Source: Vicugna vicugna (Eukaryota). From it: 64,000 nt of DNA. Numbering within the stretch: the first letter of the stretch is position 1; each line of letters starts with the position of its first letter. The translations under genes and the position numbers were made by a program. Positions 1 to 64,000 of this stretch are shown here, piece after piece. The notes under the pieces are model-generated. The model ran no database searches, had not been told where the DNA came from, and saw only the letters and a list, made by a program, of their open reading frames with translations. The DNA lies in the NCBI GenBank assembly GCA_013265495.1, contig MU057701.1, positions 1,054,001-1,118,000 on the forward strand, written 5' to 3'.

Positions 1-290
1 ATGTTTAAAATGATAGTGTTACTTATTTTAGGATCCTGCTGGACAAGAAGTAATATATGTGAAAAATACTGTTCAAATTATTATGTTAATGTATTTTGAC
101 ATTTTGGATCAAAAACTGTGTTTTAAATAAAGTAGTCATAGCCAACTATATGCTGTTTTATAGGAGCAAGTGCAACATTAATAATGATTAATACAGGTAT
201 TGGTTTAAATAAAATCATGTTTTATAAAATAGGCATAAAAGTTTTGTACACCTTGGGATATCAGTGTATTATAAAGAATCCATATAGTTA

Positions 291-628
291 CAGACTCACA
301 GACATAGAGAATAAACTTATGATTATTACCAGAGGGGAAAGGGATGGGAAGGGATAAATTGGGAGTTCGAAATTTGCAGATACTAGCTACTATATATAAA
401 ATAGATAAACAGCAAGTTTATACTGTAGAGCATAGGGAACTATATTCAGTATCTTGTAGTAACCAAAAAGGAAAAGAATATGAAAATGATTATATGTATG
501 TATATGTATGACTAAAACATTATGCTGTACCCCAGAAATTGACACAACATTATATACTGACTATACTTCAGTAAAAAAAGAATGCAAATTAAAAAATAGA
601 TAAAATAAAATACATCCTTTTTGGAAAA
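291..628 (+). mobile_element. Young 5'-truncated L1 3' end
   Basis: L1 3'UTR text (cagactcacagacatagagaataaactt...), A-rich tail, flanking duplication aat(c/t)catatagtta at 277-290 and 629-642. Confidence 0.85.
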
Positions 629-1215
629 AATTCATATAGTTAAATTAGCTATTGTAATCTTTCAATAAAATAGCAAAAATTTAGACAATTGTATTCTTCC
701 CACCTTCCTTCCCACCCCCTAGTTTTGGTAAGAAGTAGAAGAGCTTTGGAAAGTAGTTTGACTCGCTCAGGATTTTGAAGATGGGAGAACTGTTTGGATC
801 TAAGTCTTTAATAATATTAAATACATTTGCCTCTAGCTTGCTGGCGCTTTCAAAAATAGCTTGTAATTTCACCTTTTGCCAGTAGGTGGGGATATTTCTG
901 CACGGGTGGATGTCAACAGTGACTAAAGATCTGTATAGCTGAAACCCAAAGTGTAAGTAAGAGTACTTGAAATAAAGTTGGAGAATTAGAAACTATCAAA
1001 GGTAACACTAGTGCCTAATGAAAATCCATACTTTAGGATAAACTTTCTTGTAAAAAGTATATATTACATGTATAGGAGGAAATACAAAAATTCTTTGTAT
1101 TTGTTATATTAGAAGTGCAGACATAGTTCATTCAGCTTTTTGGTTTTTTTTTGGTATGAATTTATGTCATCAGGCTTTAAATATAACTTTCTTCCTCTAG
1201 TAAAGTAGAAGACTT

Positions 1216-1505
1216 TTTTATTGAAGTAGTCAGTTTACAATGTTGCATCAATTTCTGGTGTACAGCATAATAGTTTAGTCATACATATATGTACATATGT
1301 TCATTTTCATATTCTTGATTTTTAAAAAATATTTGTAGGTTTTTTTGGGGGTGATAATCAGGGTTTTATTGATTGATTTATCTTTCTTTTTTTAATGGGG
1401 TATTGGAGATTGAACCCTCGACCTTGTGTGTGCTAGGCATGCACTCTACCACTGAGCTATACCCTTCCCCTCCCTGTTTTCATATTCTTTTTCATTATAG
1501 GTTAC
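1216..1505 (-). mobile_element. Short young L1 3' end, split by a SINE
   Basis: tttattgaagtagtcagtttacaatgttgcatcaatttctggtgtacagcat matches the other L1 tails in this window; resumes after 1489. Confidence 0.8.
1317..1476 (-). mobile_element. tRNA-Ala-derived SINE (Vic-1-like)
   Basis: Reverse complement of ggggaagggtatagctcagtggtagagtgcatgcctagc...ggttcaatctcc; 13-bp TSD ttttcatattctt at 1304-1316 and 1477-1489. Confidence 0.9.
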
Positions 1506-2399
1506 AGAAAACTTATTGATGGGTCAGATTATTCAGAATCTTATGAGTTTAATACTATAAATAAGGTTGAAAGAGCTTTTTTTTTTTAAACTAAATTTTT
1601 GTAAAGGGAGAAGAATGAAAAAAATCTTTAAAAGATTTTTAAAAATCTTTTTAAAGTAAAATGGTATTCATAACATTCAAACTACGATGTCTATCACAGT
1701 ACTTGGTACATAGTACACCTTTAGTAAATATTTGTGAATTAAAGGATGATTGATGGAATTGAAAAAAGCTTACATGGTCTTAAGGACCTCATTTGAAACA
1801 AATAGAATCTTTCTTTGTGACATTATTACTGAATTAACTGGTATTTGTTCCTTAGTAATTTTGACTGTTAAGTTATAAAGATATAGAACTGAAGTATTCA
1901 TTCAAGTTAATGTTTCTCTTAATGGGTAGAACTCTTTTACCATACTCTGCATAGTTTTCTTCTTAACAAAGTAAAGATCAGTCTTATAGTCACAGCAAAA
2001 AGATTTTTTTTTGTAGTGTTACCTAAGAAAATTCACTTGTATAACTAGCCTGTCAAAGTTAGGAAGATAATTTAGTATAATTGTTCTCATTTATGATTTA
2101 ATTTAATTACTATTCAGAGCCTGACTTTATAGGTATTCTAAACCAGTGAAAAGAAATAATAGAATTTTTTTTCTTGAATCTTAAAAGAATAGTAGTAGAT
2201 TTTTGAGAGAACAATTGATACAAGTATTCCAGTTCTATAGAAGTGAGGCTAATTGTAGCAAAAGATTTTTGTGATAAAATATGAATCCTTATGCATTTTA
2301 GTTGTCTATTTCCTAGTTGTTTTGAAATTTTTAATTTAGATAGGTAGGAAAGCTTAGGTAGTAAGCCAGTCTTTTTATTACTTTAAAATAGGGTTGGTG

Positions 2400-2550
2400 C
2401 GGGGAGGGCATAGCTCAAGTGTTAAGAGTCCATGTTCTGCATGCACAAGGTCCTGGGTTCAATCCCCAATACCACCACTTAAAAAATAATTAAATAAATA
2501 GATCTAATTAACTACCCCCCCAAAAAAACCCCTAAAAATATTTTCAAGAG
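2400..2550 (+). mobile_element. tRNA-Ala-derived SINE (Vic-1-like)
   Basis: ggggagggcatagctcaagtg...ggtcctgggttcaatcccc (Pol III A/B boxes); 13-bp TSD aatagggttggtg at 2387-2399 and 2551-2563. Confidence 0.9.
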
Positions 2551-3129
2551 AATAGGGTTGGTGATGATACTTCAAGTTTCTTCTGATTTCCAGCTTGGTT
2601 ATCTCAAGTCTTTTTTCTCTAACTAGAAGGAGGATGTGGAATGGTGTTGAAATATTTACATATTCATTCAGTGAACATTTATTGAGAGTCTCACATGCAC
2701 CTTACCCTGAGGAGTAGGTTCTGGGACTTCAAGAAGAGGTTTTGACCCTGAACTTTCTTTCAAGAAACTTGCAGCAGTGTAAACTCAGGCAAGACTTGAT
2801 GTATGAAATAACTGAATGGTCAAGTCAGAGTTAGTGGTACACACAATGAAGGTGAAATAAAGGAATGAAAAAAAAGCCCATGGATATTTTTAAGGGAGCT
2901 CAATTTTCAGATTCTAAAATTGATCAGTTTTTCATGTTTTCTTCCTTTGACCTTACAAAAGAAAGATACATCTCTTAGTCATCCCAAATAGTATATTGCC
3001 CTATTGTAGGAGGCCTTCCAGGGCACCAAAGAGATAAATCAGAGCATTGGTCAGGTTGTTGAGAAGATAGTGACTCCATTGACATTTCATAAGTCAGTTG
3101 GTTTCCTTTCCTTAAATTTCAATGAAACT

Positions 3130-3460
3130 GAGAGACCTGATCAAATTGTTAGTTAATCATTAAAGATAATTTTCATAAAAAGTAGAGTAGTGAGATAAAT
3201 CCCATTGTTCTTCATAAAGTTAAAAAAACTTGATTATTGTGATTTGGGGACCATATAACTCAAAGAATTAAGAGAATTTGATGGCATTGCTATAATAAAA
3301 TTCCTTTCATTCCCATCTACTTATTTATGTAAATTTTCTTAGCACTTACATTTGTAAAAATGAAAAATAAGAATAGGATATTTAGAATAAATATTCACTG
3401 ATAGACACATCCTAATTGAAAATAGGAAAACCTCATCTATCTCATGAAGAGGTGCATTTC
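3130..3460 (+). mobile_element. hAT-Charlie-type DNA transposon remnant
   Basis: 3301-3333 reads FLSFPSTYLCK, resembling the Charlie transposase C-terminal LPFPSTYLCE motif; borders approximate. Confidence 0.55.
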
Positions 3461-3924
3461 CAGTTCTTTTCCTCCTCCTCACCTCCCCCCTTTTTTGAGT
3501 AGTTTGTTCTAATCAGGATACAGGAAAGGTCTACACATTGTATTTGGTTCGTATGTTGAAGTCTCTCTTCAAGTATAGGCCTTTTCCCCTTGCCTGCCCT
3601 TTTTCTTTGAATTTTCTTTGAATTTATTTATTAAAGAAACCAGATCTATTAAATACCTTCATCTAAAAACTCTTTATAATTTGGTTCTAGCATTGTTTCG
3701 CATTATGCCTATGTTTCCATCATACTCCTATATTCCACCACTCTGAACTCCTCACCTTTTCTTATTCTTTTCACATTCTCTTAAGTCTCCAAGTTTTTGA
3801 TGTTTTGTTTCCTTAGACTCTATTACAGTACTTTTTTCCTTACCTAGTTGTTAAGACCTTGCTGAAGTATTATCTCCTTTGCGAAGTCTTCCCCAGCTTC
3901 CTGAAGCTGAGTTAGGTGCCGCTC

Positions 3925-4260
3925 TCTAACAGGGTCCTGATAGGAAACAGGTAACGTTCTCACAAAAGGTGAAGGAGAATGCGCTGAAGGGAGTCCTTAC
4001 AGTGAGTGGGCAGGGTTAAGGGAATGCAACAAGGAATAGTGCAGCACATAAGGACTTGCAGTGATAGGAACTTGGACCACCTTTGGGCCAGAAAGGGCAA
4101 AGGGAGAGAGTATTTGTGGCAGCCCAGAGAGACCCTTGCTGTTGCTTCTCATCTTCTGAACCCAACTGAAGTCAAAGAGCAAAGGATCCCAGTTCATGTA
4201 GTCCATAAAGATCAGCCTCCTAGATCACTAAGCACTGGTTAAAGGATGGAGAATGGTATA
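3925..4260. mobile_element. Old solo LTR (ERVL/MaLR type), subfamily not assigned
   Basis: cagggtcctgataggaaacagg-type terminus recalled from ERVL-class LTRs; GC/purine shift against the flanks. Confidence 0.35.
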
Positions 4261-4889
4261 TTAACATACTTCATTGTATCATTTATCTTATTGACTTAAA
4301 ATTCAGTGGTTGTGTTGATTTCTTTCCCTGTAGCACTGTGAACTAGTTCTTACTCATATTTACATACCCACAGTGCTCATTAGGTATTGTTTATTAAATG
4401 AATGAAAGTTTAAAAAAAGAGATGAATGAAGTATATAATTTAAAAAATTTGTTCTACTTAGTGGTAATGTGTGGACTCTAATAATTTTTGCTTTGTTTGG
4501 CAGTTTTGATGCTTCTGCAATAATTGCCTCACTCATATTGGTTGAAGAGAGGCCAGGGATTAATTTAGGCCATAACAGGTAACTTCTATATTTAGAAGGA
4601 TTATAATACAAGACTCTGATTTGGTTGCTCAGTGGCATGATAAGTATATTTATGTACTTTCTTTTGCTATAGGGGAATCATGATGCAGGGAAAGAATCTG
4701 CAGAGGCTGTAAGACCATAAAAGTATGTGATACCAGAAAGAATGTGCCTTACTTATTAGACTTTCTCTGGGTTATTACACAGCTTTTTCAAATCACCTAA
4801 ATAAATGGAAGCTGGTCTCTAAATGGAAAATAAAGCCTTATTGGTAGCCAGATTCTTCCCCTATCCCAAATTAGTTGACCTAATTATCA

Positions 4890-5400
4890 CATATTTGCTA
4901 TAAAGGCTTGTTACAATTGCTGATAAACAATTACACCAAAGCTTAGAGGCCTAGAACACAGACAGTTTTATTATCTCTCATGGTGTCTAGGGTCAGGAGT
5001 TTGGGAAGGACTCTGGTGAGTGGTTTTGGCTTGGGGTCTTTTGTGTTTTTTATTCAGATGGTGGCTGGAGCTGGAATAGTTGGAGGCTGGCTGGACATTT
5101 CTCTCTCTCCAGCTCATCTGAGAGCCTCTCCATGTGGTCTTGTTGCATGGGCTAGTTTATGGCAGCTCCAGGGCAGTTGTACTGCTAGTATGACTGGCTC
5201 AGGGCACTGGCAGGAATTGTCAGGAAGCAAGGCAAAAGCTGCATCTCCTTTTCTAACTTAGCCTAGTAAGTCCTTGTTGCATTTTATTGGTTATAAGCAA
5301 GTTACTTACAAGCTCTACTAGATTCAAGGGGAAAGAGCATAGTCCCCCATCTCTTGATGAAAAAAATGTCCAAGAATTTGCAGCCATTTAAAAATTGTTA
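4890..5400. mobile_element. MaLR (MLT1-type) solo LTR
   Basis: aacaattacaccaaagcttagaggcc...ttattatctctcatgg...ggtcaggagtttggg and ctagattcaagggga...ccatctcttgatg...gaatttgcagccattt; explains ORF 4980..5261. Confidence 0.65.
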
Positions 5401-5664
5401 GAGGTGACAGCAGTGGCAGCTACTGCTGCTACGAGGCCAGTCTCTTTCTTTTCCTGCCTGAGGCCCTCCCCTGTGTCTTTTCCCCCAGGGATCTTTCTCT
5501 AGTTATTTTTTTTCTGTGTCAGTTTAAGTATCATTTCAAAGAGTTACTAAATACTCTGTCTAAACTAGCTTCTGTCTTCATTATTCTCCATCACAGTATC
5601 TTGTTAACTTCAGAGGACTTACTAAAATTTATTTTCATATTCATTCTTTTTCTATTTATTGTCT

Positions 5665-5870
5665 TTTTAAAAACTTTAAATTTTAGATTAATTTTAGATT
5701 TATAGAAAAATTGCAAAGGTTTTTCAGAGTTTTTATATATTCCCTATCCAGTTTCCCCTGTTATTAACTAATGTTACATTAGTATGGTATATTTGTCATG
5801 GTTAATGAATCAGTAATGATACATTATTATTAACTAAAATCCATACTTTATTTAGATTTCTTTAGCTTTT
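5665..5870 (-). mobile_element. L1MC-type 3' end fragment
   Basis: Reverse-complement similarity to the L1 tail at ~30240-30420 (aattttagatttatagaaaaattgcaaag...cctgttattaac...gatacattattattaactaaa). Confidence 0.7.
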
Positions 5871-6145
5871 ATCTCTACTAGATTGGGAGCTCCTGCAGGG
5901 CAGAGACTGTGTTTCATTCACCTAGTGTAATACTAAACACTTAGGAGTTACTCTGTAACTATTTCTCGAAAGAATGACTACTAGAATGATGTCTTTGAGT
6001 TTATAGTCTAACCTCTTCCCCATTTTAGGTGTCACTTGCCCAAGGAGGTCATTTGTGTCTTCTCTAAGTCCTTGGCTATGTCTCCAAGGTGGTACTAGAA
6101 ATCACATCTTGTGAAATCCAGTTTGCTGTATATGTATATATATAT

Positions 6146-8655
6146 ATAGAGGTGAGTTTGTTGTGAAACTCATGAAGCTAATGAAATTCATGAAACTAAT
6201 GAAGCTTAACTTTCAAGATCCTATCTGAGGGCCTGGGAGGAACCTGAGCAATGAGTTCACGTGATCCCTTTAAAAAGTTGTTGTATTGGTATATGTTATA
6301 TACACAAAAAAGTGCAAAAATTAAAAGTGTGCAGCCTTAGACTTTTCGTAAACTTAACACCTATATAACCAGTGCCCAGATCAAAAAACACTTCCTGTAC
6401 ATTGTCACATAGTTAAGAAGAATTTGCAAATGTATGCTATCTTAAGCACAATCAGTTAAGATTGCTTTCTTTTTACACTGATTTCCCTTCTGTCACTCTT
6501 GCCATGTTGGTGGCGTTGGAGTGGCTGTAGGCATTTTGGGCATCTGGCTATGGGAAAACTGACTTGGGGGTACATTTAGTTTAGTTTTACTAGGATATGT
6601 TTATGTGGTTCACAGTCTCTTCATGTACAGTTAAGGTATTGCTAACCATCCAAGTATGGGAATAGTTTTAACTTTGTGTTAACTCATTGGCATTTTGACA
6701 TAAACATGCAGGGCTAGAGATGGGATATGATATGAATATGTCCCATGGCATCTGGCACCTGAAGTATGTGGTTAGTGGAGGAAAAACAAGGTTTGATGCC
6801 AAAAGGCCAGTCTGTGAAAAAGTCTTCTGAATCCTAAAGCTTCATATGAAAGAGGCTTGTTAATAGTTTTCCCAAGTTTGACCACAATCCTGAAAGTTTA
6901 TGTAACATTACCAATAATGGCCCTGTGCTAAAGGAAACTTAGTTTAAGTTTTACAACAACAAAAATGAATTCTACTATGCTAGAGAAAGGACTGAATTAT
7001 TTTCCTGTTATCTCTATGAAAAATGACATTGTAAAACTCATAGGAAAGTATGATGCTGGCATAACGGTTGACATATAGGTCAGTGGAATAGAATCGAGAG
7101 TCCAGAAATAAACTTACAAATCTCTGGTTAGTTGATTTTTTTCTTTTGACAAGGATTCCAAGGCCATTAAGTGGGGAAAGGTTAGTCTTTTCAGCAAATG
7201 GTCTTAGAACAACTGGATATCCACGTTGTAAAGAATGAAGTTGGACTGCCACCTCACCTTATGCAAAAATTAACTCAAAATGAATTAAAGACCTAAATGT
7301 AGTAACAGCTAAAACTGTAAAAACTTTTGGATAGAAACACAGGACCTTGGGTTGGCAGTGGTTTCTTAAATATGACACCAGAAGCACAAGCAACCAAAGA
7401 AAAGATCAAATTGGACTTCATCACAGTTAAAAACTTGTACCCCAAAGGACATTGTCAAGAAAGTAAAAAGACAACTCATAAAATGGAAGATATTTGTAAA
7501 TATAAATCATAATATCTGATAAGGGTCTATAGCTAGAATATATAAAGAACTCTTACAAGTTAATGACAAAAGGATGAACAGCCCAATTAAAAAATGGGCA
7601 AAGGATTTGAGTAGATAGACATTTCTCAAAAGAAGATAGACCATTGGCCTGTAAGCACATGGAAAGATGCTGAATGTCATGAGTCATTAGGGAAATGCAA
7701 ACTGCAGTGATATACCACTTCACACCCTCTAGGAGGGCTATAATAAAACACTTAGGAAAATGACAAATGTTGGCAAGGATTCTCATACGTTGTTGGTGGG
7801 AATGTAAAATGGTTCAGCCACTGTGGCAAAAATTTGGCAGTTCCTTAAAAAGTTAAACATGGAATTACCATATGATTCAGCAGTTTCACTTCTAGCTATG
7901 TAACTAAGAGAATTGAAAACTTGTTCACACCAAAAATTGTACACGAATGTTCATAGTAACATTATTCCTAATAGCCAGAATAGTTGGGTGGAAACAACCC
8001 AAATGTTAATTAACTGATGAATAAACAAAATATGGTATATCTATACAATGGAATATTATGTTATAAAAGAGATTGAAGTACTCATACATACTACAAAATG
8101 GATGAACCTCAAAAACATTCTGAGTGAAAGAAGCTAGATACAAAGAATCACATATTGTGTGATTCCAGTTGGAAAATTTATAAAGACATAAAGTAGATTG
8201 GTGGTTGCCAGGGGACAGGGGAGAATTGGGAGTGACTTCCCAGGTATGGGGTTTTTTTTTGGATGATGGAAATGTTCTGGAATTAGATCGTGGTGATGGT
8301 TGTACAGCATTGGGAATATACTAAAAATTATTGAATTACACAGTTTTAAATAAAATTGTGTGACTTCTATCTCAATAAAGCCAATTGCAAAAAAAGCCCT
8401 GTCATGTAGGAGGAGGTAATCATTGAATATGCAGCCAAAAGACTAGGGAAAAGGTTTTATAGGAATGTGTCAGTTAATAAAAGTATTATTTTCTAGTGTT
8501 TATAATGTTTGTGATTTTTTCAGCTTGTTAAAATTTATGGTTTCTCATTATAAATTAAATATTTGCTTTCATACCTAATTTTGCATTCTTATTTTAAAGT
8601 GAAGCCTCCAAGCTATATAAACTCCAGGCTCCACAAAGCCTGGATTGACTCTGAG
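6146..8655 (+). mobile_element. hAT-Tip100 (Zaphod-like) DNA transposon, internally deleted, interrupted by an L1
   Basis: 6869-7036 gives FPSLTTILKVYVTLPIM...STMLEKGLNYFPVISMKNDIVK (hAT C-terminal dimerisation domain); recognisable ends atgaagcttaactttcaag and ccaggctccacaaagcctggattgactctg. Confidence 0.65.
7047..8395 (+). mobile_element. L1MB-type LINE: 3' ORF2 remnant plus 3'UTR
   Basis: cagtggaatagaatcgagagtccagaaataaac, aaaaattaactcaaaatg, ttggtgggaatgtaaaatgg, ending tatctcaataaag plus A tail. Confidence 0.9.
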
Positions 8656-8789
8656 GTGTATATTAGCTTCAAATAAAAATGATTCAAGAATTGTGTTGTC
8701 TTTAAATGTTCATTTCTTTTCTGCCCCAAACTCCATTCAGTGATAGGGGCATAAAAACAGCATACACGTACAAGAGTAAAAAGAACAGG

Positions 8790-9725
8790 AGACAGCAAAT
8801 GAGTGATGTCAGAAAATTTCAGGAAGATGGAAGGTGGTTGGAGCAGGTAATTTAGCTGAGAGAGTAGAATATACAGTATCTGCCGAGGGGGTACCAAATC
8901 CCTGCTATATTCCAGCTAGTTCATATCCCAGATCTGTAGAAATGACTCAGGAATTTGAGGCACCAGGTATCTCTGAGGGTGCAGGTAAGACATGAGGCTG
9001 AAAACGAGAACTGGTTTAAGGTCTGTAAAAGGTTCTGTATGTATGTACCTCATCCCAGACAGCCAGGTGACTGATCTTCCTCAACCCTCACAGAAAGTTA
9101 AAGACTTGTTTTGTAGAGAAGTTAACCAGATTGGCTCCAGGCCTGTGGATACCTGGAAGGTCTGGGAGAAATTCTCACCTGAAAATGAAGGGACTGGCAA
9201 CATCTTAAATAGTGAAACTCCGAGCCCTTTGTACTGCTCAGCTTCACAAGCAGTAGCAGCCCATTAAATCTTTTCTCCTTTATGAAGAAGTCTTTTCTTG
9301 AAGATATTGGACAGTTCCAGAGAGAACATTTATAAATACTGGTATTTAGAGTTTCCTTATGTGTAACAGCTAAGTCAACTTGCTAGACAGCCTATGGTGA
9401 AAGTTACCAGTCGCTAGGTGGAGGAGAGAGGACCTCACCACTCCTTAAAGTTTCACTTGTGCACGAAGAATTAGAAATGGCACTGACTTCTCAACAGTAG
9501 TGTCAGAACTGAGAAGACAGTTGAGTATTACCTTCGGAATTCTCAATGGAGATGACATCTAGCCTAGAACCAAACCATTTGCTCAGTCAAATATGAAGGC
9601 AGAATAGAGGCATTTTGGGACATGCCAGGTGGCAACAAATTATTTCTACTTAACCCTTAGGAAGCTGCTGAAGGATATGCTCATCAAAATGAGGGAACAT
9701 ACTAGGAAAGAGGAATATGTGAGTG
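8790..9725 (+). mobile_element. Ancient L1ME/HAL1-type 5'/ORF1 remnant
   Basis: gacttctcaacag...gaagacagttgagtattaccttcggaattctc...ctagcctagaa resembles the L1 ORF1 C-terminal region. Confidence 0.5.
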
Positions 9726-10636
9726 ATTGTATCCTTGTACACAAAGGGAAAGGCAGAGAGAGGCAAAGGGAAGTCAGTAAACCTAAAGTTCAGGGAAGAA
9801 GACTCTGAAAGTCTATGCAACGTCTTGTGTATTTTTTCTTGGGAGAGGGCCTGTGTTGGGACTCTTGTTTATAAAACAAACAGAAGCCAAACTTGGGAAA
9901 AAGCATTGCCAGCCATGAACATTATCAAGTTTTTAGTGTTTGTGACAGTTTTTTAGGTGAGAGAAATGGCATGTTTAAAAAGTTTTGAGTTTGAAAGTCT
10001 TTCATTAGCACTGTTGATGACTTACTATCAGAACTTTTCTCTGCTTTGTCAATTACCTTATGGCTTTATAGCTAAAATACTTGTTAATAGAAACACTCAA
10101 GTTTTAGAGCTGGCTAAGAACTAAATATATAATTACCTTAACATGAGATATGTAGACCTTTAAGAAGTCTGTGGATTGGCACCAGGTGGGTACCATGAAC
10201 CCCCTGGGTTGTATATGTGGCCTTTTTTTCCCCCTGGCATAGGGTCCAACTTCATAACACAGAAAAAGAAGTTCAGAGAGGTTAAATGACTTACTCAGCA
10301 GTGGTCTCCCAACTCCCATTTTGGTGTGCATAACCCCTATTAAATCATACTGTTTTCAAAGTCCTGAATTAATGTCGTTTTGTTGCATGATCAACTTTTA
10401 AATTTCTTGAACATTGTGTGTGATGATTAAGATGAATGTAAAAACTGATATGAATTTCTTTTGAGTGATAAACTGTGTTAAAACATCTTTAAAGTTTAAA
10501 AATGTGATTATTCTAAAATAATGAGACATTTCAAACAGTCCTTATCATTATGGAGAATAAAAATTTTGTGTTTTCCTGTTTGTGAAGGAAAAAACTGAAA
10601 ACAATCCTAGAAACATTGTTAACGGATTATAGTATG

Positions 10637-10692
10637 CCTCTCTCTCTCTCTCACAAATTTTACAGTGGTTTTGTGTGTGTGTGTGTGTGTGT
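10637..10692. repeat. (CT)n and (TG)n microsatellites
   Basis: Directly visible dinucleotide runs. Confidence 0.9.
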
Positions 10693-11939
10693 ATAGGGGA
10701 ATTATTAAAGAATGTGTAGGGACATTTTAGGTTGTTTTATCTGCTGTGTTGGAATTTTTTCTAAAATGTAAGTCTCCTTTTCTGCCCTAATTGGTAACAT
10801 CTTAATGGCTATTTTGGGGTCTTGTACTCCTGTAGTTTGAATGTCAGTTTGAATGCATTTTAGCCTTGAAGCCTTAAGTAATGTAGGAAATTGAATAGAA
10901 TACACATTCCTAAGCTTTTAGTTAATTTTGGAGATAAAGTTTAAGGACTAGTATACCTTTCTGTGACTTGTCTCTTGAGCAACTACTAAGCTTAATGCTA
11001 TAGCTGAAACCTGCTTGAGGGTAGGGACTTGCTTTGTGTAATTTGTACCAAGCATATAATATAGGAGAATTCAAAGCATATTTGTTAAATAATAAATCCT
11101 CAGTTTTAAGTCCATTAGGATGTATTTTAAAGGTTGAAATTATTTCCAGTTTTGTAACATCATTTTTGAGAAACTGATTATGAAATAATAGATACATTTT
11201 AGAAATTCTGAAAATTACTAATTAGAAAATTACTGATTATTTAGAGAAATAAGTCATTACTCAGAGATTACCTTACATTTTGGAATTATATTGAAACATT
11301 TCTTTTGTTAATAGTTTGTGGCCCAGAAGTATTTTAATAGGGATATTACTTTGCTTTTCTAAGTTTAAAAATAAATTTATATCGATCTGCAGTCAAGGAC
11401 TTTCTTTGCCTTTTTTTTTTCTCTATTTAAAATTTTAAACTTTGCTGCACAAAGTAAGGGGGGAGTAAGATCGGAGTTGCCTTGAGGTGGTTATTTGGCT
11501 TGAACTAGGAGGACCAGGACTTAGGACCTGTTCTGATACTGTGATTGATTTTGAGGTGATTTGAAGCAACAGATTGTTACCTAGTTTTTACATCTTTTAT
11601 ACACGATTTTAAAAAGTTAAAAACATTGAATAAGCTAAATATATATGCATGGCAAATTGTACAAAAGACCACAGTGAAATGATTAATTTCCAACTGCTCC
11701 CTGACAGTTCCTTAATGTAGCTGCCCCAGATGTAATTAGTTGCCAGTTTCACCTACTTTGTAAATTGCCAACTGGTTAAGTAGAGGATACTTGTGGTTTT
11801 GTCCCCTTCTCTTTGGAAACCTCTTCTGTCCAGGTAATCCAGTCGTCTAAACTGTTCTAATCTCCAGGTGGAGAAAGAAACATGAGCAAAAGCAAAAGTT
11901 ATGTGTATAGAGTAATGTAGAGAGGGAAAGAAAGGAACA

Positions 11940-12810
11940 CCTGATGTCAGATTATGCAGTGACTTAAATGATAGGCTAAGGAATATGGATTTTATCCAGT
12001 AGGTAGTCAGGAGTTAAACATTTCCGAACAAGGGAGGAATTTTGGACTTATAATTGATTCTTCATTCCCCTCAACCCTAATTGTCAAGCCCTACTTTTTC
12101 TCCTTTGAAATCTCTTTTGACCCATTCTTCCTTTCCCATTTTTACTCATTCCACTACCATAATCTGGTCCTTTTTACATCAGACTGAGATTGTTGCCACA
12201 GTTGACAAATGTTTTCTCTGCTTTGAGTCTTTTGTCCTGCAGCCCATTCTGGACATCATAATCAGAGGAATCTTACCTAGAGCTTCACTTTGATCAGATT
12301 TTTCTCCTACTCAGAAACCTTTATTATCTTCATATTGTTGACAGAATAAGATCCAGACTTCTTGGACTGTCTTTCAAGCCTTTCTAATAATTAACCCAGT
12401 TTGCCTTTTAAGCCTTATCTTTTCCCCTTGTTTCTAGAGAACTTGGAATGTTCCTTTTCACCATCTCATGTATCTTCACCGTTCCATTTTAAAATTTTGT
12501 CTTTGTTTCTTTCTTCCTCCTGCATCATCCTTTCTCTAGTCTCTACTAGTTAAAAAATCATACCCATCCTTAGAGTTTAGCTAAAGTTACACCGCCTATG
12601 TACAGCTCCTTCACATTATTTAGAAGCTAGTTTGAGTTCTTTTTTCTGAAGTCTCAGAACTCCTTGTTTGTACTAAAAGCACTTAACGCTTTCTGTTGTG
12701 CTTGTTTGTCTTAATTGCTGCCTTGCTAGATGATGTAACTTACTTACGGTGTTTATTTTCCACACATAGTACTTGCATACACTTGTGTGCTTGATAAATG
12801 TTTGTTCTGT
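11940..12810. mobile_element. L2 fragments
   Basis: ggctaaggaatatggattttatcc and ataagatccagacttcttgg...tttcaagcc, ending gcttgataaatgtttgtt. Confidence 0.55.
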
Positions 12811-12902
12811 TAATTGAGCTCTCCTATTTTGAACTATATTTTGTTCTGATTATAAATGTTTTTTGGTAGTTCAGTTTAGCCATAATTGTTTAGCACTAAT
12901 TT

Positions 12903-13068
12903 TTTCTTTTCTTATTATTATTTTTAAATTGCAGTATAGTCAGTTTACAATGTTGCATCAATTTCTGGTGTACCGCATAATGTTTCAGTCGTACATATAC
13001 ATATATATATTTCTTTTCGTATTCTTTTTCATTATAGGTTACTGTAAGATACTGAATATAGTTCCCTG
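12903..13068 (-). mobile_element. Young 5'-truncated L1 3' end
   Basis: Same tail family as 1216 and 15874; TSD ttgtttagca(c/t)taattt at 12886-12902 and 13069-13085. Confidence 0.88.
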
Positions 13069-13779
13069 TTGTTTAGCATTAATTTGATAGTAGTTGTTTT
13101 ATGATTCTTAGTCATGACTTCCCAACTAGACTATAAAATTCTTAAGGGCAGGAAATATATCTAATATTCACTTCCGGAATCCTCCCATAATGCATACATA
13201 CGTTTTTCACTTTAAAAAATAGTGCTGAGATGCTCCTATCTGGCATGAAATATTTGACACTGGACCTAGAGCTTTTTCAATAACTGAAAAAAAATTAAAA
13301 CATGTTTCTTGGAACCCTGAAAATACATACATTTGTATGGAATTTCTGTAGCTTTAGATTAGGTAGTATTTTAAGAAAACAGATTCCAGGAGCCCTTCTC
13401 ATTTTGGGGTACGAATACAATGTGATACCCTTTTCTATAATTTAAATTTTCCTCTGTTCAAATAATCAAAAGCTTATCTGCTTGAAATAGTTTTACAGAA
13501 ATTATTCCGTGATAAGAGTGCCTTTTTTCTATGTTTAAAATTTGAATGATGGGATAATTGGTTTTATGACAATTCTCTCTGTGTGTTGACAGTTTGTCAT
13601 AAAGTGTCCTTTATAGTTGCCACCTAGTATAGTTAATATCTTTTTTTGAGGATATGTGTATATATGTTAGAGAATTATATACTAATGGTATTTGAGTTTA
13701 ATAATATTGTGTATTCTTGTGTCTTTGTCTAGATTGGTTCTATGCATTTGGCTTATACACTTACACTGTAATTTTTTTC

Positions 13780-14670
13780 TTAATAAAACTTAGAAATGGA
13801 ATCATACTGTACCAAGTGTTCAATTACTTGCTTTTTTCACTTAGTTTTTAAGTTAGTCTTTTTTAACCACAATATGGATAATACAAAATGTAAGGCAAAA
13901 ATCCTAGGCAGTAATTAAAAGAGGTCGCTTGCCTTCTATTGCCGAATAGTTAGGTTGGTTGTTTTTAGCTGTTACAAATAGTTAGTGAACATTCTTATGT
14001 GTGCATCTTTTGGTTCATATTTTAGTGTATCAACAGGATATATCCCTAGAATTGCTGAGTTAGGATGATTGTATTTTAATTGTTGTCAGATATTGCAAAA
14101 TTGCCTTCAGAAAGAATGTATTAATTTATTCATAGGCATGCACAGTAAAAAAAAAAAGTTTGTTTTTAATAACCCTGAAAATACTGAGTTTTAACAGATC
14201 TTTAAACTTTTTGCCAATTTGGTGGGTAAAAAATGTTACCATGATGTTTAAGTTTAACCTCTTTGATTCTTAGTGTGGTAATCATATTTTCATATTTTTA
14301 TTTGCCATTTCTACTTCTGTGAATTCCATGCTTATATATTTAAAAAAAATTCTATTTGGGGGGATTTTTTTGTGGGGGGAGAGGTAATTAGTTTTATTTG
14401 TTTTTAATATTTTTTAAATGGAAGTACTGGGAGTTGAACCCAGGACCTTGTGCATGCTAGGCAGACACTCTACCACTGAGCTATACCCGCCCCCTCATGC
14501 TTATATATTTTTAACCATTTTTTTAATTCTGAATTTTTTCTAAGTGCTTTGTGGAAGCTCTTTATATGTTCTGGATATTAATCCTCTGTTACATTCTGTG
14601 TGTATTTTGTTTCTGTCATTTCTCTTTTAACTTTGCTTTATGGTAACTTTTGCCATACAGAAGTTTTTTT
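13780..14670 (-). mobile_element. Old L1ME-type fragment hosting a SINE
   Basis: gtgaacattcttatgtgtgcatcttttgg...cctagaattgctgag...tttatatgttctggatattaatcc. Confidence 0.65.
14342..14495 (-). mobile_element. tRNA-Ala-derived SINE (Vic-1-like)
   Basis: gaagtactgggagttgaacccaggacc...ctctaccactgagctataccc; perfect 15-bp TSD catgcttatatattt at 14327-14341 and 14496-14510. Confidence 0.92.
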
Positions 14671-15299
14671 AATGGTTACTTGTTATGATGAGTTTCAAAT
14701 TTAATATTGCATAAAGATCAAATGTGGCACTGTAGAGTTGACATTAATTAGTTACTATCCTAGGTTTTAACTTTTTAAGAAGACTTTGATAAATCTTAAC
14801 TGATCATAGTTTCATTTCATTTTCTTGCTGTTACTATAACACGGACCTTTAAAAATCATCCTTCTAAAGTATAAAGTTGCATACAGGCCTCTTTTTATTC
14901 CTAATTTTAAATTATAAGGACAGTAATTTAAATAGTTGGATTACGTCAGATGATACTGAAATGACTCAACTTTTAAGGGCAGTAATTTCTATCTGTATAG
15001 CTTTTTGTAAGTTCTTTTTTTCCCCAGAAAGTTGATTTCATTTAGAGTTCGTGCATTTTTCTGAGAAAAGAAAACCTAGAAAACCTGTTTATTTTCTGTG
15101 AAAAAGCAGGAAAAAGAAAGTGAAATCTTATATCATTTTGGACTGTAGGCTCTCTTTTCTGTTTTAATATGCATATAATTATGATGCTTGAACAAGAGAT
15201 TCTAAACATATGCAGATAGAGCTTGTGTCTCTTCAATTTTGAGCTTATTATCTATGAAGGTACTCTGGGGGAATTTCTCTCCTTAAAAAATGATTAATA

Positions 15300-15780
15300 A
15301 ACAAATGCAGGTAATGTTTAACCCATCTCAAAACATGAAATTATTAAAACTGAAAAATAACAAAAAAATTCATCTTAACCAAGTAGGTTTTCCCAAGATT
15401 GCAAGGGTGATTTAACTATAAAAGACATGTTAAGTGATCACCATATTAACAGAATAAAATAGAAAAAGTGTATGTTCATCATAATTGATGCAGGAACAAA
15501 TTTTAATACCTATTTATGTTAAAAATTACTTAGCTAATTAAGCTTAGAAGAAACTTCCTTAACTTGATAGTGGATTATCTACAAAAATCTTAAAGGAAAA
15601 ATCACATTGAATGACTGAATGATAGAAGTATTTGCTTTAAGATAAGGAATAAGAGTAGAAAGTCTGGTACTATTGCTTTTTATTCATCATTGTACTGGAA
15701 ATCACAAGAAGTACTTATAAGACAAGAAAATATATGTAAGAATTAGGAAGGAAGACATAAAACCACAAATGACATAAAAA
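15300..15780 (+). mobile_element. Old L1 ORF2 (RT region) remnant
   Basis: accaagtaggttttcccaagattgcaagggtgatttaac...caccatattaacagaataaa...aattgatgcag...aacttccttaacttgata. Confidence 0.7.
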
Positions 15781-15873
15781 CGTAGGGCTAAGGATAGTAC
15801 CCTGGGATAATAATCACCACGTTTGAGGGTAGACCTAAAGGAGCCAACAAAAATTGTGCTGATCTAATTTTTT

Positions 15874-16481
15874 TCTGGAGGTCTATTTTTATTTATTTAT
15901 TTTAATTGAAGTACAGTCAATTATAGTATGTCAGTTTCTGGTATACAACACAATGTCCCAGTCATGCATGTACATACATATATTCATTTTCATGTTTTTT
16001 TTTTTGTTAAGGGTTATTACAAGAAATTGAATAGTTTCCTATGCTATACAGAAGAAACTTTTTTTTAAAATCTATTTTTATATATGGTGTCTAACATTCG
16101 TAAATCTCAAACTCTCAAATTTATCTCTTCCCCTTTCCCTGGTAACTGTAAGATTGTTATGTTTGCGAGTCTGTTTCTGTAGATGAGTTCATAGTATCTT
16201 TTTTTGTTTTTAGATTCCACATGTGAGTGATATCATATGTTATTTTTCTTTCTGTTTCTGGCTTCACTTAGAATGGCGATCTCTAGGTCCATCCATGTTG
16301 CTGCAAATGGCATTATTTTATTTTTTATGGCTGAGTAGTATTCCATTGTATAGCTACACCACAACTTCTTTATCTAGTCATCTGTCAGTGGATATTTAGG
16401 TTGCTTCCATGTCTTGGCTATTGTGTATAGTGCTGCTATGAACATTGGGGTGCATGTATCTTTTCAAATTAGAGTTCCCTC
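15874..16481 (-). mobile_element. Young 5'-truncated L1 3' end
   Basis: tagattccacatgtgagtgatatcat...ccatgttgctgcaaatggc...gaacattggggtgcatgtatcttttc; TSD ctgatct(a/g)atttttt at 15859-15873 and 16482-16496. Confidence 0.92.
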
Positions 16482-17479
16482 CTGATCTGATTTTTTGATG
16501 TAAATATGGTAAACATATTTCTGCTACTATATTTGACAGTTTAATGTTTTACTTGTAATAAACCATCAAAGTTGTTTGCCTCATTTTGGGAATAAAGCAC
16601 CAATGAATCTTTTTGTGTCTAGCAGAATGGTCATTTTTGGTGTTAAAACAGACCAAGCTGCAGATAATCTCTGAGAGTTACTTTAGATTTCACTTTGAGA
16701 GTTATTTTGGAGTTACACTTCCTTGACAAAGAAGATTTTATATGATAGTATTCACCAATAATTGGTGAATTTGCAGTTATTTCTCAATTGACTCTGAAAT
16801 AAATTACCTTCATTGCCTGTGGATATTCATTAATTCTACTGCCTGCTTTGTCAAAATGAAGCTCTGAATTTTGTATTGTGGCTATAGGGATGAATGGAAA
16901 GATGAATGAGGCAATCTCTCCTCTTCTGGAGACCAGTTGATAACTGCAGTGATAAAAATTACATAAACAAATGTTTCATTGGCATCTGTTCTATAAAGGG
17001 ATGTGTATCAAATATATTATGGGAAAATAACGAAGTAAGGGGACCTATTTTTGTGTTTTCTGTTCTTTTCTATCATTTCTGTCTATTAATGCACCAACAT
17101 CCATGTCTGTTTATGTGTTAGTGGTTTTAATTATAGAGGTTTCGTAGTTTCAGTGTCTGGTGGGGCTAGGTCTCTCCTTCCCCTTGTAGCTTTTCCTTTT
17201 CTCGCTATTCTTTTATTATAGTTTCATGTATACTTAGGTATCAGTTTTTCTAGCTCCAGAAAATGATTGCTAGTATTTTACTGGAATTTCATTTAAATTC
17301 ATAAATTAACATAGAGCAGTATTTTGATGATTTTGAGTGAAATAGTCTGATCAAGAACAAAGGATTTTATTTAATTGTGACCAGTGTTTGTACTATTTCT
17401 GCTTTATGGAGCTTTCTGATGTTTTTGGTGGGGAGCCTCCTAATATACACCAAGAATAAAACAATTCTTTACCAAAGTC

Positions 17480-17660
17480 ATCTCATTTAATTCTCTAAGT
17501 AATTCTGTGAAGTCGGTGTGTACAAATATTACCATCATAGCATCATCAGAGAACACTGATCTCAGAGAGGTTAATTAATTTGTCCAAGGGCTCAAAGCCA
17601 GTAAGTATAGGGGTGCTAGAATTTGAACATAGATGTGTTTTGCTCTTATCCCTGTGCTCT
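17480..17660. mobile_element. MIR SINE
   Basis: actgatctcagagaggttaattaatttgtccaagg core. Confidence 0.7.
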
Positions 17661-18194
17661 GTGTTATACTGTGTTCCTAAATTGTTCAAATCTCTTGACA
17701 AAGAGATCTGGAGGCCTTTGAACAGTCCCCTCTCCCAACAGTTCATTTTTGTCTCACACAGCTAAGGAAGAAAAAAGGGGGGGGATACAGACGTATTTGT
17801 AACTTCCTCTAGAAACAGGTTTTAGGTCGAATAGGCTGAGTGAGTGTTTTGAATTAAGAAGAGTTTGGTTTTTTCCCTGCCCATCTCTCTCTCAACAGCT
17901 GACTGTAAGTCAATTGGAGATTCATTTATTTGGCAAATGTTCCCTGGGAAGGTTGATGTTGGGAGAGTGTTGGGGCATGGTGAGTTATTAACCATGTGGT
18001 GTAATTACACAGGCTACCTTGGCCATTCTGCCTTCAGGCATCTGATCTAATGGAGAAAATTGTGAATTTTCTTTTCTTTTTTAAACAGAGAGGCTTAGAA
18101 GAACACTATAGAGTTATAGGTGGTTAATAGATGATGAGAGGCATATGATAGTAAGTACTGCTTCACTGGGTGATGACATGGTGATCTTCTCTAA

Positions 18195-18320
18195 ACTTTT
18201 TCTTCTGTAAAAATGGGAATATTATTATTAATCCAGAGAATTTAATGAGCTAATCCATATGAAGTGCTTAGCACAGTGCCTGAGAAGTAGTAAACACTCA
18301 ATAAATATTAGTTATTATTG
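18195..18320. mobile_element. MIR SINE
   Basis: tctgtaaaaatgggaata...gaagtgcttagcacagtgcctg...aaacactcaataaatattag. Confidence 0.75.
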
Positions 18321-20829
18321 TGTAAATACTTTTAACACCCAATGAACAGGGTGTGAAAATGAGAAATGAGTTCAAAAGTAGAATTTAGGATCTTGCCATG
18401 TTTCTCTGGTGGTTTTTTGTTTGTTTTTGAAGGTAATTGGTTAAGTACATTTTGTGTTATGAAAGAGTAGGAGCGTGGGCTGGTGTATTCATCGGTCAAG
18501 GCCAGTTAGTATTCCTTTGGGGATTTGGAACTTTGTCCTATCCAGGTACCCTTTTCCACTTCTTTCAGAATTTAAATACCCACATGTGCCTCTCATATTC
18601 AAAGTTCTTCAGCTCATTTCCTTTAACCTCCGCATTTCTTCTTTTCAAGTCTGACTTTTAGAAGAGTCCTCTACTCTCATTTCTATCCTCATTTCTCACC
18701 TTTCATTTATGTGCTAATCCAGGTTTTGCTCAGTACTCTTCCAAAACTGTTTTGTGGTGCAGATAATGGTAATTGATAAAATGAATGGTGATTTTTCTCT
18801 TACCCTTCGCTACTTCATTTGACTAGTAGTTGCTTTTTGAAGACAACCTAGAGCTAGTTAAGTGCTAGTGAAAGGGCGTCAGGCGATGTTTCAGGATCTC
18901 CCTCAATTGTACGAGGAAAGCCCTTCTTCCCAGGCTTTCAAGGAGACTGTGAAAGCAAATTGTCCTTATCTTTGTCAGTTCAGCTGATGAGAGACAAACT
19001 TTGGGTAATTCTTATAGTTTTCTAAGGAAAATTTAAAAAACCTATTTGAGCTAAATTTATTTCAACTCTGGATGGACCATCACTTTTCTCTCTGTTAATG
19101 GTTGTCCTCTGTTAATGCCTTTCAGTAGAAGTTTTTAGCTCTGACAGTGTTAATAGACAGTTCTCCTGCCTTATTGCTTACTCCAACCTGTTGCACCAGT
19201 TTGGGTGTGGTGGCAAGAACTAATTTCATGTCTTTTGGCAGATTAGTTCTCTGCACACTTGCAGAGTAACATGCTTTCTTTCTTTTGTGGCATTTAATTT
19301 GGGATTGTATATTTTTAGAAATTCCCAGTTGACTGATAAGTTCAAATGAAGTTGTTTTCTGCTTGATGCAGGCATGAAGACTCATAAAAATCCAAAATAA
19401 AACAAAAAAAACTCTTGCTTAGGATCTTTGCTAATTACTTAATCTATATTAACTTTATATTTCACCACCTAGGGGCAACAGGAGGTGATTATTCCCTGTA
19501 GTCACCTCCAGTGTCTAGTCTTTCCTGTCATTCATTGTCCTTTTTGTAAAACCACCTTGTTCACTGAGGTCAAATTTACAGCTAATCTTCATTTATAAGT
19601 GCATTTCTGGGTTCAAACTGTGTATCTATAGTCGAAATACAAGTAATTTCATGTCTCTCAGCTTGACACTTCTTTAAAATATGAAGTAAGTCCTTCCAGG
19701 TACCTTTTGTAATTTCTCAGCTCCTTCTAAACCTAACTACACTTAGGGTTAATGTCTTTATAAGTTTTCTCTATATCTCCTCCTAGGCCCGAGCCTTTAC
19801 TTTCTCTACTAGCAGACTAGATTTCTGGATATGTATTTCTCTTGCAGGCAGGACACCAAATTCATTTCCTAAAGAGTTTAGATCAAAACTTCTCTCAAGG
19901 GAGCCTCCCATGTGGTTGTTCTTCTAGGCTCTTCTTGTAGGAGGTTTCTGAATAGGCTTTCCTTGGTTCTGGATAGTTACTTTAAATGTCTACTGTTATG
20001 GTTGTTTCTCCTGGCCTCTATTCTCTTAGTTCTGTTTTTTTATTTGATTTCTGCCTCTTTTTGCTATGTTATTCTTGAAATTCTATTAACATGCTGTTTA
20101 TCTCAGCTTCTTTTCTCAAAACTAACTTACCTGTCATTCTCTCTAGCCTTTGTTTCTACTGCAGCACTAATAAGATGTCTTCATCAAGATTCTGACCTAG
20201 AACATTAGTCCCAATCTCCAAGATTCTTTCCCGGGTCATCTCTGGAAATTTCATCTCTTTAGAAACTATGGCTTACTCTGTTCTGGTTACCCCTTTAATT
20301 CCAGTGCAGTGATAATTGCTCTAACTTACTCTTTACAATTTATAATCATGTTTTGGGGAAGGATGCAGTTGCCACAGTAGATGAGGGGAGCTATTTTCTC
20401 TTTAGATTTTACCCATAAGTAAATAGCAAAGTGTAGTGGAAGGATTTTGTAGTGAGAAAAAAAATTGAATTTTAAATCTTCCTTTTCCAGCTTTGTAGTT
20501 TTGAGGCCTTGAATCTCAATTTTCTCATCAGGAAAACTGTATCTGCCTCACACAATTATTGTGGGACTAAAAGGACAGTCTATGTAAAAGATGCTAACTA
20601 GATGATAGTGAGCTCTACATAGCAAAGATTTTTTTCCCCTTTGAGAAATGGGCCTCAGTTAACTAACATAACTGTGGTAATCATTTTGTGTTATGTATGT
20701 GTATCAAATCACTGTATTGTACATTTTAAACTTACACAATGTTATATGTCAATTTTATTTCAATAAGGATGGAAAAAACCCAGACCTCTAAGACCATTAA
20801 AGTAGTGACAGTCCAACATACCAAGAGCA

Positions 20830-21355
20830 TCGTTCATTCAGTAAAGAAATAATTTTTTGAGTAGTTGATATGTGTCAGGCACTGTGGTAGGAGAATAGGT
20901 GTTAAGAAGGCATTATCTTTATTTGTAAGGAACTACAGTGTGGTATTTCAGTATATTTTGCTAAAGGCTATGGTAGAGATAAACGCAATACTATAAAGTA
21001 GACTAAGAAAGGAAAACCAAACTTGGCCAGGTTGGTAAAAATCTGAGTAGGTATTAAGGATCACTTTCTCCTGGGAAATGATGGTTGAGTTCAGTTTTTA
21101 AGGGTTAGTAGGATTTAGCCAGGTGTGTAAGCTGGGGTTCAGAAGGAGGCATTGTGTATTGAAGGAGTTTGGTGTTTGAAGGGTACATGTGACTGTATAG
21201 TGAGATTAGGCTGGAGAAGATGGTGTTCAGGGACCAAATAATGAAGTACCGTGTATGCTAAGGTGTTATGACAAGCTGTTGAAGAATTTTAAGCAAGTAA
21301 GTCTGAGTTCTGTTTTAGAAAGTTTACTGTAGAAGGTGTATGGATGATGGCTAAA
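20830..21355 (-). mobile_element. L2 3' fragment
   Basis: ttcattcagtaaa...ttttgagtag...atgtgtcaggcactgtggtagg...gaattttaagcaag. Confidence 0.65.
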
Positions 21356-21465
21356 GATTAATTTCTAAACTGCCTTGTGATTATGTGGATTGGTAATGCT
21401 ATTAAAATGGAGGCGAGAAGGTGAACATGAATTAGAATTCAATAGTGGGGAGAACCCTAGAAACA

Positions 21466-21853
21466 GTTACTAAAGAGAACAGTAAAGACTATTAGAGACC
21501 AAACATTGTGCATTGAATGAAGAATTGTTACTGCCAAACAGGGAACCTGATACAGCACAGGGTCTAGGTAGGCTCTGGGGGAGGGGGCATCGTTAGGAGA
21601 AGGAGAGATGGAGTTGGTCTTTTAAGGCCAAAGGCCGTGAGATATCTCTGTTCTGTATTAGGAAAGCAAAGTCTCTGAGTGTTGTTGATAGGCAGGTAAT
21701 ACAGGTATTTGTTGGTCAGATGAGCAGTGAACTGGCCAGAAGTAGTCTGGGTATGTGTGTCTTGAGTGTATGTGTATGTGCCTTCTTGAGATTATAGTGT
21801 GTAACTAGCTGCCAGTGAACAGTCTTAACTGTACCAGGAACTAGACGTAGTCA
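21466..21853 (-). mobile_element. 3' LTR of an ancient class I ERV (shorter copy)
   Basis: Collinear with 25389-25937 (attagagaccaaa, ggaacctgat(a/c)cagc, gtgttgttg, agattat, gtcttaa); followed on + by gtcccac, a degenerate polypurine tract on the minus strand. Confidence 0.75.
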
Positions 21854-24800
21854 GTCCCACTATACTAAGAGAAGACAATTACTTGGTGTTTGAATTAAAT
21901 CACCAGAAGACTACTATAACAAATTTTTTTAAAAGAACGAATTATTCTGTGTTTTGTTCCATTATCTAGTGCAGAAGCTGTCTATATATGTAATCATTAG
22001 CTTGATCTGTGGTGCTGGGGCAAGTTGTGAGTTTGTTGGAGTCATCTACTTCTGGAGTCCTTTTAATTAGACGCGGTTTAAGGTCTTACAGGGGCATGGA
22101 AGTCTAGATTAGTAGCTTGTTTTCACTCTGACACACCCATACATCAACACCTTGAAGCTTGACTGTTGTAGCTGTTGACAGGAGGACCTGAAATGGTCCC
22201 TTTAGGTAAAGTTCTTTTCAGAGAGGTAGGGTGGCTTATACTTGCTGGATGAAAGACTGGGTAAATCAGGGTTGTCACTGACAGTAGTGAGATTTCCATG
22301 TTAGAGCACAGAATAAGTTTTTAGTGGAGTTGAATTCCAGTCACATTGGACATACTGTAATTATTTCATGAAGAGAAAAGTCTGTGTGAGCTCTGAGGGA
22401 ACAATTGCTTGGCCATTAGTGCTAGTGGCAACACTTGAGGCTAGGAAAAAAAAATGAAAGTTTTCTGAAACCTTGAGTGTAATTAAGCAGTGAACCTGCT
22501 TCAGTGCCTACGGGTTCAATGGTAATAGTGTATCCTGCACAGGGAATGTCTTTGCCGTTTCTCAGGTAAGTCTTTCCACAAACAGTATTATATCAGAGTT
22601 GACAAAAGGGGACATAACTCTGATCAGAGTTAGGCATAATTAACTTTTGAGTTATTGTTAAACAGTTAAGTAATTCCCCTTAATCTGAAGAGGCAGTTAT
22701 GTTACATGATTAGGTTTTGAACAAAGTTGAAGAGTGATACACAAAGTGAATAAAAGACGATTTTATAAGAGGTACGATGGTTGACGGAAATGTTGAATGT
22801 TGCTTAGAAGTAACAAGAATTGTGTAGTATATAGGACCTATCAAGTGAATGAAGAAGGTGCCACCAAATGCAGAGAGGGTATGTCTCAATAAGCAATGGA
22901 CTTCTGATGTGGACAGTGCTGTTAACTTACTTATGGAAGGAATGGAGCATAGGGGGAGATATTTAATAGCCACTGCAAATCTAAGGAGTCTAATTCTATT
23001 GATTACCCTGAGATCTGGAACAAATCTATAATCTTTTCCATTAGGTTTCTGAAGAAGTAGTAGGGGAGTATTATGAAAGACAGAAAGTTTTCTAATAAAA
23101 ACTCAGTATGAGTTATATTCCTGATAACCACTTCAGGTTTAAATGGGACTGAAGCATGGCTTTAAAAAGATCAGTTTGAACTCTTAATAGAGTCAGCACC
23201 GTGTATTCTGCCTATGTCAGTAAAATCTTTAGCTCAGAGTACACGTATCTGATTTAACAGTAGTTTAGAAGAGACCAGTATGTGTAAGAAAACAAGAGTG
23301 TCTAGGGCTGCTGTAACTTGGTTTTGTGTACGCTTTTCATTTGGGATCTCTAAATACATGCTTTCTGTAGAGCATTGAATTTGACAATGCTACCTACATA
23401 ACAATCCTCAATGTAGTAGATTATCCAGAGCAGAGGTCACACTATGAGAAGGTATCTTCCTTTTCTAATGGACTGCTTGAAATTGGTAAAAGTTAGGAGA
23501 CTGGGAACATAATAGGGTTATTGGTGATACTCACCACTGTTATTGTCTTCATGCTGTGAGGAAGAGTAGAAAGGAATTTAAGGTAGAAACAGAAGGTCCT
23601 GTACCCAGGAATTTGTAGGCCTGTTCTTGAACAGAAAATAGACTTCATTTTGTCTAGTAACAGCGGAATGTATAATAGGGCATTATGGAGATGTTCAGAG
23701 ACATGTCATTACTGTGCATCTCTAACTTGGCTTATTGAACTCCTTCCTCAGTTTTCAAGCGATAGTAATTTTTCCAGCACCTGAACTCTCTATGGATTCA
23801 GCAAACCCCTGGGACAGTTCTTTTCCTTATCTGTCATGGGAGGGGATGTTAGACTTTAACTAGAAGAGACTTGTGGGTTTTTTCCCCCCTTTTCATTCTT
23901 TCAGAGTTCTTTGACAATATTCTTTTGTAATTCATCTAAATAATCTATTTGCTAATCCACTGACATTCTTCTCACTAATCTGGTTATTTCTGGTTTTAAT
24001 CCATTAAAGGGCTGCCAAGATCTTGTAGTTGTCTGCCTCTAGGTCTATATCAAAATATTTCCTACAAATTTCTAAAATTTTCTGCTTATGAATGATTCTG
24101 CTTGCAATTTTGGATTTTGGGTCAATCTACTTTGGTAAGAAAGACTTCTAGGATGGCCAGAAGCTAACGCTTTCCTATGTCTTCAGCTTTCTTTAAACTT
24201 TCTTCTGATTTGTGATAATCTGATCTGCATTAGGATCCCAACCTGTTTTTCAAACCATCTTTGACCTTCTGTTGGGAAACCAGTAGTATTAGTCTGTATA
24301 AGCTTGTGGAGTTCTGGAAAATCTGGTGGGTATAGGTGTCTGAAAGTGTTCTGAATTCCTCAGAAAACCTTTGGTTCTCAGTGGGCTTGGGGATTCTGTC
24401 TGACCAGAGTTTGAAAGCAACAGCGTGGCCTTGTATTGAAGAGTAGGGGGATAACTCTAATGGAAATTGTGTGATTGTCTCTTCCTTACTGTGTGGCACT
24501 CAGCAATAATAAGGGAGGAGATAGAACCATGATATCTAAGGGAGGAAGATGCTAGGAAAACTCATGATGGTAAAGAAGTTGTGGGAGACATATGAGGTTT
24601 TCATTTGAAGAGTCAGAACAGTCTAGGATTCTAGAAGATGGGATAAATACTGAGCTTTGGAGACAGGAAGCCAGGAACAGAAGAAACTGCTTTTTCTTTA
24701 GCTTTTGCCAGGGAATCCTTCAAGGAAGTCTTGGTTTACCAGTTTAAGAAGGCAGACTATTGCCTTGGGGGAGAGTTACCTCCTTTGGTTTTAAGGCATT

Positions 24801-25388
24801 GCAGACGTATCAGAAGTTGTTGAAATCAAAAGTTCCCCAAAGTGGCTGCTACAATTATAAACTATACTTTGTGTAATTATGCCAAATTATTAGACATGTA
24901 TGTGAACTTGAATTATAATGAATATACATATACTTGATTCTTTGAATTGACAGTCTCCACAACAAATACCAGAAAGGAGATTCCTTTACCATTTGGTGGA
25001 CAAATGTATACAGAATACCTAGGCAGTTGAGAGAGACCATACTGCAGTCCTTGAATCTGGCCCAAATCATGAGTTTTCTGAGAAACCTCTTCATCAAGAC
25101 TTCAGTGGATCAACAACAGAACATATATAGAATAGATTCTCCTCTCTTTGTATCACTCAAGAAAGAGACCAGATTTTTTCTACCCACAAGAAACTAGATG
25201 GCTCTAAGCCAGAATAAACAGAAACTTGTGAGACAGAACAGAACAAACTCTTAGCTTAAATCAGCTGAATCACCATCAGAAGGTGCCAAAAACGTGCTAA
25301 ATCCAGGACTCAGCAGGTTTTTAAGTGTTGGTGGTCTGTCAGCTTCACTGGGTAGCTCAATCATGTGATCTCTGTGGGACCTCCAAAC
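21854..25388 (-). mobile_element. Decayed ERV1 (gamma/epsilon-like) internal region: PBS-gag-pro-partial pol, no env
   Basis: Minus-strand peptides in retroviral order: Gag PLWGTFD (24845-24825); Gag FKLWSDRIPKPTENQRFSEEFRTLSDTY (ORF 24230..24499); protease-like FLGTGPSVSTLN (~23610-23575); RT NTPLLLLQKPNGKDYRFVPDLRVINRI (23072-22992); IN C-terminus KGPFQVLLSTATTVKLQGVDVWV (22202-22134). Confidence 0.9.
25368..25385 (-). promoter_or_regulatory. Retroviral primer-binding site, tRNA-Gln
   Basis: + strand atctctgtgggacctcca versus recalled tRNA-Gln 3' end atctcggtgggacctcca (17/18); 3 nt from the LTR edge (tg at 25389-25390). Confidence 0.85.
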
Positions 25389-25937
25389 TGTTAAAGAAAG
25401 CATAATGATTTTATTAGAGACCAAAGATGCTGCACTAAGTTAAAAAAATTTTATCACCAAGAAGCATGGAACCTGATCCAGCCCAAAATCTAAAGCAGGT
25501 CCTCAGGGATGGGTTCAGGGCAGGAGAAATGGGGTAGGTCCTTTAAAGCCAGAAGATCATGAATTATCTTTATTTCATAGTAAAAGAGCCAAATCTTTGG
25601 GTGTTGTTGTTTGGCTGGTGACATCTGGGTTTATTGGTTGGTAAGTACTGGACTGGCTGGAAATAGTCAATAGCATACGTGTGGTACGAAATTATGATGT
25701 CCAGCTGCCTCTGTGTGATATGTCCAAGTTAAGATTATGTCACCCAGCTGCTGCATTGGCATCAGCAGGTGAGGTGGCCATGTCAAGGTTTATTAGAGTT
25801 TAGTAGTTGTCTGGATATTGACGGTGTGGGTGTTAGGAGAGAGGTTTGCATATGGTTCTGTACCTGTAGACTTTGAAAGGTGGCCTAGTAGAGAAAAATG
25901 GGCCAGCTTTAATAGGTCTTAATCTGTTCGTAATTCA
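25389..25937 (-). mobile_element. 5' LTR of the ancient class I ERV
   Basis: tg...ca bounded on +; diverged direct repeat of 21466-21853; abuts the PBS. The distal edge is approximate. Confidence 0.75.
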
Positions 25938-25944
25938 TCTAATA

Positions 25945-37929: not shown

Positions 37930-39830
37930 TTATTAATTCAGCCGGTATTTACTAAGTGTCCTTCAAATGCGTGGCACAGTGTGTGCTTAGTGCTAGAGGT
38001 AGAAAGAAATGAAACAGACATGATTTATGCTGGATGGCGTTTAGGACCTTCATAGTTATAAGCACCATTCTAAGAAATTATAATAAAGTGTGTTGGCTGC
38101 CCGTGATAAGTATGGGCTTCTGTGAAAATACTAGTGTGCAGAAGATGAGAGAAACATGCTCTAAAAAGTTTCCTTCTTGTTTGAGACCTAAAAGATGAGT
38201 AGGTGAAGAAGCCTGGGAGAAATGTTTTAGGCAGAGGGAATGGCACCTAAAGGCTGTAGGTGAGAGATGGAGTATTCGTGAGAAAGTGAAGGTTCCCTGT
38301 GGCTGGATCTTGGACTTGGATACTTGGAGGGGAAGAAGTGGTGCTGGAAGATGAGGTCAGAGAGGTAAGCAGAAGCTAGGGCTTGAAGGGCTTATAAACC
38401 AAATAGATTTTGGGCTTGAAGACCTTGACAGTGTTCTGAGGATAGACGTCAGCAGAGGAGACAAGAGAGACAGGGTCCCACAGAAAGTGTTAGGTGTTAG
38501 GTATGTGATCCAGAGCACAGGTGGAAGGATAGTTTTGAGGAATGTTTTAAGGATGTTTTGTAATGTTATTAGGAGAGGAAGTGGATGGAAGGACCTACAT
38601 CATATTTTTAGAAAGGTCACTTTAGATCCAGTGTGGAGAACTGATTGGAGGAAGTTGAGGCTTAAGACAGGACTGATTGCAAGAATGTTGTAATGACCTA
38701 GATAGCAGTTGATGGTGGCTTGAACTAGGGTGGTGACACTGGTAATAGAATTGGACAGATGAACAATATTTCAGAGGCAGAGTTGATTAGAATTGATAAT
38801 TGCCAGGAAGTGGGGTGGGGGAGGTATAGTGAAAGTTGCTACAGAGGTTTCTGACTGGAGCAATGTAGTGGAAAGCAGGGATATTTACTGAAATAAAGTA
38901 AACTGGAGAAGCAGTTTTGGGGGAGGGGGAGGTGGTGATTTTAATTTGAGGGCATAGTTAGTGTGCTTGTGTGAACCTGGAGTTCAGGAGAGAGCGAGGG
39001 TTGGGTTTATAAGTTTCGGTGTCATCAAAATGATAAAGACCAGGGAAAATGTATAGAAAAGTGGCTCTTCAAATTTATTTTTCCGGAGGGAGGAGTTTTG
39101 TCAATCTGTTCAACTGTGAACTCTCCCCAGAAAGAAACACATACAGTTTAACAGTTTACATATTAATTCCAAGGTTTACAGGATTGGCATCTGTGCCCCT
39201 CAGGTTATAGAGTAAAACAAGAGGACGTAAGGCGAAACCTTGAAGGACCTGAGCTTTTATGGCTGGAGCATAGGAGAAGATTTAGAATGAGTCTTATTAT
39301 GCCTGTTGTAAAATCAGGTTAAATAGAAACCTAAAAAGAGGAGTTCCAGGAGAGGTAGTAGTCAGTAGTGGCAAATGCCTCTCCGGGGTCAAGTGGATAA
39401 GAAATGAGAAGTGTCCATTGGATGGATTTAGTAATTAGGTCCCCAGGGCTTTGGAGATGCAGTATAGGGGCAGTGGTGAGAGGAAACCAAATTACAGTGG
39501 ATTGAGGCACTAGTGTAGACAGTATTTTAAAGTAGTTTTGTTATGAAGGAAAAGAGGTAAGGTGGTGGCTGGACTGGGGACGCGAAGGCAAGGCTTGAGT
39601 GTGTGTAAATACTGATGAGGCCATTAGTAGAGGAAATGAAGAGAGAAGTTCCTGAGAAAGTGGTGGGTTGGATATAAGATTTCAGAGCATGGGCAGAAGG
39701 ATAGTGTTAGAAGGGAGAGTGGACATTGTGAGTGGAAGGAAGAAAAAATGAGTATCAAAATAGTACGTTTGTAGGTTTAGTGATAAGAAGTTAGAGAACT
39801 TCTCATATTTTCTGCTTCTCTGAAGTAAGA
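37930..39830 (-). mobile_element. Long decayed L2 (with small interruptions)
   Basis: Purine-rich run with gagacctaaaagatgagtagg, ttttagaaaggtcact, gatggtggcttgaactagggtggtg, ccattggatggatttagtaatt. Confidence 0.75.
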
Positions 39831-41218
39831 TGTGAAATTATTTCACTTTCTGGATCATAGGATGATGGTTTAAAATTATGAATACTTCAACAATACTGGA
39901 GATTATAATTTGGATTTATGTATATGTTGTATATATATTGACCCTCAGTATTCTATTCAGTTTATATGATGATAACAGAAGTTTAGGGAGGAGTTCTTCA
40001 AAATCAGGCTTGTGATTTGTTACTCTTAGTTATGGCCCTAGTTTTAATGATTGAGTTTTTATGTTTTCCAGAACAGAACTGTTTCTAACTAAGACAGGGT
40101 TTGAGAGACTTTGACTAATAAATCAGTATCTTGTGCTTACTTAATAATTTTATTCATTTACCAATGGCATCTGTCTTCAAAATGATTTTTATTTGAACTT
40201 TTAAAGTGATTAGTTATATTCAGACTTATTCCCAAGGTTTGTTATAGTAAATTAATTTTTGTAAACTAAACTTCCAATAAGTGTAACTAATTTAAACTGT
40301 GAGTAGAAGTAGATAGAAATTAATGAAACATTATTTTCATAGATATTTTATAAATTAAAGTGTAAATATATGGCAATGGTATTTTCCTTTCACTTGTAAC
40401 AAGTTTGAATCAAAGAAGTTAAGTTTATGATTCTATATAAGCAGTAATTTTAAGAATTGGATTGCAATGTTAATTGACATATAATTCACATACTATAAGA
40501 TTCATCTCTAAAGTGTGCAATTCAGTAGTTTTAATATATTGACTGGATTGTGCATTCATCACCAGGTAGTAATAATTTAATGTACAGTAACCCAGAGAAT
40601 GTGGATTTGGGATATCTTGCTCTACATATTAACTTTTAATTTTTGGAAGATATAGCATATCTCTTGTCATTGAGCTGATGATTTAGGAGGTTATTTATCT
40701 CTCCTGTAAAAATTGCTGTGGAGTTTAGATGGATAGTAACTAACAGAAGGTTATTCTTTAAAAATGTCATCTATAAAATAAATATAAAATAAAACTAAAT
40801 TAAAATGTCATCAATAAAACTTTGTCTTACTTATGATCCTCTTCTGTATAGAATTTTCTCCTTAAAAAGTATATATCAATCTCAATTTACATATTTCCTC
40901 CTTAGAACTATTTTTCCTTGCCTCCAAACTACTCTGAGAATAGATAGATCTTGATGAAAGATAGGAATTGGTTCTTTGTTAGAATACTAGATTTATAAAC
41001 ATTTTTATCCTTGGCTATTATTGGTGATCATTGTTGCAGCCACTAGTTCAGCTGTCTTTTGCTAGTCTTTAATCAAAAGTTGTGATCATATGTCATGCCT
41101 TGCTGTAGTTAGTATTTATTATTCACTGGTGTTTTCAGTGTTTTAAAATGAAACTTTGACAGTGCAGTCTCACCATTTTATTTTAATTCTTCCCATGTAT
41201 TTTTTGTTTCCTTTACAG

Positions 41219-41257
41219 TACTCTGTGCAAAAAACTTGGTGAAAAAGGATTTTTTCC
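41219..41257 (+). CDS. SMURF2: SMURF2 exon 2 (39 nt, phase 1-1): (V)LCAKNLVKKDFF(R), C2 domain, includes F29/F30
   Basis: cag|TA CTC TGT GCA AAA AAC TTG GTG AAA AAG GAT TTT TTC C|gtaagt; peptide matches recalled SMURF2 residues 18-31. Confidence 0.97.
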
Positions 41258-44200
41258 GTAAGTAAATGAACTTTAAATCTTGTATATTGTGTGTAGATTT
41301 TTTATTTTTGGATGGCATTTTCAGAATTGTCTGGTTTAGGGATTTCTCTGCTCAGAAGTATACTCAGTGTTGTTTTATGAATGCTTTGATCAGAGTCTTT
41401 TGGCATCACATTTTTAAAAGAGGATTTTGTCCTCTTTTAGCCTTAGCCCCTTTCCCTTTATCCCTTCCTCCCACATCTGTGTGTGAAATGCATGTGTGCA
41501 ACTATGTATATGCAGATGTGTGTAATATATATCAAAGGTGTGCATATTACTAGATTTCTAGAAAAGGTTTGAGGTTAATTGTTAACACTTTTTTCCCTTA
41601 ACATTTTATAGGAAATTTTACTCATGTGTTTAGGATTCATTGGAAGGTAGAGAAGTTATTCAGCCTGCTTGGAATTTCTAGAGTGTAGGAAAGAAATCTG
41701 CCACATTTGATTGTAGAAGTTCTTGTCTTAGACTCCAAAACAGACATTTAGTTTGCATATTTGCAGTTTCTTTGCCAGTTTGTTGTGAAATTTTTTGTGA
41801 CTTTATTTAGGCTTAAGTTTTGGGAGGGAGGATTGGGAAGTACCCTTCATGTGTGTTTAAAATCTCTACTCTATAATATTATACTCTGTATTAGCTTTAA
41901 ATTATTGAGTAAAAATGATACATATTTTTTAGTAAAAAAGTCTAAGCCAACAGAATTTGATATGGAAAATATTTGAAGTTAGAAATAGAGAAAATCCATT
42001 AGATTTTCAAATTCAGGTCCTACCAGCCAACAAAAACTAGCTGTCAGTGCTAATTTAATAGGACATACATTAATTTTCAAGGATTTAATCAAACGCTATA
42101 AGCTCTTGATATGTTTTAAAATCATACTTAATTCATTCCACTGGAAATTTTATTTCTTCCAGTCTTTCTAGGGTAGAACCTAAATTAAAGTTTATAAAAT
42201 AATAAACTATGTAATTAAAAAAATATGAGTATCTGTGCTTATATGGGGAAGCAATTAAATAGAGTAATTTGGGACATAGTAAGAAGGACATTAAAAGCAG
42301 TCTCCAGTTTATGTACCATGTGCCCTCCATCCCACAGATGTCACTGTAGGAGAGGCCAGTGACATCTCTCCTTGCTGCCACCAGTTAATGCAGTTTTCAC
42401 AGGCTGCTGCTGAACTACCCCTCTCATCCCTGTTGCTAATAATCTAATAGCCAGTGTATATTCCTTTTACCCTTCTTAAGGTTAATTTGGGGTACGATTT
42501 ATCCTAGTGGGGCTGCAGAGTGGCCAGTAGGATTGGATGGGCAGGTGACAAGGAGAAAAGTGAGGAATACCCCCAAGACATGTGCTCTGGTTTTAAAGAC
42601 AAAATCTTCAGTTTTGTCTCCTAGCCTTCCTTCCCAAATTCTTTCCCATCGTCTAGAGTCCCATGGCACAGCTTCTCCAATAAAATATCCAGATACCCTT
42701 GTCTGTTTTCCTAGGGAATCTGGTGGAATCTTCCTTTACTTTAATTCTTTGTAAATCCCTGAGAGCTGATTTATTATCAATTATATGATCTTTATGTGTC
42801 ATTAAGTTGTATGTAAAAAAAAAAAAAGAAGGAAACAAAGAAACCTTCCCCATTTTTATTGATGTAAGCAGTAAAAATAGATTGAAATTCTTGAACTGTG
42901 AACTTGCTTCAGGGATAAGAAGACTAGAGGAAACTATGTGATTATCTTTAAAGCGCAGTATGGAAAAAACACTTGATGGCCCTGAAAGGAAAACGGGAAA
43001 GCTAATCCTCAGGCCTTCCGAAGGGACTGAGCCAGGGATGGATGATTATCTCCCAGGTCACACTGGTGAAGGTCCCCTTGCTGTGGTAGATTTACACTTT
43101 TCAAAAATCTGTAAGTTGAGGGTTGCCCACATTAATTTTAGAGAAAGAGTTAAATAATAGTTCCTAAATCTCTTAGTTAAATTTGAGAGTGTGTTTATTG
43201 ATCAGAATGCAATTATCATCAATACTGAAATATAGTTGTTTTTGCTTGTAATTCAATATAAGTTGTGTTGAATGAGAAAAGTAGATTTTTAATATGAAGC
43301 ACGACTATAGGCTGATAATATGCATATTTAGCTATAAGAAAAAAATGCCCTGCCATGAGTTGTCTTCTGTAGAATAATGTGTAGAATTGTAGATAATACT
43401 ATCTATTCCAGGGTATCTACCCTTGCTGATAAGAGTTTTACTAACTCATTTTTTGGAACTATTTTTAAGCTTACTGGCTTTTAAAATAAGTTAGCTCCTC
43501 ATTCCCCTGAAATTTTAGCAGGAAAAATTTCAAACATATGGGAACATACAAAAATTTTATAGTGAATACCCATGATCTAGATTCTACTGTTAACTTTATC
43601 ACATATCTGTCCATTACCTGTATTTTTAAAATAATGTTTTTATTAGTATCAAATTTTTTCTATCTTTTATGCAACATTTAAATAAAAGCTTCGTGTGTAA
43701 GATAACTTTGTTGAGGTGTTGTATAGGGACCAAATTGAAGTCTCTGAGATCCAACATGGTTGGTCGAATATTATTTTCTCCTAATCAGAAATAAAGCTTT
43801 ATTATCTCTGATAAGTAATTCACTTTTAAGTTGAAATTTTTGTTTTCCTATTTGCAGCTCAGTACGTGCATTAGTGTAGTGAGGAAGTTTCTGAGTTTTA
43901 GCTATTCTCTATGACTCAGCAGTGTTGGGGAGAATTGAGAAATTTTTTAAAATACAGAAAATACTTCAGCCACTTTATATTCACCACTAGAGGTCTCAAT
44001 AACTTCTGAAAACTTGATAGCTTCTGACAACACAAGAGTAACTTGGCTTTCAAGTTAAATTCTTGTAGAATACTGTGATCAGGTAGGTTGAAACCTAGGT
44101 ATTTTTTTGTTAGGGTATAGGACTTGTGTTTTGTATTATTTACAGAAAAGAAACATGGGAGGGTGGGACTCAGACTTTAATACTTAAATAAGGAATCTGG

Positions 44201-44537
44201 AGGCTACTCTTATTAGTGTTTTTGTGTGGAAAAAGTTGTTTTTCTCAGTCCTGATTCTTTAACTAGTTAAATAACATCTAAAAGGAAAGTTAGAAATGTG
44301 ATTTTTTTGTGTTTGTTTTTGCATTGCAAGCACATATTTATATTTATTTGCTTAAATAGTAGAATCAAAATAACAGAATAAAATGAATTCCAAGAAAAAA
44401 TACTTAATTTTATTGAAGGTAGAGGGGAAAAATATTCTTCTGTTAAACACGTTTATAGATGGTTAGGTATTATTGAAATACTAATATGAATAACACTAAA
44501 CTTCAAGAACAGTGTAATTAAATAGGGTGATACTCTT

Positions 44538-44603
44538 TAACTTACCAAGTGTTTTCTTAGCACTTAACCCTAACTTACCAAGTTTTTTCTTAACACTTGA
44601 CAC
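44538..44603. repeat. 33-bp tandem duplication
   Basis: taacttaccaagtgttttcttagcacttaaccc followed by taacttaccaagttttttcttaacacttgacac. Confidence 0.9.
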
Positions 44604-45361
44604 TTAACTATTGGTCTTCTCTTATCTGTTTGAAGTTGACAAATCTCAGACTCATGGAGTTGGGGAACTAGCTAGATGAATTCTGTCTGACCTTGAGTCC
44701 TGGCAAATTAGTATCTTGACTTTAAAAAAATTAGCATAGATATCAAGGTGCAAAGTTTCTCCAGTTGTCAACACTTACCAATATTTCATTTTAGTATTTT
44801 CAGCTGTCCATAGGAAGTCTGCACTATCCCAGTATGTATAACATCTAAATTGTCATTTTGGTCTCTTCAACATTTTATTTAGTTCTACCTTCTCCTGACT
44901 TTTAAAATTCTACTCATCCTGTTCTTTGTCGTACTGTATGACACTTAACTACAGCTTCTCTGTGCCTTTAATCTTTCCTTCTTCCAGTTTACTCTGAATA
45001 CCACTAATAGAGAAATATGACAGTGTATTTATTTACAGCCATGCTTGAGAATCTAAAATGGCTCCCTGTTCTCTACCTCAGTCATTCCAAGCCTTTTAAG
45101 CCTCTCTTAGATCAGTCTTACCTCTCCAGTAGTATGAACTTTTACACTTAGTACAAACGCTTTTATTAGACTCCTCAAAGCCCTTCAAATATTATCATAT
45201 CCTCCTTGGCACTCTATTTGTCCTTTAAAGCCCAAGTAAGTCCCATCCCCTCAAAAAAAAAAAAAAGCCTTTCTTTACTGTTCAAACGCAAACCTTTCTC
45301 CTGCTTTTTTGAGCTCTTGTACTCCCTGTTGAACCACATAGTAAATGAGAGGTGTAACACA

Positions 45362-45600
45362 CAGCGTAGTGGTTAAGAGCATTAAATCAGGCACCAGAAT
45401 CTGTGTGCATGTGTTTACAATCTAAACTTTAGACCCGGGCTCTCCCACTTACTACCGTGTGACACAGGCTAGTTAATTAACCACTTTGTGCTTCACTGTC
45501 CTCATCAGTAAAACAGAGATAGTAGTAGTATTTACCCCATGGTGAGGATTAAGAGATTTAATATATGTAAAGCATTTAGAATAGTGCCTGACACAGTATT
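45362..45600. mobile_element. MIR SINE
   Basis: cagcgtagtggttaagagc...cacttactaccgtgtgac...tgtaaagcatttagaatagtgcctgacacag. Confidence 0.8.
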
Positions 45601-46253
45601 GTAAGGGTTTTCTTTATAATCAGTACAGTGAAAAACCTGTTTATTCTCAGATTTGTTTTTTGGTTTTGGTTTTGTTTTGTTTGTTTATTTGTAATGTATG
45701 GCATTTTAATTTCCCCAGTTAGATAGTAAGCTCTTTTAAGATAGGATATTAAATCTTTTTTTTTCAATTTCTAGTCACTCATGGTAGTTATTCAGTAAAA
45801 CTTTTTGGCTAATTTAATTTCTGTGTAGCCTGTGTTGCTATGTGAAAACCTTTAATAAGCTCTTTCTTTCAATGAGCTACTAACGGAGACCTTGGGAGAA
45901 CGCTAGGAGAGCCAGGAATGTTTTAAGGACTCAGCTTTCTGGGGTCAAAGGGCTGGCAAAGATCTATGAAAACGTCTGCATTATGAGGTAACCTCTGGAC
46001 TTTGGTAGTTTAAGGTGAGAATGTATTGAGACATGAGCAAGAGAAAATGTAGTTTTTGGTATTTAATGTAGAATTAACTTTAATCTTAGTTTTAAAATGG
46101 ACCACTTTTGATTTATAGCTTAATATTAAGCTTTTTATAAAGAATGGAATAACCTTTGTTTTGTAGCAAATAGTAATCTTTATATAAATAATCTTCCATC
46201 TTCCATGTCAAAATATAATTTAATTTTAAAAAACCTTCCCTCTTTTTTCACAG

Positions 46254-46362
46254 GACTTCCTGATCCATTTGCTAAGGTGGTGGTTGATGGATCTGGGCAA
46301 TGCCATTCTACAGATACTGTGAAGAATACACTTGATCCAAAGTGGAATCAGCATTATGACCT
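46254..46362 (+). CDS. SMURF2: SMURF2 exon 3 (109 nt): LPDPFAKVVVDGSGQCHSTDTVKNTLDPKWNQHYD(L), C2 domain
   Basis: tcttttttcacag|GA CTT CCT GAT...TAT GAC CT|gtacgt; phase joins exon 2 (C|GA = Arg). Confidence 0.98.
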
Positions 46363-46979
46363 GTACGTTTAAAAAGTTAATTTGGAATGAAACGTAGAAT
46401 CAATATCATTTGATACAGTCTTTGAAAACAATCCCTGAAAATGATCTGAGTTTGATCTGTGGTGTAATTTGGTCCTCACAGAGGGATACAAAATCTAGTG
46501 TGAAGGTGCTTTGGCTTATTGATAGCTAACTTTGGAAGATGAGGTCTCCTTAATAATCCTATGAAGAACAAAATATATACACAGTTTAGAGCAATCTTGC
46601 TCCCCCCTACCTTTTTTCTAGTCAAATACAGGTATTCACTTTAGGTCAGTTGTAGGTATAAATTCAGGAATCATAGTTGGAGTACACTTATAGGCATTCA
46701 TTTTACTTCTTATATGGATGGTTTCTTCTAAATTTATTTTGATCATAGTGATATATGTACCTTCTTACTTTGTGAAAAGGCAAATGTTACTGTAAGGCTT
46801 TTAATGGGAAAATGCAGTTCTCCGCCCCATTCGTATTCCTGACTCACATTTTCACAGTAACTGCTTTCAGTAACTTTGGTTCTTTGTTCTAGTATTTTCT
46901 CGTTTCTAGATATCATACTTATTTTATAGCATCTTAATATAAATATATAATTATTTAGTTTTAGGTATTATTTTAAAGT

Positions 46980-48600
46980 TTCTTACCATAGAAGGTGATT
47001 TAGCTTTTACAACTGATGTATCTCATTCCACTCCGATAACACCCACGTGGCCCTTCCCTTTTCCCGGTCTTCCTGTATAGTTATTTCATAGTTCTTTGTT
47101 ATTATGCTCAACAGAGTATTCATAGTTGAGTCACATGGTGTGCAGTGATTACACTTTCTTTCTTGGTAACTTTTGTTTTTATGAAGTTAATAACTATCTT
47201 ACTTTGCCATTTGTTTAGTTTTCCATCTGTTTCATTAATTAATTCACAAACTCTCCTACAGGATGAACATCTCCTCTGCATGTGTTCACTACATGAGATA
47301 TTCTATTGGCTTTGTTTTCTTCTTGGAGATACTCCTCCTAGAGCCTCTGTCCTTTTGCTCTGTCTGGACTGGTGATTGACCTCCTGCACAGTTGTCCTGG
47401 AACTTGTCTTTATCATTATGTTGGGAATTTCCTTCCTTCTAGGTCCAATGACTTCCTTTTTTTTTTGTTTGCTTCCCTGTTTTGGTAAAGCCTGTCTTTT
47501 GTTGTTACCTTGAGAAAGAGTACAAAGATGGGGAAAATTTCTTAGATCTTGTCTAGAAATAGGGTTTGTCTTGTAATTTGATTGATAATTTGAGTATAGA
47601 CTTCTAGGTGAAACTTCAGATTTTAAATACATTGTTCCACTGTTTCTAGATCTAAGTCAGCACTGCTGAATAGGAATACAATGTGAGCCGCAAGTGAGGA
47701 GCTCATCTGTAATTTTAAATTTTCTATTAGCCACAGTAAAAAAAAAAGAAAGTAAAAAGAAACAGATGAAATTTGCCTAATAATATATTTTGTTTAATCC
47801 AGTATATCTAAAATATTTTCATTTCAACATGATATCAATATAAAATAATCAAGTTATTTATTTGTTTACTTTAAACCAAGTCTTTGGAATCAGGGGTTTG
47901 TTTTGCACTTACAGAGCACCTCATTTTGAACTAGGTACATTTCAAGTACTCAGTAGCCCCGTTTGCCTGGTGGCTACCACTTTGGACAGTGCAAGTTTAG
48001 AGTATTACTCATGACATCCTGATTTTGGTCCTTCATGATTATTGTTTTCTACTGGAAGATTTCAGGGTATTCTCTTTATGCCTGATGTTAAATGTTTTGC
48101 TCATGGACTTAGTATATCTGATATGTAGTGCTAGATACTAAGTGGGACTTTTTAATCTGGATACTTGAATAGAAAAGTTTCCCATTACTAAAGAGTTTAT
48201 CTAATCATTTGTAGATGGTTTGCTCCACTCCATTTTATTTCTTCTTTTTCTTTTCTTGGAACTCCTGTTATTTGGGTGTTATCCCTCCTGAATTGATCAT
48301 CATTTAGTTGTCCTATCTTTTTTCTACCATATTTTATCTTAGTTTTTTTTTTTTAAAGTTTTAATAAGCAATTTTTTATTTTAGTAAAAACTTTAAAACT
48401 ATGATGAAATAAATATTTAGGCTGTTTCCTCAACTTTATCTTCTAGCATTCCTATTTATTGTACTTTCAGCTCTCAGATTTTTATTTTTTAATATCATTT
48501 TGCTTTCTGATTACCCCTTTTTCATAACTTCCTCTTATTTCTTGGATGCAATATCATCCTTGATGAGAGAAGTGAGTATTATAATTGTAGATTTTTTCTG
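46980..48600 (-). mobile_element. Old L1ME/HAL1-type remnant hosting a MITE
   Basis: gataatttgagtatagacttctagg...attgttccactgtttctag and ttcttggaactcctgttattt...ctcctgaattgatc. Confidence 0.5.
47658..47994. mobile_element. MER33/MER3-type hAT-Charlie MITE
   Basis: gcactgctgaatagga...aatgtgagcc...taattttaaattttctattagccac...catttcaagtactcagtagcc...gtggctaccactttggacagtgc. Confidence 0.85.
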
Positions 48601-48627
48601 TTGTATTGCCTCTCTTTTCTTGGGTTT

Positions 48628-48628
<1 letters not shown>

Positions 48629-48666
<38 letters not shown>

Positions 48667-48700
48667 TGTTTCTTTTTTTTTTTTTTTTTTTTCTCTTTTT
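48629..48700. repeat. Long interrupted poly(T) tract
   Basis: Directly visible; produces the poly-Phe ORF 48500..48736. Confidence 0.95.
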
Positions 48701-50169
48701 TCCCTGTTGGTTTGGTTTGGGTTCCTGTCTTTTTGATTTAAGGGGAGGCGCTTAAATGTTGATTGGAAACTCTGTACCCATAGGTAGAGCTGGTCAGCTT
48801 GCTAGGGTAATCAGGAATAACTGACATTTTCATTGCACAGAATTCTCTCCTTGGGGTTATGCTCTTGGATGCTAGAGTTCTAGGATCTCAACAATGTAAG
48901 GGTGGTAGGATGTCTCTCCACTCACTATATTAACTTCTTAATATCCTATTTTTATTATGGAATTCACCTCCTCACTCAGCTGTGCCTAGTGTCCCTGAGT
49001 AGAGAACTTTTTGGAGACTAAACCTGTGGTCTCCTGCCAGGGTTGAGGATGAGCCGGGTTGAGGATGGGATTCAAGTCTTTCCATTCTGTTTATTTTATT
49101 TTTTAAATCGCAGCATAGTGAGTTACACTTTTCATTCTTTTTAAACACTTTCACCAGTCCTTCTGCTTCATCCTCCTCATCACCATCAGAGAATACTGGG
49201 CTTACACTTTGAGAATATTTCAGGGGTTTGGTGGCAGTGGTAGTCTTGTTCCTTGTCTGTTGCTCCTTACAGACTTAGGTTTCAGTTTTCTCCAGGTTGC
49301 TAATTCAGTTATCCCATACTCTCTAAACTTCTACCATTTTGCCAACATGTGTTGTGAAATAAACATGTTAATTGTCCTGATATCCTGACTTTCCACGTTT
49401 TTAGCCTTTTAAGCTTCCTAGTCATTCTACTTCACACTTCATCAACCCCAGCTTTTCTTCTGAATGTTCCACTTGGCTTTACCTATAAAAACTCATCTTA
49501 GATCTCCCATCAAAATCTCCATGCCTGACATCTCACTACTTCTAGACCATTATTAGCTCTAAAAAACCCCTCGGGGACCCAGCTCAGCCTGATCTCTGGT
49601 CGTTTATTTGAATTTGACCTTCCAAACCACATGTAAACAAATGTTTTGTCTCTACAGCAATATAATGATACCTGGAGACAACCAAGAATCATGCTGTTGT
49701 ATATACCTCTCAGTGCTATGGCTCAGTAGCTCCAAGTTCACCTAATAAGCAAATAAGTAGAAACTAAAAAAGCAGACAGTAGAGAGAAGTGAGACTTTAT
49801 GGCTTCCCACCTCTGTCACTTACTGTGCAATCATCAGCTTGTTATCTAGCCCCTTGTGCATCAGTTTCCATTAATAACAACATCAGTAATAATGCCTACT
49901 TTAGAAGACTGATATCAAGATTAAGTGAGATAATACATGTAAAGTGCTTAGACTGGTACCTGGCATGTAATTCTCAAATATTAGATGCTTTTAGTAAATA
50001 TATTATTTTAGATCACAAATATTATAACACTTGATTTGACTTTTAGAGATTTTGAAAACACAGCTGCAGTAAGCTGTTATCTGTGTAGCTGACTAACCTG
50101 TTGAGTTCTTAGTCACCTTGTTTTAAGCCATTTCTTTTAGCTTCAGTCAGATCTAAATTCAGCCAGAGA

Positions 50170-51110
50170 TCCAACTACAATGGTGAACAAGACATAGTCC
50201 TCCAAGCTTACACCACATGGTGTATAAAGACAAGTACATAGGAAATTATAAACAGCATAATAAGACTATTGGGGAAGTATAGGGTGCTGTGGAAATATAT
50301 AGAACTTCTTTACATAAATTTAGGAATTGGAGAGAGCTTCCTAGAAAAAGTGGCATTTAGGCTTAGACCTTAAGTAGGAGTAAACTTGAGAAAGGAAAGG
50401 GTGGGAAGACTCTAAGCAAAAGAAGTCTGTGTGAAGACCCAGAGGTGAAAGAGAACATGATTCTGAAAACAGTTTAGAGAGGCAGCATTGGTGAGTTGAC
50501 ATAAGGTTAAGGGGACTGTGGTAAAAGACATGCAAATTAGAGGCAAGCAGGAGCCAGCTCATGAAGGTCCGTACTCTCTTAAAAGCTATGGGAATCAATG
50601 AAAATGAAAGGGTTTTAAGTGGGGGAAATGCTGTTACCAGATTTATATTCAAGAACGGACACTTTCTCTATAATGTAAAGAATGGCTTAGAGTGAGGCAG
50701 GAATGACAAGGAAACTAGTCTCAACACTATGGAGGAAGCCAGCAAATAGAAAATGATGTCTTTATGTTAGAAAAGTAGTATTGTGGTTGGAGAGATGTAG
50801 ACATTCTGATATTTTTAATACGGCCTTAAAACTTAAGAAAAAATGTTTTACCCTTGAAAAAAATGAATTCATACTGTATCCTGTGCTTTGCTGGATTTGT
50901 GGTTTTCCTGACCCTCACCTTAAGAATCCTTGCTTTTCTAGCCTTGCTGCTGCAGTCTTTCTCGACACAGCAGCTAGATTGATCCTGTTAAAACATATTT
51001 CAAATCTTGTTACTCTTCTGTTCCACATCCCCCATTGACTTCCTGTCTTACTTGGAGTAAAAGCCAGAGTTCATACCATAACTGACAAGACCCTTTATGA
51101 TTTGTCCCTT
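50170..51110. mobile_element. L2 fragments in both orientations
   Basis: aatggtgaacaagacatagtcc...gagagcttcctagaaaaagtggcattt; cacagcagctagattgatcctgttaaaacat. Confidence 0.65.
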
Positions 51111-52601
51111 GGGTTGATTAGGGTAGGCTAACTGGTATAATAGACAACCATACTTTTTTAGTGGCTTAGTGCAGTAAAAGTGTATTTTGAATATAAAGTC
51201 CATTTGGGAGGGAGGCGAGACATTGTGACACAGTCATTCAAGAACACAGGCTGATAGAAACTCCCCTGTTTTCAGTGTATGTTCCCAAGGTCTCTCTGGG
51301 CTTTTCGAGCCTCCCAGCAGGATGCTTAAGCCAGTGGTGGGTGGGCTGCTCTAAGGCCCAAGGGAATCAATATTTTAACATACCTGTATATCAGGCTTAC
51401 AAGTTGGGATACTGGTTTATGTGATTTTTAAAAATGTTTGGTTTGGGGTAATTTAGCTGTTTTATACTTGATTCTGATGCTAGAATTTTTGGCATATTGT
51501 ATAGTAGATACTTGACAAATTAGATCTGTTTAGTCCTGTTTAAAATTTGATGCATGCATACTAAATGATATTTTAGTCCAGATTTTTTTCATTTGTAAGC
51601 AACAAAATGAAATGCAAGTTGGCCTACTTAAAAAAAAGTATCAGCTCTCATAGCTAAAAGTCTGGGGGTGGGGGTAGGCAAACTTTAATACAGCTGGGTC
51701 CAGGGCCTCAAGTGTGTGTTCCATGTTACTTATTTAAGAGTTTTAGTCCTCACTTAAGTGGTTTAGGCTTTTTTATATACCAGGTGAATTTTTCTGATAT
51801 TACTGCTTTAATGAATGACACTTTAAGGTCAAGGTTGCTGGACCAAAAATTTGATCTCTTAGAGTGACTGAAATACAGTTAGGATTCTGCTGATGATAAT
51901 TATGTTATTTTATTACATTTTCGCATGGGATGACACCATGTTAACAATTGGCTCTGGTAGAGCTTCTACATACTTGCAGGTATATGCACAGACAAGTATA
52001 GTAACGCTTTTCCCTGCTCTGCTTGTCTGCAGGCAGTGAAGTGAAATCTGCAAGAATCCTGCTCGCTCAAGGCCTGCATACAGGAAAGAAGCAGGGGAAA
52101 AGCGTTACAATCAGCTTTTGTTCTACAGCATTTTAAAACATAACAGGTATGTCAGATTTTTGGTCTGTCAGCCTTGACAATGCCCCTTGAAAATGAACTG
52201 AGTATTTACTGAGGTAGTAGGTCATGTCATTGGAATGTATTTAAAATATGACTGATGAAAGTTTAAGATTTTTGTTGTGGTAAAGAAATGATCATACACT
52301 TCTATAGTGTCATTTGCCATTAGCTACTAAAGTAGATTTTTTTTACTAAAAGTTGTTACTTAGCCTGAGAGTGGCAGATATGCTACAGAATATATTAAAA
52401 ATTCTTTTTAGATTTTACTTTTGAGATTTTTACAAATATAAATTCAGTCCTGTGGATAGATTGAATTCAAAACATATTTTGTGTCTAGCCATACTCTAAA
52501 ATATTTGTGACTTTAGACTACAAAACAAAGGAAAGATTTTACATTAACTACCTGTAATTGTCAAGTTACTCATGCATTCATTTTGTTGTTGTTGTTTTTA
52601 G

Positions 52602-52735
52602 GTATATTGGAAAGTCTGATTCAGTTACAATCAGTGTATGGAATCACAAGAAGATCCATAAAAAACAAGGTGCTGGATTTCTTGGTTGTGTTCGTCTTCT
52701 TTCCAATGCCATCAACCGCCTCAAAGACACTGGTT
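52602..52735 (+). CDS. SMURF2: SMURF2 exon 4 (134 nt): YIGKSDSVTISVWNHKKIHKKQGAGFLGCVRLLSNAINRLKDTG, C2 domain
   Basis: gttgtttttag|G TAT ATT...ACT GGT T|gtgagt; contained in ORF 52558..52743. Confidence 0.98.
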
Positions 52736-53188
52736 GTGAGTAGATACTAGTGCTTTAAAAATGTTAAATATACATATTTAAATATATATGTATATGTATT
52801 TTTTGGTAGGGCAGTCAAGGGACCAAAAACATACTTCCTGTGTATGTTTGAAACATTGGTAAAAATTCCTGGTCTAAATATGTTTTGTTGACTTTTAAAA
52901 AAGAAGGAAACATTTTAAATATATGAAACTAAAACTGAATCACAGCTGATACTTAGTTTCCAGTGAATTTATACCTGCTGAGAAATGATTGATAACTAGA
53001 AAAGTAAAAGAACGTGTCAAAATACAAGTGCCTTTTTTATTTCTTAGCACTCTTGTCTGATTTTGGTGGATTTGTGGGATAAAGTGAGTTTTATTCAGGT
53101 GATTGGAGTGTTTAAGGTAGCATTAAAGGGGGATGAAATTATTAATGAATAAGAATGATATAAACTGCTGTGAAAAATGGAAAGTTAT

Positions 53189-53326
53189 GTGGGGAGAGTG
53201 TACTCTGGTAGAATTTGTGCTTAGTATGCACAAGGTCCTGGGTTTAATCCCCAGTACCTCTGTTAAGTTTTTGTTTTTGTTTTTTTTTAATTTTAATTAC
53301 TTCCCCAAAAAACCCCCCAAAATTTA
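53189..53326 (+). mobile_element. tRNA-Ala-derived SINE (Vic-1-like), diverged
   Basis: ggggagagtgtactctggtag...gcacaaggtcctgggtttaatccccagtacctc; flanking aaagttat at 53181-53188 and 53327-53334. Confidence 0.85.
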
Positions 53327-55183
53327 AAAGTTATAAAAAGGTAAGACATTATTTTGAGTGTAAGACAGCTATATTAACTACTTAACTGTAAGCTTAGTTT
53401 TTCACCAACCTAGGCAGTTAGAAGATTATACCAAGATCAAAACATTAGAAGCGATTTCTATATTGGATTAACAAGTTGACTTAACATACGTGTAATTCAT
53501 GTAACCAGGTGACAAGGCATCTTTTTGGGGGTATTTCCACTGGGACATAGATGGAAATATCTTTTTTAACAGAGATTTTGTTTTGCTGTTTCTACAGAGT
53601 TCTTTTTTACATAATATAAAAAATAGTTAGCCATTGTCATGAGATTTTAGCCCAGATGCCTGTTCTAAGCACAAATTCACAGAGAATCTTGCTAAGGAAA
53701 TTAATAAATAAAAATACATTAAATTTAGCTTGGAATGTTAGGTATATTAAGAGATGATCCCTTTTAATGTACTATGATACCACAGCCTAGTTATGAAAAT
53801 ATTACTGTTAAAAATTGAAAAGGAAAAAATTGAGCTTTGAGAAGTTCCTCTATTTCCGGATTGCCAGGGTGACCAACAGGAGATAGAAGAGATTGGAAAA
53901 GGTCTAGCATATAAAAATTAAACATTTTATTACCCAAAACAGCAGGCAGACTGAAAACTTATAGGTCACAGGTATGACTTTATTTCTGGTTCAGTTTAGC
54001 TAACATTTATTGAACCTTTATAGTACCAGGTACCATTCAAAACCTTGGTGATATAAAGGTGAAAAAGGCATAGATCCTGTCCTTTGAGAAGCAAGGACAA
54101 AGGCCTGCTGGCAAAGGGAACAAGACAGGACACATTAGAAGGACTGAACAGAAGAGGGATTGCTCTGCATAAGTCCACTGCATAGCTGTCTTAGTAGCGT
54201 TCATTTATTTTGCAAAAGTAAAAATGTCTGTTTCTGGCTGAGTGGCCAGGTGGGGCGCAGATTTTTCTTTCTGCTGTTTGTGAATGTTTCATTGCATTGG
54301 TTTATGTGACCTTTCTGATGTCCAGTAATACTTAATTTATCAAGCATCTGATGTTCTACTAGGATAGAGTAGAGAATATAGAGACTAAGACATGGTCTCC
54401 TCCTTTTATCAATTCATAATTTGTTTAAGTAGACAGATGGCATACAGCTATAAAAGAATTCAGTTACAAGTGCTGTAATGAAAGTAAACCAACATGCAGT
54501 GGGTGACATTGTTCTTTACTATAAATGGCCAGGCCAGTGTTACATCTATTTTATAGATGAGGCATGAGAGAATAAATGCGTTGCCTGTCAATGAGTTAGT
54601 ACCAAAACTGACTCAAACCCTTATGTTACAGTTTACACTTGGCTTCTTACTAGTACTTACTTTGTGTGTGGGGGTCATTTGAAATGGTTAGATTAAAAAT
54701 AACTATAACAACTAGCATTTATGTGCTACTAACTAACATTTACATGCCATGTGCTGTGCGAATAGTTTTACGTAACTGTCTGATTTAACCTGTAATATGA
54801 AGTTAAGTACCATCATTATATATGAGAAAATCAAGACTTGGGGATAAATTGCTTAAGAACAACATCTATTAAGTGGCAAGCCAAGACTTAAACTGAAGTG
54901 TTTCGAATTCTTTGGAGAGAAAGTAACTGCATGTTGCACCAGTGTCTTGGGGTTTTTGTAATTTGAATTTGTCAAAACTTTTGTTGAGATAATTGTACTA
55001 ATTATGTATTTAGTTAGAGAATTTTAAATATTTGTTTCATCTTTAAAACTCAGTTAATTCTTTAAATGATTGGTCTGACTTCCAATGGATTGTAGAAATT
55101 TACTGTCACTCTACAGATGTTAGAATCTCTGATACCAGCTGATTTTTTAATTGCCTTTTTTTGTTGTTGTTGATTTGAAATAG

Positions 55184-55249
55184 ATCAGAGGTTGGATCTA
55201 TGCAAACTTGGGCCAAATGACAATGATACAGTTAGAGGACAGATAGTAG
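55184..55249 (+). CDS. SMURF2: SMURF2 exon 5 (66 nt, phase 1-1): (Y)QRLDLCKLGPNDNDTVRGQIV(V)
   Basis: aaatag|AT CAG AGG TTG...ATA GTA G|gtaagt; phases match both neighbours. Confidence 0.97.
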
Positions 55250-57822
55250 GTAAGTGTGGAATTAATTGAAAGTTGTGTGAATTTTGGCTTCATTTAAGCT
55301 AACCTAAATTCTAAGTACCTTCCAAATCAAAGTACAATAATTGTAGCTTCATTGTATTGGCATGAATTAAATGAGTCATGTAAAATTATTCAAATAGTGG
55401 GTCCAGAATCCAGACCAGCTTAATTTTTTAAGAAAGCAAAAAACAAAACCAAAACAAAACAAGAAACCTGTAAATAATGTAAAACATAGAGGCTCCTAAT
55501 GTTAAGAACTCTTGATCCTTTAGGAGGGAATTCTTTTAAAGTGTACAGATATAGTAGAGCCCTGAGACAAACTTTAAATATGATATTAAAGTTTTCTAAA
55601 AGTAATTCTCAAACTGGTTTTTGAGAGAAAAGGAACTATTGTGTTGAACTCTTTGTTTAATGCTTTACAGTTTTAAGAAAATCTTTTTAATTGAAAAAAA
55701 TAGAATGAGGAATGGTAGTACAGCACTGATTAGAGAATAGGAAAAATTATTACCTTACTCAGAAGGCACTTAGTGGGCTGGTGGGCTATTTTGAATTGAG
55801 CTAGAAGAAGGTCTTTATAAATAAAATTTCCTGAGACTTATCTTAAGAATCGATGGATTTAGATTTGATCAAAATACGTAGTGTGGTAGGACACTGAGGG
55901 TGGCTCCTTTTGAGACTTCTTAAAGAAGAAAAATGCAATTGGAATCTTACCATTTTGTTACAGAACAGAATTTAGAATCAGATGATTGCATTATCAGCCT
56001 GTCAGAAAGGTTTTAGTTGCAGAAGGTACTTGAACGACTTAATTTTCAAGGCAGTGAATTGGGTTCATAGTTAGGGAATTGCCAGAGTAGCATCTTAACA
56101 AAAGCCTTATTACAATAAGTGGTTATCACAGGGAAGCATCTGCACTGTGTGTCTACACTGCAGTATTCTTCATAACTCCTATCTTTCTTAGATTGAAATG
56201 GGGTTAAAAACTCAAAAACAAATCCTGGCATACAAAACTTTTAAATGTAATTGTTCCTACTTTATTTGATTTGGTATGTTATGTAATGTTTGCCAACTAA
56301 CATCTGGTAGTAACGAAATAGTTTTACTAAGGTGTGAATTTGCACTTATAAAGATAGCAGACTTTCCTTTGTCAGTGGTTAGAAATACACCTATTGGAGT
56401 AGGCTACATCAAAAAATTGTTTTACTTTAAAATATGTGTGTGTGTATTTGTATTTTTTTAAAATTTAAAGCTCTTGTGTGAATTTGGTGTTCATGATGAA
56501 GGTAGGCTGGACTCAAACATTATGCTTTATGATCCTGCAGTTCTGTCATTTAAGAACAAAATTCTCACTCTTACTGAATTATACTTTTACAAGTAATTAT
56601 AAATATATGTATATAATATCTTTTTGGAAAGTGGAGAAAAGTACACTAGAACACTAACTTTAAAAATTTATATATCCCCTTCTAATTTTGTATACATGCA
56701 TAAATATTTTTTCTGATTTTTAATTACAGTAAACATAAATTTTTAAATTTTGCTTTTATTCACTTACTGTAACCACTATTAATATTTACAATTAATTTTT
56801 AAAAGGATGAATTATATCAGTATATCATAACTTAATCATTGGACTTAAAGTCATGTTTTGCTGTTATAGCTTTGAGACTTGAAAACATGTTTATACACCT
56901 AGCTTTTTTAGATTACTTTAGGAAAAATCTCCCAATTTGAGATGATTGATTCAAAGGTGGCAGATCTTTTCCTTTGTAATTAAAGTTGGTACTCAGTTCT
57001 TTCCATCTCCTTTGAGGCTTTTCTTTTGCTTTTTGTTACTATAAAAAACTGTTGTTACTATTGCTAGAATTAGGCCATTTAGAAACACAATCTCATCTAA
57101 AAATTGCTCAAGTGTTTTGTGATGTAGCAGTCTGGAGATGTACATTAAAGCTCATGAAATCCTTTAAGTTAGGAAGAAAATACAGTGTTTCTGCTGTGAT
57201 TGTATTTTGGTTTTCTATACAAAAACTGATTAATAACAGTTTTCTCATTATTCAGATTGGGGTCATCTAAACTTCAAGAATGTTAGTATTTTGTTCAAGG
57301 TCACAGTGCTAAACTAGTTGGTAGAACCTGGTTTAGAGTTCCTGTCTCTTGCTTCCAAGTTTATAGTGATAGTTTTATACTGTACTGGACAATGATGTAC
57401 TGTGTTTTAACTTACAGAATCCAAGTAATGCCCTATTGCCAGAATCTAGTGTGTGTGGGTTTTTTTTAAAAAATGGGTCAAAAATTAAACCTACATCAAT
57501 GTGAACTTTTCAGACTCCTCTGTATACAAGTATACCTTTCATGTCTTGCGCCTCCTCTTAAGTGCAGTAGTGGCCTTGTGTTGCCCCATTACGATGGGGA
57601 AAAGGGAATTAGACTGTCTTCCATGAATGTGATAAAGTGTAGAAAACCTGAACAGGAAAAATCTCATGGAAAAAGAAATTACAGAATTTAGTAGAAACTA
57701 AAGAGTTCATTGTAGAGTATTAAAATAGGCTAAGCCAGATGTCTTTTAAAGATAAATATTTTTAAATTGCAGTAATTCTTTCTAGTTCTGTGACTCTTAG
57801 TAATGTTTTTGTTGTTTAATAG

Positions 57823-57907
57823 TAAGTCTTCAGTCCAGAGACCGAATAGGCACAGGAGGACAAGTTGTGGACTGCAGTCGTTTGTTTGATAATGATTTAC
57901 CAGATGG
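57823..57907 (+). CDS. SMURF2: SMURF2 exon 6 (85 nt): SLQSRDRIGTGGQVVDCSRLFDNDLPD(G), end of C2, linker, start of WW1
   Basis: tttaatag|TA AGT CTT CAG...CCA GAT GG|gtaagc. Confidence 0.97.
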
Positions 57908-58289
57908 GTAAGCCAAAATTACTAGAGAAATATGTAGATAACATCCTTAAAATGATGAGAAATACGTTGGTGTTTACTGTGTACTTAACTTTAGAAATTT
58001 GCTGATCAGTTCCAGAATCTAGATTTTCCTTGTACTTAGAAAATTAGTGAGGGATTTTGTCACCACAAATTTTTAAATAAGCCATGAATTAGATATGTTA
58101 CATTTGTTTTTTAAGAATTTTGACTAAGACAAATCAAATTTTTTGACAAATACAGCTCTCCTGTAAATATTATGTATTTAAAAGAAAAACTTTTTTGTTT
58201 GATTAAGTTATTCAAAACAGGGTCTGTAGGTGCTGAATCTGACATACTGCTCTGTTTAGAGGGATGGGATAGAGAATTTGTGTAATAGC

Positions 58290-58800
58290 AGTTATAACAT
58301 AGTAACATTTATTGTAATGCATGTGTCAGTGTTTTAAGCACTTTATATCATTTATCATTACATGATATACATTTTATCATTTAATTCTTATAACATGTGA
58401 TTATGGAATTAGACCATCTGGTTCTGATCCTACTCTTCTGCTTACTAGCTTTATGAATTTAGTCAGTTTATTTGACTTCTGTAAACTTTGGTTTACACTT
58501 ATTTATAAAAAAGGATGATTCTAATAGTACGTATACCACAAGTAGTTGTGAGGATTAAATGAAAGCATTCAGGTAAAGCACATAGCGCAATGTCTTGCAT
58601 ATAGTAAGTGCTTAATAAATAATTATCTACTATTACTACTGCTGCTACTACTATTATTACCCTCATGCAGTTCACAGATTTAAAAAACTGGAGACTCAGA
58701 GAAGTTAAGTGTTTTGCCAAAGATCACATGGAAATGACAAAGCTGAAACGCAGATTTAAGCCTTGATCTTGATTCCAAAGTTTATGCTTTTTATCACTGC
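58290..58800. mobile_element. Nested MIR SINEs in opposite orientations
   Basis: gttgtgaggattaaatga...tagtaagtgcttaataaat inside aactggagactcagagaagttaagtgttttgccaaagatcaca. Confidence 0.7.
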
Positions 58801-59374
58801 TCTCTGTCTTTGTTTGATACTAGTTCTGAAACCTTACTGATTTTACTCTTAACTTTCTAAGTATTCAGAATTAACTTCAGTGAGGTATAGTTTGCATACA
58901 ATAAGTTATATCCATTTAAAGTGCATAGTCAGTTGAGTTTTGACTGGAATTATTTTTGACATGAAATTTCACATCCAGTCTGTGCTATTGGCTTATTTTG
59001 CGTAAACTGTTAAAAATTGCTACAAGTTAAGTCTGTTTATAGATCACTTTAGCTGTATATATCTTAATTTTTATGGATGCAAGTTACTTTTGAAGGGGAA
59101 GTTTAGGATGAAATAATCAATATTGAGAGATTATAACAGTGTAAAGCTTACTATTCTAAATTTGCTCTGCATAACTGTACTGTAATTGTGATCACAGTGG
59201 GAATAAAACCTTTTAGCATCTTTTTTATTTTCTATTTTTTTAGGGCCTCCAAGCCTTTGCCACTGATTTGGTGGAAATAGTAACGTTACTATAGTCATTT
59301 GCCTGTTTTTTTGGTTATATGAATTAATAAGATATTGAGGAAGAAATGGCATATTTGCTTTTTAAAAAATTAGT

Positions 59375-60135
59375 TTGATAAATAACATTGGTGAGGTTGT
59401 AGAGAAAAAAGGAACCCTTGTACACTCTATGTAGGAATATAAGTCGGTACAACTACTGTGGAAAATGGTATGGATTTGTCAAAAAGTTAAAAATATAACT
59501 ACCATATGGTCCAGCTATTCCATTTCTGAATATCTAGCCTAAGAAAACAAAAACACTAATTCAAAGAGATAAATGCGCCCCTGTGTTCATTGTAGCATTA
59601 TTATTACAGTAGATAAGATATGGAAGCAGCATTAAGTGTCCACTGATAGATGTGAATGGATAAAGAAGATGCAATGTATATATCAGCCATAAAAAAAGAA
59701 TGAAATCTTGCCGTTTGCAACAGCTTGGATTGATATAGAGGTCATTATTGCTAAGTGAAGTAAGTCAGACAGAGAAAGCCAAATACTGTATGATATCACT
59801 TACATGTGAAAAAACAAAGCAAATGAACAAACAAAAAAGACTCATAGGTTTAAAAAACTCAATTGGTTTCCTGGAGGGAGCGGGGATTGTGAAATGGATG
59901 AAATAGGTGAAGGAGATTAAGAGGTGCGAACTTTCATTCTTAAGATAAATAAGTCATGGGGATGTAATGCACAGCATAGGCAGTTTAGTCAGTATTGTAA
60001 TAACTTTGTATGACGACAGATGGTTACTAGACTTATCATTGTGATCATTTTGTAATGTATACAAATATTGATTCACTATGTTGTATACTTGAAACTAATA
60101 TAATATTGTATGTCAACTATACTTCAATACAAAAA
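59375..60135 (+). mobile_element. L1MA-type 3' end
   Basis: ttggtgaggttgtagagaaaaaaggaacccttgtacact...gctaagtgaagtaagtcagacagagaaag...tgtcaactatacttcaat. Confidence 0.9.
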
Positions 60136-60591
60136 TCTGTAACTTTTTATAGAAAATATGTAAGAGAATATAAAAATATGAAGATTAAAAGATTAGTGTG
60201 GGTATGATAAATGTTTTCAGAAGCTTTATTACTTTTCTAAAAATTACATGTGTTTTTATTTTTAGTATGGCCTTTATCTCCCTACTAATTTCTGGAGAAA
60301 TTAGTATAATTTGAGCATTTTTGACATCATTAGAAAATTCTCAGTTTGAAACTGATGGAAAATATTAGTCACACCTCAGTGTAAATATTTTAGAAGCTTC
60401 AGAATTCCAGAAGATGTATTGTACAGTTCTAAAATAAGTTGAAACAATTCCTATATTCTGTGTATTGCTTTTTCAATTTGTCCGACCTGATTCATAACAG
60501 CAGATGTCTTCTGGCTTGGTTATTGCAGTAAAAAAAAAAATTCCATATCCAGCTTCTTATTACTGCCTTATATCTCAATATTTTATTTAAG

Positions 60592-60675
60592 CTGGGAAGA
60601 AAGGCGAACTGCCTCTGGAAGAATCCAGTACCTAAACCATATAACAAGAACTACACAATGGGAACGCCCAACACG
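60592..60675 (+). CDS. SMURF2: SMURF2 exon 7 (84 nt, phase 2-2): WEERRTASGRIQYLNHITRTTQWERPT(R), WW1 core
   Basis: ttttatttaag|C TGG GAA GAA...CCA ACA CG|gtaaga; W..W..P signature of a WW domain. Confidence 0.97.
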
Positions 60676-61959
60676 GTAAGAACATACAAGTATCTTCCCA
60701 TGGTCTGTGCTGTTCACCCTGTTGAAGCCATCCCTTTCTGTTTATCTGTCAGCTTTACTGGATTTCCTTTCTTGGTTTATACTACTCTAGATCAGTAGAT
60801 CTTATAACAAATGCCATTATTATTTTTAAGAAGTGATTTTTAATAAAGATTGTTTAGCAGGTCATCCTGTTATTGTAGCTCCAGGGCCTGTGATGGTGCT
60901 CAATAAATGTTTATTAAATGAATTAAATGAATAAATTGAGAAGTCAGCTTATTTCTGGGACTCAAAAATTTTTTGAGTCCATTTTTGAATGGCTGTAACA
61001 AAATATGTATATAGAATGCACTTAGTCATGTACAGGGATGATTATATTGCGTCCAGTAAGGTCTGTGACCAAGAGAAGCAGCAGGTGACTGAGACCATAA
61101 GGAGCGACAGTTAACTTAGAGTTGGGTTAAGGGATGAACTTGCAAAGGAAAACTCTGATGGGGAATCTCTGAAGAATGTTAGGACTTAGCCAGGTAAGGG
61201 GAAGGTGATGGAAAGGGTTCAGGGTAGTGATAACGGCTGTCATTCAATTCACCAAATTGTTATATGCTGGGCACTGTGCTCAGCATTTGGGCTATAACAG
61301 TGAACAAGGCAGAAAGGCCTTTTTGGAACTTAATGTAAAAGACATGTGGATGCAACATTAGTTTTGGAAACTTGAAGTGCTTTTTAAGTAACTGAAAATG
61401 AATAGGATAAGTGGCTGAATTTTTTTTTTTCTTTTTTAATGAGAAAAGTTTATTTGCGACTTCTGCTCTGTGTTTGTTTTGCTCCCTCCACTTTTTTTTT
61501 TCCTGAGTAGTACCGACACTAGACATAGAACATCAAATGCTTCTCATTAGCTATACCTACTTTTATTTATTAGGGATTAATTGGTTAACTCATTGAATCA
61601 CAGAGTTGGTTATATTTTGATTCTCAGGTAAAACTTAGCTTATGTTGCCATTTTCAGGAATGTTTGTTTGAGATTTGATTTCTGTAATTAAACTGCCAAG
61701 GATTATATTGAAGTCAAAGAACCTATTTTTGGCATATCTGAGCATAAATAAATGTATACTTGTGTAAGTGTTTTATTTTGTGAAGTCCATTTCCTTCTAA
61801 TTCATTTAACTGATAAAATTGACTTTAATTTCCACATGTGTAAAGTTGATTGTGTTGTAAATCTTAATTTAAAAATTAACTCTTGATTATCCTGTTAGTT
61901 TGGATGACCTACAAGAGATTGGAAGCCCTTTGAAGAGACAAACTATCTTCTTTATTCCT

Positions 61960-62440
61960 ACATTATTTATTGACTGCTCTTAAATATGTGCCAAGCAGTA
62001 GTCTAGATGCAGGGGGTATATACGGTGGAGAATAAACTAGGCAGATTCTCTTCTTTCAACAGATATTCTAGATAGACAAAAATATAGGTACAAATAAGAA
62101 AAACATCAGAAATAATTGCTATGCTGAGAAAGTATTGTGATGTACAATCAAATGCCTTTGTGACTACTTTAGATTTGAAGGTCAGGAAGGACCTCTTAGA
62201 GTTGACATTTAAGCTTAAACTATGATTTGAATGACAACAAGAAGTCTGGCCTAGGGAAAATAGGAGGGAAAAAATCATTCTAGGTGGAAGGAAGAGTTAC
62301 TCTCCAGCATGAAAGGTAGAGTGCCTATGGAAAGCTCAAGGAGCAGGAAGATTGTCGGTGTGACAGAGACAGAGTGGGAGAAGGGTGAGAACACAGGTCT
62401 GAGGTAGACTGTAGCTAAGTCAGGTGGGGCTTTGTCAGCT
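61960..62440 (-). mobile_element. L2 3' fragment
   Basis: atttattgactgctct...atgtgccaagca...ggtcaggaaggacctct...gacatttaagct. Confidence 0.7.
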
Positions 62441-62715
62441 AGTATTCATATCTACAAATATATGTGGATTTCATATAAAATAATTAAAGTCAATACAAAA
62501 TGATTTGAATACATAATCGACAACCTGCTTATCACCTGGGTTTCTTTGGGGCTTCGAGGCTTTAGGCTTGCCTTTATTCAGAGTTCTTGAAGTCATTATA
62601 TTTGTATTAATCATTCCGTTTTCTTACAAGTGATTATTATTGCAGTACATATATTGTCTAGAGAACTCTACTTTTGATACCTGAGTTAACTTTCTTCCTT
62701 GTTACTTTTCAATAG

Positions 62716-62918
62716 ACCGGCATCTGAATATTCTAGTCCTGGCAGACCTCTTAGCTGCTTTGTTGATGAGAACACTCCAGTTAGTGGAACAAATGGTGCA
62801 ACATGTGGACAGTCTTCAGATCCCAGACTGGCAGAGAGGAGAGTCAGGTCACAACGACATAGGAATTACATGAGCAGGACACATTTACATACTCCTCCAG
62901 ATCTACCGGAAGGCTATG
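62716..62918 (+). CDS. SMURF2: SMURF2 exon 8 (203 nt): PASEYSSPGRPLSCFVDENTPVSG...RRVRSQRHRNYMSRTHLHTPPDLPEGY, WW1-WW2 linker and start of WW2
   Basis: ttttcaatag|A CCG GCA TCT...GGC TAT G|gtacga; contained in ORF 62699..62965. The gene continues beyond the window. Confidence 0.98.
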
Positions 62919-63070
62919 GTACGATAACTAGCAGAGGGAAAATAAAATGTGGTTTATGGGTTTAAGCTTGCTAATAAGAAAGCCAGAAAATAACCTTTTA
63001 AATAAGTTATTAATCTGGGTTTAGAGATTCAGCATGAAAATAAAAGTAAATGTAAAACCCCCCAACTTTG

Positions 63071-63377
63071 TTTTTTTAATTTAAATTTTTATTTTTTTAA
63101 TTGAAGTATATAATCAGTTACAGTGTGTCAGTTTCTGGTGTATAGCATAATGTCCCAGCCATACATGCACATAAATACATTTGTTTTCATATTCTTTTCC
63201 ATTAAAGGTTATATTACAGGATACTGAATATAGTTCCCTGTGCTATACAGAATTTGTTTTTTTAATCCATTTTTATATATAGTAGTTAATATTTGCAAGT
63301 CTCAAGCTCCTAAATTTATCCCTTCCCACCTCAATTCCCCCCAGTAACCATAAGATTGTTTAAAATGTCTGTGAGTC
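63071..63377 (-). mobile_element. Young 5'-truncated L1 3' end
   Basis: Same family as 15874 and 35885; 20-bp TSD with 2 mismatches at 63051-63070 and 63378-63397. Confidence 0.9.
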
Positions 63378-64000
63378 TGTAAAACCTCCCAATTTTGAAG
63401 TCTCTGAAGTGGTAGAAGACTACCTAACAACAGATAGACCTTGACTTAGTCGCTTAACCTCAACCTTTTTTTGCTCAGTTATAATGAAATGAGATAAATG
63501 ATACCTCTCCTTATCTCAAAGGTATTGAGCATAGGAAACAATTTGAGACTACTTTGTAAACAGGCACTGTACAAAGGTGAAATGGTATTGTTCTTGATAA
63601 TGGCAATCTGTAGTCTGACCTCTACTGTAATTTTCTAGGCATACATATTTAGAGATGATTTTGAAAGCATATTTCTGATGGTATTTATATATTTGTATTG
63701 TCTATAATTAATGGGTTATCTGAGTAATTGTAATAGTTGTAAATGGTTTAGTTATTTCTGTGTATGAAATTATTATGATCTTATATAATTTCCTAAATGA
63801 TGGAATTTCTTGTGGAAGATGACATGAATCTTCTTATAGTTGAATACAGAACTTTCTCAGTTAATCACATCTTGTGAACTCTTCTTGTAGATACGATAAA
63901 CTTAGGTGTTCTCTCCTTTTTTCCTGGAAGCTTAACCAAGTTACTAACTTCCTTACCCTCTCCCAGCCTATAGATAAACTATCCTGGGCTGATGATGACA

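Follow-up and report, generated by a model that had tools for sequence, protein, structure and literature searches.

SMURF2, an E3 ligase acting in the TGF-beta/BMP-SMAD pathway, is dosage-sensitive, and its intron 3 in Vicugna vicugna raises the question of whether a stop-containing exon is hidden there under the control of RNA structure. A preliminary description had proposed a poison exon whose splice acceptor is locked in a long hairpin, acting as a switch on SMURF2 dose. We examined this proposal in the window, the whole 64,000-nt stretch of DNA that was analysed, and found a very stable hairpin over the acceptor of the candidate exon, together with a second, older stem that surrounds the entire exon.

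Host intron and sequences used for comparison

The host intron is SMURF2 intron 3, which lies between exon 3 (ending at 46362) and exon 4 (starting at 52602).

46254..46362, + strand: SMURF2 exon 3, upstream of the intron; ends ...GACCT/gtacgt; translation LPDPFAKVVVDGSGQCHSTDTVKNTLDPKWNQHYD
52602..52735, + strand: SMURF2 exon 4, downstream; part of the C2 domain

The peptide encoded by exon 4 was identical to the solved SMURF2 C2 domain (chain 2jqz_A, residues 59-102) at 44 of 44 positions. With a crude splice matrix, the exon 3 acceptor was ranked 1 of 4496 and its donor 276 of 3954. A Smurf exon 4 was carried by 11 metagenome contigs, four of which were of the SMURF2 type; the exon-4 pattern had no match in the genome contigs. 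The SMURF2 contig L013, from a distant non-mammalian vertebrate, was the sole orthologue that gave similarity in the intron.

A candidate exon with strong splice signals and an immediate stop

The candidate exon has strong splice signals and meets a stop codon at once when joined to exon 3.

52033..52146, + strand: candidate cassette exon, 114 nt; immediate in-frame stop (CT+G CAG TGA)

As the preliminary description had it, the exon is bounded by an AG at 52031-52032 and a donor after 52146 (cag/GTATGT, with the GT at 52147-52148). A branch-like GTAAC site lies 28 nt upstream of the AG. The reading frame given there also held on inspection, as translation from 52034 yields Q and then a stop; use of the alternative AG at 52036, with an exon start at 52037, leads to the TAA that had been noted within the exon. 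The stop lies 107 nt 5' of the junction at 52146, compared with a criterion of more than 50 nt, and many exons follow downstream.

The candidate acceptor was ranked 10 among 4496 AGs and the donor 19 among 3954 GTs of the 64-kb window, on crude matrices built from approximate frequencies. No other acceptor-donor pair on the + strand equalled or exceeded that of the candidate exon, and the - strand had none as good. One pair of such strength per 64 kb is nevertheless near chance, because about 0.6 would be expected in a stretch of this length by our arithmetic. Word shares in RNA runs (0.22-0.44) were also considered as an expression signal and rejected: they track the ratio of run contig total to genome (405-937 of 2027 million letters), represent background and therefore have no bearing on the candidate exon.

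The acceptor lies in an exceptionally stable hairpin

The long imperfect inverted repeat between 52001-52034 and 52072-52108, on which the preliminary description was built, was recovered as a hairpin of 108 nt with the following parts.

52001..52034, + strand: 5' arm of the inner hairpin; carries the 3' splice signals of the candidate exon (branch-like GTAAC, pyrimidine tract, CAG/G)
52035..52071, + strand: apex of the inner hairpin, with small, weak stems and one CpG (52064)
52072..52108, + strand: purine-rich 3' arm (…ACAGGAAAGAAGCAGGGGAAAAGCGTTAC) of the inner hairpin, within the candidate exon

In the minimum free energy (MFE) structure of 51996-52114, positions 52001-52020, 52022-52026 and 52028-52034 were paired with 52072-52108; thus 32 of the 34 bases of the left arm were paired, with 14 perfect pairs at the start and seven at the close. 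The main stem comprised 32 pairs across approximately 36 positions, and its flanks were unpaired in this 119-nt fold. Altogether, the hairpin contained 42 stem pairs (22 GC, 18 AU and 2 GU). Its MFE was -58.0 kcal/mol, compared with a mean of -31.05 (sd 3.79) for shuffled sequences (z -7.11), and none of 200 shuffles equalled it; the minus strand folded at -50.7 kcal/mol (z -6.39). A scan of the 64-kb window in sliding 120-nt folds (both strands, step 30; mean -18.4, sd 6.4) placed the hairpin as the minimum of 4260 folds, with the runner-up at -43.5. The CpG that had been reported in each arm was also present (52005 and 52103); together with the one in the loop, these represent three of the four CpGs in 51500-52600. 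The observed/expected ratio of CpG was 0.43 in the hairpin versus 0.13 in the intron, which is CpG-poor as described.

The inner hairpin is predicted to leave the 3' splice region of the candidate exon almost wholly paired, in agreement with the earlier proposal of a locked acceptor. In silico, the branch-like site and CAG/G each had a probability of 0.00 of being unpaired and the pyrimidine tract one of 0.09, compared with 0.45 and 0.77 for the pyrimidine tracts of the two real exons. The candidate donor was not occluded (0.50).

An outer long-range stem surrounds the candidate exon

Beyond what had been described before, we found a second, outer stem around the candidate exon.

51822..51855, + strand: 5' arm of the outer stem; core 51828-51854 kept in L013 (22/27 identical)
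52150..52190, + strand: 3' arm of the outer stem; 22/27 positions of the core (52152-52178) identical in L013

The 3' arm starts 3 nt past the candidate donor GT, and the whole candidate exon is looped out. The stem contains 33 pairs with a loop of about 290 nt, and the 27-nt repeat cores are 294 nt apart. The RNAduplex energy of the two arms was -39.9 kcal/mol, which was reached by none of 2951 controls with the same spacing (mean -13.7, sd 4.9, minimum -34.5). In the MFE structure of 51800-52200 (-135 kcal/mol, z -6.5), the outer stem and the inner hairpin formed together. A span of 370 nt contained the most stable hairpin of the 64-kb window together with the strongest same-spacing duplex and the best site pair. 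Two short repeats considered as further nested elements, I4 and I11, cross instead of nesting and were therefore treated as chance.

Conservation of the two stems

Similarity of the L013 intron was confined to the two arms of the outer stem and an adjoining block, with no other non-exonic match.

52125..52149, + strand: conserved block outside the outer stem, comprising the donor and the ~22 nt of candidate exon that precede it (z 3.87, 0/300 shuffles)

The outer arms of L013 itself formed a duplex of -41.8 kcal/mol, which none of 2744 controls reached. When the two sequences were compared over 27 pairs, 50 of 54 cells were paired, versus 26-59% in slid controls, and 18 pairs were invariant. 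Five pairs had changed on one side with pairing kept, and no pair had changed on both sides in this two-sequence comparison. All seven transition-type non-Watson-Crick cells, located at seven different pairs, were G-U on the sense strand and none was A-C (binomial 0.008, one-sided, by our arithmetic). The sense duplex was stronger than the antisense duplex here (-39.9 vs -31.0 kcal/mol) and in L013 (-41.8 vs -29.2 kcal/mol).

In the alignment, L013 lacked the left arm of the inner hairpin, and its pyrimidine tract and donor GT were also absent. On this evidence the self-masking layer appears to be lineage-specific, and only the outer stem appears to be old. In particular, the GT of the candidate donor is replaced in L013 (cag/TT), where a GTTAGT one base upstream was ranked 86 of 418, and the aligned acceptor was ranked 19 of 431. 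The inner left arm could be aligned only at GTCTGCAGG, by the candidate acceptor, which was the sole shared island between the outer arms. The body of the candidate exon was not significantly alignable (z 1.55, with 22 of 300 shuffles as good). Given an exon body that does not align significantly, the outer stem may serve something other than the exon. For the block at 52118-52151, no conserved pairing partner stood out, and the top partners were non-homologous between the species. Consensus pairs of RNAalifold other than those of the outer stem were set aside, because the alignment of the inner region is unreliable.

The other SMURF2-type contigs (L016, L021 and L023), which extend only 1366-1684 nt upstream of exon 4, contained neither outer arm at up to eight substitutions and no comparable inverted repeat in these short flanks. 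The 596-nt SMURF1 intron of L019, covered over its full length, likewise had neither outer arm and no comparable inverted repeat. A degenerate pattern of the left arm of the outer stem had no match in the genome contigs or in the viral contigs.

Comparison with known systems

Local stem-loops that hide splice sites have been proven experimentally at the 5' splice site of MAPT exon 10 and in TSL2 of SMN2 exon 7; these stems are short (under 10-20 nt) and lie at the 5' splice sites of known alternative exons. The inner hairpin resembles them in that a local hairpin would sequester a splice signal, and lower use of the exon would correspond to the behaviour of MAPT and SMN2. It differs from them in its 32-pair main stem, which covers the branch site, pyrimidine tract and AG of a candidate exon.

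Pairs of conserved complementary regions (PCCRs) govern the poison exons BRD2 exon 3b and BRD3 exon 5b; blocking or mutating these flanking regions raises their inclusion, and compensatory mutations reverse this effect (Petrova et al. 2024, PMC10789245). As in those genes, a stop-containing candidate exon in SMURF2 lies in an intron of a dosage-sensitive regulator and is bracketed by conserved complementary regions, and the geometry of the outer stem is, by analogy, that shown to repress the BRD2 and BRD3 exons. Unlike these genes, SMURF2 has a second and far stronger local hairpin that would bury the 3' splice site. High conservation is reported for the BRD3 element, whereas the candidate splice signals of SMURF2 were not kept in L013. 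In addition, the effect of the BRD2 and BRD3 stems is experimental, whereas the SMURF2 exon and stems are known here from sequence and folding.

Exons looped out by complementary pairs show lower inclusion, according to the study that catalogued PCCRs in human introns (Kalmykova et al. 2021, PMC8052449). PCCRs are at least 10 nt long, lie less than 10,000 nt apart in conserved intronic regions of one gene and have energies of -15 kcal/mol or lower; compensatory substitutions strengthen a pair but are no precondition for its inclusion in the catalogue. Both outer arms lie in SMURF2 intron 3 and form 33 pairs, more than 10 nt, and their conservation is judged on one orthologue. At -39.9 kcal/mol the stem would fall in the most stable group (-30 or lower); this energy comes from RNAduplex, unlike those of the catalogue, which is human and was obtained with PrePH on phastCons elements. 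SMURF2 was not named in the text supplement files of that paper, and its large BED tables may lie outside these.

A further set of conserved cryptic poison exons in human introns was identified from RNA-seq coverage and verified using cycloheximide (Margasyuk et al. 2024, PMC11632617). The SMURF2 candidate is similarly an unannotated stop-containing exon in a partly conserved intronic region; in contrast to that RNA-seq-defined set, it was recognised from its sequence. SMURF2 was absent from the one supplement file of that paper that was searched.

Proposed mechanism

Taken together with the BRD2 and BRD3 precedents, these features lead us to favour, tentatively and at somewhat short of even chances, a model in which a two-layer RNA structure silences or gates a cryptic exon with a premature stop. 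The old layer would be the ~33-bp long-range stem (51822-51855/52150-52190), which would close a loop around the candidate exon. Within that loop, the lineage-specific hairpin (52001-52108) would form the other layer, as the acceptor region pairs with the purine-rich stretch of the exon itself. During pre-mRNA synthesis, the inner hairpin would form first and keep U2AF and U2 off the 3' splice site, and the outer stem would form next and loop the exon out. With both stems closed, exon 3 would be spliced straight to exon 4, because the hairpin would deny the 3' splice site and the outer stem would hold the exon outside. If either stem were opened by a helicase, an RNA-binding protein, faster elongation or editing, the strong sites could be used; the 114-nt exon would then be included, a stop would be met two codons past exon 3, and the mRNA would be directed to NMD. 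We infer from the structures and signals that the exon may be spliced, that the stems may repress it and that SMURF2 dose may be affected. The hairpin, the splice signals, the stop and the predicted occlusion support the structural part of the earlier switch proposal, which is weakened by the loss of the inner arm, pyrimidine tract and donor GT in L013.

In a more far-reaching form, which we consider doubtful, the ancient stem and a 32-pair lock added in this mammalian lineage would act together as a switch on SMURF2 dose in vertebrates. The hairpin would lock the branch site, pyrimidine tract and AG against a purine-rich enhancer of the exon itself, and elongation rate, a helicase or A-to-I editing of both long duplexes would set the escape from NMD and thereby tune TGF-beta/BMP-SMAD signalling.

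Alternative explanations

The origin of the inner hairpin was addressed by copy number and family searches. The hairpin is present as a single copy in the 2.03-Gb genome: queries of 131 and 601 nt matched only themselves in this genome at E up to 10, in line with the earlier remark that no repeat family was recognised, whereas a like search with another repeat 1 kb upstream, used as a positive control, returned 18 old copies (71-85%). The inner hairpin is real, exceptional and without detectable repeat origin. A relic of a palindromic MITE would have terminal-inverted-repeat-like arms and a length near the ~108 nt seen here, yet beyond the single copy, an 18-nt arm pattern gave four one-mismatch matches versus about three by chance (our arithmetic), the flanks (caagtata and aatcagct) had no target-site duplication by eye, and the two-arm pattern had no match in the metagenome contigs. 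Such a relic is very improbable. It is also improbable that the hairpin is an intronic microRNA precursor of this lineage, released from SMURF2 pre-mRNA by Drosha and resembling a splice site by accident. With its 32 pairs over ~36 positions under an apical region of ~35 nt, the hairpin fits the roughly 35-bp stem of animal microRNA precursors and, like them, has single-stranded flanks; its energy of about -0.54 kcal/mol per nt is inside the usual pre-miRNA range. A CNNC motif (CAGC) lies 4-7 nt past the stem base and there is no basal UG, although these motif positions do not amount to a test. In an Rfam scan of 51500-52700 by E value, the best of six rows were microRNA models, but all rows had E of at least 1.3 and none reached its gathering score (mir-3934, 19.3 bits vs 84, E 1.3; MIR869, 13.1 vs 330); the absence of the hairpin from L013 also counts against a precursor. 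In a separate gathering-score Rfam scan of the whole window, two tRNA-like SINE heads were detected and nothing else.

Two further explanations concern the outer stem. Its arms could be conserved at the DNA level as two binding sites in opposite orientation within an intronic enhancer, with complementarity as a by-product. Both arms contain TCAAGG(T/C)T, which we take to be close to an SF-1/LRH-1/ERR half-site, and the identity of each arm in L013 and the lack of any pair changed on both sides agree with such an origin. However, the complementarity spans 27-33 nt, well past a 9-bp site, and all five one-sided changes preserve pairing. The exclusive use of G-U at the seven transition-type mismatches and the sense duplex that is 9-13 kcal/mol stronger in both species also count against an enhancer, because DNA-level constraint does not predict them; we assign this explanation a low probability. 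A more serious contender, possible though on the unlikely side, is that the outer stem, as a conserved RNA structure of the intron, has a role that does not involve the candidate exon. It might, for example, shorten the effective intron for exon 3-4 joining, provide a platform for dsRNA-binding proteins or serve as an ADAR substrate. In that case the inner hairpin would be a local inverted duplication within the loop of the stem, neutral and specific to the lineage, and the exon would be a pseudo-exon that is never used and owes its existence solely to a pyrimidine-rich arm with a terminal CAG upstream of a donor that is good by chance. This explanation accounts for the fact that the outer stem is kept in L013 whereas the inner left arm is missing there, as are the pyrimidine tract and donor GT, and for an exon body that does not align significantly. 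It also fits with a site pair near chance expectation, with inner arms that differ at ~6 of 37 positions with three indels, like a decaying inverted duplication, and with the abundance of intronic complementary pairs in human genes, of which 916,360 are catalogued (PMC8052449). Against it, the block conserved in L013 reaches ~25 nt past the stem, over the 3' end of the exon and the donor; the sole island shared between the arms, GTCTGCAGG, lies at the candidate acceptor; and the best hairpin, duplex and site pair coincide within 370 nt.

Significance

In our literature search, no paper was found that describes a SMURF2 poison exon or discusses SMURF2 introns or pre-mRNA, and no link of SMURF2 to conserved complementary regions appeared among the matches listed. 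A paper on the chicken lncRNA SMUL (PMC7807096) deals with NMD and an upstream ORF rather than with intron 3, and was set aside. If the nested stems do gate the stop-containing exon, they would provide a post-transcriptional handle on the SMURF2 level, which could be reached by antisense oligonucleotides as done for BRD2 and BRD3 in the work described above. SMURF2 would then also represent a case in which a lineage has superimposed a further structural lock on one that was already old. Should the exon never be used, the outer stem would still, judging from the two sequences, represent a clean and very stable conserved intronic RNA duplex.

Two nested stems around the candidate exon

Folding of SMURF2 intron 3 revealed a second structure that the preliminary description had missed, a conserved outer stem, which is the most solid new result of this analysis. 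The relevant features are as follows.

46362, + strand, 3' end of the upstream exon (exon 3), ...GACCT/gtacgt
51822-51855 with 52150-52190, + strand, outer stem
52001-52034 with 52072-52108, + strand, inner hairpin
52033-52146, + strand, candidate exon
52602-52735, + strand, exon 4

A repeat search found an inverted repeat of 27 nt between 51828-51854 and 52152-52178 with 81% identity. The MFE structure of 51800-52200 placed the outer stem around the inner hairpin (-135 kcal/mol, z -6.53, 0 of 100 shuffles), and the duplex of 51822-51855 with 52150-52190 contained 33 pairs at -39.9 kcal/mol, a value reached by 0 of 2951 same-spacing control pairs of 51-nt segments in the window (mean -13.7, sd 4.9, minimum -34.5). 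Since the outer 3' arm begins 3 nt past the candidate donor GT, the whole candidate exon is looped out by this stem.

The inner hairpin, already described, was confirmed as real, with 51996-52114 folding at -58.0 kcal/mol compared with an average of -31.05 for shuffled sequence (sd 3.79, z -7.11; equalled by 0 of 200 shuffles). The longer 171-nt stretch originally suggested for folding gave -60.7 (z -4.66), and the minus strand of the hairpin gave -50.7 (z -6.39). About 31 of the 34 left-arm bases had been thought to pair; 32 did so in the computed fold, with the expected 14 perfect pairs at the stem base and 7 where the main stem closes, and only 2 of the total 42 pairs were G-U. Across the 64 kb, scanned in 120-nt windows (step 30, both strands, n=4260, mean -18.4, sd 6.4), the hairpin had the lowest energy, with second place at -43.5. 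Both arms carried the CpG reported for them in this CpG-poor intron, and a third lay in the loop, so that the hairpin contained 3 of the 4 CpGs of 51500-52600; the observed/expected CpG ratio was 0.43 in the hairpin versus 0.13 in the intron. The next most stable 120-nt folds of the window, on the + strand, were 48961-49080 (-43.5 kcal/mol), 27961-28080 (-43.4) and 51271-51390 (-43.1). The last is in the same intron and precedes the outer 5' arm by 430 nt and the inner hairpin by 630 nt.

Candidate exon and predicted occlusion of its acceptor

SMURF2 lies on the + strand of the window; exon 4 encodes 44 residues that all match positions 59-102 of the solved SMURF2 C2 domain, and its peptide differed from SMURF1 at 4 positions. 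The described architecture of the candidate exon agreed with the sequence: the acceptor AG is at 52031-52032, the donor is cag/GTATGT with its GT at 52147-52148, and the length is 114 nt. Joined after the CT of exon 3, it reads CTG CAG TGA, an immediate stop, and the frame from the alternative AG reaches a TAA within the exon.

Splice sites were scored by crude log-odds matrices from approximate splice-site frequencies, suited only to comparing sites inside this window. Of 4496 AGs, the candidate acceptor ranked 10th with a score of 9.80; of 3954 GTs, the donor ranked 19th with 5.82. The two real exons had acceptor ranks of 1 and 230 and donor ranks of 276 and 212. On the + strand the candidate was the sole acceptor-donor pair at least this good with a spacing of 50-250 nt, and no pair of its quality at that spacing was found on the - strand across the whole window. 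By our own arithmetic, chance alone would give ~0.6 such pairs per 64 kb; site strength alone therefore proves nothing, and it is the coincidence with two stems that counts.

The proposal that the acceptor is locked in a stem was supported by the partition function of 51780-52230, in which the branch-like GTAAC, the Y tract and CAG/G were predicted to be paired, with mean unpaired probabilities of 0.00, 0.09 and 0.00, respectively. The Y tracts of the two real exons had values of 0.45 and 0.77. The candidate donor was not occluded (0.50).

Comparison with metagenome contigs

Orthologues were sought among metagenome contigs, of which 11 matched a degenerate pattern built on the conserved peptide of exon 4. 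Their exon translations were SMURF2-type in four (L013, L016, L021 and L023), SMURF1-type in one (L019) and invertebrate-looking in six (L014, L015, L017, L018, L020 and L022). In these six, probably from marine invertebrates, a Smurf exon encodes ...CV(R/K)I(M/L)SNAI(Q/T)(R/Q)LKDTG, with an apparently preserved exon boundary ahead of (Y/S)(I/V)G.

From its sequence, we infer that L013 derives from a distant, non-eutherian vertebrate; nucleotide identity to the window was 85% in exon 4 and 90% in exon 5, and general intron similarity was absent. Compared with 24 kb of the window, the outer arms were the sole non-exonic similarity, excluding low-complexity T-rich matches and one non-collinear match (23 nt, E 0.031). 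A T-rich tract in intron 3 (48615-48701, a 72-nt T run at 85%) produced spurious low-complexity BLAST matches to metagenome contigs. Window 52130-52179 matched L013 in the same orientation (78%), and 52148-52184 matched it inverted, in the left-arm position (86%). Both 27-nt cores were present in L013 with 5 substitutions each, and were absent from the other 10 contigs searched at up to 8 substitutions. The outer arms of L013 itself formed a duplex of -41.8 kcal/mol, reached by 0 of 2744 same-spacing controls.

In the two-sequence alignment, the outer stem comprised 27 pairs with 50 of 54 cells paired: 18 pairs were invariant, 5 had one-side changes with pairing kept, 4 had one unpaired cell, and none had double-sided changes. 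When the partner was shifted by 1-3 columns, pairing fell to 26-59%. All 7 transition-type non-Watson-Crick cells, in 7 different pairs, were G-U on the sense strand and none was A-C (one-sided 0.008 if random between strands, by our own arithmetic and assuming independence). In line with this, the sense duplex was stronger than the antisense in both species (-39.9 versus -31.0 in the window, -41.8 versus -29.2 in L013). We read this pattern as selection on the sense-strand RNA, which two sequences with no double change do not prove. No comparable long stem was found in the SMURF1 intron 3 of L019 (596 nt), so the outer stem looks SMURF2-specific; none was found in the teleost-like SMURF2 contigs within their 1.4-1.7 kb of upstream sequence. 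L019, from the same metagenome as L013, has compact introns (exon 3, 1895-2008; exon 4, 2604-2749; next exon, about 2858-2930).

Conservation of the inner element, which the preliminary description would have expected in orthologues, did not extend to L013, where the inner left arm and pyrimidine tract lacked an aligned counterpart and cag/TT replaced cag/GT, with GTTAGT one base upstream. Between the outer arms, only GTCTGCAGG was common to both, at the candidate acceptor. Alignment of the exon body fell short of significance (z 1.55, with 22 of 300 shuffles scoring equally well); for the final 40 nt together with the donor it was significant (z 3.87, 0 of 300). By the crude matrices, the L013 acceptor ranked 19 of 431 and the GTTAGT donor 86 of 418. 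An inner stem also folds in L013, pairing a U-rich tract with the shared purine-rich stretch (z -2.9), in low-complexity sequence and a different register. At L013 1617-1629 (gene orientation), GTGGGA comes after the shared GTCTGCAG; the resulting AG/GT composite resembles a recursive splice site, its donor half ranking 3rd of 418, and has a short UG-rich run, GGGTGTGTGCC, directly upstream.

Sequencing runs

Matches to the region came from 14 DNA runs, spread over three organism codes, and from six runs that are probably RNA (X15-X20; word shares 0.22-0.44). Contig totals of the latter were 405-937 million letters against a 2027-million-letter genome (20-46%), which implies heavy intronic/intergenic or DNA signal, so that word share cannot show expression of an intronic element. 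The shares were as predicted by these totals and were rejected as an expression signal, being background.

Interpretation and alternatives

The best-supported reading, which we hold tentatively at somewhat below even chances, is that a cryptic exon containing a stop is blocked by two layers of RNA structure. The old outer stem would loop out the candidate exon, and the younger inner hairpin would pair the 3' splice region with a purine-rich stretch of the exon itself. The original observation was thus confirmed, and its interpretation as a structure-gated poison exon was partly supported: the hairpin, sites, stop and predicted acceptor pairing speak for it, and the absence of the inner left arm and donor GT in L013 speaks against it. 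The main rival, unlikely but to be taken seriously, is that the old outer stem has another purpose and that a neutral palindrome specific to this lineage accounts for the inner hairpin and the "exon"; the L013 differences are compatible with this, and the site pair's coincidence with both stems sits less easily with it.

Conservation of the outer arms at the DNA level is improbable; it would accommodate the arm identity, and the all-sense G-U cells point to RNA. Similarly improbable is a microRNA precursor, which a long hairpin might suggest; Rfam gave no family match (best mir-3934, 19.3 bits versus gathering 84, E 1.3). Least probable, and very much so, is a MITE relic, despite the palindromic form. 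As first judged, no repeat family was recognized: 131-nt and 601-nt queries (E up to 10) matched only their own locus in the 2.03-Gb genome of 12,405 contigs. Old repeats were detectable there, since querying with 2196 nt of the same intron recovered 18 further copies (71-85% identity) of another element. The 18-nt arm pattern had one exact match (itself) and 4 one-mismatch matches (~3 expected by chance, own arithmetic), and the inner hairpin flanks showed no target-site duplication.

The 18 further copies came from an old interspersed repeat at about 50927-51079. Whole-window Rfam matches were two tRNA-like ones only, at 14419-14490 (-) and 37038-37111 (-), each a tRNA-Ala(AGC)-like head with an A-rich tail behind it; these are tRNA-derived SINE copies, presumably resembling camelid-type SINEs, as would suit a mammalian genome of about 2.0 Gb.

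The two-layer reading is the same in kind as the systems of BRD2 exon 3b and BRD3 exon 5b, in which poison-exon inclusion rose when the complementary regions on either side were mutated or blocked with antisense oligonucleotides, an effect reversed by compensatory mutations (PMC10789245). It also fits the lower inclusion of exons looped out by conserved complementary pairs (PMC8052449). The pairs defined there span at least 10 nt at -15 kcal/mol or lower, <10 kb apart, in conserved intronic regions; the outer stem has these properties and would fall in the most stable class, which is strongly enriched in A-to-I editing sites. Full-text literature searches found no paper on SMURF2 with "poison exon" or on a SMURF2 intron or pre-mRNA, and no SMURF2 paper was among the matches listed for long-range RNA structures or unproductive splicing. 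SMURF2 was not in the searched supplement text of PMC8052449 or PMC11632617; the large PCCR tables possibly lie outside that text, in which case the outer stem's human orthologue may already have been listed. If functional as proposed, the outer stem and candidate exon would join the known structure-controlled poison exons.
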